Part shown: positions 1 through 64,000 of the stretch, one piece after another
Layout of the letters: every line of letters begins with the position of its first letter
How positions within the stretch are numbered: position 1 is the stretch's first letter
Source: Escherichia phage vB_EcoM_VR25
DNA length: 64,000 bases
Strand: one strand, 5' to 3'
Sequence record: NC_028925.1
The notes under the pieces: model-generated
Told to the model about the DNA's origin: nothing
What the model saw: the letters and a program-made list of their open reading frames with translations, nothing else
Database searches by the model: none
Translations under genes and position numbers: made by a program

Positions 1-418
1 TGCCGAGTACGACAATCTGTTTGAAACTGGCGTATGACATTCCGATAAGCTGTTCAAATTCTGCTTGGAAGTCTTTACTGCTGGCAGATTCATCAAGACG
101 TTCACCGCCACAAGAGATTTCAAAAACATTGGGTTTTTGCCCACGTTTGATATAGTATTCTTTTCCATCATATTCCATCCACAATTCAACGAGCATATCT
201 TTTTTGTTGCTCGAGTTAATCAACTGCCCTTTCTTAACATCACGAAAAGGCTTACCAAACAATGCAAATGTAACGGCTTCAAGGAAGGTTGATTTACCTG
301 CACCGTTCTTACCGGTCACCAGAGTTTTCTGGACCTTATCGAGTTGAACCGTAATTGCTTGCGCTCCAACTGACATGATATTTTTATAGATAACTTTCTT
401 TAGCTTAAAAGTCTTCAT
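1..418 (-). CDS. 46: Recombination endonuclease subunit gp46 (Rad50/SbcC-like ATPase), N-terminal ~139 codons; gene continues beyond window start
   Basis: Minus-strand ATG at 418 then MKTFKLKKVIYKNIMSVGAQAITVQLDKVQKTLVTGKNGAGKST (Walker A); matches the T4 gp46 N-terminus from memory; start overlaps stop of upstream ORF. Confidence 0.9.
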   Translation of the reverse strand, partial: MKTFKLKKVIYKNIMSVGAQAITVQLDKVQKTLVTGKNGAGKSTFLEAVTFALFGKPFRDVKKGQLINSSNKKDMLVELWMEYDGKEYYIKRGQKPNVFEISCGGERLDESASSKDFQAEFEQLIGMSYASFKQIVVLG

Positions 419-668
419 CGTAATAAGCATCCTTGATGCAAGATTCTGCCATATGAATTAATGTCTCTGGTGTATCATCTTCCATTACATTAAAGCTAAA
501 TTCTACAGCCCAATCAGTGACTACATAGACTTTGATAAGTTGACCGGTTTCCCGGTCAGTAATGGCTTCAAACCAATACTTAATAGTATTCGGTTGGTTA
601 TCATCGTCAACCACATCACATTCGCGGATATGTTCAAGACCCGCTTCATTAAAATCATAAAGTCTCAC
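405..668 (-). CDS. Hypothetical protein, 87 aa (T4 46.1/46.2 position)
   Basis: Track ORF; start overlaps gp47 stop and stop overlaps gp46 start (coupled); no recognisable motif. Confidence 0.55.
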   Translation of the reverse strand: MRLYDFNEAGLEHIRECDVVDDDNQPNTIKYWFEAITDRETGQLIKVYVVTDWAVEFSFNVMEDDTPETLIHMAESCIKDAYYDEDF

Positions 669-1684
669 GGTTGCACCTCAAGGTATAATTTGTTGGCCAA
701 TGCTTTAAGAGCTTTTGATTCTTTTTCATTGGCATCAGGTAATGCATCGATATATTCTGCCATCATATCCGTTAAGCGTTTTATGTCTAGCTCTTCATCT
801 GCATCTGTTGTGTCTACACTATTGTCAACCTTATTGACAATACGCAAGTCATGCACGCGCTTTTCTAATTCAGATTCAAACTTGGTCAGTTCTTTATCGA
901 CTTTTTCTACAATAACACGGACTGATAAGTCTTTGAAGTCGTCGTAGTTAATAGTTTCGTTTGGATAGAAAATCTTCCGATGCCAGGTGGTTTCATTCGG
1001 AATAAATTTCATCTCTTCGGTTTCGGTATTAAATTCCCAGAACCCGCGAGGGTCGTTCTCATCGCCTGCTGTTAATGTCCATGGTGTACCGATGTACTTA
1101 ACGTTTGCAGCTTCTGAAATGGTATGGAAGTGTCCAGACCAAACTTGCTTGTACTTCTTAAGGAAATCAGGCTCAAGCCCGTGTGATTTCAATCCTTTAT
1201 AGAAATAAAACCCGGTTAATTCCCAGTGACCGATGCAATATTCAGCGCCAGAGGTTTTGATGTGGTCATGAATAGCTGTCGCGTTCTCATCACACATCCA
1301 TGGAATCATATCAATCTGACAGCCGTCAAAATCAACAGTTGTTGGCTTATCGTAGATTTTAACATGGTCATACTTATTCAGGAGTTCGGTGATAGCGTTA
1401 GGATGAATCTTATTCTTCAGATTCATGTCATGGTTCCCGATTATCGTGTGCAGAGTAATTCCTGCTTCACGAAGGAGTTCCATAATCTCGCGGCTGAATT
1501 CCATTGTCTTATGCGTTACGGCCTTACGGACATCAAAGATATCACCATATTGAATCCAGACTTTAATTCCATTCGCCTTAGAATATGCAATCGCCTGTAA
1601 AATACCATCGCGTTGAATGTTTTGAGCCCATGGGTCGTCAGCTTTGACACCCAAGTGCCAATCACCTAAATTTAAAATTTTCAT
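665..1684 (-). CDS. 47: Recombination endonuclease subunit gp47 (Mre11/SbcD-like nuclease)
   Basis: 339 aa, ATG start; MKILNLGDWHLGVK...GDIFD...GNHD...GHFH phosphoesterase motifs; same length and very similar sequence to T4 gp47. Confidence 0.95.
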   Translation of the reverse strand: MKILNLGDWHLGVKADDPWAQNIQRDGILQAIAYSKANGIKVWIQYGDIFDVRKAVTHKTMEFSREIMELLREAGITLHTIIGNHDMNLKNKIHPNAITELLNKYDHVKIYDKPTTVDFDGCQIDMIPWMCDENATAIHDHIKTSGAEYCIGHWELTGFYFYKGLKSHGLEPDFLKKYKQVWSGHFHTISEAANVKYIGTPWTLTAGDENDPRGFWEFNTETEEMKFIPNETTWHRKIFYPNETINYDDFKDLSVRVIVEKVDKELTKFESELEKRVHDLRIVNKVDNSVDTTDADEELDIKRLTDMMAEYIDALPDANEKESKALKALANKLYLEVQP

Positions 1685-1728
1685 ATACTCTCCTCAGTTG
1701 GTTCATTTTATCATCCCGATTATAAAGC

Positions 1729-1753
1729 AAAAAAGGAAGCACTAGGCTTCCTT
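1729..1753 (-). terminator. Putative rho-independent terminator upstream of gene 47
   Basis: GGAAGC-ACTAG-GCTTCC hairpin followed by a U6 run on the minus-strand transcript. Confidence 0.5.
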
Positions 1754-1915
1754 TCCAATTAATACACCATACAGAGGTTCATGAGAAGACTTGAACTTGA
1801 TGGTTTTATAGGTAATAGTACCTTCATTTTCTGCTTTAATACGAGCGGCTTCAAATTGAAGCATCATCTCATTTTTGTCAGATTTAATCTTATCAAAATC
1901 CGTCGAACTCGTCAT
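1742..1915 (-). CDS. Hypothetical small protein, 57 aa
   Basis: Minus-strand ATG at 1915 preceded by AAGAGGG; MTSSTDFDKIKSDKNEMMLQFEAARIK...; below the track 60-aa cut-off; stop lies in the terminator stem. Confidence 0.35.
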   Translation of the reverse strand: MTSSTDFDKIKSDKNEMMLQFEAARIKAENEGTITYKTIKFKSSHEPLYGVLIGKEA

Positions 1916-2001
1916 TCATACGCCCTCTTAAACCTTTTCGTATTCGTCGTTCAAGCTATTAAAAATCCGGATGTTCGTCATTCATTAACCTTCTCCAAAT
2001 C

Positions 2002-2205
2002 CTACCAGCGTTTCCACCATTTTTTAAGCTGGTGTGAATCAACCCACACCTTCGCTACTGGCTCAATCTGAAAAATACCGTCAGAATACTGGCCAATCAT
2101 TTTGTATTCGGTTTCGGTCTGCTTAATACAGATATTACCATATGAGCGAAGTCTGAAAGCGGCTCCAACAAGAAGCCGTTTAAAAGGTTTATTTACTAAT
2201 GCCAT
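2002..2205 (-). CDS. Hypothetical protein, 67 aa
   Basis: Track ORF in the 47-55 interval where T4 carries alpha-glucosyltransferase; no motif recognised. Confidence 0.4.
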   Translation of the reverse strand: MALVNKPFKRLLVGAAFRLRSYGNICIKQTETEYKMIGQYSDGIFQIEPVAKVWVDSHQLKKWWKRW

Positions 2206-2500
2206 TTACGATTTCCCAAATTTGCTTGCGAGTAGTTTCCCACATCAACTTAATCAGGTCTTCCGTAACTGGTTGGCGGTAAATTCCACGCAGTTTAACT
2301 AAAGCATATTTGTATGCTTCAAAATTGTTTTCCAGCACTGCCCCTTGAGCATGCTTATTCAGTCGTTCAATTTCACGAGCATTCTTTTTCAGAATCTTCG
2401 TGGCTTGGCTGGTAGCTTCGAGTGCGTTCGCTTCTTCGAGACGTTCCTGTGCTTCTTCAATCTGCTTATCGGTCAGTTGAGAAATATCTGGAGCTTGCAT
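2189..2500 (-). CDS. Hypothetical protein, 103 aa, predicted helical
   Basis: Track ORF; charged, coiled-coil-like composition; overlaps neighbours by a few codons. Confidence 0.45.
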   Translation of the reverse strand: MQAPDISQLTDKQIEEAQERLEEANALEATSQATKILKKNAREIERLNKHAQGAVLENNFEAYKYALVKLRGIYRQPVTEDLIKLMWETTRKQIWEIVNGISK

Positions 2501-2501
2501 A

Positions 2502-2753
2502 TTAATCCTTGGGAGTTAACTCAATTGTAAAATATAGATTAGCATTATCCACATGATAACGGTAATCAACGTTATTATCCGGTGAAGTAAATTCCAGATT
2601 CCGGACGTTTAAAGGGTCGATATCAATTGGAAGACCTTTTATGTCTCGCAGATAAAGTTTAATGAAATATGGGAGCGCTGTAAAGTCTTCCTCGATTTTA
2701 TCTAAAAAATCGGTAATATCAAATTGATGTTCCATATAAAAAATCCAAATCAC
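2502..2753 (-). CDS. Hypothetical protein, 83 aa (start may be an internal Met)
   Basis: Track ORF immediately downstream of gene 55; 5-prime end overlaps the gp55 stop. Confidence 0.4.
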
Positions 2754-3276
2754 CTTCTTTATCTTTGGCGCTCTTATCAGACCCTGGCGCTTTAACTAAG
2801 GAGGATTCGTACTGTGTCATTTTGTCATAGATGTCCTGGATAAATGTTTCGTCAGCCAGAGCCACCATATCGTCGTCACGTGAATCATACACGTTATGGA
2901 CGAAGTAGCTATATTTCTTTGCCATTTCTTTACGTTCTTTTTTGATACGCTGAACGAAAGCATTGAAGCAAGCCATTGTTATGTAAGCATGTGGATTATC
3001 GTATTTTGTTTCGTCGAAGTTATGAAGACCTTTTATTGCGGCCTCAATTCCGTCCGCTATCATTTCCTGCTTCCAAGATTGGGTATATCCTGAAAAGTTG
3101 AAACGTTTAGACAGACCTTCGGCTATAAGCATAATTGCCAGACCAATAACATCGTTCTGGCGAATAATTTTATTTGGGTCGGTGTTCGCATTCAGCTTCT
3201 GTTTCCACTCCGAAATAGCTTTCAGAAGCTCTTTATTATTTACATAGTTATTCTTGGTTAATTTAATTTCGTTCAT
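2719..3276 (-). CDS. 55: Late-transcription sigma factor gp55
   Basis: 185 aa, ATG start; ...[35 protein letters not shown]... nearly identical to T4 gp55 over most of its length. Confidence 0.95.
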
Positions 3277-3324
3277 ATCGCCTCACTTAGTATATGAATA
3301 TTATATCATCCTTGATACAAAGCG

Positions 3325-3591
3325 TTAGCGAAGTAAACAGTAAGCCTGGAAGACCTTCTCCATAATTGCCTTAAATTCGTGGATGTCAATATAAGGGATA
3401 ACCTCAGCATCACTAATGAATTCCATCAGCCGGTCATGCTCGTTGCGGTATTGACCTTCATTCAACATGCTGATATGAGATTCCCAGGAGCCATACCCTT
3501 CTGCGTGTGGGAAGAATGTTATTTTCATGAATTCATCCACCCAAAACGTTCCCAGGTCCTGGACGGATATCATTGTATGATTGATGTGCAT
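3325..3591 (-). CDS. Hypothetical protein, 88 aa
   Basis: Track ORF in a compact minus-strand early operon; no motif recognised. Confidence 0.45.
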   Translation of the reverse strand: MHINHTMISVQDLGTFWVDEFMKITFFPHAEGYGSWESHISMLNEGQYRNEHDRLMEFISDAEVIPYIDIHEFKAIMEKVFQAYCLLR

Positions 3592-3857
3592 CAGTGCACC
3601 AATTGGGCAGCTTCTAAAACATCATCAAGCTTATCAAACTGGTCAACATAATCAATCCCACCAACTTCATCTTTGGCATACAACCAATACTGCTTGAATT
3701 CATATTCAATAATAAAGTGGTCGCCTTCAATCTGGAGGACACCAACATCATTAAATTGAACTGCATAACCCGTAAAGCGGATATCATTCAGGAGTTCTTC
3801 TTTCATAGTAATCATTTCCAGGTTTTTCTCATAATGAGAGAGTTTAATTTTAATCAT
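3591..3857 (-). CDS. Hypothetical protein, 88 aa
   Basis: Track ORF; stop/start abutting its neighbours. Confidence 0.45.
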   Translation of the reverse strand: MIKIKLSHYEKNLEMITMKEELLNDIRFTGYAVQFNDVGVLQIEGDHFIIEYEFKQYWLYAKDEVGGIDYVDQFDKLDDVLEAAQLVH

Positions 3858-4198
3858 TTCGCGCCCTTAACAATTTTCAGGTCAACAAAACCTTTCTTGC
3901 GTTGGGAATTCATGCGCTTGATGGCTTTGTCAGAAACTTCTTTGTTTTCACGTGGGAGCGGCAGACCAAACGCTACTACATCAAATTCATTCAGGATATA
4001 CTGGACAAGGCTTTCACGAATACGTGCTTTACCCATTGTCTGACCTTCTGCAATAATCAGTTTCTGTACATCGCCTTCCCATTGGTCCAGAATCTCAGGA
4101 GTAACGAAACCAGATTTCATCAGAGTGTTGACTTTAGCAAATGCGAAATTAGCGATGGTGTTAGTGATAGATGCAGTCATGATATATTCCTCAGTCAA
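3854..4198 (-). CDS. Hypothetical protein, 114 aa
   Basis: Track ORF; overlapping stop-start with the downstream ORF. Confidence 0.45.
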   Translation of the reverse strand: MTEEYIMTASITNTIANFAFAKVNTLMKSGFVTPEILDQWEGDVQKLIIAEGQTMGKARIRESLVQYILNEFDVVAFGLPLPRENKEVSDKAIKRMNSQRKKGFVDLKIVKGAK

Positions 4199-4247
4199 TT
4201 AAAATTTTATTATCCTTGGGGTCATTATACCATGACCCCGTTGGTTT

Positions 4248-4445
4248 TTATTGCGCTTTAGCCGCTTTCCAGCCTTCATACATCATTGCGGCTGATATTA
4301 ATATTGCTCCTGAGCAACTTGAATACTTGTGATTCCAAAACCATTTTAGAAAAACTTCGTCATCAATACCTTGAGCTATCATATTTTCAAAGAACTGACG
4401 ACGAGATTCGGCAACTCGCTGCGATAATTTAGATTCAGGATTCAT
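4248..4445 (-). CDS. Hypothetical protein, 65 aa
   Basis: Track ORF. Confidence 0.4.
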   Translation of the reverse strand: MNPESKLSQRVAESRRQFFENMIAQGIDDEVFLKWFWNHKYSSCSGAILISAAMMYEGWKAAKAQ

Positions 4446-4577
4446 TTAAATTTTCCAATTGCCATTTTCATCAATGAATTTAATCCAGTCATTTACTGAC
4501 CACTTAGTTGTATCACCTTTTGGAGTAACATTTAAAGTGTATAACCCCTGCTTAAAAAACATTCGTTTGATATTCAT
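4446..4577 (-). CDS. Hypothetical small protein, about 43 aa
   Basis: Internal ATG of the track ORF 4446..4670, preceded by GAGGAAA SD; the upstream ORF stop (TGA) sits inside that SD. Confidence 0.35.
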   Translation of the reverse strand: MNIKRMFFKQGLYTLNVTPKGDTTKWSVNDWIKFIDENGNWKI

Positions 4578-4584
4578 ATTTTCC

Positions 4585-4878
4585 TCAGCTATAACGGTAA
4601 CATTCATTTGATTTACGCTTTGCAACACGATGAGAAGTATTATAATCAAAATCATCCTCAACGTACACATCTTTTTTCAACTGGCGAACTTCTTTACGAA
4701 GTTGGCGGTTCATTTCATTCTTAACTTCAGAATCAACACCACGCATACGCTTCCATTTGTCTGAACGGAAGATATTTTCTTCAACTTGTTCCTGACTTAC
4801 ACCATCAGGTGCCTGACGACGCCCTGAATAACAAAAATCTTTTACAGACAATTCTTTACGACGAATAGTTTTACCCAT
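4585..4878 (-). CDS. Hypothetical basic protein, 97 aa
   Basis: Track ORF; Lys/Arg-rich. Confidence 0.45.
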   Translation of the reverse strand: MGKTIRRKELSVKDFCYSGRRQAPDGVSQEQVEENIFRSDKWKRMRGVDSEVKNEMNRQLRKEVRQLKKDVYVEDDFDYNTSHRVAKRKSNECYRYS

Positions 4879-4880
4879 AG

Positions 4881-5135
4881 TTACCTCAGCAGTTTGTATC
4901 CAATAAGATTTTTGATATACTGAATATCTTTGATACCCAAATCCAACTTAAGGTCTTTCAGACGTTCACTCAGGGTCAAAAAGGTTACGTGCTTCCAATT
5001 CTTCACTGGGCAACAATAAGTCTTAGGACCATTTGCAATTTCAATATTCTTATCAGTGACGGTGAGAAAAATTAAGCGTTCATCATCAAGGTTCAGGGTG
5101 ATGACATTTTTCATTGCGTGCAATTTAAGGCTCAT
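4881..5135 (-). CDS. Hypothetical protein, 84 aa
   Basis: Track ORF. Confidence 0.45.
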   Translation of the reverse strand: MSLKLHAMKNVITLNLDDERLIFLTVTDKNIEIANGPKTYCCPVKNWKHVTFLTLSERLKDLKLDLGIKDIQYIKNLIGYKLLR

Positions 5136-5314
5136 AATTTAGGTCCTTTTGCAACTGTATTGAACAAGCTACGGTCACACACCATCAACGGAGCATCAGG
5201 CCATTTCAAAGGACGATACCATACATCTTGGTCAGTCACTTTGGTTACCTGTACAGGATAGCCATTTACCGAATAATACCGGTCAACTTTAATTTCTTTA
5301 TCTTGAACAACCAT
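5132..5314 (-). CDS. Hypothetical protein, 60 aa
   Basis: Track ORF; ATG at 5314 preceded by GAGGAAAACAAA leader of the conserved early-promoter cassette. Confidence 0.45.
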   Translation of the reverse strand: MVVQDKEIKVDRYYSVNGYPVQVTKVTDQDVWYRPLKWPDAPLMVCDRSLFNTVAKGPKL

Positions 5315-5345
5315 TTTGTTTTCCTCATCAGTAGTTGATGGGATA

Positions 5346-5375
5346 ATGATACATCATTCAAAGGGGCTTGTACAC
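5346..5375 (-). promoter_or_regulatory. Early promoter with stem-loop (PeSL-like cassette)
   Basis: Minus strand: GGGG-TGTACAAG-CCCC hairpin carrying a -35-like GTGTAC, 18-nt spacer, -10 TATCAT, then conserved leader TATCCCATCAACTACTGATGAGG. Confidence 0.5.
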
Positions 5376-5381
5376 CCCTTT

Positions 5382-5699
5382 TTAATCTTCAATTAAGTCC
5401 TGGTCATACCCCAGGGATATCAGTTTTGTTTTAAAGGCAGGAATATTGGTCATTTTTTCATCATTGACAAAAATCACCGGGTAACGAATGTTAAGGGTAG
5501 GATATCCAGCACGCTTAGCCAGAGACACGATTAAAGGCCTGTCATAAGCGATTTCAGAGCCTTGTTTGTTAAGGACTGAATAGAATGTATAAGGAAGGTT
5601 TAAGGAGCCCAGAAGGCTCCTGATGTGCATACAACCAGGGCATCGACCGACTTCTTCGGGGATACCATAGATTTCAATCTTAGTCGAGTTTTGGCCCAC
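5382..5699 (-). CDS. nrdH: NrdH-like glutaredoxin/thioredoxin-fold protein (CxxC)
   Basis: 105 aa; KIEIYGIPEEVGRCPGC... redox CxxC near the N-terminus; sits at the T4 nrdH position upstream of nrdG/nrdD. Confidence 0.55.
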   Translation of the reverse strand: MGQNSTKIEIYGIPEEVGRCPGCMHIRSLLGSLNLPYTFYSVLNKQGSEIAYDRPLIVSLAKRAGYPTLNIRYPVIFVNDEKMTNIPAFKTKLISLGYDQDLIED

Positions 5700-5979
5700 A
5701 GGAAATCACTCCTTGGTAGTTCCAGGTTTTAATAACTTCTTCATCGCTGGCGGTTGCATACGGGACATAAACCTGAATAAGGAAACCTGTGTCATCGAAA
5801 GAGAAATAAACCGTCGGTTTGATTCCATGAATCTCAGATAGAGCATAGATATCTTTAAGGTCTTCTTCTTTATCAGCAAAGAATTTCGGGTCCAAGTCAC
5901 AGTCATGGAAGTACCATTCATCACCGAACTTGTCCCACGCGGTCCAATTAGTAGCTACATATTCTTCAAAACGTTTCAT
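5680..5979 (-). CDS. Hypothetical protein, 99 aa
   Basis: Track ORF; acidic. Confidence 0.45.
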   Translation of the reverse strand: MKRFEEYVATNWTAWDKFGDEWYFHDCDLDPKFFADKEEDLKDIYALSEIHGIKPTVYFSFDDTGFLIQVYVPYATASDEEVIKTWNYQGVISCGPKLD

Positions 5980-6191
5980 TCTTTCACCTTCAGCATTTTT
6001 GCAATGGTATTATGAATAGCCTGGATTCTTTTGTTGAATTCAGAGCTTTCGAGGCCAGGATTAGTGCTTAACCAACCGATGATAACAAACAGCAAACCAA
6101 ACGGGATAGCCAGAATAAGCAGACAAACGATGAACAACACAAGCGTTATGTTTGCCAGAATATCTGCTGTAGCATTACGAAATTTATTCAT
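5976..6191 (-). CDS. Small membrane protein, about 71 aa
   Basis: ATG at 6191 preceded by AAGGG; one strongly hydrophobic helix (LANITLVLFIVCLLILAIPFGLLFVIIGWL). Confidence 0.45.
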   Translation of the reverse strand: MNKFRNATADILANITLVLFIVCLLILAIPFGLLFVIIGWLSTNPGLESSEFNKRIQAIHNTIAKMLKVKE

Positions 6192-6305
6192 ATTTACCCT
6201 TAATTGATTAACCAAGCATTGATAAACACTAAACTATACTGCGAATAAAATTCTGGACCAAAATGAAAAATCATATCATTTATAGTATCCATAATATAAT
6301 TCAAT

Positions 6306-6776
6306 TTAATCATGTTTCCACACCCCATCGGTATTTGACCAAAGTCGCTGATTATCCGACCCTCGCCATAGCTTTTTAGTCGGAAGATTTTTCTCATACT
6401 TCCCATCAATAATAACATCAACATATTTAATCATTTCTAGTTGTTTAATATCTTCAAACTTATATCCTGTCCACAGCCAAATGCTTTTATTGGGATAAAG
6501 ATTTTTAATAGTTTGAACCACAGAGTGAATAACATCTCGGTTATCGGGATAGAGAGGGTCTCCTCCAGTTATAGTTAATCCTTCTATATAATCATTATTC
6601 AAACATTCAATTAATTGTTCTAGTGTTTCACCAGTGAATGGAACGCCATTTCTAGCATTCCATGTTGATTTATTATAACACCCTTCGCATTTATGCAAAC
6701 AACCTGTAACGAAAAGAACGGTCCTGCACCCAGGACCATTAATAAAATCGCAAGGATAAATTCTATCATAATTCAT
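6306..6776 (-). CDS. nrdG: Anaerobic ribonucleotide reductase activating protein NrdG (radical SAM)
   Basis: 156 aa, ATG start; CLHKCEGC cysteine cluster; start overlaps the nrdD stop as in T4. Confidence 0.9.
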   Translation of the reverse strand: MNYDRIYPCDFINGPGCRTVLFVTGCLHKCEGCYNKSTWNARNGVPFTGETLEQLIECLNNDYIEGLTITGGDPLYPDNRDVIHSVVQTIKNLYPNKSIWLWTGYKFEDIKQLEMIKYVDVIIDGKYEKNLPTKKLWRGSDNQRLWSNTDGVWKHD

Positions 6777-8590
6777 TGGTGTTTAACCCTATGCATGATT
6801 TCTTTATTTTTGCCGAGATTAAATCCGCGTTCGTTCGGGTTTCCAAGATAGCCGCATGTTCTTCTTATGGTGTTCATCTTTTTGGGGTCAGTTTCTCCAC
6901 AAATAGAACAAACAAATCCGTTTTCAGTAGGAGTCATTTCATGAGTACTTCCACATGTAAAACATTTATCCACTGGCATATTAACACCAAAATAATCTAA
7001 ATGCTGTGCAGCATAATCCCATACGGTCTCAAGACCTTTTAAATTGTTTTTCATGTCAGGTAATTCAACATAAGAAATGTGACCACCTGTCGCAATGAAA
7101 TGATATGGCGCTTCATGAGAAATCTTTTCAAACGGAGTAATATTTTTTTCTACTGAAACATGGAAACTGTTAGTGTACCATCCTTTATCGGTAACATCTT
7201 TTACACTTCCATATTTTTCTGTATCGAGTTTACAGAATCGATAACACAGGTTTTCAGCAGGAGTGGAGTACAGGCTAAAAGCGAATCCGGTTCTTTCAGT
7301 CCATTGTTTAAGACAAGCATTCATTTTAGTCAAAATTTCTTGTCCAATATCACGACCGACAAGAATATTCAATTCGTGAATACCAATGTATCCTAGGGAC
7401 ACTGAACTTCTACCGTTTTTAAATAACTCAATTATATCATCGTCGGGTTTAAGACGAACCCCGAATGCACCTTCTTGGTAAAGAATAGGGGCAACAGTCG
7501 CTTTAACTCCTTTTAAGGAATTAATTCTACACATCAAAGCTTCAAAACACAAATTCATTCGTTCATTGAATAATTCAACAAATTTCTGTTCATTGAATTG
7601 CGTTCCAATATAAGAATCTAATGCAATACGAGGAAGATTCAGTGTTACAACACCAAGATTATTACGTCCATCAAGAATTTCATTACCAGTCGAATCTTTC
7701 CATACGCTCAAGAAACTACGGCAACCCATTGGAGAAACAGGAACAGATGAGCCGGTGATAGCTTTATTGTTCTTAGCTGAAATAATATCAGGATACATCC
7801 TTTTGCTTGCACACTCTAGAGCAAGCTGCTTGATATCATAGTTCGGGTCGTCTTTATAAAGATTAACACCTTCTTCAACAAACATAACAAGCTTAGGGAA
7901 AATAGGAGTTATTCCATCACGACCAAGACCTTTAATACGATTTTTCAGAATTGCTTTCTGAATCATTCGTTCAGTCCAGTCAGTTCCCGTACCAAATGTA
8001 ATTGTCACAAAAGGGGTCTGTCCGTTTGAACTAAAGAGAGTGTTTACTTCATATTCATAAGCTTGGAATGCATCATATACATCTTTTTCTGTTTTAGATT
8101 GGGCATAATTCAACGCATCAGTGATTTGCCATTTTTCTGCATCCTCAATATGTTTTGCATAGGTGCGTTTAACATAAGGAGAAAATACTTTGTCTACATT
8201 AGCAAAAGTCGTTCCGCCATATTGGTGAGAAGCAACTTGTGCAGTAATTTGTGCCATAATTGCAGTAGCAACACCAATTGATTTAGGAGTTTCAATCTGT
8301 GCATTACCGAGCTTAAATCCGTTTTCAAGCATTCCTTTTAAATCTACTAAACAACAATTAGTAAATGGAAGAGCAGGGGAATAATCAATATCATGGAAAT
8401 GAATAATTCCGCTTTCATGTGCTTTCATAATAAAAGACGCGACCATATTTTTGGCAATGTGTTTAGATACAATACCAGCCATAAGGTCCCGTTGAGTTGG
8501 AAAAACACGAGAATCTTTATTAGCATTCTCGTTTAAAAGGTCTTTATTAGTTTTATGAATCAATCCTTCAATTTCTTTTTCAATTGTCAT
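6773..8590 (-). CDS. nrdD: Anaerobic ribonucleoside-triphosphate reductase NrdD, uninterrupted (no intron)
   Basis: 605 aa continuous ORF, ATG start; C-terminal glycyl-radical motif RRTCGYLG and Cys-rich zinc site; same length as spliced T4 NrdD. Confidence 0.95.
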   Translation of the reverse strand: MTIEKEIEGLIHKTNKDLLNENANKDSRVFPTQRDLMAGIVSKHIAKNMVASFIMKAHESGIIHFHDIDYSPALPFTNCCLVDLKGMLENGFKLGNAQIETPKSIGVATAIMAQITAQVASHQYGGTTFANVDKVFSPYVKRTYAKHIEDAEKWQITDALNYAQSKTEKDVYDAFQAYEYEVNTLFSSNGQTPFVTITFGTGTDWTERMIQKAILKNRIKGLGRDGITPIFPKLVMFVEEGVNLYKDDPNYDIKQLALECASKRMYPDIISAKNNKAITGSSVPVSPMGCRSFLSVWKDSTGNEILDGRNNLGVVTLNLPRIALDSYIGTQFNEQKFVELFNERMNLCFEALMCRINSLKGVKATVAPILYQEGAFGVRLKPDDDIIELFKNGRSSVSLGYIGIHELNILVGRDIGQEILTKMNACLKQWTERTGFAFSLYSTPAENLCYRFCKLDTEKYGSVKDVTDKGWYTNSFHVSVEKNITPFEKISHEAPYHFIATGGHISYVELPDMKNNLKGLETVWDYAAQHLDYFGVNMPVDKCFTCGSTHEMTPTENGFVCSICGETDPKKMNTIRRTCGYLGNPNERGFNLGKNKEIMHRVKHQ

Positions 8591-9060
8591 TTTAAACTCT
8601 TTCTAAGCTGCTTCTTAAATGAAGCCATTAATTGTGTTTTGGTGTCCGATTCATTATAAGTCATACCGTTCAAAAGCATTTCCTGAATCATTTCTTCTTT
8701 CCCCCGGCGACCAAACTCTTTGGCTTTGTCTGTCACAAAATTGGGGTGAATATTGTTTTCGGTATAATCAGATTTCAGATAGACAAGCAAACTCTCTAAC
8801 CATTCCAGGTAGTCAACATCGCGACCTTTCAGACCCGAGCGGCTGAACTTATGCTTCATTTGTCCTTCTGTTCCATTGCACAGATTGCATAGTAACCCAC
8901 GAACCTTACCGGCTTTTGGCCCATTCAATTCGTGGTCATGGTCAAGATGGTTGGCCTGAACATCGGAGTCCAAATCACGGTGGCAAATTGGACACTTACC
9001 ATTTTGTGCATCATAAAGTTTTTGTTTTTCTTCTTTGTATAATTTTCCAGTCAACAACAT
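8587..9060 (-). CDS. 49: Endonuclease VII (Holliday junction resolvase) gp49
   Basis: 157 aa, ATG start; MLLTGKLYKEEKQKLYDAQNGKCPICHRDL...HLDHDHELNGPKAGKVRGLLCNLCN; near-identical to T4 endo VII. Confidence 0.95.
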   Translation of the reverse strand: MLLTGKLYKEEKQKLYDAQNGKCPICHRDLDSDVQANHLDHDHELNGPKAGKVRGLLCNLCNGTEGQMKHKFSRSGLKGRDVDYLEWLESLLVYLKSDYTENNIHPNFVTDKAKEFGRRGKEEMIQEMLLNGMTYNESDTKTQLMASFKKQLRKSLK

Positions 9061-9063
9061 AAT

Positions 9064-9098
9064 ATACCCTTACCTGTGTTAGATAAGGGTATTTATTA
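9064..9098 (-). promoter_or_regulatory. RBS-sequestering hairpin of gene 49 with embedded late-promoter-like TAATAAATA
   Basis: 9-bp stem ATACCCTTA/TAAGGGTAT covers the SD and ends 3 nt before the ATG; TAATAAATA overlaps the 5-prime arm on the minus strand. Confidence 0.6.
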
Positions 9099-9272
9099 AA
9101 TATTATAGAACGAGCGATGTAACCGTTTAAATTGACGAATCATCTTTTTGGTAGGACGAGTATACAATCCCACACAGGTGGCCATAAACCGGTCAGTAGG
9201 ACTTCCTTTGATAAGAAGTTTCCAGACCTTACCACCATTTAACTTTTCGGTATAGACTAATACAGTTTTCAT
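9096..9272 (-). CDS. Hypothetical small protein, 58 aa
   Basis: Minus-strand ATG at 9272 overlapping the upstream stop (TAATG); MKTVLVYTEKLNGGKVWKLLIKG...; below the track cut-off. Confidence 0.35.
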   Translation of the reverse strand: MKTVLVYTEKLNGGKVWKLLIKGSPTDRFMATCVGLYTRPTKKMIRQFKRLHRSFYNI

Positions 9273-9544
9273 TAAACAATCCTAAAACAAGGATAATGAC
9301 ATTCAACGTTACCATTATCAATTATCATATACTCTGTGATACAAGTCCATGACCCTTCAATTTCTATGGTATCAAAAAGGTATTCATCTGTTTCAACAAC
9401 GTCCCAAACATTACATTTAACATCAGGGTCAAAACGTTGTCTTAACGCCTGGATAACATCGCCATTTTTAAATCCTGCGTCTTGAAGCTCTTTCATAAAA
9501 CCTGATTGAGCAGCAGCATGAATATTAACAATTTCTAAAAACAT
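9272..9544 (-). CDS. Hypothetical protein, 90 aa
   Basis: Track ORF; Cys/His-containing acidic protein. Confidence 0.45.
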   Translation of the reverse strand: MFLEIVNIHAAAQSGFMKELQDAGFKNGDVIQALRQRFDPDVKCNVWDVVETDEYLFDTIEIEGSWTCITEYMIIDNGNVECHYPCFRIV

Positions 9545-9717
9545 TAAAAGACCTCATCAGAAAAGCGAAGTTGAGCTTCAAGCCAATGAATATAATCTGC
9601 TGCGGCAAAAATTAAAGCAGATTCTTCATCGGGTAACTTACGAGAATCCGACAATTCGTAAAGTGAATGTTCAATTAAACGACCTTTATGTCGACCTACT
9701 TCAATTTTGGTACTCAT
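9544..9717 (-). CDS. Hypothetical small protein, 57 aa
   Basis: Minus-strand ATG at 9717; MSTKIEVGRHKGRLIEHSLYELSDSRK...; stop overlaps the next start (TAATG); below the track cut-off. Confidence 0.3.
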   Translation of the reverse strand: MSTKIEVGRHKGRLIEHSLYELSDSRKLPDEESALIFAAADYIHWLEAQLRFSDEVF

Positions 9718-9834
9718 ATCCAAACTCCATATCGATTAATTCATTGTTTGAAGGTTCATTATACTCTGTTTCGGAACCATTATAAACAGGTTCCTCTGGC
9801 TCGACAGTTTCCCATCGAGCGGTATACCATGGTT

Positions 9835-10155
9835 TTATAACGTAATCCATTCTCTGATAGTTTGGGTTACGACACGTTCTTGGAGCTCAACCAGTTCAAC
9901 AGTCGGGACCATATGGTCCCAGTCAGTATGATAAGAGCCGGTACGAGTTTCGTTTACAGCCACATGCACATTATGTTTTTTGCTGAAATAAATTGCCTGG
10001 CGATATTGGTATTTGCCATTTTGTGTCCATTCGCCTAATTCAACCGGAACCAAGTAGTCCGAAAATTCAAACTCGTATGATTCGGTAAATGCATCATGGT
10101 CTTCAATGATTTCGCTTAAAACAGCATCAACATCTAATTCATTTTCAATAGTCAT
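9835..10155 (-). CDS. Hypothetical acidic protein, 106 aa
   Basis: Track ORF. Confidence 0.45.
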   Translation of the reverse strand: MTIENELDVDAVLSEIIEDHDAFTESYEFEFSDYLVPVELGEWTQNGKYQYRQAIYFSKKHNVHVAVNETRTGSYHTDWDHMVPTVELVELQERVVTQTIREWITL

Positions 10156-10460
10156 TGGTCACTCCAATAGCTTGATACTTCAAAATCAGGCTCGCCGTCG
10201 TCCCAATACCAAGGACCAACCGGATGCCAATCGCCATGCTTATCTTCTTCGTATTCTTCAGATTCAAGTCCAACGTATTGCCATTGGACTTCATAAGCAG
10301 TGCCACCAATTACGACAGTGTTTTCACCATACGGATTAGCCACAGCAAAGTCAATGCCTTCTTCTTTCGCCAGGGCTACCATGTATTCATAGAGTTTATA
10401 TTCCAGGTCGTCTTCGTTACCATCACCCAGATAAATTGTTTGTCCGCTTAATTCACTCAT
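10152..10460 (-). CDS. Hypothetical highly acidic protein, 102 aa
   Basis: Track ORF; many Asp/Glu/Tyr/Trp residues. Confidence 0.45.
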   Translation of the reverse strand: MSELSGQTIYLGDGNEDDLEYKLYEYMVALAKEEGIDFAVANPYGENTVVIGGTAYEVQWQYVGLESEEYEEDKHGDWHPVGPWYWDDGEPDFEVSSYWSDQ

Positions 10461-10482
10461 AATTCCACCATAAATTCGTCAA

Positions 10483-10650
10483 TCATTTAAAGTTCCAGAA
10501 TGAAGCACCAACCAGAAATAAAGGCCAACAAATCATTGACGTCAGCCACCAACAAAAATCACCTGCGCCGAAATCATCCAATTTAGCTAGGGTCTTAGCA
10601 TACCCAATACCAATGATAATATACAAAACACCCAACATTAATTCAATCAT
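10483..10650 (-). CDS. Small membrane protein, 55 aa
   Basis: ATG at 10650 overlapping the nrdC stop (ATGA); two hydrophobic segments MIELMLGVLYIIIGIGYA...WLTSMICWPLFLVGASFW. Confidence 0.35.
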   Translation of the reverse strand: MIELMLGVLYIIIGIGYAKTLAKLDDFGAGDFCWWLTSMICWPLFLVGASFWNFK

Positions 10651-10910
10651 TTGAAATATTCTCGCAGTTCAGTGAATCCGCCAATATGACTTCCGTCAGG
10701 AGCAAACACTTGTGGCATAGTCAAACCAATTTGAGATTCGCGACCAAGTGCAGCCAGGAGTTGAGCAATCTTCTCATCATCAAACACACCTTTTTCTGGC
10801 ATGACGTTGATGAATTCGTAAGGTTGTTTTTTAACATCCAAAAAACGTTTTGCATTATCGCAGAATACACAGCGATGGATAGATGAATCATAACCATATA
10901 CTTTAAACAT
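10647..10910 (-). CDS. nrdC: Thioredoxin/glutaredoxin NrdC
   Basis: 87 aa, ATG start; MFKVYGYDSSIHRCVFCDNAKR... with CxxC; near-identical to T4 NrdC. Confidence 0.92.
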   Translation of the reverse strand: MFKVYGYDSSIHRCVFCDNAKRFLDVKKQPYEFINVMPEKGVFDDEKIAQLLAALGRESQIGLTMPQVFAPDGSHIGGFTELREYFK

Positions 10911-10911
10911 A

Positions 10912-11169
10912 TTATTCCTTAATTCCTAATACTTGTTTGAAGGTCTCAGTATAATCGGAGTATTGACCGGTTTGTTCTTTATGTTTGTCCATAATATCAT
11001 AAACTTCTGAACGCATATTATTATACGAACGGGTTAAAGCGGATTTCAATACTGAATAACTATCCGGAAATTTACCGTGTTCTTTATAATAGGCCAGAGT
11101 TAATTCACGGACCGCCTTATCAGCAGTCTCAAGATATTCTTTACGCTTTGCCATTTTCTTCTCGCTCAA
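10912..11169 (-). CDS. Hypothetical protein, 85 aa
   Basis: Track ORF (nrdC.x-type region). Confidence 0.45.
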
Positions 11170-11443
11170 ATCGGTGTTTACAATGTCTGCATTTATATTG
11201 AAGCGGAGAGCTACGCCAATAAGTCAATTGGACCTGTTCAGTTCCACATTCAGGGCAGTTCGGAACGTTTTTAGAAGCTTGTTCACGTCGTTCGACAATT
11301 TTAATAATTTGGTTCCAATCAGGAATATCTTGACTATAATCATCACAACCGTGAATCTTACCAATCAATTCGGCTCCTTTAATAAAGTTCAATAAACCTG
11401 TATTAGATGCTGAAGCAATGTCTTCTCTTAAACGTTGTTTCAT
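11141..11443 (-). CDS. Hypothetical zinc-ribbon protein, 100 aa
   Basis: Track ORF; CPECG...CRHCKH four-Cys motif. Confidence 0.45.
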
Positions 11444-12432
11444 TTCAGCAGCTCCAGAGCCTGTTCCAGTTTATCCAGACGATTGGTTGATTCTTCCCAA
11501 AGTCGCTTGGCTTTTGTATAATCTTCAGTTGCCTTTTTATTAACAGCAAGAGCTTCATTATACGCTGTTTCCAGGGCAACAATTTCAGGCGCTTTTTGTT
11601 TCACTGGTTCATTATTCAGATTATCAATCAGGTCTTCAAGGGTAGTAACTTCTTGCGGTGCATTCATAATTTCCTCACTTTTCTTTTTATAGATTTCTGC
11701 ATCAGTTGGTTGCTTTGCGCATTTAACTTCGCGTAATGTCACCACAATTTTCCAACCTTTCCAACCATGAGAACTGGTGATAGGGTCAACTTTAATTTTT
11801 TCAACAGTGTGCATATAATTAAGTGCACACTGCAGCTGATGAGTGAGCGTGCATGCAACATCAAGATACTTTTTGATATTTTCAGGTGTAGCCTCTGGAG
11901 TATAGAACTCATGCTTAACTGTAATAATTACCTGATTTTCACCAGAATCTTTAACCTTTACCATGTTCTCAGCCAGATGGTAGATAGTGCGAAAATCACC
12001 GCCCATCAATTTTGTTGCTGATTTTATGATAGACATTTTGTTATTTCTGAATTCACGCGCCCAACTGTTTGCAAATTCAGAAACAGTATAGCCTTGTTTA
12101 TCAAGATAGTATTTTTCAACATCACCAAACCAATGATACCCAATTGTACCTTTACCACGTCTGGATTCAACACCAAACTTATTAAGAAGGTCTTTATTAA
12201 CCAGGTATGCCAGGACTCGGGAACCTTTAAAAGTTTTCTTGATATCAGCATTACCAGCACGACTCGCAATAGTCGCGATGTCTTTCTTAAAACGACCGGA
12301 TGCAACAATCGATGCGTCAATCTGATTTAACCAGAAATTGATAATCGAAAGGATAGCCGATTCACCTATTAATGGTTTTACTTTTGCATCGATAGTGGTG
12401 TTAAAGGCCTGGATATATTCGTTACGTGTCAT
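11440..12432 (-). CDS. Hypothetical protein, 330 aa, C-terminal coiled coil
   Basis: Track ORF, ATG start preceded by GAGGAG and a canonical early promoter; C-terminus ...[14 protein letters not shown]. Confidence 0.6.
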   Translation of the reverse strand: MTRNEYIQAFNTTIDAKVKPLIGESAILSIINFWLNQIDASIVASGRFKKDIATIASRAGNADIKKTFKGSRVLAYLVNKDLLNKFGVESRRGKGTIGYHWFGDVEKYYLDKQGYTVSEFANSWAREFRNNKMSIIKSATKLMGGDFRTIYHLAENMVKVKDSGENQVIITVKHEFYTPEATPENIKKYLDVACTLTHQLQCALNYMHTVEKIKVDPITSSHGWKGWKIVVTLREVKCAKQPTDAEIYKKKSEEIMNAPQEVTTLEDLIDNLNNEPVKQKAPEIVALETAYNEALAVNKKATEDYTKAKRLWEESTNRLDKLEQALELLK

Positions 12433-12459
12433 AGTGTTCTCCTCATAAAGTAGGAATTC

Positions 12460-12489
12460 ATTATACTCCCTCCATCCTTGGAAGTAAAC
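12460..12489 (-). promoter_or_regulatory. Early promoter (sigma70-type, T4 early consensus)
   Basis: Minus strand GTTTAC-18 nt-TATAAT, then leader and GAGGAG SD 6 nt before the ATG at 12432. Confidence 0.6.
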
Positions 12490-12490
12490 A

Positions 12491-13408
12491 TTATTTTAAT
12501 GCTTTGATTGCAGCTTGCAATTTATTGCGTTGCGTTTCCATGTTCTTGATGCGATTCAGGACATCCTGGATACCCTTCTTCTCATCTTCAATCAGACCAT
12601 TTAAGCGGTTGACTGATTCCTTGATAGCATCCGCATGATAGCTCTCAATAGGCTTCATTGTTGGGTTAAAGATTTCAAGAGAGCTGGATGGCTGGACATT
12701 CCATTTGTACATATTTTTAACGTCCAGTGGTGAAATTTTGGTCTGGTCATAAGATTTAAATTGACCTGCAAATGCTGGGCCATATGCCGCAGTAGGGGTA
12801 CGTTCCATTTCTGGTTCCTTTTTCTCTTGATAAGGGGCATAAGACAAAAGATATTCTTTAGTCAATTTAATATCAATTGCTATAGTTTTAAGGAATTTTT
12901 CCGTTTGGTGGATATAATTTGTATCTTCATCAAACGTGTACGATTCAACAGCATGGCGCATATAAAACAGCGCAATACCCATAACCTCTTTAAAGTTATG
13001 ACAAAGAGCAACATCGCCCTTGGTGGTTGGTTTGAACTTAATCTGTACACCATCATTCTTGATATTGATAATCAAGTTATTGGAGTTAAAATTATAGTTC
13101 TTGATGTTAACCGGAGCTTTGCGAATACGAAATCCGCCGGCCAGAATTTCCTTGATACTCTTACGAACCGTGGCACCAAACAAAAACGCTGGGCGGCGGC
13201 AGTAATCATTCAGAGAGTTAATTCTTACAATACGTTGACCATACCCCTGGGTAGCAGAACCTGATTTGATTTTGCCAAAGTTAACCAAAGAATTCATTGC
13301 GATAAGACGAGTCACACGACCGTCATGTGGTTCATAACTACTAGCATATTCAGCGCGAGTTTTAATTTTCATATCATAGTCCAAATAATTTTTCATAAAA
13401 TTTAGCAA
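12491..13408 (-). CDS. Hypothetical protein, 305 aa, C-terminal coiled coil
   Basis: Track ORF; C-terminus ...NMETQRNKLQAAIKALK. Confidence 0.55.
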   Translation of the reverse strand: MLNFMKNYLDYDMKIKTRAEYASSYEPHDGRVTRLIAMNSLVNFGKIKSGSATQGYGQRIVRINSLNDYCRRPAFLFGATVRKSIKEILAGGFRIRKAPVNIKNYNFNSNNLIINIKNDGVQIKFKPTTKGDVALCHNFKEVMGIALFYMRHAVESYTFDEDTNYIHQTEKFLKTIAIDIKLTKEYLLSYAPYQEKKEPEMERTPTAAYGPAFAGQFKSYDQTKISPLDVKNMYKWNVQPSSSLEIFNPTMKPIESYHADAIKESVNRLNGLIEDEKKGIQDVLNRIKNMETQRNKLQAAIKALK

Positions 13409-13589
13409 TAGGCCAAAACACCATCATAATTGCCCAAACAAACCAAAGCAGAGGCCATACTAGTGTAATGAATACTGCATCATAACTTGACTCAATTTCG
13501 ACTGGATTCCAATCACCAGATTTATGAATGATAATGGTCGTCATGAATCCTAGCATAAAGTAAAGGAGAATAAAACCTACAATTTCCAT
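13374..13589 (-). CDS. Small membrane protein, 71 aa
   Basis: Track ORF; two hydrophobic helices (MEIVGFILLYFMLGFMTTIII...LVWPLLWFVWAIMMVFWPI). Confidence 0.45.
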   Translation of the reverse strand: MEIVGFILLYFMLGFMTTIIIHKSGDWNPVEIESSYDAVFITLVWPLLWFVWAIMMVFWPIAKFYEKLFGL

Positions 13590-13657
13590 ATTAACCTACA
13601 ATATTTGAGAATATCAGCCACAGAATACATAACCAAGAACGGCGAGCCATTCCATAA

Positions 13658-14506
13658 TTAATCCTTAAGCAATTTAATAACGTTCATCAGTTTATGACGT
13701 TCAGCTTTTGCTGCATTGTTCAGTCCTGACAGACGGAAAATTTCATCATCTTGTTGCTGGATGGTGATGTTAAGTTCTTCAATCTGTTTAGTGAAAAGCT
13801 CAATTTGCTCTGAATATTTTTCATTGCTTCGCACTGGAACAGGTTCCATTTTAGGAGCTTGCTCTGAAGGACTCTCAACTACAACTCGGTCTTTAATTTG
13901 ACATAGTTTAATACGCTGGACGCCTCCAGTTTTAACATCATAGAAGGTAAGAACCCCATGATGTTCGAGTTCAGACAAAGCCAAACGGAGATGGAATTTC
14001 CAGTTTTCGTATTGACATCCGCTAAAAGAAGAAATACTGTATTCGCCTTCATTTTGACCTTTAATAACATTAAATAGTTTGTAATCTAAAGAATTATTGG
14101 TTTTAAAGGTCATTTGTTTATCTTGACCGCTTGCTAAACGAGCACCTAATGCCAATAAACGGCGTTGGTTAGTATGAAGGTCTTTGACCACTTCATCAAA
14201 TGTCATGGTGCTAATCGCACGACCATAAAGGTCATAACCTTTATTATAATTTTTAAGTAAAATTTTGGCATTAGCACGAGACAACATACCCGAACGTTGA
14301 AGAGATTTCATGACTCGGTCTTCTAATGTAAGCAAGCCCGTTGTTTTATTAAAGATTTTAGTGAATTCAGCAGAATTAGTACAAACATTGAACTTATTCC
14401 ACATCATATATAAAACATTTAAAACCACATCTTTAGTGCTCGGAATACTGTTAAATTTAACAACTTTTTTAACTTCAGAACGAATTTCATTAATTGCTTG
14501 TGACAT
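13658..14506 (-). CDS. Hypothetical protein, 282 aa, C-terminal coiled coil
   Basis: Track ORF; C-terminus ...AERHKLMNVIKLLKD. Confidence 0.55.
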   Translation of the reverse strand: MSQAINEIRSEVKKVVKFNSIPSTKDVVLNVLYMMWNKFNVCTNSAEFTKIFNKTTGLLTLEDRVMKSLQRSGMLSRANAKILLKNYNKGYDLYGRAISTMTFDEVVKDLHTNQRRLLALGARLASGQDKQMTFKTNNSLDYKLFNVIKGQNEGEYSISSFSGCQYENWKFHLRLALSELEHHGVLTFYDVKTGGVQRIKLCQIKDRVVVESPSEQAPKMEPVPVRSNEKYSEQIELFTKQIEELNITIQQQDDEIFRLSGLNNAAKAERHKLMNVIKLLKD

Positions 14507-14543
14507 ATTATTTTCCTCAATAGATTAATCAAAGGTCAGAACC

Positions 14544-14567
14544 ATTATACCATCCTTGGTATAAAGC
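14544..14567 (-). promoter_or_regulatory. Putative middle promoter (MotA-box-like GCTTTA plus -10 TATAAT)
   Basis: Minus strand AAACGCTTTA-12 nt-TATAAT upstream of the ORF starting at 14506. Confidence 0.4.
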
Positions 14568-14569
14568 GT

Positions 14570-15094
14570 TTATGCGAGAACCGTCTTTAAACGCTTTTCA
14601 AACTTCTGAAGGAGTACCTGGCGCTCTGCTCTTTGTTTGGTATAGGTTTCAATACGCTCTGAAGTGAGATTGTATTGTTCATTAACTGATTCCCGCATGA
14701 ATTCAGGAATCTCTTTACATGCTTTGATTTCATTGAACTTATCAAGCACTGCTTGTTGTTCAGCAATCAGACCATCATAATATTGGATATCTGATTTGAT
14801 GTTCTGTACATCAGATTCAGTAGGCATATTTTTCTTTGCTCTTGCCGCCTGGTACTCAGCATTAGTCTCTCTTGACCAGAACAAAGAGCGGTTTTTGTTA
14901 GTGTTTTTATACACATCAATAATACCAACTGAATCAACATTCACAATCCAGTTCCAGGCGTTTTTATAAGTTTGACCACCTGATACTGTAATCTCACCTG
15001 CACAAGCAACATCATTAAAGAACTTGCTTTGTGCTTCTGATTTAAAATTACCATTATTGTAATTAATCAGATTAAAGATTGATTTGGCTTCCAT
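14570..15094 (-). CDS. Hypothetical protein, 174 aa
   Basis: Track ORF, ATG start. Confidence 0.5.
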   Translation of the reverse strand: MEAKSIFNLINYNNGNFKSEAQSKFFNDVACAGEITVSGGQTYKNAWNWIVNVDSVGIIDVYKNTNKNRSLFWSRETNAEYQAARAKKNMPTESDVQNIKSDIQYYDGLIAEQQAVLDKFNEIKACKEIPEFMRESVNEQYNLTSERIETYTKQRAERQVLLQKFEKRLKTVLA

Positions 15095-15132
15095 TTTATT
15101 CTCCCGTTTGTTTGGTAACTCAGTATGGGAAC

Positions 15133-15162
15133 ATTATACGTCTATCCCATACTGATGTACAC
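15133..15162 (-). promoter_or_regulatory. Early promoter cassette with conserved leader
   Basis: Minus strand GTGTAC-18 nt-TATAAT then leader GTTCCCATACTGAGTTACCAAACAAACGGGAGAATAAA before the ATG at 15094. Confidence 0.5.
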
Positions 15163-15164
15163 AT

Positions 15165-15467
15165 TTAATTAAAAGTTCTTTCAGTATTTTCACCACTGAA
15201 CCAGGCGCTCTTAACGGCTTGTTGCGCGCGATGAATCTGTTCAGCCATATAAACACCAAGGGCCTCTGCTTTTCTTGTCCTGTGGGCTTCTGCGGCGACC
15301 ATTTGCAGCTTATCCATCATGATAAGAGCTTTACATTTCTCCTTCAGAGCATAACGTTTCTTCTCTTCTGGAGTTTTGACCATTCCTCTTAACTTGTGCA
15401 TTTTCAACTTAAAATGGTCAGCAGATTTAAGACATGCATCAATCATGTCAATTTCATACTTTTTCAT
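15165..15467 (-). CDS. Hypothetical protein, 100 aa
   Basis: Track ORF. Confidence 0.45.
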   Translation of the reverse strand: MKKYEIDMIDACLKSADHFKLKMHKLRGMVKTPEEKKRYALKEKCKALIMMDKLQMVAAEAHRTRKAEALGVYMAEQIHRAQQAVKSAWFSGENTERTFN

Positions 15468-15473
15468 AATTCC

Positions 15474-15680
15474 TCACTTGCGACGACGTTTTGGTAATGG
15501 TTTAGGGAAGAACATTGCTTTACCTGCAGGGGTCAAAGTCACACGCAAAGCATTACCAATACCAAGGGATGCTTTAACCAGACCTTTGGCTTTTAACTCG
15601 CCAAATGCTTGACGTTGTTCAGGGTCGCGAGTGTTAACCATCAGACCTTTTTCACCAGCAGCTTTGATTAATTCTAACAT
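15474..15680 (-). CDS. Hypothetical basic protein, 68 aa
   Basis: Track ORF, ATG start; C-terminal KPLPKRRRK tail. Confidence 0.45.
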   Translation of the reverse strand: MLELIKAAGEKGLMVNTRDPEQRQAFGELKAKGLVKASLGIGNALRVTLTPAGKAMFFPKPLPKRRRK

Positions 15681-15720
15681 TTTATTCTCCAGTTTTTATT
15701 TGGTAACTCAGTATGGAATC

Positions 15721-15750
15721 ATTATGTCTCATGACCATCTGGTTGTACAC
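15721..15750 (-). promoter_or_regulatory. Early promoter cassette with conserved leader
   Basis: Minus strand GTGTAC-18 nt-CATAAT then leader GATTCCATACTGAGTTACCAAATAAAAACTGGAGAATAAA. Confidence 0.5.
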
Positions 15751-15769
15751 TACTTTTTAAAATAAAAAA

Positions 15770-15791
15770 GGACCCCGAAGGGTCCTTTGTA
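15770..15791 (-). terminator. Rho-independent terminator
   Basis: GGACCC-TTCG-GGGTCC hairpin followed by U6-rich run on the minus-strand transcript, directly after the stop of ORF 15792..16076. Confidence 0.7.
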
Positions 15792-16076
15792 TTATTTCTT
15801 ACAACCAACATATTTTGGCATATGACAGAAAACAGAATCGGTAACTACTCGACCCTTTGCCCATGCTTCCTGTGCTTTACCGTGAGTAGTATTCACATAG
15901 CTGGATTTAATATTCTCGATACCTTGAGAATGTGATGCGTGTGCAGAACCATTAGAAGGACCTGCTGACTGACTTGAACCTTGACCGCCTGGGCCTGATG
16001 TGCCTTCAGTAGCCAGTACACCAAAAGACATAACAGCGGCCAACAGGCCTATAGCCACTTTTAATTTTAATTTCAT
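15792..16076 (-). CDS. Secreted Gly/Ser-rich protein with signal peptide, 94 aa
   Basis: N-terminal MKLKLKVAIGLLAAVMSFGVLA signal-peptide-like segment; mature part Gly/Ser/His-rich with two C-terminal Cys. Confidence 0.5.
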   Translation of the reverse strand: MKLKLKVAIGLLAAVMSFGVLATEGTSGPGGQGSSQSAGPSNGSAHASHSQGIENIKSSYVNTTHGKAQEAWAKGRVVTDSVFCHMPKYVGCKK

Positions 16077-16139
16077 ATTTTCACCTTTTATTAACTCAAC
16101 ATTGAGTATGTTTACTATACTACAAAATCATTGAAGCAC

Positions 16140-16328
16140 TTAAATTGCACTCCAAAAATTATGGAATCTGATATCATCGATAGCCCAGTTAGCAAACTCG
16201 CGGGTTTGCTTGGGAGTTGGTTTACATATGTACTTATTGTTGATTCGTCTGCCAGTTTCCCGACAGACTGCTTCGAGATACCACCGCCGACCTTTATTGG
16301 GTCTTCCATATGATAAGAAGACCTTCAT
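16140..16328 (-). CDS. Hypothetical small basic protein, about 62 aa
   Basis: Internal ATG of track ORF 16140..16382, 5 nt after the upstream stop; MKVFLSYGRPNKGRRWYLEAVCRETGRR... Confidence 0.35.
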   Translation of the reverse strand: MKVFLSYGRPNKGRRWYLEAVCRETGRRINNKYICKPTPKQTREFANWAIDDIRFHNFWSAI

Positions 16329-16335
16329 TTCTTCA

Positions 16336-17346
16336 TTAACGATAATAGGAATTGTGGTTGTCAAGATATACCTCTTCAACAAACTTGTCCCAGAACTTCA
16401 TGTCTACCTTATCGGGCATACCGTTCTTCGCAGCCCAGACGGCATTGGTTTCGACTTCATCGACGATTGCTTCAAGTTCAGCTTGTACATCTTTAAAAGC
16501 GTGTAGGCCTTGTTTGATTTCAAGGATAAATGGAGCCGTACGTAAAGGATATTGGAGATCGCCTGCTTGATAGATTTCCTTTAACTGGTATCCAGCACGA
16601 TAAGCATGGCTCAGAGCTTTCCAGTCAATACCTTCGTTAGCTTCGGCCTTACGGGCGCGTTCGCCATATTCAGCATCAAGTTTATTCAGAGATTGCTTAA
16701 GCTCGATTAATGACAAAGTAGTTTGGTATTTGCGACCGAGAACAGTATAAAACGTTTGAGGTCCAGTTTTCTCATGGTTATGGAATACCCATTCGCAGAA
16801 TTCGTTCTCTGGGAGACGATGCTTAATATCTTCAACTTTAGTGCGACGTTGTTTAGTCGAACCATCTTCTTGGTAGTCAACCCACTGTTCAGGAATCTGG
16901 TTAACAATTGCCAGTACACCACGTAAAGCCGCCAGTCTAGAACCTTTAACACCATATTTTGAAGCTTGCTTACGGACGTACCCCAAATATGCTTTCATGT
17001 TGGTCGTATAGAACCGTGAACGGTTGTCTTGGATAAATTTCCATACATCTGGTAAATCGGATTTGACTACCAGGTTAGCCGGAGTGTGAATCATGTCCAG
17101 AGCAACAGTTTCGCCTTCAGCCGCCAGTTTAAAGAAATATTTCAGGCTATAAAGCTCGTGGTCAACATCGTCTTTTGTGTTTTTGGTAGCCGTGTTATTC
17201 GTGTTCAAGTTGGTATGGTTCATAGCCGTACCTAACAGAATGTCACGTGGGTGTGGAACAAAGATTTCCTTAAAATCGACATCAGATTCTGGAGTACTTG
17301 TTCCGTAAAGATGGCTACCGAAGTAGCCTTTCATAACTGTTCTCAT
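16336..17346 (-). CDS. Pol-beta-superfamily nucleotidyltransferase-domain protein, 336 aa
   Basis: ATG start; N-terminal FGSHLYGTSTPESDVDF fits the NTase-fold G[GS]-x(9-13)-D-x-[DE] signature; rest unrecognised; start overlaps upstream membrane ORF. Confidence 0.55.
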   Translation of the reverse strand: MRTVMKGYFGSHLYGTSTPESDVDFKEIFVPHPRDILLGTAMNHTNLNTNNTATKNTKDDVDHELYSLKYFFKLAAEGETVALDMIHTPANLVVKSDLPDVWKFIQDNRSRFYTTNMKAYLGYVRKQASKYGVKGSRLAALRGVLAIVNQIPEQWVDYQEDGSTKQRRTKVEDIKHRLPENEFCEWVFHNHEKTGPQTFYTVLGRKYQTTLSLIELKQSLNKLDAEYGERARKAEANEGIDWKALSHAYRAGYQLKEIYQAGDLQYPLRTAPFILEIKQGLHAFKDVQAELEAIVDEVETNAVWAAKNGMPDKVDMKFWDKFVEEVYLDNHNSYYR

Positions 17347-17795
17347 TTCTTCGCCTCAAAATGGATTACTGGACATACCTTAGATTTACGAGCTTTAATG
17401 TATTGGACGACAAGGTTTTCTTTAATTTCCTTTCCTTCGCGTTTGGCTTTAATACGTTCCCATTCTTTTTCTTCTTTACGTAAATCATACCAGGCCCAGA
17501 AACTCATTGTACAATACACAACGCCAATGGCTACCGCCAGAATAAGAGCCAGTGTAGCCAGTCCTAAAATAAACCCTAACCCTAAACCAACAGGAGTACT
17601 TAATACAAAGAACTGTTCCAATACACCAGCCCCTGCAACAGTTAAGGCAAAGATTGTACTGCCTGCAAGCACAGAACAAATAAAGCAGACCCATACAATT
17701 TTCCAGAAGTAAGCACACAAAGAGTGTGGTCGAGAATAATGGCCATAAAAACGGTCGTGTAATTTAGTGTGCCAGGCATTTTCATTAATAATCAT
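17343..17795 (-). CDS. Polytopic membrane protein, 150 aa
   Basis: ATG start; about three hydrophobic helices followed by a basic C-terminal tail. Confidence 0.5.
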   Translation of the reverse strand: MIINENAWHTKLHDRFYGHYSRPHSLCAYFWKIVWVCFICSVLAGSTIFALTVAGAGVLEQFFVLSTPVGLGLGFILGLATLALILAVAIGVVYCTMSFWAWYDLRKEEKEWERIKAKREGKEIKENLVVQYIKARKSKVCPVIHFEAKK

Positions 17796-17804
17796 TGTAA
17801 TTCC

Positions 17805-18359
17805 TTATGCGTTCATAGTTGGGATAACAGTGTTCAGGTATTTTACCAGAACTTTTAATTCGTCTTTAGTGAATACTACTTCAGCTTCACCATCGTGGGT
17901 CTGGATGATAGATAACATATCACGACCTTGATATTGGTAGACACTGAATTCAGTATTATAATCGCCTTCTTCATCACCTTCAAAGGTTTCGCTTGAATGC
18001 ATAATCGCATCACACCCAGGGATTTTCCACTCGAGCTCAGGTACACACTCTTCTTGGAAGAGTTTAAAAATTTTCTCTAAAAATTCTGAACGGTTTTTAA
18101 TGGATAAACAAGCCCATTCAGTTTCCAGATTAAAGCCATTTTCACCTCGATACAACCAAGCCGCAACTTCATCGTTAATTTTAAAGACACGATTATGAGT
18201 TCGAATATACTGCTCTGCATCAATAACAGACAACTTGTACAGGTTCTGAATATCTTGAATGGTTAAAACGACTGTATCATCTTCTTGTTTAAGCACGATT
18301 GCATTATCAATTACATCGGCAGTCAGGTCACCAAACAACCCAGATTTTTCAATAATCAT
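17805..18359 (-). CDS. Hypothetical acidic protein, 184 aa
   Basis: Track ORF, ATG start; first gene of the run ending with the NTase ORF. Confidence 0.5.
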   Translation of the reverse strand: MIIEKSGLFGDLTADVIDNAIVLKQEDDTVVLTIQDIQNLYKLSVIDAEQYIRTHNRVFKINDEVAAWLYRGENGFNLETEWACLSIKNRSEFLEKIFKLFQEECVPELEWKIPGCDAIMHSSETFEGDEEGDYNTEFSVYQYQGRDMLSIIQTHDGEAEVVFTKDELKVLVKYLNTVIPTMNA

Positions 18360-18371
18360 TTTAATTTCCTC

Positions 18372-18587
18372 TTAACGGTTATGTTTTAAAATACTATAAA
18401 GAGCTTCTACTTGGCTTGCATCCAGGTAAATAACATCATCATCTTGCTCAATGGAAATCCCACCGGTATTTCCTTCAACGAAATTACATTCACACACTTC
18501 AACGGTACGGTATACATCACCAGTCGGATGCTCAGGCTCCAGAACAATAATACCATTTTCAGAATTACCACTAGGGTCATATAACAT
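18372..18587 (-). CDS. Hypothetical protein, about 71 aa
   Basis: Track ORF 18372..18662 starts at TTG; in-frame ATG at 18587 has a GAGGAA SD at 6 nt spacing. Confidence 0.4.
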   Translation of the reverse strand: MLYDPSGNSENGIIVLEPEHPTGDVYRTVEVCECNFVEGNTGGISIEQDDDVIYLDASQVEALYSILKHNR

Positions 18588-18678
18588 TACAGTTTCCTCG
18601 CTAACCATGAAAAGAATAAACCAATTAAAACAGGCCCTACAGCCATTATTAACCAAGCCCAAGGTTCAAGATAGTAAA

Positions 18679-18936
18679 TCATCTCATGCTCCTATGCCAA
18701 CAGTTGCGTGGCTCACGTTTAAAAACTTTATCATGCATTGATTGACAACCAACACAATATATCACACCTTTAATCGCTTGTCTCCGCGCTTCAGGAATTT
18801 TTTCATCGCAGTCAAAACAGAATTCAGCAGACTCCCTTTCAACTGCAACCTGTGCTCTCGCATGGGTGATAGCGGCTTGTACAACCGCTTCCATCTCTAA
18901 CTGTTCAGCACCATCTTTTGCAAATCCAACAGCCAT
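18679..18936 (-). CDS. DksA/TraR-like C4 zinc-finger protein, 85 aa
   Basis: CFDCDEKIPEARRQAIKGVIYCVGCQ (CxxC-x17-CxxC) typical of the TraR/DksA family. Confidence 0.5.
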   Translation of the reverse strand: MAVGFAKDGAEQLEMEAVVQAAITHARAQVAVERESAEFCFDCDEKIPEARRQAIKGVIYCVGCQSMHDKVFKREPRNCWHRSMR

Positions 18937-19118
18937 TATGCTTTCAACCCATTCAGATATTCAACCAAATTAGCTTTAGAGCTATTCAAATCACGTTTGC
19001 ACTGCTCTATCCCAGAATATGAATATCCTTCGCAATGTTCAACAGCTAGTTCATATGAGTCAATTTCAATATCGCGAGCGAGTTTAATAATTTTTTCAAT
19101 TTGTTCTAAAGTAATCAT
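18936..19118 (-). CDS. Hypothetical protein, 60 aa
   Basis: Track ORF. Confidence 0.4.
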   Translation of the reverse strand: MITLEQIEKIIKLARDIEIDSYELAVEHCEGYSYSGIEQCKRDLNSSKANLVEYLNGLKA

Positions 19119-19121
19119 ATG

Positions 19122-19358
19122 TCACCAGTATTTGTTAATGGTAGAAATTAATTCTTGGACTTGAGTATTTTTCAGTTTACACCCGCAACTTTTTAATGTT
19201 TCTTTAAAAAGCTCAACCTCTTTAAGCTGTTCCTTTTCCAGGCGGATTCTGTACCCCCTGTAATCAGCAAATATACTTCTGTCATCAAATATCTTAATTT
19301 CAAGAATATGATTATTGGTTTCATATTCCAATGAAACCATTGTATTTGTAAGTTTCAT
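19122..19358 (-). CDS. Hypothetical protein, 78 aa
   Basis: Track ORF. Confidence 0.4.
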   Translation of the reverse strand: MKLTNTMVSLEYETNNHILEIKIFDDRSIFADYRGYRIRLEKEQLKEVELFKETLKSCGCKLKNTQVQELISTINKYW

Positions 19359-19561
19359 TATTCCACCACATATGATAATGAGAAAATTGCTGATGAAAGA
19401 TGAGTAGCATCTTCTTCACACAGTTCAAATGGAGCTTTCTGCAAGAGCTCAACCACTTCTTCATCAGTGGCACGGTCCATAAAGATTGCATAATCGTTAA
19501 GATAGATAACAACCTCATCACCAGTATTAACTGCATCAATCTTGATGTTCTTAATTCTCAT
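19358..19561 (-). CDS. Hypothetical protein, about 67 aa
   Basis: In-frame ATG at 19561 preceded by GAGGAG and the conserved promoter/leader cassette. Confidence 0.4.
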   Translation of the reverse strand: MRIKNIKIDAVNTGDEVVIYLNDYAIFMDRATDEEVVELLQKAPFELCEEDATHLSSAIFSLSYVVE

Positions 19562-19589
19562 TGTATTCTCCTCAGTAGTTGATGGGATA

Positions 19590-19619
19590 ATAGTACACCC
19601 TTTTGATGAGGATGTAAAC
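19590..19619 (-). promoter_or_regulatory. Early promoter cassette
   Basis: Minus strand GTTTAC-18 nt-TACTAT followed by leader TATCCCATCAACTACTGAGGAG. Confidence 0.5.
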
Positions 19620-19629
19620 CCCCTAAATG

Positions 19630-19656
19630 AAAAAAGGTCCACCCGAAGGCAGACCT
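19630..19656 (-). terminator. Putative rho-independent terminator
   Basis: Imperfect GC-rich hairpin AGGTCTGCC-TTCG-GGTGGACCT followed by U5 on the minus-strand transcript, right after the stop at 19663. Confidence 0.5.
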
Positions 19657-19662
19657 TTTGAA

Positions 19663-20046
19663 TTACTCTAATGTTAACAGGTACTTGGTTTGAAAGAAAA
19701 CGCCAACGATATCGTCCAGAGTCGATTGAATAGCCTTTGGTACAACTTTATAGACTCTTTCAGAGCTTTTAATCATTTCATCTAAAAACAAAATTGTATC
19801 TTTCGGCAAGTCCGAGGCGGACGGTAATGCAGCTTTGTATTGTTTCCCACTGTAACCTAACCATTGTTCACTGAACTGGTCGAGTGGACCTTGGATTTCT
19901 GTGAAGTAGAAATCATAAGCTTTATGGCGGGCATAACTTTTGGTTTCAAGATGGGCAGATTTAAAATAAGCCAAAGAGACTAATAGCCACCCAATGTATG
20001 AATCCACCTCAGACCCACGACCTGTTACGAAATCATCGAATTTCAT
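19663..20046 (-). CDS. Hypothetical protein, 127 aa
   Basis: Track ORF. Confidence 0.45.
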   Translation of the reverse strand: MKFDDFVTGRGSEVDSYIGWLLVSLAYFKSAHLETKSYARHKAYDFYFTEIQGPLDQFSEQWLGYSGKQYKAALPSASDLPKDTILFLDEMIKSSERVYKVVPKAIQSTLDDIVGVFFQTKYLLTLE

Positions 20047-20377
20047 CTTCCAATTTTACCTTCATTAATTTAGCGTATTCGACTGCAGCAGCCCGGCCAT
20101 CAATTTGACATGTGATTTCATTTACACATTGACTCTTATTGTTCCATTCAGTTTTAATAAAAGCCCAAAATTGTTCGGACTGCTCGACGCTGGGTTCTTT
20201 GAATTGCGAATAGATTTGCATCGCACTATCTGCGTACTGGGTAAATTTACCATCTGTAGCAGAGGACATATTTGGGCCTAAACAGCCCATTAGTAATAGA
20301 CTTAGAGAAAGTCCTCGAATAAGGTCCATAAAGGACTCCTTATTGTTGGTCATGATTACGCTTTGCAGCCTTAACAT
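20033..20377 (-). CDS. Putative lipoprotein/secreted protein, about 100-114 aa
   Basis: Hydrophobic N-terminal segment LSLSLLLMGC with lipobox-like LMGC; lies near tk where T4 carries the rI genes. Confidence 0.4.
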   Translation of the reverse strand: MLRLQSVIMTNNKESFMDLIRGLSLSLLLMGCLGPNMSSATDGKFTQYADSAMQIYSQFKEPSVEQSEQFWAFIKTEWNNKSQCVNEITCQIDGRAAAVEYAKLMKVKLEDEIR

Positions 20378-20403
20378 AGCGGAATACTAGTTAGTAACTG
20401 TAT

Positions 20404-20679
20404 TTATAATCTTTTAAACTTGAAACAATATATTGCAAATAAATCAGAAAAATGTCTATCAACCCATATTCTTTGCACTGGGCTAGTAACAGTCAGCATA
20501 TAATGTGCTTTTTGTAAATTTATTCCATTTTTATTCGGGCATTCTTTATTAACAGAATGGTACGTGCTTGCTACTATTTCAATTTCCCTTTCATATCTCT
20601 CGCTATCTGTTTGTGTGGGGATAAATGCAATTCCAGCAATAACAAAAATAGAGATATACGTCCAAATCTTATATATCAT
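20404..20679 (-). CDS. Membrane-anchored protein, 91 aa
   Basis: N-terminal hydrophobic helix WTYISIFVIAGIAFIP then a soluble Cys-containing domain. Confidence 0.45.
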   Translation of the reverse strand: MIYKIWTYISIFVIAGIAFIPTQTDSERYEREIEIVASTYHSVNKECPNKNGINLQKAHYMLTVTSPVQRIWVDRHFSDLFAIYCFKFKRL

Positions 20680-20686
20680 AAGGACC

Positions 20687-21259
20687 TCAGCTTGTCAATT
20701 CGAGCCAATGTTTCCTGCATAAAGATACGTACGATTCATTCCCACCGACTAACACTTGCTCGCCGTCCTTTACAGCAGCACCGTCGATTACTCGAGCGGT
20801 CATGGTTGCTTTCCGGCCGCAATGGCAGACGCCCTTTAATTCAACCAGTTTATCCGAAATAGCCAGAAGTCTGGCTGAACCGGGAAATAACTGACCCCGA
20901 AAATCTGTTCTTAGCCCGTAACACATAACGGGGATATTGTAATTATCAACCACTCGTGCTAACTGGTCAATTTGCTCTGGTAACAAAAATTGAGCTTCAT
21001 CAACCAGGACACAATGGATATCCTTTTGAGACTCGGCCCATTTATAGAATTCAAACAGGTTCATGTCGGCCGTTACCAGGTTTGCTTCCTGGCTAATACC
21101 AATACGTGATTTAATTTCAGATTCCGAGTCCCGATTATCAATAACAGGTTTTAGCAAAAGCACACTCATTCCACGCTCTTTATAGGAATAAGCTGCAGTC
21201 AGCAATGAAGCTGTTTTGCCTGCATTCATTGCTGCGTAATGATAAATTAAACTCGCCAT
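20687..21259 (-). CDS. tk: Thymidine kinase
   Basis: 190 aa, ATG start; MASLIYHYAAMNAGKTASLL (P-loop) and CHCGRKA zinc motif; very similar to T4 Tk. Confidence 0.95.
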   Translation of the reverse strand: MASLIYHYAAMNAGKTASLLTAAYSYKERGMSVLLLKPVIDNRDSESEIKSRIGISQEANLVTADMNLFEFYKWAESQKDIHCVLVDEAQFLLPEQIDQLARVVDNYNIPVMCYGLRTDFRGQLFPGSARLLAISDKLVELKGVCHCGRKATMTARVIDGAAVKDGEQVLVGGNESYVSLCRKHWLELTS

Positions 21260-21268
21260 ATCACCTTC

Positions 21269-21454
21269 TTATTCTGTAATACTTTCCAGATAATTTTCTA
21301 AATCGTCTGAAGCCTTATTAAGGGCTTCTAGCGCTTTATAATAGTCTTCACGGGAGTAATATTCTGTATGAAGTTCTTCGTCGTATTCGCTTTTAGCATC
21401 AACAACAGTTTCAATCATATCCAGAATTTTATTTTTCTGTTCTTTAGTAATCAT
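21269..21454 (-). CDS. Hypothetical acidic protein, 61 aa
   Basis: Track ORF (tk.x-type). Confidence 0.4.
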   Translation of the reverse strand: MITKEQKNKILDMIETVVDAKSEYDEELHTEYYSREDYYKALEALNKASDDLENYLESITE

Positions 21455-21462
21455 AATATACC

Positions 21463-21666
21463 TTAAAGAGTATTCACATAAGCAATAAGCTCGTTTTCTT
21501 TCTTATCAAACTGTTCGGCGATTTTTTCGTAATCTTCAGCGCTCACAGGACCCCATTCATCGTATGATTGCATTCCAGAATTCTCTTCTAGAAGCTCATG
21601 GATAAGCTCAAACAATCTACTTTTCTGACTAATACTTAAACTCATAACCATTGCACCTTTAAACAA
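21463..21666 (-). CDS. Hypothetical protein, 67 aa
   Basis: Track ORF. Confidence 0.4.
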   Translation of the reverse strand: MFKGAMVMSLSISQKSRLFELIHELLEENSGMQSYDEWGPVSAEDYEKIAEQFDKKENELIAYVNTL

Positions 21667-21860
21667 TATTCATCTACGTGTTGGACACGTTTGTTTTTGT
21701 CAATAAAAGTATATTCAACATACTCGCCGATATACCACTTATCTACGTTGTGAGGACTTTTTATAGGACACTTGGTTATCCGTGTTTCGGACCAGTGTCG
21801 AATAATTGTAGCTTTGTTTTTAGGGTCAAATGGGTGTGGATAATGTGCTTTCATAATCAA
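21642..21860 (-). CDS. Hypothetical protein, 72 aa
   Basis: Track ORF. Confidence 0.4.
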   Translation of the reverse strand: MIMKAHYPHPFDPKNKATIIRHWSETRITKCPIKSPHNVDKWYIGEYVEYTFIDKNKRVQHVDEYCLKVQWL

Positions 21861-22305
21861 CTACCACCAAATCAATATCAGGAGTAAACATATCAATTAA
21901 CCGGGAAACCTTATCCCAATCACCACCTGCAATACCACAGCCAATCCTGGGAATATAAATCACAGGCTTGAACAAAAGGGATTCTGCTTGTCGATTTAAT
22001 TCTATCATGCAATTTACTAAAGCGCCATAATCCAGATTTGGACCCGGTTCATACTGGGTATAAAGGTTATAGCACATACCAAATCCAGTTGGCTTATGTT
22101 TAAAAACGATAGACATATCACCGAGTTTTTCTCGGGAACCGTATTCAGTTGATGTTTTATCCATTTCTAAAATTTTTGGGTAAGCCTTTGCCAGTTGGCC
22201 AGCAACGCCTGACCCCATTGTATGGAAACAATTACAGCCATGAGCTATGATGTTTCCTTCAAGAAAGAGGGCGACAATATCGCCCTTAATATAGTTAACA
22301 ATCAT
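21826..22305 (-). CDS. Macro-domain (ADP-ribose-binding/processing) protein, 159 aa
   Basis: ATG start; KGDIVAL...IIAHGCNCFHTMGSGVAGQLAKAYP and IPRIGCGIAGGDW resemble macro-domain diphosphate-binding loops. Confidence 0.55.
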   Translation of the reverse strand: MIVNYIKGDIVALFLEGNIIAHGCNCFHTMGSGVAGQLAKAYPKILEMDKTSTEYGSREKLGDMSIVFKHKPTGFGMCYNLYTQYEPGPNLDYGALVNCMIELNRQAESLLFKPVIYIPRIGCGIAGGDWDKVSRLIDMFTPDIDLVVVDYESTLSTPI

Positions 22306-22661
22306 TTAGAGTTCAATCCTCTGTTATAGGAATCGACTAACCTGTCAACCATACTGGTGCAGGCCGCTTTATATTTGGCACTCGACAGAATACAATCCAT
22401 TTCAAATAGTTTCTTTTCATATTTGTTGGATAAAATACTCTTTTTCATAAGAGTGTGTTCAACATCATTTTGACCGTCTTTATATGCAGCAGTGAGTTTG
22501 GCACTGAACTGGATTACACAATCCACATTGCTTGATGCGCAATAATCTTTGGCCGTCCTCGTTGCATATTCTATGATGCTATTATTATCATCGCTCTGTA
22601 CTGAAGCTATTCCTCCCGTGCTGAATACTAACCCTATGGCTAAAGTTATGACTCTTACCAT
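22302..22661 (-). CDS. Secreted/periplasmic Cys-containing protein, 119 aa
   Basis: ATG start; N-terminal MVRVITLAIGLVFSTGGIASV signal-peptide-like segment; four Cys in the mature part. Confidence 0.5.
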   Translation of the reverse strand: MVRVITLAIGLVFSTGGIASVQSDDNNSIIEYATRTAKDYCASSNVDCVIQFSAKLTAAYKDGQNDVEHTLMKKSILSNKYEKKLFEMDCILSSAKYKAACTSMVDRLVDSYNRGLNSK

Positions 22662-23204
22662 TTAATCCACCGTTTTTAATAGGCCTCGTGATTTTAAGTA
22701 GTTAGCTTTTTCTAGGACTTGCGAAGCATACGTGTTTCCAGCTTTCACATTCCACCCTGCGTTATATGATGATAGTGTTTTTCTTATGTCCCCCTTGTGA
22801 ATGTTTAACCAGTATGAAAACTCAATATAAGCCCAGCGTGCACTGTTCTCTCTCTTGCTTATCATCTTGATTATTTCTTTATCTGTCATTGTCCACCCAA
22901 CCTGTTTTACGCGCTCGCGCACGGTTGGAAGATAATTTTGGAATATACCATATGCATGATGCTTATCTTTATTTAATCCTGTATTAACACCAGCAGATGA
23001 TTCCTGCCAGGTTAAACCAGCCATGATATATCCCAAACCATTATGTTGGTGCGGATTTTCTTTGTACTTACCATTTTTCTGGAACTGTTCTCCAAACGCA
23101 TAAGCATATTGGAGGTTCTCCATTTGTTCATTACTGAAAGTAGGCTCTACGCTATGGGCAGACATACTAACTGTCAATAGTAAAGTGGCTATTACTTTTT
23201 TCAT
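22662..23204 (-). CDS. Secreted lytic transglycosylase-like (SLT domain) protein, 180 aa
   Basis: ATG start; signal peptide MKKVIATLLLTVSMSAHS; SLT motifs TWQESS (catalytic E-S), HAYGIFQ, SSYNAGWN. Confidence 0.55.
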   Translation of the reverse strand: MKKVIATLLLTVSMSAHSVEPTFSNEQMENLQYAYAFGEQFQKNGKYKENPHQHNGLGYIMAGLTWQESSAGVNTGLNKDKHHAYGIFQNYLPTVRERVKQVGWTMTDKEIIKMISKRENSARWAYIEFSYWLNIHKGDIRKTLSSYNAGWNVKAGNTYASQVLEKANYLKSRGLLKTVD

Positions 23205-23214
23205 GAATTCCCCA

Positions 23215-23673
23215 TTAGATATAAATCACTTTTGTGCTAATTTTTCCTTCCAGACGATTAGAGTTAACAAACGCCATACGACAACACATGGTTGGAGACT
23301 TCCCAGGAAGAGCTGGGTTAACTGTCATTCCTAACCATAAGTTCTTGTCTGTGATTTCCAGACGAAGTGGACGGTAGTTCACATTCGGGTCAATTTGTGC
23401 TTCAACTTCCGGGAGTGGTTTCATCTCCAGGAATTCAACAATTTCTTTTACATGTGGTGTGATTTTTCCAAACAAGTCAAAAACATATTGTTCGTCAATT
23501 TCACGTTGGATTGCACGGTCCAACAGGTGTGGACTGTACTTAATGAAGAATGCTTCAAGGCCTGCTTCTTTACAAGCCTTGTTGATAGCATTATTAATTT
23601 TGAGGAACTCCGTTTCAAAAATACGACGAAGTTTATTGCGGCGAATGTAAACACTTGAATCGATAGTAGTCAT
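23215..23673 (-). CDS. regB: RegB site-specific endoribonuclease
   Basis: ATG at 23673 preceded by AAGGAG; MTTIDSSVYIRRNKLRRIFETEF...SPHLLDRAIQREIDEQYVF... closely matches T4 RegB; track ORF starts further up at GTG. Confidence 0.85.
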   Translation of the reverse strand: MTTIDSSVYIRRNKLRRIFETEFLKINNAINKACKEAGLEAFFIKYSPHLLDRAIQREIDEQYVFDLFGKITPHVKEIVEFLEMKPLPEVEAQIDPNVNYRPLRLEITDKNLWLGMTVNPALPGKSPTMCCRMAFVNSNRLEGKISTKVIYI

Positions 23674-23700
23674 GATTATCTCCTTTTGTTTGATGGGATA

Positions 23701-23730
23701 ATCATAACTCATTTCAACCTGCTTGTACAC
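23701..23730 (-). promoter_or_regulatory. Early promoter cassette upstream of regB
   Basis: Minus strand GTGTAC-18 nt-TATGAT then leader TATCCCATCAAACAAAAGGAG. Confidence 0.5.
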
Positions 23731-24035
23731 TATTCTTTAAAACGAATTAGCTTATTTAATGACTGTGAGACTTCAGCACGAACAGCGTGTAAATTCTTAA
23801 GCTGTTCAAGGCGTTGCTCGTAGTAAGCAATTTCATCTTCTTCAAGACAGTCGTTTGAATCTTCTTTAAGATAGTTCCCGTAGTCCTGAAAGGCCTTACG
23901 AATAACTTCCTGGAAATCATCTAGACTTTGAATTTTTGGCTGTTTCGATGTGAATCCAAACGGATTGGAATCATTTATGCGGCGTTGAGAAGCGGTTGAT
24001 AACTCATAACCAAAACCAGAATTAATCTGCGCCAT
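23730..24035 (-). CDS. Hypothetical protein, about 101 aa
   Basis: Track ORF 23730..24077 starts at GTG; first ATG at 24035 ([16 protein letters not shown]...). Confidence 0.45.
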
Positions 24036-24298
24036 TAGTATTTTTCCTCGGGTCGAAATACTGCACGACATGCCCACATGCTGGCTTCTTTTAGATGTTG
24101 CTTAGCATACTTAAGAGCCTGCACTGCATCCATATCTTCTTTGGTTTGTTGCTCTGTTTCATTTTCTTTCAAGATATATGCTTCTTCAATCAGAGCATCA
24201 AACATCAATCCAAGACGAACTTCTGCATCTTTAATAGCGTTCACTTTACCGATTTTATCGTCGGTATGTGGCTTGTAACCTTTGATATCTTCAATCAT
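24035..24298 (-). CDS. Hypothetical protein, 87 aa (vs.4-position ORF)
   Basis: Track ORF, ATG start; second ORF downstream of regB. Confidence 0.45.
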
Positions 24299-24528
24299 TT
24301 CACTTCCTCGCCAGTTGCGATATCATATTCCACCAAACGAAGGCCGTCGGTCCAACCCTGAACGGAGATATAGGTAGTTGGGTAAACCAGTTCTTTACCG
24401 TTCCATTGACCGCCGTCCCAGACTTCCAGAAAGTCTTGTTCACCTGGACCATTAAACCATTCAACGAATCTTTTCAAGGCTGCATCAGAGCCTTCAATCG
24501 TCAGTTTAGACATATTTTTTCCAGTCAC
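24295..24528 (-). CDS. Hypothetical protein, 72-77 aa
   Basis: Track ORF starts at GTG 24528; alternative ATG at 24513. Confidence 0.4.
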   Translation of the reverse strand: MTGKNMSKLTIEGSDAALKRFVEWFNGPGEQDFLEVWDGGQWNGKELVYPTTYISVQGWTDGLRLVEYDIATGEEVK

Positions 24529-24802
24529 TAATTAATCGCACATCCTGGTCATACGTCAGGAGGCTACGAGTTATAATACCCTTACATGGTCCAGAAATAA
24601 ATTCCAGAGTAAAGTAAGGAACCAACTTCATCAAGCGAATACTCGGAGCAGTGCAACGAAATCTGGACCCAATAAAAGGTCCAGACAAAAACACATACTC
24701 AAAGAAATTTGCTTTATTAAAGATTTCAAAATTCTTTACGAAATCTTCAGACCTAACCTTTGGAATAAAATAGATTTGGTCAAAAAGCTCTTCATGAGTC
24801 AT
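24506..24802 (-). CDS. Hypothetical protein, 98 aa
   Basis: Track ORF, ATG start; every codon checked against the sequence. Confidence 0.5.
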   Translation of the reverse strand: MTHEELFDQIYFIPKVRSEDFVKNFEIFNKANFFEYVFLSGPFIGSRFRCTAPSIRLMKLVPYFTLEFISGPCKGIITRSLLTYDQDVRLISDWKKYV

Positions 24803-25329
24803 TATTGCATTCCTATCACAAAGAATAACGGCAAAGGCTTATCACCTTGACACATAAATTTATTCATCATTACCTGATAAGCTTCATAGAACTTATCCAT
24901 TGCAGGGAGGCGAATAGGTTCTTCAATAATGATTAAAAGACGCGTAAAACGCAATCCACGGTACTTATGGAAATTATCTTCATCAAGGAAACTGCGTACA
25001 GTATCATAGACAACGAATCCAGGTCGTTCAACTTGAAGATGTGGTTGTGCCTTAGAAACCCGCTTTATTATATCACAGATTTCTCGGGAGCGATGTGAAG
25101 AACTCGACATAACAATCACATCATTACCCTTGGAAACCCAATCCGCAGCGAACTGTGCAAGGGCACTTGTTTTACCTGTTTGACGACCACCATCAAGTCG
25201 AAGAGTACCAAACTCTTGCATTCTTGAAGCAGGTTCATACCAGGTGTATTGGTCTGAATCTAAGCGTTCAATGGCGCGTTCAGCGAAGGCGTGCATTAAG
25301 GTTAGATAAATTGGAGTTAAAAATTTCAT
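24802..25329 (-). CDS. P-loop NTPase-like protein, 175 aa
   Basis: Walker A-like GGRQTGKTS and Walker B-like hydrophobic strand LLIIIEEP. Confidence 0.45.
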   Translation of the reverse strand: MKFLTPIYLTLMHAFAERAIERLDSDQYTWYEPASRMQEFGTLRLDGGRQTGKTSALAQFAADWVSKGNDVIVMSSSSHRSREICDIIKRVSKAQPHLQVERPGFVVYDTVRSFLDEDNFHKYRGLRFTRLLIIIEEPIRLPAMDKFYEAYQVMMNKFMCQGDKPLPLFFVIGMQ

Positions 25330-25490
25330 AGTTGTCTCTTAGTTGTAGGGCCATTCCTTGGCACATTAATTCGTCCATGTATCCGAATGTAAACCCCTTA
25401 CCGCACTCGGGCTCGACCTTATTACAGGTAGGGAAGGGTCCATCACTCAGAGGACACGACGTTCATGAGGAGAGGGTCGGTTTGCCTTTA

Positions 25491-25790
25491 TTAAAAAGAA
25501 CCAGAGCCTTTAATTGTGTTCTGGCGACCTTTATTTTCGAATTCAGAATGGTCGATTTCGTATGCTTGTGCTACGCCAAAGGCCTTTTTAACTTTAGATA
25601 AAGAACCTTTAGATGTAACAATATTAAAAGTATTGCCTTTGGTAAAATCAACCAAATCCACTTGCACACCCTGTTTACCGAGGCTTGCTACAATAGCATC
25701 AACATATTGTTGGTCTAAATTGCCTTGAACCCCAATTTGAAATGCTTTAGGAACTTTGGCTTCTGTGATAAATTCTTGATAAGTTAACAT
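25491..25790 (-). CDS. Internal-protein-like protein with N-terminal capsid targeting sequence (CTS), 99 aa
   Basis: Starts MLTYQEFITE, matching the T4 IP capsid targeting sequence MKTYQEFIAE; ATG start. Confidence 0.6.
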   Translation of the reverse strand: MLTYQEFITEAKVPKAFQIGVQGNLDQQYVDAIVASLGKQGVQVDLVDFTKGNTFNIVTSKGSLSKVKKAFGVAQAYEIDHSEFENKGRQNTIKGSGSF

Positions 25791-25819
25791 TATACACTAT
25801 CCCATCATAAAGTAAACAG

Positions 25820-26083
25820 TTACGCTTTACCGCCAGAAACAATACCAAAGGTCTCAAAGTCCCATTCAATATCGTCAACATCAACTTTCTTACCAGCAAC
25901 CACAAATGCGATTTCGCGACGTTTTGCATAGGTAACAATTTCTTTGCCATCGCCGCCAAAGAAAGAATAACCATTGCGCTTCATGGTGCCAAAGTCTTCA
26001 GCATCACCAGCGAAGGCACGGACTTTAAAAGCACCAGTAGGAGCTTTAGCAGATTCAGTAATAAATTCTTGATAAGTTTTCAT
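25820..26083 (-). CDS. Internal-protein-like protein with CTS, 87 aa
   Basis: Starts MKTYQEFITE; ATG start. Confidence 0.65.
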   Translation of the reverse strand: MKTYQEFITESAKAPTGAFKVRAFAGDAEDFGTMKRNGYSFFGGDGKEIVTYAKRREIAFVVAGKKVDVDDIEWDFETFGIVSGGKA

Positions 26084-26096
26084 AATGTCTCTTTAG

Positions 26097-26411
26097 TTAA
26101 GCTTTAGGGAAATCGCGCAAAAACGCATCATAAAGTTTATTACCAATGCGACGGAATGCTTTTGCAGCATGAACGTTATCTGGGTTTGCAATTTTAATCT
26201 GCATTACATGACTACCAGCCCATGATTTAGCTTCGTCATAATAACCTTTAATTTCTTTAATAGTCTTGCGTTTTCCACCAGGACCATCAACAGTAATTTT
26301 CCACGAACCAGTGCTTGTTTCACTTGGTGGGGTTAACTGTTCAATCCAGACATAACCACCTTCAACACGTTGTTGAGTAGATTCAGTAATAAATTCTTGA
26401 TAAGTTTTCAT
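26097..26411 (-). CDS. Internal-protein-like protein with CTS, about 104 aa
   Basis: In-frame MKTYQEFITE at 26411 (track ORF starts 4 codons earlier); preceded by TATAAT and leader. Confidence 0.6.
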   Translation of the reverse strand: MKTYQEFITESTQQRVEGGYVWIEQLTPPSETSTGSWKITVDGPGGKRKTIKEIKGYYDEAKSWAGSHVMQIKIANPDNVHAAKAFRRIGNKLYDAFLRDFPKA

Positions 26412-26458
26412 TTTATATTCCATGTTTGGTTGATAAAATCATTATACAACCTTTTTAG

Positions 26459-26875
26459 TTAAGCGTACACAGCTTTCCCATAGTATTTGTACCAGGTAGG
26501 CTTTTGAGAAATTTTCTCATTCAGTCTGGATTGACTGATTTCAATTGACCAGATTGATGGTTGATAATCATTCTTCCATTCATCAGGAATATCATTTAAA
26601 TCTTGGGTAGAAATATCTTTTATATTAAACCCTCGCTTTAAACATTCAGCAATAAGTTCTTGATGGCGGTTTTTAAGGAACAAAAGCTTATCATAAAAGA
26701 AGGTGACATGACCAGTTCCTAAAAGAAAAGATGATGGGATTTTAAAGTCAGACACCTTTTTACCATTTTGTACATGCTTACGAACAGCCCCAAACACGCG
26801 AGGAAGCTCACGGTATTCAGCCATAAGGTGTTGGTCAGCAAGTTCAGATACCAGGGTTAAATTAATGCGAGTCAT
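26459..26875 (-). CDS. denV: Endonuclease V (pyrimidine-dimer DNA glycosylase) DenV
   Basis: 138 aa, ATG start; [35 protein letters not shown]... near-identical to T4 DenV. Confidence 0.95.
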
Positions 26876-26904
26876 GTTTGTTCCTCCAAGTAGTTGATGG
26901 GATA

Positions 26905-26934
26905 ATAATACATCAATACGAGGAGGTTGTAAAC
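26905..26934 (-). promoter_or_regulatory. Early promoter upstream of denV
   Basis: Minus strand GTTTAC-18 nt-TATTAT then leader TCCCATCAACTACTTGGAGG; -35 overlaps the upstream stop. Confidence 0.55.
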
Positions 26935-27216
26935 TTATTTTGTGGAAGCAGCCGAGATATATTTTTCAAGACGCTGTTTCATCAGCGAGCCGTTCTTAGC
27001 GATTTCTTCCGGTTTATCGCACATACGCAATAGAGCTTCAAGCTTAGTGATATCAGATGTCCGCTCAAATTTGCGAGTATCTACCTTACTAGCAAGTTCG
27101 GAAATACGCGCTAACAGACTTTCGGCTTCTACCAAAGCTGTGCCCAGCTTAGTTGCAAATGCGTCAGTAGCTTCATTAAGAGTGGTCACGGTCAAAAATT
27201 CATTATAGGTTTTCAT
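26935..27216 (-). CDS. Internal-protein-like protein with divergent CTS, 93 aa
   Basis: Starts [10 protein letters not shown]...; ATG start; 3-prime to gene e as ipIII is in T4. Confidence 0.55.
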
Positions 27217-27697
27217 ATACTTTCCAAGTTCCTGTTTTAAATGTTGAGATTACACGTTTCGCTCGATTAGGTGTTTGTTTGTACCATTTGGATTGAGCCA
27301 GGTTAACAGCAGCTTCGTCCCAACGTTTCTGTTGAAGCAACCGAAGGGAGTTAGTAAACCCAGCAACGCCGGCTTCACCCATTTGGAAGACCATATTAAT
27401 CAGGGCACAGCGACGAACTTCGTCAAGACTATCATACACTGGTTTTAATTTAGCATTACGCATAACACTCGCACGTGCTTTTTCCACTGAACGGTTAAAC
27501 AAGGTTTCAGCTTCAACCTGGGTAATCCTACCGTTGCAGACGCGACCCATGAGCTTGTCGAGCTCGGCACGAGCAACATCTTTCGATGGGTTCTTAGTTA
27601 TCAGTTGCCCGATACCGATGGTCCAATATCCTTCGGTATCTTTATACAAATCCAACTTACAACCTTCATCTATGCGTAACATTTCGAATATATTCAT
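27203..27697 (-). CDS. e: Lysozyme (endolysin) gp e
   Basis: 164 aa, ATG start; [12 protein letters not shown]...[13 protein letters not shown]... very similar to T4 lysozyme. Confidence 0.95.
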
Positions 27698-27698
27698 A

Positions 27699-27726
27699 AT
27701 ACCCCCTTATATAGGGGTATTTATTA
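27699..27726 (-). promoter_or_regulatory. RBS-sequestering hairpin of gene e with embedded late-promoter-like TAATAAATA
   Basis: Stem ATACCCC/GGGGTAT encloses the G-rich SD just before the ATG at 27697; TAATAAATA overlaps the 5-prime arm. Confidence 0.6.
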
Positions 27727-28185
27727 TCCGAAAATTTGAGTCAAAACCTTGTACATCGATTTACCCATTACGTATTGCCATTGACTCGGTTTAATCAGAG
27801 CGAAAGCATCAAACTCTGGGACCGAACTACCATCCGGGAAGGTATGATATGCGGAGCATTTACTATGTCTGAATTGCTCATGCTCGACCGGGACCGTGTA
27901 CAAAAACAGGTGAAGGTTTTTGTTATCTGAATAACGGAACTCGCCTAGGTCTTTTAAGAATGCCGGGTCATACCGGGTAAAGCCTGTTTCTTCTTCACAT
28001 TCACGCATAGCTGCTTCAATCGGGGATTCACCGGCTTCAACATGACCCTTAGGGATATCCCATTTATGCGCAGGCATACCCGGTTTGCGAGAACCAGTCA
28101 CACGACCCATGAATAACTCTTTATCTTCAGTCATGAAAATAATGCCAGCAGATAATTCTTTCACCACGTTTTTCTTACTCATCAT
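27724..28185 (-). CDS. nudE: Nudix hydrolase NudE
   Basis: Nudix box GHVEAGESPIEAAMRECEEETGF; first ATG at 28185 gives about 153 aa (T4 NudE about 151 aa); track ORF extends upstream. Confidence 0.85.
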   Translation of the reverse strand: MMSKKNVVKELSAGIIFMTEDKELFMGRVTGSRKPGMPAHKWDIPKGHVEAGESPIEAAMRECEEETGFTRYDPAFLKDLGEFRYSDNKNLHLFLYTVPVEHEQFRHSKCSAYHTFPDGSSVPEFDAFALIKPSQWQYVMGKSMYKVLTQIFG

Positions 28186-28411
28186 CACGTTCCCAAGATT
28201 TTTTAAAGATTTCAGCCATAATAATTTCAATACGTGTTTCTGTTGATGGTGATTCACTATCAGAAGTTTGAACTCTGTAATCGGAAATTGGTCGGAACAT
28301 ATCCAAGTCACTTTCCAAATCTTCTTTTATTTTCTCTTCTGATGTTCCAGTATCATAGGAATACAGATAAGAATCACATGACTCAGATTTAATATAAATT
28401 GCAATACTCAT
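28175..28411 (-). CDS. Hypothetical acidic protein, 78 aa
   Basis: Track ORF; Ser/Asp/Glu-rich. Confidence 0.45.
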   Translation of the reverse strand: MSIAIYIKSESCDSYLYSYDTGTSEEKIKEDLESDLDMFRPISDYRVQTSDSESPSTETRIEIIMAEIFKKSWERDDE

Positions 28412-28995
28412 TTACGGCATTCCTCAATAAAAGAATTTAATGTATTTTTCTTAGCGATATCGTCGTATACCTTTTTAACTTTAGAAATACGAAAAGGTAC
28501 TTCAATAGTCATAGTCCATAAAAATGATGCAATAAGTCCAACAGCAGCAGAAGAAATGCACGCGCCCATTACAGCCACGGGGGCTTCATTTTTACCTGTC
28601 AAGAAAAACAACAGGATTGGTAAAAATAAGATTCCAGACCACGCATAAAACCTGGAACAAATTAACTTATCAAATTCATCTTTCCAGGTACGAAATCCAT
28701 ATTTCTTGCTATAAGAAATTAATGGGTCGGGTGTCTGTTCTTTGAGTGGTTCTGGTTGCCAGCCATTTACGATATAGCCCATTCTGAACTCCTTAATTAA
28801 AAGCTCTTTCATATTATAGTTGCAACCGGACCAATCTACCGTACTAGCTGCAATTCCTTCATCACCATCATCAAGATTCCGCCAGGACTTTTTAATAATC
28901 ATATTCTCACCACTTGGGATAATAATTCCAGCATTTTCTGACCTACGGATGAAGTTTGCATCAATGCCCATACACCCGGGTTCATAAAGGGCCAT
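28408..28995 (-). CDS. Membrane protein, 195 aa, C-terminal FIEECRK motif
   Basis: ATG start; two hydrophobic helices near residues 110-165; C-terminal ...NSFIEECRK resembles the FIKEC family at 32.8-34.1 kb. Confidence 0.5.
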   Translation of the reverse strand: MALYEPGCMGIDANFIRRSENAGIIIPSGENMIIKKSWRNLDDGDEGIAASTVDWSGCNYNMKELLIKEFRMGYIVNGWQPEPLKEQTPDPLISYSKKYGFRTWKDEFDKLICSRFYAWSGILFLPILLFFLTGKNEAPVAVMGACISSAAVGLIASFLWTMTIEVPFRISKVKKVYDDIAKKNTLNSFIEECRK

Positions 28996-29684
28996 TACCA
29001 GCCCTCCATAGGGAATTCCAGATATACTTGAGCGTTAACGCGGATTTCATTTGTAATCTTTTTAACACGGTCGGTATTACGAGACACACGACCAAACCAG
29101 CGCCAACCGTTACCAACTGTTTTCGTTCCAGTGTGCCAGGTCTGCCAGTTGAATTCACACAACGTGCGGTCAGGAGCTTCTTGAACTAAAAGTTCACCTG
29201 CCTTGATTTTTTCCAGAACTTCCTGGTGCCACCGGCGATAGATAAGTTCGCCATCAGGAATCTGACTGAATTCTGAAGTTCCCAGAGCAAAATTAGTAGG
29301 GCAAACAGAAGCGTTAACCAGACCCAGGATGTGTTCAGAATGGTAACGAGGGTTATCATAATCAGGTTGTCCTGCTGTAATAAAATGTTGTCCTGCTGGA
29401 ATATCTGGACGTGGTACATCATCATGGTGGAACCCTGGAATAGCAGGATACCAGCCAGGCATTAACATGTGGACACGGGAATCAAATACAATATCAGGGC
29501 CACATTGCCAATCTTCAGGCAGGTTTTCAATAAAGCTACGAGTAATAGGACCACCGTGTTTATGAGCAAAATAAGCATCGCAATTAAAGAACATAGGCTC
29601 ATTTTTGATTTGGTCATTACTGATATCTTGAGCAAATTGGCCAACTTCACGCATTTTACTATTAAAAGTTTTTGAGCTATTCAT
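28995..29684 (-). CDS. Possible Fe(II)/2-oxoglutarate-dependent oxygenase, 229 aa
   Basis: ATG start; candidate facial triad HHD (in PGFHHDDVP) and a distal His in WHTG about 100 residues later, followed by RVS (possible RxS); motif reading only. Confidence 0.35.
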   Translation of the reverse strand: MNSSKTFNSKMREVGQFAQDISNDQIKNEPMFFNCDAYFAHKHGGPITRSFIENLPEDWQCGPDIVFDSRVHMLMPGWYPAIPGFHHDDVPRPDIPAGQHFITAGQPDYDNPRYHSEHILGLVNASVCPTNFALGTSEFSQIPDGELIYRRWHQEVLEKIKAGELLVQEAPDRTLCEFNWQTWHTGTKTVGNGWRWFGRVSRNTDRVKKITNEIRVNAQVYLEFPMEGW

Positions 29685-29743
29685 AATATTTTCCTCATTG
29701 ATTGTGGGACCATTGTGTCATAGTCCCACTTGGATGTACACAC

Positions 29744-30703
29744 TTATTTTGAAAAAGGTTTAATCAAATGTTGGTTAGCCTTGAAACGTTTAACATAGTC
29801 TTCGCGACCCAGGGTGTTGTACATATTAACCACTTCCTGGTAATGTTCCCAGGCATACTCACGGAACCATCCAGAAGTAATGGAGGTACAGACTTTTTCT
29901 AGTGCAATATGGAAGCTCACGGATGGAGATATATTGAACTCATTAGGAACCTGCGAACGCTCCAGAGCAAGTACACATGCTTCTTCATAAACCCCTGCCA
30001 GTTTAATAACATCAGGAAGTGCTTCAAATTTTTCACGTGAGGTCATGACTTCTGAATCATCCTTCATATAGAACTTATATGCAGGCTTATCAGCAAGCGC
30101 CACGGCCTCGTGGATGGAGTCATGGTCAAGGGTATAGATTGTATCATTAAAGAAAGTTTTCTTGCCCACGTCTAGTTTAGGGTGACTATATGACAGTGTT
30201 TCTGTCTGACGTTGTAACATAATTTTCTGCAGTTCATCATTAAGAACAACACCCTTATTACGAAGGTAATTAATATGGCTCATGGTCTTCAGGAAGAATG
30301 GATTGTTCTTCAGGTAACGATGAGACAATTTAATTGCCAGACAAATATCAGGGGTCGCCCAATAAAAACCAGATAGACGGTCTTTCTGAATATTTGCCTT
30401 CGCATATTTGAGCAGACGATAACTGGAGGTAAAATCTTCCTCTTGTAGCTCATCAGTCAACTCACGAACACTTGTCAGGGCGCGGACGATATATGCTTCA
30501 AAATAGGTTTCTTTACCGTTGTGCATACACTTAAAAGCTTGCACATCTGGGTTATCCACATGAACATGCTGCCCCATCATCTGGGTTTTAAAGCTGTTCC
30601 AGGAACCCTGGTCAGCGATAAAATCCCAATCAGAGTTTTCAATTTTCTTACTTTCAATCAGACCGGCGTTATGTAACGCGCGAGAACCAATAACTAACAT
30701 CAT
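29744..30703 (-). CDS. Hypothetical protein, 319 aa, weak NTase-like N-terminal motif
   Basis: ATG start; N-terminal VIGSRALHNAGLIESKKIENSDWDF (GS ... DxD with a longer-than-usual spacer); family not recognised. Confidence 0.5.
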   Translation of the reverse strand: MMLVIGSRALHNAGLIESKKIENSDWDFIADQGSWNSFKTQMMGQHVHVDNPDVQAFKCMHNGKETYFEAYIVRALTSVRELTDELQEEDFTSSYRLLKYAKANIQKDRLSGFYWATPDICLAIKLSHRYLKNNPFFLKTMSHINYLRNKGVVLNDELQKIMLQRQTETLSYSHPKLDVGKKTFFNDTIYTLDHDSIHEAVALADKPAYKFYMKDDSEVMTSREKFEALPDVIKLAGVYEEACVLALERSQVPNEFNISPSVSFHIALEKVCTSITSGWFREYAWEHYQEVVNMYNTLGREDYVKRFKANQHLIKPFSK

Positions 30704-30724
30704 AATATTTTCCTCAGAATTAAA

Positions 30725-30961
30725 TTAAATGTCCCAGCGGGCGCTATCATATTCATCCCATAGAGCTTCATGGGAGTTACAAACGATAGGAGCAATGACT
30801 CCGTTAATATCTTCGTTGTAAGGGCAGATAGTACAAAATGCATCTTCGAAACGAACATTGTAATCAGACTTCTTATACGCGATGTCAAAAATCTTTTTAA
30901 ACTTTTCACGAGTAATGGTTTTAGCAACCACTTCAGTACCAATACTTTCGTAATAAATCAT
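30725..30961 (-). CDS. Hypothetical Cys-containing protein, 78 aa
   Basis: Track ORF; preferred over the overlapping low-complexity alternative frame 30700..30942. Confidence 0.4.
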   Translation of the reverse strand: MIYYESIGTEVVAKTITREKFKKIFDIAYKKSDYNVRFEDAFCTICPYNEDINGVIAPIVCNSHEALWDEYDSARWDI

Positions 30962-30971
30962 GGTTATCTCC

Positions 30972-31172
30972 TCAGATAGGACCGTAAAGGTATGTCCAAC
31001 GTTTAACGAAAGAAACTACTTCTTCCAAGGTATCGCAAACCTCTGTAGTGCCCGGAACGCCATCGCCACTGATGGTTACTTTAATGCCATCTGAAACTTC
31101 CTGGAGATTAACCTCCAGTTGGTTGGCTTTGGCTTCGTTCAGAACTTTGATTAATTCGTTTGCGATAGACAT
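30972..31172 (-). CDS. Hypothetical acidic protein, 66 aa
   Basis: Track ORF. Confidence 0.4.
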   Translation of the reverse strand: MSIANELIKVLNEAKANQLEVNLQEVSDGIKVTISGDGVPGTTEVCDTLEEVVSFVKRWTYLYGPI

Positions 31173-31236
31173 TTTTATTCTCCTGTTCTGATAACGTGAT
31201 TGTCATCAGTTGATAAGAGAATAGTAACATGGTTTT

Positions 31237-31581
31237 CTAGAGTTGTATACCACTTCTGCAATATTCTAAAAATAATTTATTGTTGTCTACTGTATCCCAC
31301 CGGCGCCAAGATGAATTCCAGACCAAAGCATTATCACCACAATCGTTAAGCTTGAAATGGTCGTAATACATAGCTATACGCTTGGTCTCGTCAGCGGAGA
31401 ATCCTAATATAGACTCGCCATGAGTATGGTACATATGGTGATGCATGGAGAGGTCGCATTTATAAAACGTTTCACGCTTACCGCGGACGAACAAGAATGC
31501 TTGTCCATCCATATAAAATTCTTTATCTGTTTTTAAAAGATATTTGAATACTGAATCTCTGTGCATAGGTCCTCCTATCAC
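31237..31581 (-). CDS. Hypothetical His-rich protein, about 109-114 aa
   Basis: Track ORF; contains HHHMYHTHGE. Confidence 0.4.
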   Translation of the reverse strand: MIGGPMHRDSVFKYLLKTDKEFYMDGQAFLFVRGKRETFYKCDLSMHHHMYHTHGESILGFSADETKRIAMYYDHFKLNDCGDNALVWNSSWRRWDTVDNNKLFLEYCRSGIQL

Positions 31582-31596
31582 ATCCTTGTGATAATT

Positions 31597-31821
31597 TTAG
31601 CAGCTGCTCGGGTACCAGATTTTACCATCCGGGTGAGCAACAAAGGTGCGTCCAGCTTCTTCGCCATAACAAGAGCTATTCAACCAGTCTTCAAGACGAA
31701 CTTCACCATCATAATCGTCGAGCTCAATACCGAAATCTTGAGCAGAAGCCATATCTTTAACTTTCTTATACAACGCAGCCAGTTCAAGAGCTGCTTTTTC
31801 TAATTCATTAATATCAGACAT
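31597..31821 (-). CDS. Small acidic protein, 74 aa, C-terminal ...WYPSSC (family member 1)
   Basis: ATG start; ends in Cys; shares C-terminal W-x-x-SS-Cys pattern with the four ORFs upstream. Confidence 0.5.
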   Translation of the reverse strand: MSDINELEKAALELAALYKKVKDMASAQDFGIELDDYDGEVRLEDWLNSSCYGEEAGRTFVAHPDGKIWYPSSC

Positions 31822-31830
31822 TTTTATTCC

Positions 31831-32058
31831 TTAGCAAGACATAGAGGAGTTAAACCAGAAACCTTTACCTTCTGGGATACCATAATCACCGTGAATCCAG
31901 TCATATTTTTTATATTCTGGGCTGCCCGCAGGAATATATCGCTGAAGACTGTCAGCATATACATGAAAGTATTCACCAGTTTTATCGGCCAGCTGTTCAC
32001 CTTCACAGATTAGTGCACGGATTTGGTCTTCAATTTCTTTAACAGTTTTAGTAGTCAT
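31831..32058 (-). CDS. Small acidic protein, 75 aa, C-terminal ...GFWFNSSMSC (family member 2)
   Basis: ATG start; stop TAA then GGAATAAAA and the next ATG. Confidence 0.5.
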   Translation of the reverse strand: MTTKTVKEIEDQIRALICEGEQLADKTGEYFHVYADSLQRYIPAGSPEYKKYDWIHGDYGIPEGKGFWFNSSMSC

Positions 32059-32066
32059 TTATTTCC

Positions 32067-32264
32067 TTAGCATTCGTAAGAGGAGGACACCCAAGAGGTA
32101 CCGCTAATAGTAATGCATCCATTATAAAGCGTGATATGCCTGTCTAAGTCACGAACACCGCTAATATAGATATCAGCTTCTTCACGTTCTTCTTTACAAA
32201 TCTGGATAACATTTTCAATAGCCGCTTTAGCGGTACGGATTGCACAATCTAATTCACGAGACAT
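32067..32264 (-). CDS. Small acidic protein, 65 aa, C-terminal ...SWVSSSYEC (family member 3)
   Basis: ATG start; stop TAA then GGAAATAA and the next ATG. Confidence 0.5.
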   Translation of the reverse strand: MSRELDCAIRTAKAAIENVIQICKEEREEADIYISGVRDLDRHITLYNGCITISGTSWVSSSYEC

Positions 32265-32273
32265 AATATTTCC

Positions 32274-32555
32274 TTAACATTCAGCAGAAGAGGACACCCA
32301 ACCACCTTCTGCAAGGTCTGTGGTGTAGTCATGTTGGTTAACAATAGCATATTGGGCTTCACCGTAGTTTTCCCAATGTTCAAGGTCAGCTTTCAGGGCG
32401 CCAGGAGAATAATAGTCACCGCCCATACCGCGAGCAGGGTATATATTAAAATGAGTCTCATATTTGTCTGCAATTTCCTCAGCGCGACGAATAGCTTCAT
32501 GGATTTCTTTTACTGCGGCCAGAAGCTCTGGTTGGTTATGGTTATCATTCATCAT
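32274..32555 (-). CDS. Small acidic protein, about 93 aa, C-terminal ...GGWVSSSAEC (family member 4)
   Basis: ATG at 32555 (MMNDNHNQ...) just after the upstream stop; track ORF extends further at an alternative start. Confidence 0.5.
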   Translation of the reverse strand: MMNDNHNQPELLAAVKEIHEAIRRAEEIADKYETHFNIYPARGMGGDYYSPGALKADLEHWENYGEAQYAIVNQHDYTTDLAEGGWVSSSAEC

Positions 32556-32556
32556 A

Positions 32557-32847
32557 TTAACACATCTCAGAAGAGGAGACCCAAGCACCAACGGTAACAA
32601 CCCCATTTTCAACTTTTCCACCGTTGGCTTCAATATGATGGGTAAACCATTCAGAGCATTCATAACCGACTGGGTGGTATGTACGACCTGTGCCGTAATC
32701 GCCGGTGCTGAATTCAATGCCATATTCATCAGCGATTTCTTCACAATGTGTTTCAATTTCAGAGGTCTTATTTAGAAGAGAATAGATAGCTTTTTCTGCA
32801 GATTTCTCATCATAATACTTAGGGATAGCGATTTCAATTTTATTCAT
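32557..32847 (-). CDS. Small acidic protein, 96 aa, C-terminal ...GAWVSSSEMC (family member 5)
   Basis: ATG start; same C-terminal motif. Confidence 0.5.
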   Translation of the reverse strand: MNKIEIAIPKYYDEKSAEKAIYSLLNKTSEIETHCEEIADEYGIEFSTGDYGTGRTYHPVGYECSEWFTHHIEANGGKVENGVVTVGAWVSSSEMC

Positions 32848-33290
32848 GATTTACATTCCTTAATAAAGGTTTCAAGGTCATTACGTTTTGTTTTGTTCAG
32901 GAACTTATTATACTCAGCCATTGCCAAAGCGTATCTCTTACGGATGGGAGCATTCAAGGCGTTTGTGTAACAGATATCATACACAACCGGGATAAAATAG
33001 GCCACAACAGCCGGAGCAATTATCATAAAGAAGCCCATCTCAATAGGCATGACTCCCTCGATTGCAGCCATAACCGTTGTCATTACCAGGCCAACCAGGC
33101 CACCGAGCATAGCGGTGGCAATCCCTAATAATAAATTGGCACCAATATCATATTCAGCCAATTGATAAACATGTGATGCAAGACTAGGCCGTTCCATTAC
33201 GAACCTCCTTGATAAATTCTTCTGCACATTTAATTTTGTGCTCTTTTTGTAGGGAAACGCATTTTTGTTCCCACTCTTTAACTCGACCAC
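32844..33290 (-). CDS. Membrane protein, up to 148 aa, C-terminal ...ETFIKECKS
   Basis: Two hydrophobic helices; real start probably the internal Met near 33197 (MERPSLASH...). Confidence 0.45.
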   Translation of the reverse strand: MVELKSGNKNAFPYKKSTKLNVQKNLSRRFVMERPSLASHVYQLAEYDIGANLLLGIATAMLGGLVGLVMTTVMAAIEGVMPIEMGFFMIIAPAVVAYFIPVVYDICYTNALNAPIRKRYALAMAEYNKFLNKTKRNDLETFIKECKS

Positions 33291-33567
33291 GATATCCTTT
33301 ATTCATATGATTTTGATGCCACACATTTATCAATATCATACTCAGGACTGTAATAAAAGGAGCTGCAATTATTAGTGCCCAGGCGACTCCAACACTAATG
33401 ATATTCATATCCCCACAAAGCACCATCATTATAACCCCAACGATGCACATGGACAGAGCTCCAAATGGAGGCATAAGGTCTTTATCAATCTTGTCTGCGT
33501 ACACAAATTTTTCTGGTTTACCTGGCAGATATAACGTTCGCATTTTGAACCCCTTTAGCGTATTCAC
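33184..33567 (-). CDS. Membrane protein, up to 127 aa, C-terminal ...EEFIKEVRNGTA
   Basis: Two hydrophobic helices; start may be the internal Met MRTLYLPGKPEK. Confidence 0.45.
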   Translation of the reverse strand: MNTLKGFKMRTLYLPGKPEKFVYADKIDKDLMPPFGALSMCIVGVIMMVLCGDMNIISVGVAWALIIAAPFITVLSMILINVWHQNHMNKGYRGRVKEWEQKCVSLQKEHKIKCAEEFIKEVRNGTA

Positions 33568-34072
33568 GGCATTCTTTAATAAAACGATTAAGCTTACGCT
33601 GCTGTTTACGACTTTCTAATGTATATTCGTCGGCCAAAATAGTAAGCTCATCTTTATCGTAATTTTTAATATCAGAGTAAGATGGTCTACGGTCAACCAT
33701 TCCAAATACATCGCCATTTTCTAGCGCTACATAACATACTAAATGGTAATCATCATCTGCTATATTAAGAAGCACACAATCATCGCTCTCGTTTAACGCA
33801 TACACAGAATAGCGTAATCCAGCGAATTCCACTCGTTGAATACCCAGATTTACATCAATAATTTCCAAGGCATCTGCGAAAGAAAGGTCTTCAGCTAAAG
33901 CAAAAATAAAAGGCAATTTTGTAGTATCGCCACGGCTAGTTGTTCTTCTTAAGAAATCATTGGAATAACCCAAGTCACCGCGGATTCTGTAAAGAACTGT
34001 ATTAGTTTCAGTAGCAAGGCCACTACCGCCAAACCAGTCTACATTTGATATAAGGTCAGTATATAAGCTCAT
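33518..34072 (-). CDS. Hypothetical protein, about 184 aa, C-terminal ...NRFIKECREYAKG...
   Basis: ATG at 34072 (MSLYTDLISN...) preceded by GGGAGAGGAG SD just after a hairpin; acidic, no hydrophobic helix. Confidence 0.45.
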   Translation of the reverse strand: MSLYTDLISNVDWFGGSGLATETNTVLYRIRGDLGYSNDFLRRTTSRGDTTKLPFIFALAEDLSFADALEIIDVNLGIQRVEFAGLRYSVYALNESDDCVLLNIADDDYHLVCYVALENGDVFGMVDRRPSYSDIKNYDKDELTILADEYTLESRKQQRKLNRFIKECREYAKGVQNANVISAR

Positions 34073-34092
34073 AATTTTCTCCTCTCCCAATT

Positions 34093-34109
34093 AGGGGGCA
34101 AAGCCCCCT
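34093..34109 (-). promoter_or_regulatory. Intercistronic GC hairpin between the PspA-like gene and the next ORF
   Basis: AGGGGGC-AAA-GCCCCCT between the stop at 34115 and the SD of the ORF starting at 34072; U-run is on the plus-strand side. Confidence 0.4.
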
Positions 34110-34114
34110 TTATC

Positions 34115-34708
34115 TTACTTAAGTGAATTGATGTATTCTTCAATGTCAGCGGATGTGGTATCCACACCAACCTGTGGACCTTTGAAGGTTTCAACACGCA
34201 TCAGAGTGTCTTCAATATCAATCTTAGTCAATGCAGCGATTTCAACAACATCATCTGCGGTTGCAATACCTAGGGCAGACACCTTACGGGTTTCGCGGAT
34301 GTATTCCAGTTTAACAGCTAGTTCCTGACGAGAGTCATCCAGCTCTTTAACTTTCAATTTAATTTCATTACGCATTTCAACATAATCATCTGCCTTCTTA
34401 CGAAGTTGTTTAGCAGTGCGACGATACAGGAGACCCAGTTTAGCATGGACCTGGACATCAGCACCATCAGCAATCAGTTTACGAATTTCACGCTCTTTTG
34501 AAGCGGCGAGCTGGTCTTTTTCATTCGCTAACTCGCGGATGCGTTTTTCTTCATTAACAGACTTAACGTGGGCAGTCTGGAGCTCAGTAATCTTGTCAAT
34601 CAGGGTAGAAGCCGCTTTAGTATATTGGTCTTCAATAGACAGGTTTTGTGCCATTGCAGTACCCAGTTTGGAGCGGATGAATTCAACAAGTTTCTTTAAA
34701 GTATTCAT
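34115..34708 (-). CDS. PspA/IM30-like coiled-coil protein, 197 aa (tentative)
   Basis: ATG start; long heptad-like helical sequence of PspA-like length; assignment from composition, not a verified match. Confidence 0.35.
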
Positions 34709-34784
34709 GGTATTTCCTTCAGTTGGTTAATGTTTTATTATCCAGGGAACATACTATCATGTTCCCGTTAAAGCGTACACTGAT

Positions 34785-35090
34785 TTAGATTTTATTTTCC
34801 TGCACACCATAGTAAAGTTCATCAGACACGATATTCAGGATGCGGCGAACATATTCATCATGGTAACGACATTCAAAATCAAATTCAACTGTAGTTTCTG
34901 CTTCACGAGTAAACTTAACAACCACATTCAGGTGGTTAACAACTTTAGTAAAGCTGTCAGTAAAGAATTCTTTTGCTACTGCTTGTTGTACTTGTACTTT
35001 GAACTTAGTGTTGCGAATCATGTTTTCAGCTGATGCGAAATTACCAGTTTTATCAAAGTCAACAAGCGCCAGGTTGATGATGAATTTCAT
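34785..35090 (-). CDS. Hypothetical protein, 101 aa
   Basis: Track ORF, ATG start preceded by the conserved leader. Confidence 0.45.
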   Translation of the reverse strand: MKFIINLALVDFDKTGNFASAENMIRNTKFKVQVQQAVAKEFFTDSFTKVVNHLNVVVKFTREAETTVEFDFECRYHDEYVRRILNIVSDELYYGVQENKI

Positions 35091-35129
35091 TTTATTCTCC
35101 AGTTTTATTTGGTAACTCAGTATGGAATC

Positions 35130-35159
35130 ATTATGCCTTAAAGCAGGGGGCTTGTATAC
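35130..35159 (-). promoter_or_regulatory. Early promoter with stem-loop (PeSL-like cassette)
   Basis: Minus strand GGGGG-TATACAAG-CCCCC hairpin carrying GTATAC, 18-nt spacer, CATAAT, then leader GATTCCATACTGAGTTACCAAATAAAACTGGAGAATAAA. Confidence 0.5.
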
Positions 35160-35171
35160 CCCCTTTTTGAA

Positions 35172-35615
35172 TTAAATTTCAAATTCTTTGCGGAAGTTGG
35201 AAGCATAAGATTGAACAGATGCTTTGTTGAATCCAAACTCACGCACAATCATATCAATAACAGCTCTGCGAGCAGCACCATTAGACATATTAACAGTTTT
35301 GAACATATCATAGCATAAATCTTTGTTGCTCATACCGGAGCGTTTAGGTGCCTTACGCTCAGCTTTTGGTTCAGCTTTAGGAGTAGGTTTAACTTCTGGT
35401 TTAACCTGCCCATCATTCAGACCTTTAAAAATTTTACCTGCCAGAGTTGCCAGTTTAGCAGCTTCACCACGAGTGATACCAAATACTGCCGGGTTAAATG
35501 AAATACCTTCAGCTGTCAGACGTTTGAAGAACATACGCGCTGCGGATTGCGCTTCAGCTTCAGAAGAGTTGTTTAATGCCAGTTTAACGTACTTAACCAG
35601 TTTTGAAGTTTTCAT
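35172..35615 (-). CDS. Hypothetical protein, 147 aa, C-terminal ...VQSYASNFRKEFEI
   Basis: Track ORF; C-terminal 35 residues paralogous to ORF 36068..36493. Confidence 0.5.
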   Translation of the reverse strand: MKTSKLVKYVKLALNNSSEAEAQSAARMFFKRLTAEGISFNPAVFGITRGEAAKLATLAGKIFKGLNDGQVKPEVKPTPKAEPKAERKAPKRSGMSNKDLCYDMFKTVNMSNGAARRAVIDMIVREFGFNKASVQSYASNFRKEFEI

Positions 35616-35656
35616 TTTATTATCCCGTTTGTTTATTTGGTAACTCAGTATGGAAT

Positions 35657-35686
35657 CATTATGCCTTAGTTAAATTCCAAAGTACA
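35657..35686 (-). promoter_or_regulatory. Early promoter cassette
   Basis: Minus strand GTGTAC-18 nt-CATAAT then the same conserved leader. Confidence 0.5.
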
Positions 35687-35688
35687 CA

Positions 35689-35985
35689 TTAATTTTCAGA
35701 AGTTGGGAAATAAACTTCAAAGTCATACATGTTTACTACTGCAGATGCAATTGCTTGATACTGCATACCCAAGAAAGTTTTCTTGTTCTTGCGCCATAAG
35801 TTAACCATTTCTGTTTTGATGCATGCCAGAGAATAGTTGGATGCAGGATACTGTTTGATGATTGCAACAACTTCTTCAGAAGCAGTTTCGCACAATTCAT
35901 TCAGTTGAGCTTCAATTTTAGCAGAAATGATTGCTTTGTTTTCTTCTTGAGCTTGTGTAGCGTGCCATGCAGGTGCGTTAAACAT
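35689..35985 (-). CDS. Hypothetical protein, 98 aa
   Basis: Track ORF. Confidence 0.45.
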   Translation of the reverse strand: MFNAPAWHATQAQEENKAIISAKIEAQLNELCETASEEVVAIIKQYPASNYSLACIKTEMVNLWRKNKKTFLGMQYQAIASAVVNMYDFEVYFPTSEN

Positions 35986-36026
35986 TTTATTCTCCAGTGT
36001 TTTATTTGGTAACTCAGTATGGGATA

Positions 36027-36055
36027 ATTATACACTATCCCACCTGGAAGTAAAA
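36027..36055 (-). promoter_or_regulatory. Early promoter cassette
   Basis: Minus strand TTTTAC-17 nt-TATAAT then conserved leader. Confidence 0.5.
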
Positions 36056-36067
36056 CACTTTTCTCAA

Positions 36068-36493
36068 TTATTTTTGAGCTTTGCGGAAGTTGGAAGCATA
36101 AGACTGAACAACAGTCTTTTTGATATCATGGGTGGTAACCAGAACATCAATCAGAGCGCGGCGTGCTGCATTATCATTCATATCAATTTCTGCAAATGCC
36201 TGGAAGCAAATGTCACGGGCGTTACCAGATTTGGACTGGATTTTTTCTTCTTTAACTTCTTCAATTGGGAATTCAATCATTTCAGCTTGGATTAATTCAA
36301 TGATGGATTCTTTTGACTGTTTGGTGTTTACCTTCAGTTCAGAATTAAGGGACTTAGCGATGGCAACAATCTGGGTTGAAGTCAGATGGATAAGTGCATC
36401 TTCACGAATACAGATTTCACATACTTCGTCGGCAACCATTTTGTTAGTGATGCGGGTAACAGAGAATGCAGAGGTCAGGGTCAGAAAGTTCAT
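36068..36493 (-). CDS. Hypothetical protein, about 141 aa, C-terminal ...VQSYASNFRKAQK
   Basis: Internal Met (MNFLTLTSAF...) consistent with the promoter cassette at 36544-36574; paralogous C-terminus to 35172..35615. Confidence 0.45.
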   Translation of the reverse strand: MNFLTLTSAFSVTRITNKMVADEVCEICIREDALIHLTSTQIVAIAKSLNSELKVNTKQSKESIIELIQAEMIEFPIEEVKEEKIQSKSGNARDICFQAFAEIDMNDNAARRALIDVLVTTHDIKKTVVQSYASNFRKAQK

Positions 36494-36543
36494 TTTATTT
36501 CTCCAAAGTTTTGTTTGATTCAGTGTGTAACTCAGTATGGAAT

Positions 36544-36574
36544 CATTATGCACCCGGTCAATTCGGATGTACAC
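36544..36574 (-). promoter_or_regulatory. Early promoter cassette
   Basis: Minus strand GTGTAC-18 nt-CATAAT then leader GATTCCATACTGAGTTACACACTGAATC. Confidence 0.5.
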
Positions 36575-36610
36575 TACTTTTTGAAGAAAATTTCAAATTT
36601 ATTCGGGGTA

Positions 36611-36640
36611 TAAAAAAGCCCCAACCTTTCGGAAGGGGCT
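36611..36640 (-). terminator. Rho-independent terminator downstream of the tRNA/small-RNA region
   Basis: AGCCCC...GGGGCT stem (6 GC-rich bp, 12-nt loop) followed by U6 on the minus-strand transcript. Confidence 0.55.
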
Positions 36641-36689
36641 AAGCCTTGCGGCAACCTTGTCGGGGTTCCACCTGCTAGGCAAGTGTTTG

Positions 36690-36770
36690 TACGAAACGCC
36701 GGGATTTGAACCCGGTTATCAAGTAGTTGACGCTACTCAATATTTTTAAAAGGCCATATCTCGACCATAT
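36690..36770 (-). ncRNA. tRNA-like structured RNA candidate (non-canonical)
   Basis: Perfect T-arm-like CCGGG-TTCAAAT-CCCGG and a second 6-bp hairpin, but no acceptor stem or 7-nt anticodon loop could be folded; in an ORF-free 300-nt stretch. Confidence 0.25.
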
Positions 36771-36957
36771 CCGAACGTTCCGTCAAAAACGCCACTCGGC
36801 TTACGGCAAAGATATTTCCTCGAATCGTTAATTAGGTGCGCCGTTTCAGCTGTGAAATAAGGGACTTTAAGAGGTCAACTCATGTACGCCTTAAAATCGG
36901 GTCTTATTCAGGGAACTTCAGTCCGACGACTTACCGGTAGCGACCCGGCTTCTTGTT

Positions 36958-37033
36958 TGGTCGAGACAGTAGGGATCGAACCTACGACCTAGGACTTAGA
37001 AGGTCCTTGCTCTTCCTTCTGAGCTATGCCTCG
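36958..37033 (-). tRNA. tRNA-Arg (anticodon UCU), CCA encoded
   Basis: Hand-folded cloverleaf: acceptor CGAGGCA/TGTCTCG, D-stem GCTC/GAGC, anticodon stem AGGAC/GTCCT with loop CTTCTAA, T-arm GTAGG-TTCGATC-CCTAC, discriminator A. Confidence 0.85.
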
Positions 37034-37167
37034 TGTTTGTTCATAGCGGGGTGGACTCGAACCACCAATATTAAGTCACTCATGCTCCAAGCATGCTAGG
37101 GCACTTACCCCGGACGGAATCGAACCGCATCTACAATACCTATCGCCATGATAATTTAAAATAAGTT
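37034..37167 (-). ncRNA. tRNA-like structured RNA region between the two tRNAs (non-canonical)
   Basis: Two T-arm-like motifs (GCGG-TTCGATT-CCGT and GGTGG-TTCGAGT-CCACC) and an anticodon-like hairpin CATG-CTTGGAG-CATG, but no consistent 7-bp acceptor stem. Confidence 0.25.
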
Positions 37168-37241
37168 TGGTGGCCCTGGGTGGAATCGAACCACCATCCA
37201 GCGATTATGAGTCGCTCGCTTGACCGTCCAGCTACAGGGCC
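37168..37241 (-). tRNA. tRNA with CAU anticodon (Met, or Ile if C34 is modified), CCA encoded
   Basis: Hand-folded cloverleaf: acceptor GGCCCTG/CAGGGCC, anticodon stem AGCGA/TCGCT with loop CTCATAA, T-arm GGTGG-TTCGATT-CCACC, discriminator A. Confidence 0.8.
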
Positions 37242-37319
37242 TTAATTCTATTATGAAAGGCTCTTTGAGGGAAGAACCTTTGGTAATAGAGGGTACTTAT
37301 TAATAATAACGCGTTTTTA

Positions 37320-37805
37320 TTAAAGCATATCAAGTGCTTTAACGTTCGGAATTTGGATTTCTTCTTCGATGATGTATAATTTTACCCACGAAACTACGCG
37401 CATAAAATCGCTATCATATTCCACTGGCTCGCCCAGTAATTCCTGGAGAGAATATAATAATTCAAATTCCTGGTCATTGTCACCTTCAACCAGGTTTTCC
37501 AGATTTTCAATACAAAGTGTTTTGTTAATGAATTCAGAAGTTAATTGACCAGATTTTACACCAGATTCAATGTGTGCGATAACCAAGTCTTTAACTACGT
37601 CCCATTCCGAATTGCCACATTTATCTGGATAGTTACAATGAGAACCTTGAAAAAGTTCCAGGATATATTTGTACTGCTGGATTTCTTGTTCTTCTACACC
37701 AAATATTGTCTGGGTTTTATAGTTGTCACCATCATTTTCCCAGGTTTCAATTTCAATCACATAACCTTTAGGGATGGTCTGACCAAATTTAATATTCATA
37801 ATCAA
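37320..37805 (-). CDS. Hypothetical acidic protein, 161 aa
   Basis: Track ORF. Confidence 0.5.
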   Translation of the reverse strand: MIMNIKFGQTIPKGYVIEIETWENDGDNYKTQTIFGVEEQEIQQYKYILELFQGSHCNYPDKCGNSEWDVVKDLVIAHIESGVKSGQLTSEFINKTLCIENLENLVEGDNDQEFELLYSLQELLGEPVEYDSDFMRVVSWVKLYIIEEEIQIPNVKALDML

Positions 37806-38185
37806 CCTTCATCAACAATAGTATGGGTATTGGCATTAACAATCTGCCACCAGTCAAAACGGTTAGAACCATAACATGGTTTATTCTCGTTTTCTTTAAT
37901 GATATCACGCAGTTCATCTTCAGTCGCAGCTTTTGCGATTAGGTCTGCATAACCGCCACGGGGATAATAGCTATCGCCAGCAAACAGTAAAAAGTTTGTT
38001 TTGATATTCTTGAATTCTTCAAGAGTAATAACCGTTCCAGATGGTTGTTGAACAATATCTACGTAACTATACCCCAATTGCTGGGCTTTATCTACCGCTT
38101 CAAGCAGGGTGTCATGTGCCCACCCAATTTGACATTCTGGTTTGTCAGATGGGTTTGCCTGATAATCCGCATACACTTTATACAT
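37802..38185 (-). CDS. Hypothetical protein, about 127 aa
   Basis: Track ORF 37802..38233 starts at TTG; first ATG at 38185 (MYKVYADYQ...) abuts the upstream stop. Confidence 0.45.
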   Translation of the reverse strand: MYKVYADYQANPSDKPECQIGWAHDTLLEAVDKAQQLGYSYVDIVQQPSGTVITLEEFKNIKTNFLLFAGDSYYPRGGYADLIAKAATEDELRDIIKENENKPCYGSNRFDWWQIVNANTHTIVDEG

Positions 38186-38186
38186 T

Positions 38187-38372
38187 TTACTCACCTTTAG
38201 ACATTTTATCCATAACGAAAGAGATTGAACCAATTAAGAATGCAACTACTAAAGAGATTATATTCTCAGAAGTTGAAAGCATATTCAACATAAAGCCAGC
38301 AAACATGCTAAAACCAAAAGCGGTAACAGCAACAAGGGCAGTAACATTTCTAATTAATTCACAACGTTTCAT
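38187..38372 (-). CDS. Small membrane protein, 61 aa
   Basis: ATG preceded by GAGGAG and promoter cassette; two hydrophobic segments. Confidence 0.45.
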   Translation of the reverse strand: MKRCELIRNVTALVAVTAFGFSMFAGFMLNMLSTSENIISLVVAFLIGSISFVMDKMSKGE

Positions 38373-38400
38373 TTTATTCTCCTCATTAGTTGATGGGATA

Positions 38401-38431
38401 ATTATACACTATCCCATATCTAAAAGTACAC
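38401..38431 (-). promoter_or_regulatory. Early promoter cassette
   Basis: Minus strand GTGTAC-19 nt-TATAAT then leader TATCCCATCAACTAATGAGGAG. Confidence 0.5.
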
Positions 38432-38665
38432 TTATTTTTTACGGAAAATTGATTTATACTTGTTAGCCCATTTCTCGATAACTTCTGCCGGACCCTGGAT
38501 AACAAAATAGTCCCCAAACTCTTCACCGCCGAGCTGACCGTAATTATCTAAGGCGTCGCGGAGAGTTCCATAAGGCATTTCGCCCATTTTATCTTTCTTG
38601 CCGGTGTAAATGAATTGCACTTTAACATCAGCAGTTTCATTAATAAATTCTTGATAAGTTTTCAT
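38432..38665 (-). CDS. Internal-protein-like protein with CTS, 77 aa
   Basis: Starts MKTYQEFINE; ATG start. Confidence 0.65.
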   Translation of the reverse strand: MKTYQEFINETADVKVQFIYTGKKDKMGEMPYGTLRDALDNYGQLGGEEFGDYFVIQGPAEVIEKWANKYKSIFRKK

Positions 38666-38690
38666 GTTGTCTCCAGTAGTTGATGGGATA

Positions 38691-38722
38691 ATTATACTGC
38701 ATTTATCCCATCGTGTACATTA
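38691..38722 (-). promoter_or_regulatory. Early promoter cassette
   Basis: Minus strand -10 TATAAT with weaker -35 (ATGTAC), then leader TATCCCATCAACTACTGGAGAC. Confidence 0.4.
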
Positions 38723-39019
38723 CATTTTTGAACCGCGAATTACACCATAAGCGGCGAAGTCGTCAGTGATATTTTTAGGGGTGTTCTTACCAGTTTCAAT
38801 ATATGCAATGCTGGATTTCTGACTAAATGAGGTAATTTTATTATAGTTAGAGTCAAGGAAGGTATAACCATTTTTACGCAGCTGGTCAAAGTCTTCAGCG
38901 TCGCCTTTACCTTTGAAGTCAACCCATTTGTATGTGTTTTTCTTCTGAAGGCCCAGAGGCCAAGTTTTTGCTTCTGCCAGGTAATTATTTTCTACCAAAA
39001 ATTCGTGGAACGTTTGCAT
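38720..39019 (-). CDS. Internal-protein-like protein with CTS, 99 aa
   Basis: Starts MQTFHEFLVE; ATG start. Confidence 0.6.
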   Translation of the reverse strand: MQTFHEFLVENNYLAEAKTWPLGLQKKNTYKWVDFKGKGDAEDFDQLRKNGYTFLDSNYNKITSFSQKSSIAYIETGKNTPKNITDDFAAYGVIRGSKM

Positions 39020-39027
39020 TTGAAATC

Positions 39028-39300
39028 CTATTTTAGATAAATTGCGTATTTTTTATAACCAGCTGTCTCATGGCGGAGACCCTTGTCATTGGCAAAACGC
39101 TCAATGTTGTTGATTTGGTTCTGGTCAAGTTCAGAGATGTCAAACGCGAAAAAGTTGCGTTTGTTACCAATTGTTATATGGTCAGTCAAGTCAATGCTGT
39201 ACAGGTGATTGATATTGTCAATCATAGCTTTGACTGCTTTACTAATTTTTACTTCTTCATTCAGTTGGGACTCGTTGAAAAGTTCATTAAAAGTTTTCAT
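39028..39300 (-). CDS. Internal-protein-like protein with CTS, 90 aa
   Basis: Starts MKTFNELFNE; ATG start. Confidence 0.6.
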   Translation of the reverse strand: MKTFNELFNESQLNEEVKISKAVKAMIDNINHLYSIDLTDHITIGNKRNFFAFDISELDQNQINNIERFANDKGLRHETAGYKKYAIYLK

Positions 39301-39308
39301 AAGAAACC

Positions 39309-39641
39309 TTATTTATACAGTTTAGCTAGTTCTTTACGTCCGCGAGCAGACATAATGAATTGTTCATCACCAATTTTGAAATAAGCCATACCGCCGTCAA
39401 CAGCGATGCCAATTTCTTTAGTACCTTCTTTGCCTTTCCACTTGCCACCAGATTTCAGGACAGCTTCAACTGCAGCTTTGGAATATTTGGACGTTTGAAA
39501 ACGTTCATTACCAATCTGAAAGAAAACACCATCTGCATTTTTGGATAAACCAAATTTCAGAGAGCCTTCACTATCATCAATTGATTTGGTTTCATTGATG
39601 GCGGATTCGGCTAAAAACTCGTTATAAGTCTTGATGTTCAT
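39309..39641 (-). CDS. Internal-protein-like protein with CTS, about 110 aa
   Basis: In-frame MNIKTYNEFLAE at 39641 preceded by GGAG; track ORF begins 11 codons upstream. Confidence 0.6.
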   Translation of the reverse strand: MNIKTYNEFLAESAINETKSIDDSEGSLKFGLSKNADGVFFQIGNERFQTSKYSKAAVEAVLKSGGKWKGKEGTKEIGIAVDGGMAYFKIGDEQFIMSARGRKELAKLYK

Positions 39642-39701
39642 TTTAACTCCGTTTGTTCGTGGGTGTAGGAACATAATACTGTGCCTACACTCATTTGTAC
39701 A

Positions 39702-40386
<685 letters not shown>

Positions 40387-40387
<1 letters not shown>

Positions 40388-41064
40388 TATATTACCTTAT
40401 TAATTTTATCAAAAAGTTCTTCGAGTGTGCCATCGTTTTTAATAACAATGTCACTAGCTAGTGGTGGAAGTCCAGCTTCCGTAATGTGTGTATCAGTAGA
40501 ATGATTTGCTTCATCGCGTTCTACAAAGATTATTGTAGCACCCATCGCCCGAAGCGAATCAAGTTCGTTCTTTTGGCGAACATCTGGGACAACGTAATAT
40601 TTATATCCAGAATAGAGGTTGTCAAGATAATCGCATGCAAAAGTTTTAATCCAAAACATGCTGTCGAACTCTGTACAAACGATGTCAGTTCCAAGGGTCT
40701 GCATGAAACGTCTAACTGTCCAGGGCTCAACATTATTTAGTGTGTGAAATTCAATGATTTTACGAACCATATCTGGATTCGGAAGGTCAAGATTATATTG
40801 CTGTTTCAACCATTCAAGAGCGTCAACCAGAAGAATATGAGCTTCAGTGTTGTTCATTATCAAGGTTTTTTCACGGTCATAACCTTGTCCATCAAAATTT
40901 TCCAGGGTCAAATTGTGTGGCAGGTCTTGACGAACCCACGCTTTATAAAGCGCTTCTTTAATTGGACCAGCAAGTTGCCACTTTGTTCCGTTTTGACTAA
41001 TAACATAATCAGCAGTCGTATCTTTACCACTGCGTTTTTTACCCACAATCGCAATTAATTTCAT
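40387..41064 (-). CDS. 1: Deoxynucleoside monophosphate kinase gp1
   Basis: 225 aa, ATG start; MKLIAIVGKKRSGKDTTADY P-loop; very similar to T4 gp1. Confidence 0.9.
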
Positions 41065-41660
41065 ACGTTTCTCATAGATGGATGCATTGACTTAGACCTG
41101 ATTTCCTGTTGCATTGCTGCATTACTATCAATCTGTGGTCTACCTTCTATTATTATACCATCAATTTCTACAGCAAAAGACTTAAAGTTAAAAGTTGCTG
41201 TTGCATTGATAGCAGGGTCAGAATCTTCTTTATATGAATACTGAATCTCTGACAGGTCGGACGGCCATGCTCCATAGTAATGGATTGACATGACAATTTT
41301 GTCCTTGTTATTATCTAAGATATGAAGCGTGACCGCTTCGGGACGACCCTTTGGATGCCATGCTTTTGATTCGTGTGTGATGTAATTGTTAAGCGAGAGC
41401 ATCCATTTATAGATATCAAGCCATGCCCTTAGGTCTTTGTCACACAGAAAGTTAACAATCAGCGGGTCGAATTCTATTGTACTACCAGGAAGACTGGAGC
41501 GATTTATACCTTGCGTTCCGCCGGGGACATCTGTAACAGGGATGTGAACCCCTGGGAGGGTAACGTCTTGAACGTTGAGTTTAAAAGTCTGTGTGAGGTT
41601 TGAATCGCTTACCTCTAATATAAAGTTAGTCGTGTTAGTTTGATTATATAAACCTGACAT
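41061..41660 (-). CDS. 3: Tail completion/sheath stabiliser protein gp3
   Basis: 199 aa, ATG start; ...DSNLTQTFKLNVQDVTLPG...IHYYGAWPS... matches T4 gp3. Confidence 0.85.
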   Translation of the reverse strand: MSGLYNQTNTTNFILEVSDSNLTQTFKLNVQDVTLPGVHIPVTDVPGGTQGINRSSLPGSTIEFDPLIVNFLCDKDLRAWLDIYKWMLSLNNYITHESKAWHPKGRPEAVTLHILDNNKDKIVMSIHYYGAWPSDLSEIQYSYKEDSDPAINATATFNFKSFAVEIDGIIIEGRPQIDSNAAMQQEIRSKSMHPSMRNV

Positions 41661-41745
41661 AGTGCACCTTGTTTGCTTTAAACCAATCAGTGTTATAATG
41701 GTTCTAGACCTTTTGTCCTTACCAATAACACTGACCGATAATAGA

Positions 41746-42420
41746 TTATTTTATTAATGTGTTAAGTCTTAGCTTAGTCATAAACGGATAACGTTCCAAC
41801 ATTGGCTTTACCCAGTATCGAGGATGCAATTCCTTTTTATATGCTAGGACCAACTCTCGAGCTTGCTCGACGGTATCAACTCCGAAGTTTTTACACATTT
41901 CTTGCCTATCTTTTTCCCACCGGCGCTTTCTCAATTCATCCTGAATCTCTTTATTTTTAAAATGTCCATTATTGCGAGAATGTTTTGTGCCCTTGGTTGG
42001 ACTGTAATGTCTTCCTTTGACAAACCCATCCGGAACATCTTCCCATGGAAATAGTTTTATCGATTTGACACCATTAGTAAAGTAAACTTTACCGGTTTGA
42101 CTTTTAGAAATATTGTCAGCGTGTCTACGTCTTAACCAGCCAAATAATTTATTATTACGTTTCAAATACTTGCTTGACTGACTCATAGATGTGGCGGCAA
42201 AACTTAAACCTGGATTTGTAGGATATATTTTAACCAATAGTTGATGGGCTACATAATGTTCCTCGGGAGTCAAATCGACTAGGTTATCAGGAGCATTTGA
42301 ACCACCCATACATTTCGGAATGATGTGATGAGATTCTTTATATGAAATCAGGACCCTGTTACGGGCCCTTTCAATTAACGATGAATATATAAACTGATAA
42401 TTCAAAGTGAATTTCTCCAT
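41746..42420 (-). CDS. Free-standing HNH homing endonuclease, 224 aa
   Basis: ATG start; HNH motif [30 protein letters not shown]; inserted between genes 2 and 3; start overlaps the last 19 nt of gene 2. Confidence 0.8.
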
Positions 42421-43238
42421 ACTTTCTGTGAAGAAAATCTTTTGCCTTTTGAAAAAAACTGCTGAAGGGGAAGTAATACCACATTTGCCCAGTCGCTGGG
42501 CTTGATTTCAGTGATAGTACCTTTTATATTACCAGGTATATATGCTTTAATCATCTGGTCAGCCCCTTTAAATCCCTTCACCTTTGACCAATCAATCTTC
42601 AGATGAGTCTTGTTCGTAATCGTAGGAGTATTAGCATATTGCTTAAGAAGTTCCTCAAGGAACTCTTGACGCGCCTTCGGTGGAATATAGTGCAAGTTCA
42701 AACCATACATCAAATTGTGTTTGCCTAACCCAAGATAAATGATTAACGGATATTTGTCCCAGTATGGAAGAGTATCCTTATGCTTTGCATCATAGATATA
42801 AGCATAAATCTTACCTGGTTGAGGTTTAGCCGTTACGTGTCCTCTGACAGCTTTCTTAATTGTCTCTGCGAACCATCTGGCAGATTTGGTGTTGCTTGCA
42901 GCGCCTTCGTTAGCAATCTTATCTCTTATACTCTTTCTAAAGCTATTCACCATTATCAGTTGGCGTTCAGTCTTCGTAAGTTTACCAGCAGGTTTCTTTT
43001 TGAGTTTGGATACTTTATAAGCAGTCTGAATTCTCGAATGATATCTTGACATGCTTTTGGTAAAGGTTGAATAGTTGATTCCTTTCTCTTCAGCAAACTT
43101 TTTCGAGGTCATTCCCTTTTCTTTTGCTGTATAAAATTCAACCCCTATCTCAACCCATTGTTGTTCGGATTTACTGGGTTTTGGACCTGGTTTATCTGCA
43201 GATTCATTGATAAATGTAAAAATACTCATCCTTTCCAT
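42402..43238 (-). CDS. 2: DNA end protector protein gp2
   Basis: 278 aa, ATG start; order and length match T4 gp2 (274 aa). Confidence 0.8.
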
Positions 43239-43675
43239 CCTAATTTTTTCAGTGAGTTTTCAGTGATTATCCTGAACGTTATACCCATTTTATCTGCCGT
43301 AGATTGTGCAGCTTTCCATTTGTCCGAGTTAACAGCCCAGGTATACATCTCGTTAATAAATCTCTTTTTGCTCGCAGCGGTATTATTAACAGGTTTGGTT
43401 GGTGGTCTTGTTTCTTTTAATGGCTTAACTTCGAAAAAGAACTGTTGTCCTGTATCAAACTTAACCCAGAAATCCATATAATACCTGCGCTTTTTACCAT
43501 CGGCATTGCTAAAGTAAGGGATGATAACAGTCTCAGAACCCCATTGAACAACGTTCGGATGGTTGTCGAGCCATCTCATAAGCCATGCCTCCCAGCTTGA
43601 CCTGTATTGTATTTTCTTCCAGTCGCCCTTATATTTTTCTATATTAGTGGGCTTAAATTTCCCGGAGTATGCCAT
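43226..43675 (-). CDS. 4: Head completion protein gp4
   Basis: 149 aa, ATG start; length and composition match T4 gp4 (150 aa). Confidence 0.85.
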
Positions 43676-43685
43676 ATAGCCTCCT

Positions 43686-43693
43686 AATAAATA
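43686..43693 (+). promoter_or_regulatory. Putative late promoter variant (AATAAATA) for gene 53
   Basis: AATAAATA on the plus strand about 30 nt upstream of the gene 53 ATG; a closer TATAAATG would start transcription downstream of the SD. Confidence 0.3.
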
Positions 43694-43703
43694 TTGATAT
43701 ACT

Positions 43704-43711
43704 TATTTATA
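43704..43711 (-). promoter_or_regulatory. Late promoter (TATAAATA) for gene 4 and downstream late genes
   Basis: Exact TATAAATA on the minus strand about 28 nt upstream of the gene 4 ATG, followed by TAGGAGG SD. Confidence 0.6.
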
Positions 43712-43723
43712 AATGGAGGCTTT

Positions 43724-44326
43724 ATGCTTTTTTCATTTTTTAACCCAATTGATTATGATGCTAAAACAATCAGAAAAAACCCTGCATCATTGACGAAAGA
43801 AGATGTCTTAAGCATTCCAATGACAGACATCTTCAGAAATTATCGTGCTTACTTTGATAAGGTCGCGGTCAATTATACACCAAAAACCTATTACATCGCC
43901 GGAGCTCCGAGACCTGAAGAATTATCATATCAGCTTTACGGTAACACGCAGCTATATTGGGTTCTCCTTATGCTCAATGATATCTATGACCCTTATTATG
44001 GTTGGCTTTGTACCCAAGAAGCATCGTATCAAGCATCAATTCAGAAATATTCGAATGTCGGGGGTAATCAGGTCCTTTATCATGTGAATGAAGATGGTGA
44101 AAAGTTCTGGAACCTTGTTTCTTATCCTGATAATCCATACACATGGTACGATAAAGGTGACAAGAACAAATTATATCCACAATACGAAGGTCCATTAGCT
44201 GCAGTGGATATCTATGAAGATGCTATCCGTAAAAATGAATACAAACGCGAAATAAAAATAATCGACCCGGAAGATATTGAGTCATTTATTTCCGCACTTA
44301 TCCGTGAAATGGAGAAGGCGCTATGA
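43724..44326 (+). CDS. 53: Baseplate wedge protein gp53
   Basis: ATG at 43724 after GGAGG (track ORF starts at an upstream TTG); MLFSFFNPIDYDAKT...MTDIFRNY... matches T4 gp53. Confidence 0.9.
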   Translation: MLFSFFNPIDYDAKTIRKNPASLTKEDVLSIPMTDIFRNYRAYFDKVAVNYTPKTYYIAGAPRPEELSYQLYGNTQLYWVLLMLNDIYDPYYGWLCTQEASYQASIQKYSNVGGNQVLYHVNEDGEKFWNLVSYPDNPYTWYDKGDKNKLYPQYEGPLAAVDIYEDAIRKNEYKREIKIIDPEDIESFISALIREMEKAL

Positions 44327-46053
44327 TTAATATGTCAGATAGTGTAAGTTGGTTCGTCGGTGTAGTTGAAGACCGAATGGACCCGCTTCAGCAAGGCCGT
44401 GTGCGCGTTCGCGTGTGGGGTATGCATCCATATGAGAAAGCACAAGGTCCTGTGAAAGGTATCAGAACCGAAGACCTCCCTTGGATGTCTGTATTGATGC
44501 CAACATCATCTGCGTCGGTTTCTGGAATTCAAACCGCAATGACTGGTATGGTACCAGGGACTCAGGTATATGGTCACTTTTTGGACAAGTGGAAGCTCAA
44601 CGGTCTTGTCATTGGTACATATGGTTCAGCCTCAAGACAAAAAGCAAATCCTAACGAAGGCTTCTCTGACCCCACGGGACAATATCCACTTTATGTCGGT
44701 AATGATGCTGCAGCGCTTAACCGTGGGGGTGAAGTTGGTTATGATGCTACTTCGAACGTAATCCAGGATGCAAACCTTGACCTTGGTATTAACCCTGATG
44801 GCCTTGATTTAAGCCAGGTTAAGCCAGATGATAATCCCAATTTCACAATTGAAAATATGCTTCACCGCGATGAAGGTCTTCGTTTGAAAGTATATTGGGA
44901 CTCCGAAGGATATCCGACTGTCGGGATTGGTCACCTTATTACCCCGCAAAAAATTCGTAATATGGAACAAATCAACTTGATATTATCAAAGCAAGTTGAC
45001 CGTGAAGTTAAAGGAAACCCAGGCACAATATCCATGGATGAAGCTTCGAAGTTATTCCAGGAAGACCTTAAGAAAGTACAAAAAGATATTGGCAGTACAA
45101 ATGCGCTTTTATCCCAGGTTTATAACCAAGAAAACAGGTCAAGACAAATGGCCCTGGAAAACATGGCATTCCAAATGGGTGTAGGTGGACTGGCTAAGTT
45201 TCGTAGCATGCTAGGCAATATGCTTGTTAAAGATTATAAAGCCGCTTTCGATAACGCAAGGGATTCGGTTTGGTTCCAACAGACAAAAGGCCGGGCATCA
45301 AGGGTATCGATGATTATCTTGACTGGCAACATGGAGTCATATGGCATCATGGCTCCAAAAGAAGGTGGACGTGCTCGCATGACTACTTTTGCCGAACCAA
45401 GAGAAGCCGACCCGGCTGACCCGTGGACTCCAGAAGATACAAGGATTCTGTTTAAAGAACCAGAATCAAGTTACAAAGGCGAATATCCTTACATACAGAC
45501 AATGCAAACCGAAGGCGGTCACATTCAGGAATTCGATAACACTCCTGGACAAGAACGTTATCGACTGATTCACCCGACTGGCTCCTATGAGGAAGTTGCT
45601 CCGGATGGTCGTAAGACTTCAAAGACAGTAGCCGATGGTTATTATATGACCCAGGGCGATTCGAGCACTTATGTTGGCGGTAATAATAAAGTCAACGTCG
45701 GCGGCGATGAAACCTATTACAATATGGCTAACGTTCGCAGACAAACCGATGGAAACGAAAGCATTCATATCAGAGGGAATGAAACCAAAACTATCGAAGG
45801 TGACGGTACAATTATTGTCAAAGGTAATGTAAGTATTCTGGTCGAAGGTAATGCTGAAATAACTGTTAAAGGTGATGCAAAAACTCTTGTCGAAGGTAAC
45901 CATGATTATACAGTAAATGGTAATGTCAAATGGTCCGTTAATGGAAACGTTGATATGACTGTAGCTGGCAACTGGTCCGAGACTATGGCTTCAATGAGTT
46001 CTATTGCATCCGGACAATATACTATTGATGGTTCGAGGATTGACATTGGCTAA
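44323..46053 (+). CDS. 5: Baseplate hub and tail lysozyme gp5
   Basis: 576 aa, ATG start; central T4-lysozyme-like domain and C-terminal repetitive VxGxxxxxV beta-helix; matches T4 gp5. Confidence 0.95.
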   Translation: MINMSDSVSWFVGVVEDRMDPLQQGRVRVRVWGMHPYEKAQGPVKGIRTEDLPWMSVLMPTSSASVSGIQTAMTGMVPGTQVYGHFLDKWKLNGLVIGTYGSASRQKANPNEGFSDPTGQYPLYVGNDAAALNRGGEVGYDATSNVIQDANLDLGINPDGLDLSQVKPDDNPNFTIENMLHRDEGLRLKVYWDSEGYPTVGIGHLITPQKIRNMEQINLILSKQVDREVKGNPGTISMDEASKLFQEDLKKVQKDIGSTNALLSQVYNQENRSRQMALENMAFQMGVGGLAKFRSMLGNMLVKDYKAAFDNARDSVWFQQTKGRASRVSMIILTGNMESYGIMAPKEGGRARMTTFAEPREADPADPWTPEDTRILFKEPESSYKGEYPYIQTMQTEGGHIQEFDNTPGQERYRLIHPTGSYEEVAPDGRKTSKTVADGYYMTQGDSSTYVGGNNKVNVGGDETYYNMANVRRQTDGNESIHIRGNETKTIEGDGTIIVKGNVSILVEGNAEITVKGDAKTLVEGNHDYTVNGNVKWSVNGNVDMTVAGNWSETMASMSSIASGQYTIDGSRIDIG

Positions 46054-46063
46054 TATCCTACCA

Positions 46064-46585
46064 ATGAGCGCTGATTTAGGAGACTCCATGGAAGGAGCCT
46101 CAATCGATGTTACGTTTACAGCTCAATTAGAAACAAACGAAACATTAGTCGAAATAAATATAACTGAATATGAGGCCACCCCTGGCGTTAATGTTGAGGG
46201 CAATCATCTTTATGGTGTTTATGAATCCGTGTTCGGATTTGCAGATGATGCGCTTAAATATCGGCTTAACGATGAATTTAAAACTGCTGGTTCATGGGAA
46301 GACCTTCCTGCGGATAAGAGTACTCAATTGTATCTCTGGAGGGCCCCAGCGAGCCTCCAGAAGGTCTTTTCATACACAGTAACCCTAACCTATGACTTTC
46401 AAGAAGAGAGCTCTGGTGGAGACACAGGGAACTCTGGTGGCAGTAATAGTCGTGCAGGTAATGAGACTAACCCACCGCCAGCTCCAGTAAGGAAGACAAT
46501 GACAAAAGTTTACACAAAAACTATCGTCGGTAACTGGAGCCGGTGGGCAGATAAATTGCGTTCATACGTATACGCGAGGGATTAA
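46064..46585 (+). CDS. Hypothetical protein between genes 5 and 5.4 (gp5.1-like), about 173 aa
   Basis: Track ORF starts at TTG inside gene 5; first ATG after the gene 5 stop is 46064 (no SD seen; start uncertain). Confidence 0.45.
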
Positions 46586-46878
46586 TGGCTGGATTAAGTT
46601 TTAATCAATGTGTTACAGCAGGTCACGAAGCATGGCCGCCGACTGTAATCAATGCAACTCAAGGTAAAGTATTCACCGGGGGAATTCCTGTGTTAGTTGC
46701 CGGGGACCCTATTACCGAGCATACCGAAATTAAAAAACCATATGAAACCCACGGTGGAGTAACACAACCAAGAACTCCGAAGGTATTTGTTACCGGTAAG
46801 AAAGCTGTTCAAATGGCGGACCCGATTTCATGTGGTGATACTGTGGCTCAAGCCTCATCAAAAGTCTTTATAAAATAG
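46585..46878 (+). CDS. 5.4: Baseplate spike tip PAAR-repeat protein gp5.4
   Basis: 97 aa as T4 gp5.4; ATGGCTGG start overlapping the upstream stop; position between genes 5 and 6. Confidence 0.8.
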
Positions 46879-46886
46879 GAAATAAA

Positions 46887-48845
46887 ATGGCTACTCCTAC
46901 GAATTACCAATTAACAAGAACCGTTAACGCTATCCCAAAAGTATTTGTGGGAGCTACGTTTGAAGAAATTAAAAAGAACATCATCGACTGGTTATCAAGC
47001 CAGGATGAATTTAAGGATTATGATTTCGTAGGTTCGCGAATGAACATCCTGATTGATATGCTTGCATATAATACATTGTATATGCAGCAGTTTGCTAATA
47101 CAGCGGTTTATGAAACATTCATCGGAACTGCAAACTTAAGGTCTTCGGTTGTTCAGGCTGCACAGGATAATGGTTATCTACCATCTTCACGTTCGGCTGC
47201 AAAGACTTCGGTTATGTTGACATGTTCTCACGCTCTGCAACCATCGAATATTGAAATTCCGCGCGGGACTAAGTTCCTGGCTTATGCTCGTGATACATCA
47301 GCTGACCCTTATATGTTTGTCACAACGGATAATGTAATCGCGGTAAAAGACATTAACAACCAATATCTGCCGATTGTATCCCTTGCACAAGGTCGTATTA
47401 TTCGTACTGAACTTTTGTATGACCCGAAACAACCTATTCTTATTCGTGACCCGGATATTGACCGAAAAGAAGTTAAGCTTTTCGTGAACGGTATCGAGTG
47501 GACAGACTGGACAAACAAATCAATGGTTCATGCTGGCTCAACGTCCACTATTTTCTATATGCGCGAAACTGTTGATGGTAATACCGAATTCTTCTTTGGT
47601 GAAGGTGAAGCATCGAAATCTGTTGCCGGGGGTGTCATGGAAGCCAACTATATTGGTGGTCTGAAACCTGTACAAGACTCGACCATTGTTATCGAATATC
47701 TTCGCACTTCAGGAGCCGATGCAAACGGCGCAGTTGATTTCAGCTATGCAGACTCCTTGACTTATATCACAGTTGACAAGATTACAGAAAACTACAATAA
47801 TGACCCAGATTATGTTGGTGCTGATGGTGGCGGTGACCCGGAAGATATTGAACGAATTCGTGAACTGGCTGTAGTTAAACGTGAAGCGCAAATGCGTGCA
47901 GTCACCGGGACCGATTATGATACCTTCGTATCAGAAAGATTCGGCTCAATCGTGCAAGCCGTACAGACGTTTACGGACGCGAATAAGCCTGGGTATGCGT
48001 TTATATCAGTTAAACCTAAATCGGGCTTGTATCTCACCGCAGTGCAGCGTGAGGACATCAAAAACTACCTTAGTGAGTTCAACGTATCGACAATTACACC
48101 ATCGGTAATTTCTCCCGATTATTTGTTCCTTAAACACAATATCAAAGTGTCTTATGCGCTGAATAAATTACAGGAATCTGAACAGTGGTTACAAGCACAA
48201 ATCATTAACCAGATTGACCGTTATTATATTGATGAAGTTGAATTGTTTAACCACAGCTTTGCCAAATCGAAAATGCTCACTTATGTGGATAATACTGACC
48301 ATAGTATTTTGGGTTCGTCTGCAACAGTGACAATGGTTCGTGAAGTCTTGAACTTCTTTAAGACTCCGGAATCCGGCATTAAATATTATAATCAATATAC
48401 TAATAGGTCTGTGGAATCAAGCGAATTCGAATTTGTTCCAACTAACCAAAGTGATACCGTTACCTCCTATAATGTTCGTATTGTAGCGACTGACCGTAAC
48501 TCATCTGGTGATGGTAAAATGGTCATTGGCCCATTCCGTGTGGGTGATGTGCAGCTTAATGCGAATATTCAACCTTATACAGGTACTGACTTTAATAAGA
48601 TGGCTGCTCCGGCTGACCAGACTCAATACTTTGTAATCGGCGAAATCGATTATTGGTCTGATTATATTTTCTGGGACATTGCTGCAATTGGTTTATCTTC
48701 TGAACGTTTTGAAGTGCAATCAATCGAATTGTATGCAGGCCCCGACCAGGACAACATCTATACAAAAGACGGTTCGCTTATCGTATTCGAAAATGACCTT
48801 CGTCCACAGTATACGACTATTAATTTAGAACCAATTACATTATAA
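46887..48845 (+). CDS. 6: Baseplate wedge protein gp6
   Basis: 652 aa, ATG start; MATPTNYQLTRTVNAIP... matches T4 gp6. Confidence 0.95.
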   Translation: MATPTNYQLTRTVNAIPKVFVGATFEEIKKNIIDWLSSQDEFKDYDFVGSRMNILIDMLAYNTLYMQQFANTAVYETFIGTANLRSSVVQAAQDNGYLPSSRSAAKTSVMLTCSHALQPSNIEIPRGTKFLAYARDTSADPYMFVTTDNVIAVKDINNQYLPIVSLAQGRIIRTELLYDPKQPILIRDPDIDRKEVKLFVNGIEWTDWTNKSMVHAGSTSTIFYMRETVDGNTEFFFGEGEASKSVAGGVMEANYIGGLKPVQDSTIVIEYLRTSGADANGAVDFSYADSLTYITVDKITENYNNDPDYVGADGGGDPEDIERIRELAVVKREAQMRAVTGTDYDTFVSERFGSIVQAVQTFTDANKPGYAFISVKPKSGLYLTAVQREDIKNYLSEFNVSTITPSVISPDYLFLKHNIKVSYALNKLQESEQWLQAQIINQIDRYYIDEVELFNHSFAKSKMLTYVDNTDHSILGSSATVTMVREVLNFFKTPESGIKYYNQYTNRSVESSEFEFVPTNQSDTVTSYNVRIVATDRNSSGDGKMVIGPFRVGDVQLNANIQPYTGTDFNKMAAPADQTQYFVIGEIDYWSDYIFWDIAAIGLSSERFEVQSIELYAGPDQDNIYTKDGSLIVFENDLRPQYTTINLEPITL

Positions 48846-48873
48846 GCCTCTCCGGAGGCTTTAAGGAATCTTA

Positions 48874-51800
48874 ATGACCGTTAAAGCCCCTTCTGTTACT
48901 AGCTTGCGGATTGATAAACTATCTGCCAACCAGGTTAGTATTAAATGGGATGATGTAGGCTCCAACTTTTACTATTTTGTGGAGATTGCGCAAATCACAG
49001 AAAATGGAGTACACATCCCAACTAGAGATTTAATTTGGCGTGACCTTGGTTATACCGCAGACAATGAATGGTTCGAGCAGGAATATATTCGTCCGTTAAC
49101 AAGTTATCAGATGCGTGTGTCTGTTGCGGCAATGGGCTTCGAACAGTCTGATTGGGAATACACCGAAGAATTTGAAACCTTTGCAACAAACGCATATACT
49201 TTTGAACATATGCGCGAATTTAGTTTGGCCAATAAATTCATTGAAGAAAAATTCACCAATAACAATCAGAGATATATCAACTTTAACAATGATGCTATTA
49301 TGGCCTCATTGATGTCCGAAGACTTTACATGGACCTCTGCATATTCTCATTTGTCTTCAATCTCGAACTATGTTTTACAAGAAGACCAATATCACGAAAT
49401 CCAGGGACCGATTCAAGCAGTTTGTGTTGACCAAAACCGCACGATGCTTGCTGAACTCGGTGGAGTTCTTTATTTGTTCGAACGCTTCCAGCCGATGGTT
49501 AAAGTCTCCAATGACAAAGGTCAGAACTGGTATTACATAAGACTCTTTAACGAGCGTATCGGTAACCCTGTATCAAGAACTGTGTATTACCAGACTGATA
49601 CCACAACTTACGTTTTGGGGTATGACCGTATATTCTATGGTCGCCAATCAAGTGACATAAGATGGTCTGCAGATGATGTTCGATTCAGTTCTGAAGATAT
49701 TACATTTGCTAAAGTCGGTTCGGATATTAACCTTGGATTTGATATTGAAATCTTCGGTAACTATGCAAGACTTCCGGCCTATATTTCGCAAATAGCAGAA
49801 GCTATTACGGTTTCGGATGAGTTCATTTATGTCGCGGCTCGTGGTCGTGTATATAAAGCAAAAACCTCTGATGCGCCGATTGATACAACCCCAGGGTCTC
49901 CGACCTTTGGTGAAAAACTATTTGAAACTGGTTACAGTACAATTACGGCGAACCCTAAAGCAGTTTGCTATAAAATGGATTCGGTTCAAGGTCATACGTT
50001 TGCATTAATTACGGGCGAAGTTAAAGAAGAAAGACAAGACCCAACTAAACCTGAAAACGTTGTTGACTCTCTGGATAAAGGTGTTTATAAATTAGACCCT
50101 GTTACTGATACATGGACGAGAGTTTTTGGTAATACAGAAGAAGAACGTCGTCGAATCGAACATGGTTATGCGAGCATGTCAACTGATGGCATCGAAGTGT
50201 TCTTTAGCTCCAGCAACTTCAAATATTCGGTTGAGCCTGATACTGAACTCCCTCTTAAATATCCTGATGAAGTTAACGAAGCAGTCAAATACGTTTACGA
50301 TGAACAATGGATACATGATAAGCATTACCTGATGATGAGCTTCAGAGCTGGTGAAGATTCTGGCTTCGAAGAGTTCAAACCTGGGCGTATGACTTACTAT
50401 GCAGAGCCGTTCTTTAACTGGTCAAGACGTGACGATACTCGTTGTTGGATTACAACTTCTGACCGAGCAATGGTCGTATATAACGATGTCCTTTATCAGT
50501 ACATCATCGATACATTTGGTGGAACTTCCCCAGAACGTATTGTACATGAATACTGGAACAAAGGTCAAGTAACGATTACTGCACCTAACATCGAATTCAA
50601 TAGCTTTAAAAAATATGCCTCCGGGATTATGCTTCATAAAAATACCGGGGAATTAATTGGCTATTTTGAGTTTGACTATCGCGTGCGTGATGAAGTGCGT
50701 ATCATCTGGAAGCCAAAAGAAATTATGCTTATGGCTGAACTGCAAAACCAGGAACACGATATTCCATGGACTCCGGAAAATGAGAACAAGGAAAAAGACC
50801 CTGACTTACAGCCACTGTTAACGAAGATGGTCCCGGATAGTTATCTTTTACAGGATAGCAAATTTGAAAAATTCTGTGAATACTATTTGCAGTTCATCAG
50901 TGATGGCTCCGGTACATACTATAACAACCTGTTGAATCTTATTCGCAACCAATATCCGCGAGAGGAAGATGCATGGGAATATCTCTGGAGCGAAATGTAC
51001 AAACGCAACATTTATCTCTCCAAGGAAAAACGTGACGAAGCTGTTCGATTCTTCCAAGCCAGACAATCTGATTTTTGGGCAACAAAAGGCACAGAAGCGT
51101 CTTATAAGTTCCTGTTCAAATTGTTATATAATGAAGATGTTGAAATTGACATCGAATCCAAGAACGGAACCGAGTATGATATCGTAGTTGAATCTGATAA
51201 TATCAGTGAAGACATTGTAGGCCAAACCATTTATACCGCTACCGGGCGCAGTAATGTGACTTATATGGAGCGCGATTATAAAGATGGTAAATTAAGATGG
51301 CGCATCACGATTCATAACCTCCTGGGCCGTTTTATTGCTGGACAAGAAATTAAATCAGAAAGAACCTCATTCGAGGGGATGATTGTACAAGGTGTTCGTG
51401 GTAAAGAGTTGTTGAGTAACAACATCGATTATATTAACCGTAATCGCTCTTATTACGTAATGACAATTAAGTCAAACCTTCCGACCTCCCGTTATCGTAA
51501 TGACGTTTTAAGATTCGTTCACCCGGTTGGATTTGGATTCATCGGTATTACGTTGCTGACAATGTTTGTTAACGTTGGTTTGACTCTTAAACACACCGAG
51601 ACAATCATTAATAAATTAAGTAACTATAGATGGTCTTCTGGTATTCCGTCCGAATGGAATGACCGAGTTGCGGTGATTGGTGTTGATGGTACTATTGAGA
51701 AAAACCCTACCACAGGCGAAGCAATATATAACATCGCTCCTAATGCTGGTCAACCTTTCCCGTTACCTGCGGATTATGATGCTGAGAATGATTTCTCCAT

Positions 51801-51969
51801 GTTCTATGGGTTGTTACCGTCACAACGTCGTGGAAAATATAGTCCACTGTTTGACCAGTCTGCTGTTACATTCTCGAATTGGAGAGCATTAGTTGACCAA
51901 CGTCTTAAAGATGATATTGGTAATCCAAGAGACCCGGTTAATCCTACACAGGTAAATGTAAATGAATAA
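48874..51969 (+). CDS. 7: Baseplate wedge initiator gp7
   Basis: 1031 aa (T4 gp7 1032 aa), ATG start; conserved order. Confidence 0.95.
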   Translation: MTVKAPSVTSLRIDKLSANQVSIKWDDVGSNFYYFVEIAQITENGVHIPTRDLIWRDLGYTADNEWFEQEYIRPLTSYQMRVSVAAMGFEQSDWEYTEEFETFATNAYTFEHMREFSLANKFIEEKFTNNNQRYINFNNDAIMASLMSEDFTWTSAYSHLSSISNYVLQEDQYHEIQGPIQAVCVDQNRTMLAELGGVLYLFERFQPMVKVSNDKGQNWYYIRLFNERIGNPVSRTVYYQTDTTTYVLGYDRIFYGRQSSDIRWSADDVRFSSEDITFAKVGSDINLGFDIEIFGNYARLPAYISQIAEAITVSDEFIYVAARGRVYKAKTSDAPIDTTPGSPTFGEKLFETGYSTITANPKAVCYKMDSVQGHTFALITGEVKEERQDPTKPENVVDSLDKGVYKLDPVTDTWTRVFGNTEEERRRIEHGYASMSTDGIEVFFSSSNFKYSVEPDTELPLKYPDEVNEAVKYVYDEQWIHDKHYLMMSFRAGEDSGFEEFKPGRMTYYAEPFFNWSRRDDTRCWITTSDRAMVVYNDVLYQYIIDTFGGTSPERIVHEYWNKGQVTITAPNIEFNSFKKYASGIMLHKNTGELIGYFEFDYRVRDEVRIIWKPKEIMLMAELQNQEHDIPWTPENENKEKDPDLQPLLTKMVPDSYLLQDSKFEKFCEYYLQFISDGSGTYYNNLLNLIRNQYPREEDAWEYLWSEMYKRNIYLSKEKRDEAVRFFQARQSDFWATKGTEASYKFLFKLLYNEDVEIDIESKNGTEYDIVVESDNISEDIVGQTIYTATGRSNVTYMERDYKDGKLRWRITIHNLLGRFIAGQEIKSERTSFEGMIVQGVRGKELLSNNIDYINRNRSYYVMTIKSNLPTSRYRNDVLRFVHPVGFGFIGITLLTMFVNVGLTLKHTETIINKLSNYRWSSGIPSEWNDRVAVIGVDGTIEKNPTTGEAIYNIAPNAGQPFPLPADYDAENDFSMFYGLLPSQRRGKYSPLFDQSAVTFSNWRALVDQRLKDDIGNPRDPVNPTQVNVNE

Positions 51970-52966
51970 CTCTACCATAGTTTACCGTTCGATTGTTACA
52001 TCAAAATTCAGAACGGAAAAAATGTATAACTTTTACGGCGCTATCGGGGATAGCGCCACTGAAAATACAATGTATGTCACGTTCGGTCGTGCAGAACCAT
52101 GGGCTGCAAACGAGAACGACCCAGGGTTTGCTCCACCTTATCCGGTTGATGATGCTCAAGGCGTTGAAGATGTTTGGACTAATATGATGGGGGCAGTCAA
52201 GGTGTATAAATCTATGCTTGACTGTGTAGTTCCTCGTAAAGATTGGGGTGATGTTCGTTATCCTAACCCGTTGAACTTCCAGATTGGTGAAATTGTTGTA
52301 AGTAATACCGCGCCATATAACCGAACTGATGTTGGTAAAGGTTGGATGGTTTATCGTTGTGTGGATGTTCCTGAATCTGGTACATGTTCGATTTATTCCA
52401 TCACCAATAAGCAAGAATGTCTTAAGCTTGGTGGCAAATGGACATCAGACTATGCTTCCAGCCGTGCTCCATCTGGGACCGGTGACACCGAAGGTCGTGT
52501 TGATATGGGTGATGGCTATCTCTGGGAATATCTCTATGAGATTCCGCCTGACGTATCCATTAACCGCTGTACAAACGAATATATCGTTGTTCCATGGCCA
52601 GAAGAAATTGCAGAAGACCCAGAACGTTGGGGGTACAAAGATAACCTGACATGGCAGCAAGATGATTATGGTTTAATCTATCGTATCAAGGGTAATACAA
52701 TTCGATTCAAGGCTTTCATGGATTCGATTTATTTCCCCCAGTTCAGTCTTCCAGGTAACAAAGGATTTAGACAGATTTCAATTGTCGCCAACCCTCTGGA
52801 AATTAAAGCTGCACCTAATGACCCGAACATCAAAGCAACAAAAGAATATTACGATGCTATTGATTTGAGTCGACATTCTGGTGAAATGATTTACATGGAA
52901 AACAGACCACCTGTTTATCGTGCAATGGACCAAACCGAAGAAGTAAATATTATTTTTGAATTCTAA
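51962..52966 (+). CDS. 8: Baseplate wedge protein gp8
   Basis: 334 aa as T4 gp8; start overlaps the gp7 stop. Confidence 0.95.
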   Translation: MNNSTIVYRSIVTSKFRTEKMYNFYGAIGDSATENTMYVTFGRAEPWAANENDPGFAPPYPVDDAQGVEDVWTNMMGAVKVYKSMLDCVVPRKDWGDVRYPNPLNFQIGEIVVSNTAPYNRTDVGKGWMVYRCVDVPESGTCSIYSITNKQECLKLGGKWTSDYASSRAPSGTGDTEGRVDMGDGYLWEYLYEIPPDVSINRCTNEYIVVPWPEEIAEDPERWGYKDNLTWQQDDYGLIYRIKGNTIRFKAFMDSIYFPQFSLPGNKGFRQISIVANPLEIKAAPNDPNIKATKEYYDAIDLSRHSGEMIYMENRPPVYRAMDQTEEVNIIFEF

Positions 52967-52969
52967 CTA

Positions 52970-52991
52970 GGGACCTTCGGGTCCCTTTTTT
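52970..52991 (+). terminator. Rho-independent terminator after gene 8
   Basis: GGGACC-TTCG-GGTCCC hairpin followed by T6. Confidence 0.8.
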
Positions 52992-52995
52992 ATTT

Positions 52996-53003
52996 TATAA
53001 ATA
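52996..53003 (+). promoter_or_regulatory. Late promoter (TATAAATA) for gene 9
   Basis: Exact TATAAATA about 28 nt upstream of the gene 9 ATG at 53031. Confidence 0.75.
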
Positions 53004-53030
53004 TAGCTATATCAATAATGAGGCTTACCT

Positions 53031-53900
53031 ATGATTAATCAAACCCCAAAACTTTTAATAGATGTCGGCGAAATTGGTAACGCCAGCACCGGCGATATCT
53101 TATATGATGGTGGTCGTAAAATTAACGAAGATTTTGATAACGTCTACAATACCTTCGGTGACCAACGTCTTTATTCAATCGATAACGGTCAGAACTCCCA
53201 AGTCTTGCATGCTACTGGTTATTATCAAAAAGCAACAAACATAATCGAATGGAACACTCCTGTTGCACTCGGTTCTCTCCGTGACGTTGATACCTCCAAG
53301 GGTGTTGTTACTGCCAGGATTGCCCGCGGTAAAATGGGTGAAGGTATTATCTTCATTAACTCTAACGGGACTTTATCACCGACTCAATCTCTGGAAATCG
53401 AACTACAAGGCACAGATACTTTCGTTTCGGCTCCGACCAACAAAATTCGCTTCACCAGCCCTTACACAAAGATTACTCTTTGGTGTATCGATGATGCAAA
53501 CGGCGTCGGTACCTGGGATTATTCAATCGAAAATATGTTTGGTGTAAAACACATTCCTTTGGACCGAACTTATAATATTGGCCTGAACGCAAGAGATATT
53601 CCGATTGCATTGCGCGGTGATTTCAAAACAATGAAACTTTTGTTAACCGCTATATCTACTGATGAAACTAAATACAAAGCATCAGAGGTCATGCTCTTTG
53701 TAGACACTCAAGCTAACCAAGTGTATAGCACAGAATACGGTGTATTGCGTCGTGGTCACGTGAATGACGATGATGAGTTATATACCATTAACTTTAAAAT
53801 AGGCGCTGACAACTTCGTTACGGCGACCGTAAGCGCACCAGTCTCCATGAAGCTCGCCTTTAAGGTAGCCGAGACACAAACCATTGGGGTAGCAATCTAA
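53031..53900 (+). CDS. 9: Baseplate wedge tail-fibre connector gp9
   Basis: 289 aa (T4 gp9 288 aa), ATG start. Confidence 0.95.
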   Translation: MINQTPKLLIDVGEIGNASTGDILYDGGRKINEDFDNVYNTFGDQRLYSIDNGQNSQVLHATGYYQKATNIIEWNTPVALGSLRDVDTSKGVVTARIARGKMGEGIIFINSNGTLSPTQSLEIELQGTDTFVSAPTNKIRFTSPYTKITLWCIDDANGVGTWDYSIENMFGVKHIPLDRTYNIGLNARDIPIALRGDFKTMKLLLTAISTDETKYKASEVMLFVDTQANQVYSTEYGVLRRGHVNDDDELYTINFKIGADNFVTATVSAPVSMKLAFKVAETQTIGVAI

Positions 53901-55711
53901 TGAAACAAAATTTAAAAATAGGCGTGATGGTCGATGATGGCACCGGCGATTATCTTCGTCTCGGCGGCCAAAAAATTAATAATAACTTTGATGACCTTTA
54001 CTACCAGCTCGGTGATGGGGAAAATCCTCATGCTGCTGGCGCATGGAAAACATGGTCAGTAGCTGATGGTACAACCCTGGAAGCTGTTATGGGTCGTAGC
54101 TATGCAGTGAATACCTCAAATGGTATGATTACTGTTAAACTCCCTAAAGGAACTCCAGCCGAATATAATTACGTTATTCGTTTGCGTGATGTATTTGCAA
54201 CATGGCAAGTCTCCCCGGTGACGATTGTTCCGGCTGTCGGTGACACAATGAAAGGTTCTCCTGACCCTGTTATTATCCGTCGCAACCTGGCAGATATCGA
54301 ACTGGTTTATTGCTCTCCGGGTCGTTGGGAATATATTGACAACAAACAAATTGACAAGATTTCGAATAACGATGTAGCAACCGTTGAGACCCAGCAATTC
54401 ATTGCAACAGAAGGCCAAACGGACTTCCTGGATGTGTTTAATGGTCGTCCTTATAACATTGCTAGCCTCGAAGTTAAACATCGTGGTAACGACCTGTTTT
54501 ATGGTAAAGATGATATTTTCGACCCGGTTAATGCTGAATTCGGTTCCCCTGGGGCATCACCTGGTGAAATTGTAACCCTTGATGGTCGCAATATTCGTTT
54601 ACGTATGCCTTGTGCTGCCGGTGATACAGTCATTGTTAGAACATTCAACGATGGTATTGCCCAGTATCGTAGTTCTTATAACCGCCGTGATGTTCAAATT
54701 CGTGATTCGAAATTTACCCTTGAAACCCCGGTTGAAGGTTCTTTGGTTGTAGCTGATTTATCTACTAAACATCTTTTTATGGTTACTGAACTGGCGGTAT
54801 CTCCAAGCAGTCCGATTAACCCGAATGCATGCGAAGTTTATATCAACAGCATATTGCAGCACGAAGCCGGGACTGCAAACTATCCAGCTTATACATGCGA
54901 AGGTGCTGATGGTGAAACTGCAGAAGAGTGTACAGATAATGGTGGTCAATGGTCTAAATCAAAAGAAGACTATATAACAGCCTTTGATGAAGACAACCGT
55001 ATTGAATCTTTTGAGTTTGCTCGCACATTTGAAGATGGTGATATTCTGTCTATCGTTTGGTATAATAACGATATCGGCACCACAATGACTCTTGACGAAA
55101 TTACAGATGAAACAAATAACATCTATGTTTCCCAGGGTCCAGAAGTTTCAATCACCGGCGATATAAGAATTACGGATTACGATAATCCATTTGCTCCTAA
55201 CCTGGAACCGGTTGACCCGAGCGAAATTAAACCATCTGCTGTTTCGATTCTCTTTAATATGTTCCACCCAATTGGCACAATTTATGAGAATACGACTAAC
55301 CCAAATAACCCTGCAACATATATGGGTATGGGAACATGGAAGCGCCTTGAAGAGCGTGTTTTGATTGGTTGGTCTGCTGACCCTGCCTCGAACTTCCATA
55401 CGAACAATAACGACCTAGATTCTTCTGGTGTTCCACAGGCAACTGCAGGCGGAACTGGTGGTGATGTGCAGATTCATATTAAACCGGCCAATATTCCTAA
55501 AATTCAGACCGATGAAAAAGTATTGGTAGCTGATGCAACTGGCCCAATTATTGTTGGTGGTTGTCAGATTGACCCGGATGCGCAAGGTCCTGCTTATACA
55601 AACTATCGTGAAGACAAAGCAACCATTAACGAAGCTCTTGACCCACTGGCCCAGCCAATAGCTACGCTTCCTCCATATTTGATTGTTTACCGTTGGGTAA
55701 GGATTGCATAA
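53900..55711 (+). CDS. 10: Baseplate wedge subunit and tail pin gp10
   Basis: 603 aa (T4 gp10 602 aa); start overlaps the gp9 stop (TAATG). Confidence 0.95.
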   Translation: MKQNLKIGVMVDDGTGDYLRLGGQKINNNFDDLYYQLGDGENPHAAGAWKTWSVADGTTLEAVMGRSYAVNTSNGMITVKLPKGTPAEYNYVIRLRDVFATWQVSPVTIVPAVGDTMKGSPDPVIIRRNLADIELVYCSPGRWEYIDNKQIDKISNNDVATVETQQFIATEGQTDFLDVFNGRPYNIASLEVKHRGNDLFYGKDDIFDPVNAEFGSPGASPGEIVTLDGRNIRLRMPCAAGDTVIVRTFNDGIAQYRSSYNRRDVQIRDSKFTLETPVEGSLVVADLSTKHLFMVTELAVSPSSPINPNACEVYINSILQHEAGTANYPAYTCEGADGETAEECTDNGGQWSKSKEDYITAFDEDNRIESFEFARTFEDGDILSIVWYNNDIGTTMTLDEITDETNNIYVSQGPEVSITGDIRITDYDNPFAPNLEPVDPSEIKPSAVSILFNMFHPIGTIYENTTNPNNPATYMGMGTWKRLEERVLIGWSADPASNFHTNNNDLDSSGVPQATAGGTGGDVQIHIKPANIPKIQTDEKVLVADATGPIIVGGCQIDPDAQGPAYTNYREDKATINEALDPLAQPIATLPPYLIVYRWVRIA

Positions 55712-56376
55712 TGACTACGTTGACAAATAAAAAGGCGAGTGTAATATCTCGCCAGGCTGGTTACCTCCAGTTTGATTATACAACTACTGATTCCACTGCT
55801 GTAGCGGGTAACCGCTATATCGGTGGCCCGTCTGCTAACCAGACAAATGATGGTGTGTTCTATCCAACAGTCCAAAGTGCAATTGATGATATTGCATTTC
55901 GTGCAGAACTCCCTGTTGGTTCGATAATTACTCGTCATGAGAATACCGCCCCTGGATTTATTAGTCAGTCTGATAAAATTAAGTTCACTGGGTCTATTTC
56001 CGGTGAAACTCTTGGCGCAACCGTGCTTATTAAAGTATTCGGTTTCCCGGTAGAAGTTATTGTTGGTGACTCAAGCGTGCTGGTTGCATCGAAGGTCAAT
56101 GATGTTCTTTTGACTGCAATTTCACAAGGTCTTATTCTTGCGGAAACAGCAATTGATGCACTGGACCAGTCTATATTAAATATTACATATAACGACTATC
56201 AGAATCATATCTTTGAATCCAAATCCCAATATGGTTGCGTTATGGAACAAACTATTGTTCAACAACCACGTGCTGGGTATGGACAATGGGAATATCTTGG
56301 TGCACAAGATGTAACCTTGCAAGGTGGTTCGGTTAATGGTCCAACATCTCTTTACTACTATAAGCGAGTCTACTAA
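55711..56376 (+). CDS. 11: Baseplate wedge/short-tail-fibre attachment protein gp11
   Basis: ATG at 55711 overlapping the gp10 stop (TAATG); about 221 aa; track ORF starts at an upstream TTG. Confidence 0.9.
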   Translation: MTTLTNKKASVISRQAGYLQFDYTTTDSTAVAGNRYIGGPSANQTNDGVFYPTVQSAIDDIAFRAELPVGSIITRHENTAPGFISQSDKIKFTGSISGETLGATVLIKVFGFPVEVIVGDSSVLVASKVNDVLLTAISQGLILAETAIDALDQSILNITYNDYQNHIFESKSQYGCVMEQTIVQQPRAGYGQWEYLGAQDVTLQGGSVNGPTSLYYYKRVY

Positions 56377-57911
56377 TGACAACGACTAACACGCTAAAAC
56401 ATATTAGCGATAAATCCGAATATAAAACATTTGACCCGACGGGAACTTCATTTCCTCCGTCAGTAACAAATGTTCAGGAAGCATTGGGGGCTTTGGCTCC
56501 TATTGCTATTGATGGATTTATCCCAGAATCTACGGTTGCGGTACCAGGTATTATTCGCCTGGCGACTGAACAAGAAGTTATTGATGGCATAGGCAATAAC
56601 ACAGCAGTAACCCCCGAAACTCTTAAAGCTCGTTTGAATATTCCAACCCAGGCCACAGAGACTGTTGTCGGAATTACCCGTTACGCAACCAATGCAGAAG
56701 CTATTGATGGCACAGTAACCGATGCAGCTATTGTCCCATCAAGCCTTAAAGCTTCTATTGATAATACATTTAATACCCGCACTTCTACAGAAGACCGTAA
56801 TGGTGTAATTAAGATTTCGACCCAAGCCGCTGCTCTGGCAGGAACGGATGATACAACGGCCATGACTCCTTTGAAGGTTTCATTGGCCATCGGTGCAGCA
56901 ACTGCAGCTCTTCCAACTTATAGCACAGCAACAACCACTATACAAGGGATTGTTAAAATTGCAACCCCAGCCGAGGTTCAAGCTGGTGCAATGAATAACG
57001 GTGTGGCAGTTTCTCCACTTGGGCTTATTTCATTGACTGCAAATGCCTCCCGCAGAGGGTTGGTCCAATTGGCTTCCAGTGCTGAAGCAATTACAGGTAC
57101 GGATGCAACAAAAGCAATTACTCCACAAGCTCTTCAGGCAAAAACTGGTAATACCGGGCGACTTGGCATTGTCAAACTGACAACTACCGTTGGTTCAGGG
57201 GATGGTAACACTGCTCTTGCATATAATGCAAACGTAATTTCAACCACTGGCGGTACAATTAATGGAACTCTTAACGTTAATGGAACTTTACGCAGAAATG
57301 GTCAGGATGTTGTAACCCGTAACGAACTAAAAGATAGTGTGCCAATCGGAACTATTATTATGTGGGGCGGTCAAACTGGTAATATTCCTTCTGGTTGGGA
57401 AATTTGTGACGGCGGTAATGTCGGTGATGCTGGTTTCCGAAATGTCGTTGGTAGTAAATGGGGCGCAACTGGTAATAAGCCAGATTTTCGTGGATTGTTT
57501 CCCCGTGGTTCCAACAGCTCTAACGATGGTGCTATGAAGGAATGGGAAACAAACATTAATATAAGAAACGCCAAGGGAAATGATTCCAAACAAAAACCTA
57601 AATTGGGCCAAGGTGTTGGTTCATATGGTCACGGTACAGTACAGGCACAACAACTCCGTTTCCACAAGCACGCCGGTGGTTTTGGTGAACATGATAATTC
57701 GGGTGCATTTGGTAACACAGTTCGTTCAAACTATGCAGGCACCCGTAAAGGTTTGGACTGGGATAACCGTTCTTATTTTACGAACGAAGGTTATGAAATC
57801 GATGGCGCTGGTAGCCGTGATTCTCGAACTACATTAAACAGCGAAGGTCTGATAGGTAATGAAAGCCGCCCATGGTCCATGTCCATTCTTTTTATTATTA
57901 AGGTCAGATAA
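56376..57911 (+). CDS. 12: Short tail fibre protein gp12
   Basis: 511 aa, ATG start; C-terminal ...FHKHAGGFGEHDNSGAFGNT...RSYFTNEGYEID... matches the T4 gp12 receptor-binding region. Confidence 0.95.
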   Translation: MTTTNTLKHISDKSEYKTFDPTGTSFPPSVTNVQEALGALAPIAIDGFIPESTVAVPGIIRLATEQEVIDGIGNNTAVTPETLKARLNIPTQATETVVGITRYATNAEAIDGTVTDAAIVPSSLKASIDNTFNTRTSTEDRNGVIKISTQAAALAGTDDTTAMTPLKVSLAIGAATAALPTYSTATTTIQGIVKIATPAEVQAGAMNNGVAVSPLGLISLTANASRRGLVQLASSAEAITGTDATKAITPQALQAKTGNTGRLGIVKLTTTVGSGDGNTALAYNANVISTTGGTINGTLNVNGTLRRNGQDVVTRNELKDSVPIGTIIMWGGQTGNIPSGWEICDGGNVGDAGFRNVVGSKWGATGNKPDFRGLFPRGSNSSNDGAMKEWETNINIRNAKGNDSKQKPKLGQGVGSYGHGTVQAQQLRFHKHAGGFGEHDNSGAFGNTVRSNYAGTRKGLDWDNRSYFTNEGYEIDGAGSRDSRTTLNSEGLIGNESRPWSMSILFIIKVR

Positions 57912-57920
57912 GGAATAAAA

Positions 57921-59507
57921 ATGATTAACAAATTAGAATTAGCGAATCTTCCGTTTGTCGATGGTGTACCAGAAGCTGACCAGAAACGAATTGAATGGAT
58001 TCGCAACGGTGATTGCTTAACTGCAGCCACTACCAAATACGGGCACGATGGTGCCCTTAATGCTGCAGCTTTGGGTGTGCAGACCAACGTTGAAACTCTG
58101 GAAAAGAATGACACGACCACTAAAGACAAAGTAAACGAAATTGTCGATAGCGTTAACCAGATTAAAGAAGCTCTGGATATTTCTACAGATGCAAGCGTTA
58201 TTCAACAGATTGAAACCAACCGTATTAATATTGTAAGCCTCCAGACAGGATTAGCTGAAACTGATATTGCTTTACTTGATACCAGTACAAATCTCGGTGA
58301 ATTACAGGAAGATGTTGGTTATTATAACCCACTGGAAGATGGACCATATTTGACCGTGCGCGCCAATATTAATCGTATTAAGCGCGAAATGGGCCATTAT
58401 GCGAACCAAGATATCAACGGTGACCCATTGCCTGAAGGTGAAACCAATGATGCCACCGGGATGAAACGTATTATCATCGATAACAGTACGGCAATTGCAA
58501 CCACGCAACGTCGTCTTACTATTCTCGAAGATAATTATAATGATTCGGATGTTGGTGGCCTCACGATTAAATTAAATGAGATGCGCGAAGAACTTGGTCC
58601 TCGCACTGAAGGTATTGGTAAATCTCCTGTTTATACTCGTTTGACTGCAGTCGAAGCTAAAGCGGAAACTAATGAAACTGATGTAAGCAATATCAAAGCC
58701 GCAATTGGTTTTGACCAAGGACAAAGTATTGCAAACCGTGTTGGGACTCTGGAAACCAAGGCAACAAATTTAGAAAATACCACATCTGGTATGAATACAA
58801 GATTGTCAACGGTTGAAACTGATATTGGCACTGATGCCGAACCTACTTCAATTAATGGTCGTCTAAAAACGTTGCGTGACGATATGACAGGTGTTCGTGT
58901 TGTTATCGGGGAAAATACAAGCAGTGGTTTGCAAGGACAAGTTGTTGCCCTTAACGTTGCAGTAGGTATTAGCGATAGCCCGGCGCCAACTTCCTTGATT
59001 CCGCGTATGCGTGAAGTCGAAACTTCTAGTCGCGCAAATACCGCGGCTATTCAGGATATTCAGGCTGAAATTGGTAACAATCAGTCAGGCATCAAAGGTT
59101 CTATCCTGACGATTAAATCACAAATCGACGGGACTAACCCAAACGGTTCTACGGTTGCTGAAAAAGGTATTCTTCCGACTGTTGAAACTCTTAACAACGA
59201 AATGCCTACCAAAATTAGTGATGCTCCATCTGATACGAAGATATATGGTCGCCGTGATGCAGCATGGGTAGAAATCGCTACAGGCGGTGATGTATCTGCT
59301 CTGACATTGCGTGTGGATGGTATCGAAACGCGCACCGGTGAAGCCGAGACGAAGATAACTGAACTAGAAGGTAAAGTATCAGCCCTAGAAACAGAGCTCT
59401 CCAAAAGGCCTCCTGTCGCCCCTGCGGCTGATGGTCTTCCTTATGTACTTGTTGATAATGCATGGGTTCTTTTGTCTACATTCGTGACATTAAATCCAGC
59501 GCCATAA
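57921..59507 (+). CDS. wac: Fibritin (whisker antigen control) Wac
   Basis: 528 aa coiled-coil protein, ATG start; C-terminal foldon-like ...GLPYVLVDNAWVLLSTFV. Confidence 0.92.
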   Translation: MINKLELANLPFVDGVPEADQKRIEWIRNGDCLTAATTKYGHDGALNAAALGVQTNVETLEKNDTTTKDKVNEIVDSVNQIKEALDISTDASVIQQIETNRINIVSLQTGLAETDIALLDTSTNLGELQEDVGYYNPLEDGPYLTVRANINRIKREMGHYANQDINGDPLPEGETNDATGMKRIIIDNSTAIATTQRRLTILEDNYNDSDVGGLTIKLNEMREELGPRTEGIGKSPVYTRLTAVEAKAETNETDVSNIKAAIGFDQGQSIANRVGTLETKATNLENTTSGMNTRLSTVETDIGTDAEPTSINGRLKTLRDDMTGVRVVIGENTSSGLQGQVVALNVAVGISDSPAPTSLIPRMREVETSSRANTAAIQDIQAEIGNNQSGIKGSILTIKSQIDGTNPNGSTVAEKGILPTVETLNNEMPTKISDAPSDTKIYGRRDAAWVEIATGGDVSALTLRVDGIETRTGEAETKITELEGKVSALETELSKRPPVAPAADGLPYVLVDNAWVLLSTFVTLNPAP

Positions 59508-59513
59508 CAAAAA

Positions 59514-59531
59514 GGGCTTCGGCCCTTTTTT
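59514..59531 (+). terminator. Rho-independent terminator after wac
   Basis: GGGC-TTCG-GCCC hairpin followed by T6. Confidence 0.75.
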
Positions 59532-59533
59532 CG

Positions 59534-59541
59534 TATAAATA
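59534..59541 (+). promoter_or_regulatory. Late promoter (TATAAATA) for gene 13
   Basis: Exact TATAAATA about 19 nt upstream of the gene 13 ATG, followed by AAGAGGAAAA SD. Confidence 0.75.
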
Positions 59542-59559
59542 CAGTAAAGAGGAAAACAT

Positions 59560-60498
59560 ATGGCAACTGAATCATACAACCCGAAACAATTAAAAGATGC
59601 AATCCTTCGTCGTCTTGGTGCACCAATCACGAATATCGAAGTTACGACCGAACAGGTTTATGATTGTATCCAGCGTGCATTAGAATTATATGGCGAATAT
59701 CATTATAATGGTTACAACAAAGGCTATCAGGCTTTTTATATTGGTCATGATGAAGTTTCACAACAGAAATTCCGTGATGGTGTTTTCGATTTAAAAGGTC
59801 GTAATATTTTTGCAGTAACACAAATTATTCGTACTAACGTCGGTTCATTAACTTCAATGGATGGCCAGGCAACATATCCATGGTTTACAGATTTCGTTCT
59901 GGGACTTGCCGGGATTAACGGTGGGATGGGTAGCTCGTGTAATAGCTTTGGGCCAAATGCCTTTGGTGCAGACCTTGGTTATTTTACACAGCTTATGCAA
60001 TATCGTTCGATGATGCAAGACCTGATGGTTCCACTGCCAGATTACTGGTATAATGACGATACTGAACAACTTAAAATTATGGGCAACTTCCGCCAGGGAG
60101 ATGTGATTGTAATTGAAGTTTACACCAAATCCTTTAATGGCGTTGATGCAATGGCCAGCAATACGGCAGGTTATGGTTATGCTTCTGGTGATTGTTCAAA
60201 TCCATGGAACACTGGTGCGCAGTGGGATAACCCTGCACGCAGAATAAGCGGCATGAGAGCTGGTGAGGACCTTGGACTTCAAGATGGCGCATACAACAAC
60301 CGTTGGGTGAAAGACTATGCCACGGCGCTTGTTAAGGAAGTTAACGGCAACGTATTGGCAAAGCACCAGGGAATGATGATGCCAGGTGGAGTTACGGTTG
60401 ATGGTGTTCGTTTAATTGAAGAAGCTCGTATGGAAAAAGAACGTCTCCGCGAAGAACTTGACCTGCTGGATGCACCGACTCCTATATTGGTGGGCTAA
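59560..60498 (+). CDS. 13: Neck protein gp13
   Basis: 312 aa (T4 gp13 309 aa), ATG start. Confidence 0.95.
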
Positions 60499-61283
60499 TG
60501 ACTACATACGACGCAAGATTATTCGCCCGGCTCGAAGACGGGACCGGGTATGACAATACCAATGCTACAGAGATATTGAACCCTTATGTAAACTTTATGC
60601 ATCATGAAAATACCCAGACTTTAGCCGATGCTATTGTTGCTGAAAGTATTCAGATGCGCGGGATGTCTCTCTATTACATCCCAAGACAATTCGTTAAACC
60701 AGATTTGTTATTCGGTGAAGACCTCCAGAGTAAATTTGATAAAGCATGGAAATTTGCTGGTTATCTGGATACGTTCGATGCTTATCAGGGTGATGGTTCC
60801 ATCTTCAGTAAATTTGGTATGACTGTGAATGATGAAATCACAGTGTCGATTAACCCTAATCTGTTTAAACATCAATGCAACGGCACCGAACCTATTGCAG
60901 GGGATTTGATTTATTTCCCTCTTGATAACAGTCTGTTCGAAATAACCTGGGTGCAACCTTATGACCCGTTCTATCAGGTAGGTCAAAACGCCATCCGTAA
61001 AATCACCGCGAGCAAATACATTTACTCCGGAGAAGAGCTTAAACCTGAATTGCAACGAAATGAAGGTATTAATATTCCAGAATTCAGTGAGCTCGATTTG
61101 CAACCAATCCACAATATCGATGGCCTTACAGATATCAGTGATATCCCTTATGCTGAATCCGATGAGATTAACGCAGAAGCAGCTGAATATGTTAAACCAT
61201 ATTTTGTGCAGAATGGCCGTGGACTTGAGTCACCGCCTAAGGCAAAACAGGATAGCTTTGACGATAGTTTCTTTGATGAATAA
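60498..61283 (+). CDS. 14: Neck protein gp14
   Basis: 261 aa (T4 gp14 256 aa); start overlaps the gp13 stop. Confidence 0.95.
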
Positions 61284-61297
61284 ATACATTTATTAAT

Positions 61298-61314
61298 GCG
61301 CCCGAACTGGGCGC
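61298..61314 (+). promoter_or_regulatory. GC hairpin immediately upstream of the gene 15 SD
   Basis: GCGCCC-GAACT-GGGCGC hairpin followed by CTGGAGG SD and a TTG start; no U-run, so not a typical terminator. Confidence 0.4.
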
Positions 61315-61326
61315 CTGGAGGTTACT

Positions 61327-62198
61327 TTGTTTGGGCATTTTTATAATTCGTCTCTGCGTCGCTATATCGTTTTAATGGGCGATTTATTTTCCCATGTACA
61401 AGTGGCCAGAACCAGAGAAGACACTGGACTTAAATATATTAAGGTCCCTATTTCCTATGCATCAAAAGAAAAATTCATGATGCAGCTTGGAAAATGGACC
61501 GCAATTCAGAATACACCGACTCCTGACATGTCACCACAAGAACGTGCTGCTCAGAAGGCTAAAATCGAGACCGTACTGCCCCGTATGAACTTACATCTTG
61601 TTGACTTGATGTATAACGGGCAATATAAAACGGCTCTCCAGAATCACACACAGGCGCGATTTGCTAATAACGACCCTCGCAAGCAGATATCTCAATATTC
61701 TCCGGTGCCGGTCAAAATGATTTTTGAGCTTGGAATATATACAAGGCATCAAGATGATATGTTCCAGATTATCGAACAAATCATGCCTTACTTCCAGCCA
61801 CATTTTAATACAACTATCACCGAACTTTACACGAATGAAATTACATTCGAACGTGATATACGAATCGTGCTTCAGTCCATTGCTATGGATGAGCAAATTG
61901 AAGGTGATGCAATGACTCGTCGTAGACTCGAATGGTCCATTATGTTCGAAGTCAACGGTTGGTTATATCCACCGGTTAAAGAAGTGGCCGGAGAAATCCG
62001 TACTATCTATCTTGACTTCTTTGCAAATTCCAGAGAGCTTGCGCCGGAAGGTAATTTCGAATCTGTTGACTCGGAAGCCGTTCCGCGAGATGTCGACCAA
62101 GAAGACTGGCAAGGTGAATCCGTTCAAACATACTCGCAGGATATTCCTGTACCGGTTGACCCAGCGCCTCCAGCACCAAGAAAAAATAGGGTACCATT

Positions 62199-62202
<4 letters not shown>
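61327..62202 (+). CDS. 15: Tail sheath stabiliser/tail terminator gp15
   Basis: 291 aa; N-terminus [13 protein letters not shown] matches T4 gp15 MFGYFYNSS; start codon appears to be TTG, 7 nt after GGAGG. Confidence 0.9.

Positions 62203-64000
<1,798 letters not shown>

Follow-up and report, generated by a model that had tools for sequence, protein, structure and literature searches.

According to the part of Arbiol et al. (2010) that cites it, Repoila et al. (1994) observed 'PeSL-like' elements at two internal-protein (IP) loci of T-even phages, elements described there as based on T4 early promoters and as having weaker, AT-rich stem-loops (PMC2839356). Promoter/stem-loop cassettes flank the two IP loci, and degraded copies of them are known (PMC2839356, PMC4122927). 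The PeSLs of RB49/phi1, PST/T4 and nt-1/KVP40 are also composite modules, consisting of a promoter, a stem-loop, a Shine-Dalgarno (SD) sequence and a start codon, which recombine and leave degraded (1/2) copies next to indels (PMC2839356, PMC4122927).

The element described here was found in a 64,000-nt stretch of Escherichia phage vB_EcoM_VR25 (NC_028925.1), the whole of which we call the window. It shares with the T-even PeSL-like cassettes a GTTTAC early promoter directly before an IP gene in an IP locus, an AT-rich inverted repeat (in its relatives), and a setting in which gene content differs between close relatives. It also fits the PST/T4 PeSL consensus TTTACW-N17-TAYWAT. The difference is that the window keeps only the promoter half of the cassette, with the −10 itself supplying the start codon. 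Furthermore, the published PeSLs have their stem-loop, which functions as a terminator, immediately before the promoter, whereas the inverted repeat of this family straddles the −10. The published degraded PeSLs keep either the −35 only, or the −35 and the stem-loop; an intact −35/−10 pair lacking its 5′UTR is not among the types listed.

The window belongs to a Gaprivervirus, and the region considered here is 99.1% identical to phage vB_EcoM_VR7, in which the minus-strand gene order is nudE, e, denV, ip10, ORF127c (an IP gene), ip7, vs.8, vs.7. This is the second internal-protein locus of the T-even phages. ip7 is annotated in VR7, where it is sited between denV and vs.8, and the product of the window's gene matches PHROG 2667, 'internal head protein', with an E-value of 2.4e-41. 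The initial annotation had reported a promoter-like sequence, GTTTAC, 17 nt and TATAAT, whose −10 overlaps the ATG of this gene. Direct reading of the minus strand, ...gcgtaact GTTTAC tttatgatgggatagtg TATAAT G ttaactt..., confirmed the overlap base for base. The element is intergenic, between two IP genes, and its parts are as follows:

25491..25790, minus strand: ip7, encoding a 99-aa internal head protein (MLTYQEFITEA...), from the ORF, the PHROG match and the VR7 annotation
25788..25790, minus strand: ip7 start codon ATG, made of the last two −10 bases and a G
25789..25794, minus strand: −10 hexamer TATAAT, from direct reading and the pattern count
25795-25811, minus strand: spacer of exactly 17 nt, from direct reading
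25812..25817, minus strand: −35 hexamer GTTTAC, from direct reading, of the T4 early-promoter type and the same in all aligned relatives
25820..26083, minus strand: upstream IP gene, homologue of VR7 ORF127c, ending in a stop codon 2 nt short of the −35

The window contains a single exact GTTTAC-N17-TATAAT, where 0.03 would be expected; with one mismatch allowed there are four, against 0.65 expected. The ip7 reading frame has an in-frame TAG three codons upstream of the ATG ('mg*cimLTY') and contains no other ATG, so that the ATG at 25790-25788 is the sole start that keeps the capsid-targeting leader. This leader, MLTYQEFITE|A, can be compared with the MKTYQEFI(A/T)E type and its (I/L)xE cleavage motif: ITE is present, and Lys2 is replaced by Leu.

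T4 early promoters have GTTTAC at −36 to −31 and the −10 hexamer at −12 to −7 (PMC1524935). Placing the −10 of the element at −12 to −7 gives the following prediction:

25780..25785, minus strand: predicted transcription-start zone, with +1 at about 25782, in codons 2-4 of ip7

It follows from this sigma-70 geometry that a transcript from the promoter would lack the ATG, as the initial annotation had proposed. The promoter does not stand upstream of the translation start, with the ribosome-binding site (RBS) on its transcript; its −10 overlaps the ATG. Nor does the arrangement fit a leaderless mRNA, because the A of the ATG falls at position −8 and there is no other suitably spaced −35/−10 pair upstream. 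The ip7 ATG is correctly annotated, but the adjoining promoter cannot serve ip7.

The origin of this arrangement is seen in related phages. The ip7 loci were collected from IMG/VR and from GenBank phages, and the junction was aligned for 13 Gaprivervirus sequences. Eight Gaprivervirus genomes (VR20, SP18, TH57, TH54, P479, P896, phage 212 and ECML-359) carry an intact cassette at the same position, directly after the ORF127c stop codon, with the structure GTTTAC-17-(T/C)ATAAT-TATCCCATCAACTTGGAG(A/C)GAATAA(A)-ATGAAAACTTATCAAG. A ninth relative, TH41, has the same promoter and UTR, but ahead of a different, extra IP gene. The window, VR7 and TH15 are identical to these relatives as far as the final T of the −10, after which GTTAACTTATCAAG follows at once:

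25788..25791, minus strand: deletion junction AAT|G, after which 27-30 nt of the relatives are missing (13-sequence alignment)

When a 64-nt query spanning the junction was compared with 50,697 phage records, uninterrupted matches were given only by VR7, TH15 and the window itself, while other genomes across the junction, among them P479, SP18, VR20 and phage 212, matched it as two pieces lying 27-28 nt further apart. The missing 27-30 nt are, in the relatives, the 5′UTR, with the right arm of an inverted repeat, a GGAG Shine-Dalgarno sequence and ATGAAA. Judged from the alignment, the short form is the derived, deletion allele. Since three independent genomes (Lithuania, USA, this sample) share the junction, it is not an artefact. 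The initial annotation had offered, as one of two options, that the element is a cassette remnant, and this is borne out directly by the relatives, which carry the same promoter together with the 27-30 nt of 5′UTR that the window lacks.

The IP content around the locus varies among relatives, marking it as a hyperplastic region; VR26 and P896 are without ip10 or ORF127c. The window has a 93-aa IP gene (MKTYNEFLT..., PHROG 3499) at 26935-27216 on the minus strand, between lysozyme e and denV, with 14 nt in common with the end of e. No gene occupies this e-denV position in VR7, and CJ20, P896 and phage 212 carry an IP gene there. In TH15 (locus L020, 510-1265), a 251-aa ORF with an HNH-like motif, EKHHILPKSMGGNDSIDNLVTLTAREHFIAH, lies between nudE and e. 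This ORF, absent from the window and from VR7, probably encodes a homing endonuclease.

The first codons of ip7 also differ between the two forms of the locus. Behind intact cassettes ip7 begins with ATGAAA (MKTY) in 15/15 cases, whereas the fused ip7 begins with ATGTTA (MLTY) in 3/3:

25779..25790, minus strand: ATGTTAACTTAT (MLTY), with which the capsid-targeting leader begins in a variant form; the 65-aa IP gene of TH41/TH44 starts identically

This extra 65-aa IP gene (MLTYKEFMKEVKKLK...) lies between the promoter cassette and ip7 in TH41 (locus L023, 1566-1763) and also in TH44. It ends 8 nt before the ip7 ATG, and its first 12 nt are those of the window's ip7 start; in TH41 it begins ATGTTAACTTATAAAGAATTT behind a normal cassette, with the leader MLTYKEF. 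Our hypothesis is that the Leu for Lys at codon 2 is best explained by an earlier recombination with this neighbouring IP cassette. A crossover between the near-identical leader-coding sequences of the 65-aa IP gene and ip7 would have produced the ATGTTAACTTAT|CAAGAATTTATCAC of the window; either before or after it, 30 nt would have been lost by deletion between two AAT triplets (TATAAT|TATCCC...GAATAAAAT|GTTAAC). Alternatively, a VR20-like cassette would have lost 27 nt in a single deletion and undergone a double substitution of AA to TT. A search of the 50,697 phage records for the intermediate, an intact UTR followed by an MLTYQEF ip7, gave no match better than the ordinary MKTY forms, and the order and number of events therefore stay hypothetical. 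Under either origin, it is the −10 hexamer from which the present ATG is assembled.

The architecture of the intact cassettes indicates what was lost. In these, GATGGGATA in the spacer pairs with its complement TATCCCATC right after the −10; GGAG follows 5 nt after this arm, and the ATG lies about 8 nt beyond. The expected start point is the A seven nt after the hexamer (tatcccA). The same pair of arms recurs elsewhere in the window, in cassettes at 36055-36018 and 38418-38392 and in one upstream of 38665, and several window cassettes share the design ...GGGATA-gtg-TATAAT-TATCCCAT.... At the other cassette-like early-promoter sites on the minus strand of the window, the distance from the −10 to the start codon is 17-51 nt. 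For TH57 and TH41, the read-through RNA is predicted to fold into a 12-bp hairpin with the −10 in its loop (z −2.96 and −2.98, respectively), the outer helix pairing CUUU of the spacer with GGAG. The fused version has no significant predicted structure (z −0.35), and of the repeat one arm is left:

25798..25806, minus strand: GATGGGATA, left arm of the inverted repeat that flanked the −10 in the ancestor, orphaned in the window by deletion of its partner

Four parts were lost in the deletion: the repeat's right arm, the region of initiation, the Shine-Dalgarno sequence and the original start context. Two features of the PeSL-like elements are consequently missing, namely the stem-loop, of which only the left arm remains, and the SD and start at the 3′ end, the GGAG having been deleted and the start codon fused to the −10. 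Since the element is homologous to complete cassettes but lacks these two features, we class it as a truncated derivative and not as a full member. A −10 that is kept and recruited as a start codon is a small variation on a known theme, outside the degraded types listed for PeSLs.

In T4, a hairpin on read-through RNA hides the RBSs of lysozyme e, soc, gene 49 and I-TevI, which become accessible when the RNA starts inside the hairpin. The intact cassettes of the relatives are predicted to be alike in this respect, with the SD paired on read-through RNA and the left arm absent from promoter-initiated RNA. However, e, soc, gene 49 and I-TevI use late promoters, and in the window element the masking mechanism is destroyed, not used. 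The T4 ipII and denV promoters resemble the intact relatives in their GTTTAC, their −10 in a hairpin loop and a right arm that opens the 5′UTR; unlike the window element they have the −10 31-66 nt before the ATG, and their cassettes are complete. In the T4 sequence (locus L025, 598-685 and 985-1050) the −10 lies in the hairpin loop with z −3.2 for denV and z −5.1 for ipII. The promoter of denV in the window (26868-26940, minus strand) is likewise predicted to place its −10 in the loop, with CCUCC pairing to the GGAGG SD (z −3.9), and in both the window and T4 the 5′ arm of the denV hairpin (CCUCC / CUCCU) lies in the promoter spacer and pairs with the Shine-Dalgarno sequence. On these predicted folds, read-through denV RNA should be translationally masked and promoter-initiated RNA should not.

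A possible second −10/start fusion, at 39673-39702 of the window (minus strand), where the −10 TATTAT plus a G makes an ATG in frame with an IP-like gene, was rejected: a normal GGAG-ATG lies 31 nt downstream, and the overlap is incidental.

A different change to the same cassette is found in CJ20 (locus L017, about 2190-2216, homologous to window 25806-25789), where the 9-nt loop reads ATTATACAC, the exact reverse complement of the GTGTATAAT of other phages. This inversion between the arms flips the −10 and kills the promoter, with the UTR, the SD and the ATGAAA of ip7 intact. As the −10 is destroyed in CJ20 while the UTR and ATGAAA are kept, ip7 evidently needs no promoter of its own.

We propose the following explanation for the fused locus. 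The element is the 5′ half of a T-even IP-locus regulatory cassette; a full cassette runs from an early promoter of the T4 type, with an inverted repeat around its −10, through a short 5′UTR carrying a Shine-Dalgarno sequence to the start codon. As the sequence comparison shows, the phage lineage shared by the window, VR7 and TH15 lost 27-30 bp by deletion between short AAT repeats, from immediately behind the −10 to the beginning of the coding sequence, so that the −10 became joined to ip7 and TATAAT plus G now forms the only start codon possible. With the −35, the spacer and the −10 untouched, RNA polymerase probably still initiates here early in infection, but the RNA would start at about 25782, 5-10 nt inside ip7, would have no IP7 coding capacity and would run toward vs.8. 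IP7 would then be translated only from polycistronic RNA of the ip10 or denV promoters, for which there are two candidate sites:

26441..26470, minus strand: early-promoter-like site GTGTAC-18-TATAAT upstream of ip10, the likely source of read-through RNA covering ip7
26905..26934, minus strand: intact cassette upstream of denV, GTTTAC-18-TATTAT-TATCCCATCAACTACTTGGAGG-ATG, a second possible read-through source

Initiation of IP7 on such RNA could occur through a weak GGGA Shine-Dalgarno sequence 9 nt upstream, or by re-initiation after translation of the ORF127c homologue, which ends 29 nt before the ip7 ATG. The deletion also took away the SD-pairing hairpin predicted for the relatives' read-through RNA, so that the start site is now predicted to be unstructured. 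With the masking hairpin gone, the net outcome may be that ip7 went from cassette-driven to read-through-driven expression and was not silenced. We hold this explanation as a whole (deletion, promoter RNA unable to encode IP7, and read-through IP7) to be likely, and with a good deal of confidence.

The other option in the initial annotation was that ip7 is probably expressed only by read-through, and the evidence favours the two options together. The read-through option stands to the extent that read-through is the sole remaining route, that promoter-like sites exist upstream, and that a scan of the minus strand between the ip10 and denV promoter-like sites and ip7 found no terminator-like site; that ip7 is in fact expressed in this way is what we infer. 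The calculated anti-SD pairing energy is −4.0 kcal/mol for the fused ip7, compared with −2.9 for ORF127c, −3.3 for ip10 and −2.9 for vs.8. As a test of non-expression this energy does not discriminate, the fused ip7 being within the range of its neighbours. A GGGA pairing that is similar to or better than those of the neighbours makes translation of IP7 from read-through RNA credible.

The fused promoter itself may be weak or modest, given that it has no AT-rich upstream element and no canonical TGn and has lost its initiation region. UP elements and TGn are among the features of early promoters (PMC2988021). Here the upstream sequence, ggcggtaaagcgtaact, is the coding end of the preceding IP gene and not an AT-rich UP element; other cassettes of the window have aaaataa-type tracts upstream. 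At −15 to −13 a GTG precedes the −10, placing the TG one position off, and the conserved C-rich −3..−1/A+1 initiation region is absent. The element does not resemble a late promoter, for which TATAAATA is expected at −13 to −6, since its sequence is TATAATGT. No exact TATAAATA was found on the minus strand between 20.4 and 39.3 kb, and the minus strand at 25.7-30 kb has neither an exact late promoter TATAAATA nor a MotA-box middle promoter; late or middle transcription of ip7 therefore cannot be assigned. The main text of a T4 time-resolved omics paper leaves the IP genes unmentioned.

Any RNA made from the fused promoter would cross a further element downstream of ip7:

25330..25490, minus strand: conserved noncoding element, probably structured, between ip7 and vs.8, crossed by any transcript of the fused promoter

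This GC-rich element of 160 nt is conserved in >1000 T4-like genomes of several genera. In T4 it lies between denV and vs.8, and in Klebsiella phages and in one further locus (L012) it precedes an IP gene and not vs.8. RNAalifold analysis of 15 diverse copies showed compensatory changes in two helices, with 96.8% of cells paired and a covariation score of 0.28, compared with 0.125 in shuffles and ≤0.12 in slid controls. The closing helix AAAGG/CCUUU has GC<->CG and AU<->GC changes, and the helix CC(N)...(N′)GG, one position of which shows four types of pair, encloses an invariant hairpin, ACCU-GUAAUA-AGGU. A 3′ hairpin, GCCA-AGGAA-UGGC, stands just before the vs.8 start. A search of Rfam gave no match with an E-value of 1 or less for window 24500-27500, and nothing beyond noise for the vs.8 upstream element and for a locus (L123, about 560-830) on the 84-kb IMG/VR contig 3300045988_173923. 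The latter region, which is longer, GC-rich and intergenic and lies on a contig that is not obviously T4-like, shares a 39-nt core, AACCTGTAATAAGGTCGAGCCAGAGCGCGGTAATGGGTA, with the vs.8 upstream element. A vs.8-based search for related loci returned close relatives only. The element could act in cis as a regulatory RNA, or serve the IP locus as an anchor for recombination.

A rival to read-through expression that deserves consideration, although we judge it unlikely, is that ip7 is functionally dead in this lineage: with the RBS and its own transcript lost, little or no IP7 would be made, and the ORF would be intact because the event is recent. The loss of the GGAG Shine-Dalgarno sequence and of the promoter-proximal transcript would fit such a state, as would the absence of a late promoter TATAAATA or MotA box within 4 kb upstream, but the remaining GGGA equals the SDs of neighbours that are presumed functional. 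The pattern of substitution was also compared. The 15 intact ip7 genes differ at 53 codons, almost only synonymously, whereas the private changes of the fused lineage are K2L, A13V and L84F, with A65S in addition in the window, vs 3 synonymous changes. The resulting nonsynonymous:synonymous ratio of 4:3, compared with about 10:45 among intact ip7 genes, gives a Fisher p of about 0.04, but on tiny counts, and it is not significant without K2L, which perhaps arose by recombination and not by mutation. These numbers make relaxed constraint on the fused ip7 suggestive only. Against a dying gene, three isolates that differ in neighbouring gene content all keep the ORF free of frameshifts and stops, and another IP, encoded behind a normal cassette, has an MLTY leader as well.

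It is also conceivable, though quite unlikely in our estimate, that the fused arrangement was selected as an internal promoter for vs.8, for the early genes that follow it (vs.7 to regB) and for the noncoding element, uncoupling IP7 from early transcription. All three carriers have kept the −35, spacer and −10 without any change, but they are nearly identical here, so this preservation is uninformative on selection. The promoter is the nearest strong promoter-like site upstream of vs.8 (a GTTTAC at 25394 is without a good −10), and CJ20, with its inverted −10 and intact UTR, shows ip7 to be independent of it. However, the operon is already fed by upstream promoters, and a transcript from this site would have an untranslated leader of about 450 nt before vs.8 that might be exposed to Rho-dependent termination. 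Such polarity, with Rho-dependent termination of untranslated RNA, is established (PMC2988021).

The stronger proposal that the fusion is a selected switch in expression mode, from an own early transcript to read-through only, with the promoter kept for vs.8 and the noncoding element and the −10-donated start itself a selected feature, seems to us very unlikely. If it were true, the ancestral RBS would have been masked on read-through RNA by a hairpin embedded in the promoter.

Finally, a chance promoter resemblance or a sequencing or assembly artefact has a negligible probability and was rejected: although the genome is AT-rich, and a generic sigma-70 scan of the region gave 28 promoter-like sites vs 33.5 expected, with no excess, the exact pattern is expected only 0.03 times, the 37 nt from the upstream stop codon through the −10 are homologous to intact cassettes in ten relatives, and three independent genome records have the identical junction.

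We return, then, to the loss of the cassette's 3′ half by deletion, with read-through expression of ip7, as the preferred reading. The fusion is an ordinary evolutionary scar in a hyperplastic, cassette-shuffling region, and it leaves the current understanding of T4 gene expression unchanged. It does provide a clean, datable example of the decay of a regulatory cassette in the IP loci of T-even phages, in which the transcribed half of the cassette is lost through a deletion at microhomology and the −10 box is put to use as a start codon. Together, the relatives offer a natural three-way comparison, in which the cassette is intact (VR20, SP18, TH57), the promoter is dead and the RBS intact (CJ20), or the promoter is intact and the RBS deleted (VR7, TH15 and the window). 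The main value of the fused locus is as a natural mutant with which to test the coupling of transcription start and translation in these cassettes.

Follow-up and report, generated by a model that had tools for sequence, protein, structure and literature searches.

We have analysed a 64,000-nucleotide stretch of the genome of Escherichia phage vB_EcoM_VR25 (NC_028925.1), hereafter the window, and describe two adjacent genes that are best explained as encoding enzymes independent of one another: ORF1, a divergent Fe(II)/2-oxoglutarate (2OG) oxygenase, and ORF2, a divergent nucleotidyltransferase (NTase) that works with a group of small proteins encoded upstream. We hold this composite explanation with moderate confidence. 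The interval would then carry, as an insertion between T4-like genes e.2 and e.3, two accessory enzymes that are independent of each other and belong to an early/middle-type gene string.

Organisation of the locus

Both reading frames exist where the first-pass annotation had placed them; it had given no strand, and both are on the minus strand, within a uniform minus-strand gene string. The features of the locus are as follows.

32557..32847, minus strand: small protein A, 96 aa, C-terminus ...GAWVSSSEMC, phrog_899; first in the tandem Cys-tailed family
32274..32555, minus strand: small protein B, about 93 aa from the ATG at 32555, C-terminus ...GGWVSSSAEC
32067..32264, minus strand: small protein C, 65 aa, C-terminus ...SWVSSSYEC, phrog_4882
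31831..32058, minus strand: small protein D, 75 aa, C-terminus ...FWFNSSMSC
31597..31821, minus strand: small protein E, 74 aa, C-terminus ...IWYPSSC, with an internal motif copy, WLNSSC
30725..31581, minus strand: interval between the array and ORF2, with three small lineage-specific ORFs belonging to PHROGs without assigned function (next three lines)
31237-31581, minus strand: lineage-specific ORF, 114 aa
30972-31172, minus strand: lineage-specific ORF, 66 aa
30725-30961, minus strand: lineage-specific ORF, 78 aa, present in only 14/80 ORF2 loci
29744..30703 (probable start 30700), minus strand: ORF2, 319 aa, divergent Pol-beta-fold nucleotidyltransferase (predicted)
29704..29729, minus strand: RNA hairpin, 10-bp stem and 6-nt loop, in the 59-nt ORF2/ORF1 spacer
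28995..29684, minus strand: ORF1, 229 aa, divergent Fe(II)/2-oxoglutarate-dependent oxygenase (predicted), phrog_1843, without a Pfam family
28408..28995, minus strand: e.2-like membrane protein, 195 aa, phrog_2203
27724..28182, minus strand: nudE Nudix hydrolase, the landmark delimiting the expanded post-nudE region

The e.2-like gene, whose counterpart is annotated as e.2 in SP18, Bp7 and RB69, is probably translationally coupled to ORF1 because the ORF1 stop and its own start codon overlap (TAATG). ORF1 and ORF2 have the ribosome-binding site GAGGAAAATATTATG in common. No late promoter (TATAAATA) is found near either gene, its counts across the whole window being those of chance, and sigma-70-like promoter matches are fewer than expected from shuffled sequence. 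The hairpin in the spacer folds at -17.3 kcal/mol (z = -2.2 against shuffled sequences); since no T-run follows the stem, it is not a typical intrinsic terminator. Neither gene had been recognised from T4, and indeed no relative of either occurs in the T4 e-segB interval or the first 50 kb of T4.

ORF2 is predicted to be a nucleotidyltransferase

What had been described as a loose NTase-like signature in ORF2 is now backed by a Pol-beta NTase fold and an invariant GS...DxD...E. The N-terminus reads MMLVIGSRAL...SDWDF, and translation probably starts at the second ATG (30700), because homologues begin MLxIGS. ORF2 matches Pfam DUF7277 and DUF7275, scoring 254 bits and 96 bits where the gathering cut-off is 27, and both domains are carried by all ORF2 homologues among the matches listed. 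DUF7277 forms the N-terminal domain (residues 2-101, with G6-S7, D25-x-D27 and E69), while DUF7275 forms a helical C-terminal domain (residues 120-305), in which K125, H128, R129, H194-D195, H198, E240-E241 and E248-R249 are among the marked residues. The NTase pattern hG[GS]...D-x-[DE] with a third acidic residue on the next strand is present as I-G6-S7...D25-W-D27-F...E69 on an alpha/beta NTase fold; in 78 relatives, G6, S7, D25 and D27 are conserved in at least 99%, E69 in 94% and K125 in 100%.

Searches beyond these two domains added little. At E <= 1 only DUF7275 and DUF7277 match ORF2, with no HMM match to AbiEii/DUF1814 (PF08843); the PADLOC defence models do not match it; a PDB profile search returned only noise, the best hit being the RNase L KEN region (E = 0.34); and the literature yielded nothing on DUF7275, DUF7277 or the RB69 ORF names. 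An architectural parallel comes from the MenT enzymes, in which C-terminal motifs III (Lys) and IV (Asp) complete the active site with motifs I/II (PMC7450476). K125 of ORF2 lies 98 residues past D27, compared with 102-109 in MenT3/4, and a candidate motif IV Asp, perhaps D193 or D195, would lie 68-70 residues further, compared with 15-22. We propose a MenT-like architecture for ORF2, a Pol-beta nucleotidyltransferase with two lobes that would take an NMP from an NTP and attach it to an acceptor hydroxyl, with D25, D27 and E69 serving the metals and K125 of the second lobe also being used.

Small Cys-tailed proteins accompany ORF2

What is conserved alongside ORF2 is a tandem array of small proteins, one to five in number, whose C-termini read W-x-S-S-x-x-C. 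In 71-73 of 80 diverse loci such proteins are encoded upstream of ORF2 and on its strand, and they are close to absent from controls, where the ending occurs in 1/6,058 ORFs and 0/1,797 ORFs; of 175 ORFs with this ending, 165 lie within 3.1 kb of ORF2, upstream of it and on its strand. Within the 64-kb window the motif is confined to the array at 31.6-32.85 kb (31597-32847), and there is none in 62 kb of T4. The array proteins have no Pfam, PDB or literature match and, like the small upstream proteins generally, are unrelated to known antitoxins. The 78-aa ORF immediately upstream of ORF2 was considered as a cognate antitoxin and rejected on account of its rarity among ORF2 loci, which also places it outside the conserved module.

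In our model, ORF2 would act jointly with these upstream proteins, and their invariant C-terminal W-x-S-S-x-x-C tail would most likely be an acceptor or docking element. This assignment is made by analogy with MntA, a minimal Pol-beta NTase that is reported to adenylylate HepT, which is encoded beside it (PMC7641770). A stronger version, which we put forward tentatively, is that this is a previously undescribed phage system, common among T4-like, rV5-like and jumbo phages, in which the MenT-like ORF2 covalently nucleotidylylates the invariant tail serines of its paralogous partners, or in which the terminal Cys is a carrier arm. It would amount to a new kind of phage-encoded post-translational modification that serves to take over the host or to counter its defences. 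For both ORF1 and ORF2, the analysis shows folds, conserved residues and gene linkage, from which we infer the activities, the substrates and a biological role in host takeover or counter-defence.

Alternatively, the small proteins might regulate ORF2 as MenA antitoxins do. ORF2 and its partners would then constitute a MenAT/AbiE-like toxin-antitoxin unit that stops host translation by extending tRNA 3' ends with nucleotides, with the partners restraining or timing ORF2 rather than being its substrates. We regard this as a minority possibility, on a par with the modification system just outlined. The toxin-antitoxin unit must contend with the missing AbiEii/DUF1814 and PADLOC matches, with the lack of a clear motif IV equivalent in ORF2, and with the large, extremely conserved DUF7275 extension, which has no counterpart in the 195-aa MenT1; nor would a simple antitoxin role explain why the partners are ancient paralogues, numbering one to five, that all keep an invariant C-terminal tail.

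ORF1 is predicted to be a 2OG oxygenase

The assignment of ORF1 to the Fe(II)/2OG oxygenases had rested on motif reading, and is now backed by a double-stranded beta-helix (cupin-like) core, the fold that the first-pass annotation had proposed to look for, together with an invariant HxD...H...R. The motifs it quoted are all present (PGFHHDDVP at residues 83-91, WHTG at 183-186, RVS at 199-201), and the spacing of about 100 residues between HxD and the distal His is confirmed, H86 and H184 being 98 residues apart. The candidate triad H86, D88 and H184 is kept throughout 33 close and 96 distant relatives, as the class assignment had called for, and in the latter (31-54% identity) only nine columns are invariant, with these three residues and R199 among them, which is beyond what chance would give. 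H184 sits on strand 183-186; R199, 15 residues beyond it, and R195 are invariant on strand 193-202. The proposed RxS motif stands in part: its arginine is invariant, but S201 is so only in close relatives.

All ten of the best structural matches to ORF1 are PhyH-type small-molecule enzymes, and no TET/JBP structure appears among the best 60. Sequence profiles did not recover this relationship: no match to Pfam PhyH (PF05721) or 2OG-FeII_Oxy was obtained at E <= 1, and an attempt to bridge the family to PhyH brought one of the 96 distant relatives to E = 0.068. NCBIfam and PADLOC profiles gave nothing meaningful, PDB profile searches, whether seeded with close or with distant alignments, gave only noise, and longer proteins of the family contain no recognised fused domain. 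The labels 'phytanoyl-CoA dioxygenase / nucleotidyltransferase' in GenBank PQ341120 were discarded because the annotation of that record is visibly unreliable, tiny ORFs being named 'ovule protein', 'malate synthase' and 'transposase'.

The predicted sites are a metal triad of H86, D88 and H184 and a 2OG-binding R199, plus R195. Fe(II) would be held by the triad and the C5 carboxylate of 2-oxoglutarate by R199 on the last beta-helix strand; oxidative decarboxylation would yield a ferryl species that hydroxylates or otherwise oxidises the substrate. Because the acidic ligand is kept, ORF1 should be of hydroxylase rather than halogenase type. Further arginines (R70, R92, R195, R215) are conserved, and these, together with a repeated adjacency to NAD+-salvage genes, point to an anionic small molecule or nucleotide-type substrate rather than DNA bases.

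This adjacency is seen in divergent phages whose other neighbours are not conserved. NAMPT lies directly beside an ORF1 relative in five loci and within 1 kb in seven, with NMNAT-Nudix (NatV-like) or Prs-like genes nearby, the ORF1 proteins of these loci being 44-68% identical; Nampt-like, Prs-like or NMNAT-Nudix genes adjoin ORF1 relatives in 10-11 divergent loci, and the association recurs in loci L184 and L175. These gene sets correspond to the published NARP1/NARP2 counter-defence pathways. ORF1 might thus be an auxiliary in phage NAD+ reconstitution or in counter-defence, acting on a pyridine- or ADP-ribose-related metabolite, an anionic ligand that its arginines would suit, with the proximity of nudE as a remnant. 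We think this improbable, since the association holds in a minority of loci, NAMPT, NatV and Prs are all absent from the window, an oxygenase goes unmentioned in the NARP paper, and no NAD+-salvage chemistry obviously requires one that is 2OG-dependent. Nearness to a Nudix gene is limited to the T-even synteny block, and a link between ORF1 and Nudix was rejected for this reason. NARP3 (PnuC+NadR) was also considered as a home for ORF1 or ORF2 and is unrelated.

Less probable again is that ORF1 works on host or phage macromolecules, whether as a prolyl- or arginyl-type protein hydroxylase or in nucleic-acid repair of the AlkB kind. The ten best structural matches are all to small-molecule enzymes, there is no sequence-level match to any such family, and the 229-aa protein shows no evident nucleic-acid-binding extension.

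ORF1 and ORF2 are not a conserved pair

It had been suggested that the two genes form a hydroxylase/transferase pair for nucleic-acid or protein modification. Pairing does not hold up: whichever gene is used as seed, adjacency is seen in just 22-23 of 80 loci, with variable spacing. It is restricted to enterobacterial and Aeromonas T4-like phages, and in three Aeromonas-phage genomes the relatives lie 40-130 kb apart. Phages of Acinetobacter, Pseudomonas, Vibrio and Streptomyces are among the ORF2 matches and not among the ten most frequent organisms for ORF1, while Mycobacterium phages occur in the ORF1 matches and are absent from the ten most frequent for ORF2. Protein modification survives in altered form, for ORF2 alone and by way of its linked Cys-terminated proteins; it does not extend to ORF1.

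Nucleic-acid modification had an understandable appeal. The alpha-glucosyltransferase gene (a-gt) is truly missing from its usual place, with gene 47 at 677-1684, gene 55 at 2734-3276 and no a-gt match anywhere in the window. A comparative study reports that Gapriverviruses have no known base-modification enzymes yet possess homologues of DenB, Alc, DenA and dCTPase, and proposes an unidentified enzyme in them (PMC8056088); phage 2OG dioxygenases acting on DNA bases (TET/JBP-type) also exist. That ORF1 and ORF2 jointly make a non-T4 modification replacing glucosylation is nevertheless very improbable given their weak linkage, differing organism lists and PhyH-type rather than TET/JBP structural neighbours, and given the position of both genes outside the polymerase-uvsX region, in which the modification genes of T-even phages are concentrated. 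The genes occur in many other genera and in phages of differing DNA chemistry (RB69, Aeromonas, Klebsiella, rV5-like and actinophages), and so do not account for a Gaprivervirus-specific modification; RB69 has both, and its own modification is explained by a ThyA homologue and arabinosyltransferases (PMC13326640). The ThyA-dependent 5-hydroxycytosine biosynthesis was itself tried as a home for ORF1 or ORF2 and is unrelated.

Significance

Phage records with an ORF1-like gene number 470 and those with an ORF2-like gene 730; at 90% identity there are roughly 1,500 and 2,000 protein clusters, respectively. Both families are large, phage-restricted and without assigned function, and their carriers include many phages proposed for therapy. 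Each family gains a testable biochemical identity, while a tempting but wrong link to DNA hypermodification is removed. Around the transferase a conserved unit is defined, an NTase with one to five Cys-tailed small proteins, which can be searched for by a simple sequence signature. The repeated, fusion-like placing of the oxygenase beside NAMPT hints that the NAD+ counter-defence loci of phages include an accessory step that has gone unrecognised. Should either lead prove true, a new enzyme activity joins the phage takeover and anti-defence repertoire; if neither is, these are two ordinary divergent members of well-known enzyme superfamilies.

Comparison with known systems

ORF2 differs from MenT/AbiEii (DUF1814) proteins in carrying DUF7277 and DUF7275 in place of PF08843, in its extra, extremely conserved C-terminal region of about 150 residues, in having as partners one to five ancient paralogues with a W-x-S-S-x-x-C tail that are unrelated to MenA/AbiEi, and in coming from lytic phages rather than cellular defence or toxin-antitoxin loci. 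The HEPN/MNT system (HepT/MntA) provides the model for an NTase that modifies its own operon partner. However, the partners of ORF2 are not HEPN RNases, the acceptor would be Ser and not Tyr, partner gene order and copy number are unlike those of the ORF2 module, and the modification by ORF2 is a proposal.

For ORF1, NARP1 (Adps+Namat) and NARP2 (Nampt+Nmnat) are relevant through the adjacency of their genes to ORF1 relatives, but as published these pathways include no oxygenase, and the window has nudE and none of their genes. The phage TET/JBP-type 5-methylpyrimidine dioxygenases are, like the predicted ORF1 enzyme, Fe(II)/2OG dioxygenases encoded by phages; their targets are DNA bases, and their genes are linked to those of methyltransferases or glycosyltransferases, a gene context that ORF1 does not share. 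The closest likeness is to the PhyH-type oxygenases (EasH, EctD, AusE, AsqJ and SnoK; PF05721), the best structural matches, with which ORF1 has in common the double-stranded beta-helix with its HxD...H facial triad, an Arg on the last core strand about 15 residues past the distal His, and a helical insert between core strands.

Two predicted enzymes

ORF1 (28995-29684, minus strand, 229 aa) and ORF2 (29744-30703, minus strand, 319 aa) had been read in a first-pass annotation, from motifs, as an oxygenase and a nucleotidyltransferase (NTase) that might act together in modification. The finding is real and its interpretation half right; the enzyme classes stand while the pair and its role in DNA modification are not supported, and what is of most interest lies just beyond the region then described. 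Our observations concern folds, conserved catalytic residues, restriction to phages and gene linkage. By class the two enzymes are new additions to superfamilies already known, and databases partly anticipate the assignments through the UniRef name of a close homologue and one GenBank record.

An exhaustive profile search gave 736 representatives of the ORF1 family, and 24 'cellular' copies (from ~185,000 genomes) are all situated beside phage replication genes. An alignment of 96 representatives, sharing 31-54% identity with ORF1, keeps just nine positions invariant: G84, H86, D88, H184, R195, R199, R215, G228 and W229. H184 lies on a strand at 183-186 and R199 on another at 193-202, the canonical sites of the distal histidine and the arginine that binds 2-oxoglutarate (2OG); the HxD loop has lower model confidence, and no curated oxygenase HMM matched. 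We therefore accept, with caveats, that ORF1 is a divergent oxygenase of the Fe(II)/2OG type, with a predicted triad of H86, D88 and H184. These three residues would hold Fe(II) and R199 would hold 2OG, the enzyme hydroxylating a substrate that is probably small and anionic. A halogenase is ruled out, the aspartate D88 being retained.

The NTase-like signature of ORF2 is intact, with I-G6-S7, D25-x-D27 and E69 conserved at 94-99% in 78 relatives. Constraint is unusually strong over the C-terminal half, where 41 sequences share 59 invariant positions; nothing in the PDB corresponds structurally to this half. ORF2 would be expected to move an NMP onto a hydroxyl acceptor.

Genomic setting

The phage is T-even-type, and its closest relatives are the Gapriverviruses CJ20 and SP18 (~90% nucleotide identity over 28300-31300). 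Both ORFs and every motif quoted for them were found in the window, on the minus strand, within a uniform minus-strand gene string transcribed in the order small ORFs, ORF2, ORF1, an e.2-like membrane protein, a 78-aa ORF, nudE and lysozyme e. RB69 has orthologues of both (ORF134c for ORF2, ORF132c for ORF1, with one extra gene between them) in a block, ORF132c-139c, placed between e.2 and e.3. T4 has only e.2-e.8 at the corresponding place, with no relative of ORF1 or ORF2 in its e-segB interval or first 50 kb, and so the description of an 'expanded post-nudE region' was accurate.

The ribosome-binding context is strong and identical for ORF1 and ORF2 (GAGGAAAATATTATG), and ORF1 ends in a stop codon that overlaps the start of the e.2-like gene. 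T4 late promoters are absent within ~8 kb of the two genes. The 59-nt spacer between ORF2 and ORF1 holds one structured element:

29704-29729, minus strand: RNA hairpin with a 10-bp stem, GUGGGACUAU/AUGGUCCCAC, -17.3 kcal/mol, z = -2.2

No U-run follows the stem, and instead of terminating transcription the hairpin may act in mRNA processing or stability.

Several further features of the region were recorded. Across 27000-35000, terminator-like sites (hairpin plus T-run) are in excess (16 against 6.1 +/- 2.1 in shuffles) and sigma-70-like promoter matches are rarer than expected (12 against 21.7 +/- 5.0). The longest nudE ORF (27724-28311, minus strand, 195 aa) opens with a GTG well before the conserved nudE start, which is the ATG at 28182, and it overlaps phrog_2900, the 78-aa ORF at 28175-28411 (minus strand). 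Public annotations disagree on this start: the long ORF is annotated in CJ20, the short one in EAWsc9. Four predicted membrane or unknown proteins (28408-28995, 32844-33290, 33184-33567 and 33518-34090, all minus strand) have a similar motif, F-I-(K/E)-E-(C/V)-(R/K), at or close to their C-termini, seen as ...NSFIEECRK, ...ETFIKECKS, ...EEFIKEVRNGTA and ...NRFIKECREYAKG..., suggesting that another paralogous family, e.2/e.3/e.4-like, flanks the inserted block. Lastly, three small proteins (25820-26083, 26097-26423 and 26935-27216, minus strand) have MKTYQEFITE or MKTYNEFLT at or near the start, which resembles the sequence that targets internal head proteins of T4 to the capsid. All three lie around denV, the site of ipII and ipIII in T4, and the set of internal proteins that this phage injects is therefore probably a different one.

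Are ORF1 and ORF2 a pair?

We surveyed 80 viral loci drawn from ORF1 relatives and 80 from ORF2 relatives, with 8-kb flanks and profiles of both proteins. ORF2 lies within 8 kb in 22 of the 80 ORF1-seeded loci, every one an enterobacterial or Aeromonas T4-like phage, and ORF1 within 8 kb in 23/80 ORF2-seeded loci (gap -16 to ~2,000 bp); three Aeromonas-phage contigs carry the genes 40-130 kb apart. GenBank phage records number 470 with ORF1 and 730 with ORF2, and whole genera appear to have one gene alone, ORF2 in Acinetobacter, Pseudomonas, Vibrio and Streptomyces phages and ORF1 in most Mycobacterium hits. The adjacency is therefore a lineage-specific gene order.

A pair for nucleic-acid or protein modification had been put forward, as speculation, given the missing alpha-glucosyltransferase gene (a-gt), and that absence is borne out: genes 47 (677-1684) and 55 (2734-3276) are ~1 kb apart, where the T4 interval is ~3.1 kb with a-gt, mobB and a-gt.2-5, and nothing similar to a-gt occurs anywhere in the window. 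Genes b-gt and 42 are not in the window, their T4 positions falling outside it, and Gapriverviruses have been reported without known modification enzymes. A DNA-modifying pair is nonetheless not supported, since its linkage is lineage-limited and RB69, whose cytosine modification is already explained by other genes, carries both ORFs.

Directly downstream of an ORF1 relative, one of two loci (L076 8646-9632; L060 8668-9669) encodes an NTase distinct from ORF2, Pol-beta-like with an FGDIDIL motif and a weak match to PF14792, and the other an RNA ligase (PF09414); the two may belong to RNA repair of the RlaP/ligase kind. An oxygenase-NTase neighbourhood thus recurs with a non-homologous NTase.

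In 58 ORF1 loci without ORF2, the sole recurrent neighbour is nicotinamide phosphoribosyltransferase (NAMPT; PF04095+PF18127), present in 10 (L033, L040, L060, L061, L067, L073, L076, L077, L080 and L081; the association recurs in L184 and L175), overlapping or within 144 bp of ORF1 in five and within 1 kb in seven. NMNAT-Nudix (NatV-like), PRPP-synthetase-like and small Nudix genes are nearby; the ORF1 proteins are 44-68% identical to one another and the remaining neighbours differ. Such genes make up the NAD+ reconstitution pathways published as NARP1 and NARP2, in which there is no oxygenase. ORF2-only control loci have NAMPT within 8 kb equally often, but at 1.4 kb at the nearest, so the signal is partly accessory-gene clustering. 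The window has no NAD-salvage gene besides nudE, and Nudix proximity was rejected as a functional link, being merely T-even nudE synteny. We regard the NAD+ salvage link as a lead, not a conclusion.

Small proteins linked to ORF2

Upstream of ORF2 lies the following feature:

31597-32847, minus strand: tandem array of five small proteins, 65-96 aa, all ending W-x-S-S-x(0-2)-C-stop

Clustering places this Cys-tailed family upstream of ORF2, on its strand, in 69/80 ORF2-seeded loci. Counted as W-x-[STNA]-S-x(0-3)-C at the ORF end, the tail terminates 175 of 9,501 ORFs in these loci, 165 of these being same-strand ORFs no more than 3.1 kb upstream of ORF2, against 1/6,058 and 0/1,797 in two control sets. 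Upstream copies, one to four each, occur in 71/80 loci (73/80 with a slightly relaxed motif), the copy closest to the NTase start ending <150 bp away in 20 (median gap ~350 bp). Within the 64-kb window the motif is confined to the array; it is absent from the 62 kb of T4 examined, and RB69 has three such proteins directly upstream of ORF134c (L189 1523-2167). Some ORF2-seeded loci are rV5-like or >350-kb jumbo-phage contigs where ORF2 is 38-45% identical, and the linkage is therefore old.

The proteins (52-172 aa, median 87) have in common an N-terminal helix, a frequent A-D-x-x-G-x-x-F...Y-G-x-G-x-T-Y-Y-P core and the tail. The five window copies give no BLAST match to one another yet each has orthologues elsewhere, and are thus ancient paralogous subtypes. 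They match no Pfam family or solved structure and sort into PHROGs of unknown function; no paper describing them was found in the literature searched, where the conserved unit of NTase and Cys-tailed proteins also appears undescribed.

With invariant serines beside a free C-terminal cysteine, the small proteins are the best candidates for an ORF2 acceptor or docking partner; the analogy is with MntA, reported to adenylylate the neighbouring HepT (PMC7641770). The chief alternative is a MenAT-like unit, where ORF2 would extend tRNA 3' ends and the small proteins would regulate it. K125 of ORF2, 100% conserved in the 78 relatives, is 98 residues beyond D27, a spacing near that of the motif-III lysine of MenT3/MenT4 (PMC7450476); no HMM match links ORF2 to AbiEii/DUF1814.

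Relation to known systems

ORF1 would work like PhyH-type enzymes, but falls outside that Pfam family, whose HMM it does not match. ORF2 and its Cys-tailed neighbours would be a variant on the theme of systems that combine an NTase with a small upstream partner.

Follow-up and report, generated by a model that had tools for sequence, protein, structure and literature searches.

A widespread phage protein family with a nearly invariant C-terminal tail and its linkage to a nucleotidyltransferase gene

Escherichia phage vB_EcoM_VR25 (NC_028925.1) carries five consecutive genes for small acidic proteins that share a short tail ending in cysteine. What these proteins are, and what might recognise such a tail, is asked here for a 64,000-nucleotide stretch of the phage genome (the window), for which an initial annotation had been made from the sequence alone. 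The five proteins belong to a widespread, undescribed protein family with a nearly invariant C-terminal tail; the family is nearly always encoded just upstream of a nucleotidyltransferase (NTase) gene, and the pair therefore looks like a new two-part phage module.

The five-gene array and its neighbours

The initial annotation had described five tandem minus-strand ORFs of 65–96 aa, and the ORF list and translations bear it out in position, in the C-termini reported and in the terminal Cys, which is found in all five. The proteins are acidic (pI 4.27–4.97, net charge −4 to −11) and have in common the tail W-x-SS(S)-x-x-Cys. Four copies matched the PHROG profile phrog_899 (E 6e-10 to 2e-22) and copy 3 matched phrog_4882 (E 3e-36), both of which are without annotation.

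32557..32847, minus strand: family copy 5, 96 aa, tail GAWVSSSEMC, class A (W[VILM]SSS.[ML]C); phrog_899, E 1.9e-22
32274..32555, minus strand: family copy 4, 93 aa from ATG, tail GGWVSSSAEC, class D; phrog_899, E 5.3e-20
32067..32264, minus strand: family copy 3, 65 aa, the shortest paralogue, tail SWVSSSYEC; phrog_4882, E 2.7e-36
31831..32058, minus strand: family copy 2, 75 aa, tail GFWFNSSMSC, class C; phrog_899, E 7.9e-15
31597..31821, minus strand: family copy 1, 74 aa, short tail KIWYPSSC, class B; phrog_899, E 6e-10
30725..31566, minus strand: three small lineage-specific ORFs that separate the array from the enzyme gene, 31237-31566 (109 aa), 30972-31172 (66 aa) and 30725-30961 (78 aa)
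28408-28995, 32844-33290, 33184-33567, 33518-34090 and 34115-34708: homologues of T4 e.2, e.3, e.4, e.5 and e.6

The start of copy 5 overlaps the stop codon of the e.3-like gene (ATGA), and the ATG of copy 4, whose sole Cys is the terminal one at position 93, lies 1 nt past the copy 5 stop. Copy 3, with the junction TAAGGAAAT-N-ATG, is alignable with the other copies and has orthologues in 15 or more loci, and copy 1 contains a second, internal copy of the motif, DWLNSSCYGE. The three spacer ORFs are transcribed in the same direction and match phrog_9796, phrog_14244 and phrog_3723; they lack the tail motif, are present in 5, 0 and 10 of 82 related loci (in the order listed) and are outside the conserved module.

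The array had also been associated with a trio of genes sharing an FI(K/E)EC motif and with a ‘PspA-like’ gene. The motif can indeed be seen in the translations of the neighbouring ORFs (..TFIKECKS, ..EEFIKEVRNGTA, ..RFIKECREYAK.. and ..SFIEECRK), and T4 e.3, e.5 and the ORF after e.2 likewise end in F(I/V)x(E/D)C(R/K). The association itself reflects T4-like synteny only: clustering of the genes of the 82 loci found FIKEC and ‘PspA-like’ genes in none of the non-T4-like loci with the module, and the e.2–e.6 homologues of the window lie outside it, sharing loci with it only in T4-like genomes. The label ‘PspA-like’ has no sequence support, the 197-aa e.6 homologue having returned no hit to PspA_IM30/PspA/Vipp1 in Pfam at E<=1 and none among PDB sequences at E<=10. 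Between nudE and the tRNA genes there are about 20 ORFs, fewer than the 25 or so counted previously.

The tail and fold of the family

A search of 1.84 billion representative proteins returned 71 family clusters, whose representatives have the tail in 69 cases and a terminal Cys in 66; in 40 the tail Cys is the only Cys. The family has a median pI of 4.4, and W, S, S and C are invariant over 64 diverse members. In the 82 related loci a loose form of the tail pattern was matched by 218 of the 1327 ORFs that lie on the strand of the enzyme gene and no more than 3.5 kb upstream of it, by 3 of 2698 ORFs elsewhere on that strand and by 0 of 4238 on the opposite strand; recurrence of the tail is not due to chance. 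Profile database searches gave no match between the motif and any described domain, and no name for either family, small proteins or enzyme, was found in papers or databases.

The bodies had been described as hypervariable, which proved an overstatement. The five proteins can be aligned over their full length, with an EE-x-AD-x-Y helix and conserved Y and W, and a single superfamily with a conserved fold takes in 212 of the 232 tail-bearing ORFs. An AF2 model of copy 5 (pLDDT 87.3, pTM 0.72) runs from a helix at 14–42 through a small beta-sheet to the tail. Loci carry one to six copies, with at least two in 64 of 81 and a single copy in 17. Tail classes A–D are found in T4-like and unrelated lineages alike: tails of class A were seen in 31 T4-like loci and 5 others, those of class C in 15 and 6, and the class B cluster has 28 members in 28 loci.

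Conserved DNA had been noted at the gene junctions, and here the similarity is real and only modest: a 35-nt unit comprising the tail codons, the stop, a TAAGGA Shine-Dalgarno and an ATG about 9 nt later recurs at the four junctions of the window with 63–86% identity. This unit, in which TAA-GGA acts as stop codon and Shine-Dalgarno at once, could be taken to mean that the tail is conserved at the nucleotide level, whether as a recombination scar, by gene conversion among copies or as an RNA element sequestering the next Shine-Dalgarno. Among 81 distinct W.SSS..C tail DNAs, however, each Ser position uses TCT, TCC, TCA, TCG, AGT and AGC, the Cys codon is TGC in 50 and TGT in 31, and stop codons and downstream spacers vary; copy 1 of the window itself encodes both tail Ser as AGC AGC, and the motif is kept at <30% protein identity in unrelated phages. 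The use of all six Ser codons and both Cys codons argues for selection on the amino acids rather than a DNA scar; a nucleotide-level origin is refuted by this diversity and retains next to no probability. The conserved-tail family proposed initially is therefore genuine, its homologues having translated, codon-diverse tails.

The presence of several precursor-like genes beside one enzyme, together with the invariant W and C, also recalls RiPP-like precursors, in which an N-terminal leader would precede a Ser/Cys core to be dehydrated or cyclised (lanthionine, AviCys or a Trp–Cys crosslink). AviCys formation has the geometry of a Ser at −3 plus a terminal Cys, which the tail fits, as a lead only. 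This is nevertheless highly improbable, given that the 82-locus clustering found no conserved LanB/LanM/LanD, radical-SAM, YcaO or protease/exporter genes nearby, that the proteins are confidently folded globular domains (pLDDT 87) and not disordered leaders, and that no part in chemistry of this kind is known for the NTase fold. Membership among lanthipeptide/AviCys precursors was rejected on the fold and on the finding that the NTase alone is conserved beside the family.

The suggestion that the proteins might be injected is without support: the N-terminal signal of T4 internal proteins (MKTYQEF-type, cleaved by the gp21 protease) is absent from the five proteins and from 64 relatives, whose N-termini are diverse. 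A true MKTYQEFITEAK.. protein occurs elsewhere in related loci.

A linked nucleotidyltransferase and the possible role of the tail

The enzyme gene lies 0.9 kb downstream of the array and had been overlooked in the initial annotation.

29744..30703, minus strand: partner enzyme, 319 aa, Pol-beta-fold nucleotidyltransferase, Pfam DUF7277 + DUF7275, phrog_2141

From the enzyme side, the family HMM gave a hit in 78 of 86 loci retrieved with the NTase, always upstream and on the same strand. After re-check, essentially all complete loci have one to six tail-bearing genes directly upstream on that strand: in L048 and L075 tail proteins end 4 nt before the NTase gene, and L069, L083 and L087 are incomplete upstream of it. 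The sole true lack is in L028, where the whole array has been lost by deletion; its NTase is intact and 92% identical to that of a sister genome, and the enzyme can therefore persist without partners. From the family side, a DUF7277/7275 gene was found within 1.5 kb downstream in all five distant family representatives, which had been picked without reference to the enzyme. Unbiased gene clustering of the 82 loci left the tail family and the NTase as the only gene families common to T4-like and non-T4-like loci. The linkage spans T4-like, jumbo (>350 kb), Stephanstirmvirinae, Acinetobacter and Pseudomonas phages as well as Mosigvirus, Tulanevirus, Twarogvirinae and Otagovirus; in Tulanevirus the module is at a different genomic position, adjoining nrdD. 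Among 50,697 phage records, 730 have the enzyme and at least 398 the family, one of them being the model phage RB69 (RB69ORF134c, RB69ORF139c). T4 has neither part, in agreement with the earlier remark that the five proteins have no T4 counterpart, and the near-obligate linkage to one NTase gene lends strong indirect support to the idea, also raised then, that the tail serves shared recognition.

The NTase has intact catalytic motifs, with invariant residues G6 S7, D25-x-D27, E69, K125, H128, K139, R165, H194 D195, H198, C243 and C272. It carries N-terminal motifs I (hG[GS]) and II ([DE]x[DE]) of the Pol-beta core, the criterion applied to MenT/AbiEii (DUF1814) proteins (PMC10435456), and its fold is nearest to those of the toxins MenT1, MenT3 and MenT4. 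Proteins of that family add nucleotides to tRNA 3' ends, are toxic when produced by themselves and are neutralised by the product of the gene upstream; a comparable activity of the phage NTase is hinted at circumstantially by the tRNA genes found near it in some loci and near distant DUF7275 homologues. A Pfam scan at E<=1 gave DUF7275 and DUF7277 only, PADLOC and NCBIfam models returned nothing, and a PDB profile search found no MenT. Membership in DUF1814, a family with C-terminal motifs III and IV of its own, was thus rejected at the sequence level, and the analogy with MenT chemistry is therefore by fold only. The MenT auto-phosphoacceptor position (Ser/Thr two residues before DxD) seems, on simple inspection of the alignment, not to be conserved.

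We put at about one half the probability that the five proteins supply the small subunits of a two-component phage module with a MenT/AbiEii-like NTase, and that their tail docks in its acceptor site. The tail is probably what the NTase recognises. The small protein would be a folded acidic domain with a long N-terminal helix packed against a small beta-sheet; the invariant Trp would anchor the last strand, leaving a short Ser-rich tail with a free Cys carboxylate to jut out. The acceptor site would receive this tail where MenT places a tRNA 3'-OH and ANT/Lnu a drug hydroxyl, and a tail Ser hydroxyl may be either the acceptor, for O-nucleotidylylation or phosphorylation, or a pseudosubstrate. 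Ancient paralogue classes with a common docking tail and different bodies would mean one enzyme with several partners in non-redundant roles, perhaps in host takeover or in anti-defence on tRNA-related targets. In 15 loci, which belong to two lineages, a calcineurin-like phosphoesterase is encoded 0.2–3.8 kb from the NTase, an arrangement compatible with reversible Ser modification. Against docking it must be said that O-nucleotidylylation does not account for the invariant terminal Cys, that three unrelated ORFs part the array from the enzyme gene in the window, and that the L028 enzyme, the apparently unconserved auto-phosphoacceptor position and the fold-only analogy all count to its disadvantage.

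The same gene order would suit classical antitoxin-like inhibitors, a reading we consider unlikely. The NTase would then be a MenT-like tRNA-modifying toxin serving host shut-off or abortive logic, and the acidic proteins, themselves unmodified, would sequester the enzyme or plug its electropositive cleft, perhaps by mimicking the tRNA acceptor stem. The tight translational coupling of a small acidic gene upstream with an NTase gene downstream, the MenT folds, the low pI of the family and the precedent of MenA1 as a small upstream inhibitor speak for this. A single inhibitor would suffice, however, yet 64 of 81 loci have two to six divergent paralogues and the classes are kept across unrelated lineages, which fits several partners better. 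Co-expression of a toxin with a stoichiometric inhibitor also brings a lytic phage no gain, the L028 NTase is intact though all copies are lost, and the fold is unlike that of known MenA/AbiEi antitoxins.

The maintained paralogue classes, common tail and single enzyme could alternatively reflect specificity adaptors that dock by the tail and whose distinct bodies steer the NTase to different targets (tRNAs, host proteins). Distant DUF7275 homologues of actinophages sit within tRNA gene clusters, and in 9 of 53 non-T4-like loci the NTase has tRNA genes no more than 6 kb away. This is distinctly unlikely, in view of the 17 loci with a single copy and of bodies so small (65–100 aa) and acidic as to be a poor fit for tRNA binding; we also know of no NTase of Pol-beta/MenT-like fold with exchangeable specificity subunits.

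The tail proteins, small, acidic and encoded by multi-copy, early-region genes, resemble known phage anti-defence proteins. They could be independent effectors (decoys against host defence, or inhibitors that act on a host enzyme through a metal or a thiol) whose tail targets a host protein, the NTase being a co-regulated neighbour. The terminal Cys thiol and carboxylate might chelate the metal of a host enzyme, and L028 has the NTase alone. Co-regulation, however, leaves unexplained both the near-obligate linkage, on the same strand and immediately upstream, which recurs across unrelated phage families and at more than one place in the genome, and the absence of both parts from T4, and we regard this reading as decidedly improbable.

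A more speculative extension of the docking model, and one we hold to be rather doubtful, is a phage protein-tagging system. A MenT-fold NTase would add nucleotides or phosphoryl groups to Ser/Cys of the C-terminal tag W-x-SSS-x-x-Cys-COOH on small acidic proteins, and the conjugates would act in infection, for example as tRNA 3'-end mimics decoying host tRNA-targeting defence toxins; in some lineages the linked metallophosphoesterase would reverse the mark.

The module is common in phages, although both of its components are so far unnamed, undescribed in papers and without a solved structure, and it ties an invariant terminal-Cys tail to an NTase whose closest relatives are bacterial abortive-infection/TA toxins acting on tRNA ends. 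Should the tail prove to be a substrate, this would represent a new kind of viral protein nucleotidylylation; should the small proteins act as inhibitors or adaptors, the module would illustrate how a MenT-like NTase is kept in check and put to use by lytic phages. In both cases it offers a functional handle on a ‘hypothetical’ gene block in the hyperplastic e-to-tRNA region of T4-like phages.

Comparison with known systems

MenAT1 of Mycobacterium tuberculosis pairs the DUF1814 NTase MenT1 with the 68-aa helical MenA1, encoded upstream of menT1, which binds on the side of the enzyme that bears the active site and brings about transfer of a phosphoryl group to the hydroxyl of a Thr in that site (PMC10435456, PMC11375011). 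A partner at the active-site face and NTase chemistry on a Ser/Thr hydroxyl are as proposed here, and the small genes likewise lie directly upstream of, and co-oriented with, a gene for a MenT-fold NTase (78 of 86 loci; 5 of 5 in the reverse direction). In contrast to MenAT1, the present NTase is unrecognised by DUF1814, AbiEii and PADLOC models, the module is carried by lytic phages, and the partners form arrays of one to six ancient paralogues with an invariant W-x-SSS-x-x-Cys C-terminus. We know of no MenA protein with such a C-terminus, and the five small proteins have neither homology nor fold similarity to MenA1, with its long central helix and short C-terminal helix.

In AbiE, MenAT3 and MenAT4 an AbiEii-type NTase is paired with a COG5340 AbiEi/MenA antitoxin. 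Their AbiEi-type partners are wHTH proteins of about 200 aa, whereas those described here are acidic alpha/beta proteins of 65–100 aa without a transcription-factor domain or sequence relationship to them. The aminoglycoside and lincosamide nucleotidyltransferases ANT(2'') and LnuA differ in having small-molecule substrates, no co-encoded partner proteins and no DUF7275 helical domain.

Membership of the five proteins in HEPN/MNT was rejected, with no HEPN Pfam hit at E<=1 and no match to HEPN in the predicted fold. The MNT enzyme is minimal, with some 130 aa, and its partner is a HEPN RNase modified on Tyr; the small proteins described here lack both a HEPN domain and the Rx4-6H motif, would offer their Ser-rich C-terminal tail as the acceptor, and come as several partners. 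As outlined in PMC7641770, a Pol-beta-fold NTase of this type VII system covalently nucleotidylylates a hydroxyl of an adjacently encoded protein, MntA poly-AMPylating its partner HepT, and by analogy with that outline HepT/MntA is the closest precedent for the proposed modification of the tail.

The small-protein family and its C-terminal tail

The phage that supplied the window is T4-like and belongs to the SP18/VR20/JS98 group. At the DNA level it is best matched by TH15 (93%) and VR20 (92%), both Escherichia phages, and by the Gaprivervirus SP18 of Shigella (90%). The minus strand carries every gene of the array of five small proteins, the nucleotidyltransferase (NTase) and the flanks that are discussed here.

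Features of the window
27203-27697 (-), lysozyme gene e, followed by nudE
28175-28411 (-), 78-aa acidic ORF between nudE and e.2
28408-28995 (-), e.2 homologue, 195 aa
28995-29684 (-), 229-aa protein (phrog_1843, RB69ORF132c-like), directly 3' of the NTase gene
29744-30703 (-), NTase
31237-31566 (-), ORF beyond the last array gene
31583-31596 (-), short hairpin ATCACA-AGGA-TGTGAT, 3' of array copy 1
31597-32847 (-), array of five small-protein genes
34093-34109, perfect GC-rich palindromic hairpin (AGGGGGCAAAGCCCCCT) in the 24-nt gap from e.6 to the e.5-like gene
35172-35615 (-) and 36068-36574 (-), paralogues of 147 and 168 aa between e.6 and the tRNA genes

Translation confirmed the five tailed ORFs exactly as initially annotated, with the C-termini WYPSSC, WFNSSMSC, WVSSSYEC, WVSSSAEC and WVSSSEMC. 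The proteins are acidic (pI 4.3-5.0) and their genes are closely coupled, with spacers of 1-10 nt and a TAA-GGA that doubles as stop codon and Shine-Dalgarno sequence. Divergent bodies had been proposed to carry conserved tails: the tail conservation stands, but the bodies are not unrelated, as homology spans the full length of all five copies, with an N-terminal EE-x-AD-x-Y helix, one conserved Tyr and an upstream Trp in common. The junction DNA is likewise conserved, though only modestly, as a 35-nt repeat with 63-86% identity. Internal repeats of the motif are found in copy 1 (WLNSSC...WYPSSC) and in some family members, e.g. WESSSEGWESSSEGWVSSSSQC. Directly after the hairpin that follows the last array gene comes the AGGAGG Shine-Dalgarno sequence of the next ORF (31237-31566), and the array-type TAAGGA coupling stops there.

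Four of the copies match phrog_899 and one phrog_4882, both of which are unannotated; profile scans of the small proteins gave no match in Pfam, NCBIfam or PADLOC, nor did a profile search of the PDB by sequence. Using tblastn with one copy, 398 phage records were recovered, with hosts from Escherichia to Aeromonas, and a profile, searched exhaustively against 1.84 billion representatives, yielded 71 clusters at <50% identity, nearly all of which align through the final residue. The small proteins form a genuine and deep protein family.

Properties of the cluster representatives
Cys as last residue, 66/71
Loose tail pattern present, 69/71
Exact terminal W-x-S-S-S-x-x-C, 51/71
Gly at position -9, 39/51 exact tails
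No Cys other than the terminal one, 40/71
Median pI, 4.4 (71 representatives)

Two other origins of the tail were considered. That it is a tag grafted onto unrelated folds was mostly rejected, since 212 of 232 tail-bearing ORFs belong to one superfamily; similarity confined to the tail was seen in just two 6-member clusters (140-144 aa). Two larger proteins (~140 and ~144 aa) are found within the arrays of Stephanstirmvirinae-like phages (L005:2659-3525 and equivalents in L039-L041, L062 and L078), where they end in ..AWCSSSMSC and ..GWISSSICW and are matched by the family HMM at the tail only; one of them thus has Cys-Trp, not Cys, at its C-terminus. The second possibility, a nucleotide-level recombination scar, had been raised in the initial annotation as an explanation that would undo its claim. 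Among 81 distinct tail DNAs, all six Ser codons are used at each Ser position (327 TCN vs 151 AGY overall), and both TGC and TGT encode the tail Cys; such mixed usage shows that selection acts on the amino acids, and it was on this analysis that a scar or an RNA element was rejected.

Linkage of the array to a nucleotidyltransferase gene

Just 3' of the family genes in Mosigvirus p000v, Aeromonas phage phiAS4 and Klebsiella phage phi1_175008 (Stephanstirmvirinae) lies a gene of ~310 aa, the counterpart of the NTase gene of the window; identities among the four proteins are 47-75%, and each matches Pfam DUF7277 and DUF7275. Enzyme-bearing loci (n = 86: 80 from IMG/VR and two genome loci retrieved with the NTase, plus four reference loci) were scanned for small proteins with the family HMM and the tail pattern. 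Family genes were found in 78/86, always upstream of the NTase and on the same strand, in 1-6 copies. The tail pattern occurs in 218/1327 same-strand ORFs within 3.5 kb upstream of the NTase, compared with 3/2698 same-strand ORFs elsewhere and 0/4238 opposite-strand ORFs. On re-checking the apparent exceptions, L048 and L075 were rejected as array-less loci, as their tail proteins end 4 nt before the NTase gene and had been hidden by an ORF length filter, and in L069, L083 and L087 the locus sequence is cut off upstream of the NTase; only L028 truly lacks an array. In the reverse direction, a DUF7277/7275 gene lies within 1.5 kb downstream of the family member in 5/5 distant representatives that had been selected without regard to the enzyme. 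Unbiased clustering of all ORFs gave the small proteins and the NTase as the only two families common to T4-like and non-T4-like loci, and the linkage extends to phages of Acinetobacter (Twarogvirinae) and Pseudomonas (Otagovirus). The small proteins and the NTase form a near-obligate two-gene module.

The expectation that the five proteins have no T4 counterpart was borne out: in the whole T4 genome neither part of the module is present by HMM or motif match, and nrdC.1-nrdC.3, which are of similar sizes, were on the same grounds dismissed as a hidden copy. Compared with T4, the block that runs from the array to the NTase gene has been inserted between e.3 and e.2. Comparison of two IMG/VR T4-like genomes (L028:4615-5573 vs L029) revealed that the entire array has been deleted in L028, with homology to L029 restarting precisely at the five C-terminal codons of a class-B gene (..YTSSC, stop), class B being one of the tail classes A-D of the paralogues. 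Seven clustered tRNA genes now adjoin the intact NTase gene; functional replacement of the array by these genes was rejected, as the deletion joins a syntenic tRNA cluster to the last array codons.

An association of the family with the neighbouring FIKEC genes and the 197-aa gene did not hold up. These are homologues of T4 e.2, e.3, e.4, e.5 and e.6, and they occur beside the module only in T4-like genomes; their proximity reflects synteny, not function, and the 'PspA-like' label of the 197-aa gene found no support in a Pfam scan or a PDB sequence search. The FIKEC-type motif is also present in T4 e.3 (..EFVIDCRKIK), in e.5 (..EKFVKECREYVK..) and in a 51-aa ORF after e.2 (..NNFITECRKLK). An embedded Shine-Dalgarno sequence (AAGGA) was rejected as the sole cause of the motif because e.3 and e.5 keep V-I-D-C and V-K-E-C with other codons. 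T4 e.2 (102 aa; L002:1973-2461) seems to correspond to only the N-terminal portion of the window e.2, and it looks split because the separate 51-aa ORF just downstream carries the absent C-terminus with ..FITECRKLK.

Several further ORFs surround the module. Homologues of the 78-aa ORF are found in 24/82 NTase loci, including six jumbo-phage loci where they lie ~2 kb downstream of the NTase. The 229-aa gene accompanies the NTase in 19 T4-like loci and in no other lineage, and its product has no Pfam or PDB relatives. The 147- and 168-aa paralogues share a C-terminal module (..AARRA(V/L)ID..V..(A/T)(S/V)VQSYASNFRK..). The hairpin at 34093-34109 may act in termination, attenuation or RNA stability.

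The nucleotidyltransferase and a candidate role for the tail

None of the 2060 homologues of the NTase is functionally named. AF2 models the enzyme with very high confidence (pLDDT 92, pTM 0.86), and G6-S7, D25-x-D27 and E69, together with Lys, Arg, His and Cys residues of the helical domain, are invariant in 49 sequences. By its NTase-type fold and these motifs, the DUF7277+DUF7275 protein belongs to the nucleotidyltransferases of the Pol-beta superfamily, and it looks catalytically intact. The closest matches to the predicted fold are the MenT/AbiEii tRNA-modifying toxins and hydroxyl-directed adenylyltransferases; at the sequence level, searches of Pfam, PDB profiles, PADLOC and NCBIfam did not place it in DUF1814.

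Fold comparison of the NTase model (score)
MenT1, 10.3
ANT(2''), 8.8
TglT/MenT3, 8.7
MenT4, 8.0
TM1012 NTase, 7.7
LnuA, 7.3
Viral poly(A) polymerase, 6.9

A link of the NTase to tRNA is circumstantial; 9/53 non-T4-like loci have tRNA genes at a distance of up to 6 kb from its gene. Distant homologues with DUF7275 only (28-33% identity), namely Gordonia phage ClubL gene 16 (L093) and Arthrobacter phage Atuin gene 147 (L094), are located in or beside phage tRNA gene clusters, and no small protein with the tail is encoded upstream of them.

Nucleotide transfer by MenT-fold enzymes goes to a 3'-OH and, when MenA1 (68 aa, encoded upstream) is bound, MenT directs a phosphoryl group to the hydroxyl of an active-site Thr (PMC10435456, PMC11375011); the NTase MntA is described as poly-AMPylating its neighbour HepT (PMC7641770). 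By analogy, the exposed Ser-rich, Cys-terminated tail is probably the element that is recognised by the NTase, and in the acceptor site it would serve either as substrate or as pseudosubstrate. The shared recognition that was initially suggested for the tail is supported in spirit, with the NTase now a concrete candidate recogniser. Were the small proteins a single antitoxin, one partner per enzyme might suffice; several distinct partners with a common docking tail are favoured because classes A-D are kept in T4-like and unrelated lineages alike, because 64/81 loci hold at least two family copies, and because one phage has lost the array by deletion yet keeps an intact NTase. The proposed mechanism does not account for the invariant terminal Cys. 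That the module is a new protein-nucleotidylylation tag system is put at roughly one chance in five.

In 15 loci from two unrelated lineages (L005:128-865; L066:7695-8438; L039-L043, L046, L047, L050, L054, L057, L058, L061 and L080), the NTase gene has a lambda-type calcineurin-like metallophosphoesterase gene (PF00149) at a distance of 0.2-3.8 kb. In the jumbo phages this gene is downstream of the NTase, and in the Stephanstirmvirinae it precedes the array. It may represent an optional third component of the module, and its proximity is compatible with reversible Ser modification, though it is not universal.

No mention of DUF7275, DUF7277, the PHROG identifiers or the RB69 ORFs was found in the literature searched. 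Among known systems, the phage module comes closest to MenAT1, AbiE and HEPN/MNT, which it resembles in its logic of an NTase with a small upstream partner; it differs from them in the fold of the partners, in their invariant C-terminal tail, in their arrangement as multi-copy arrays of paralogues and in being carried by lytic phages.
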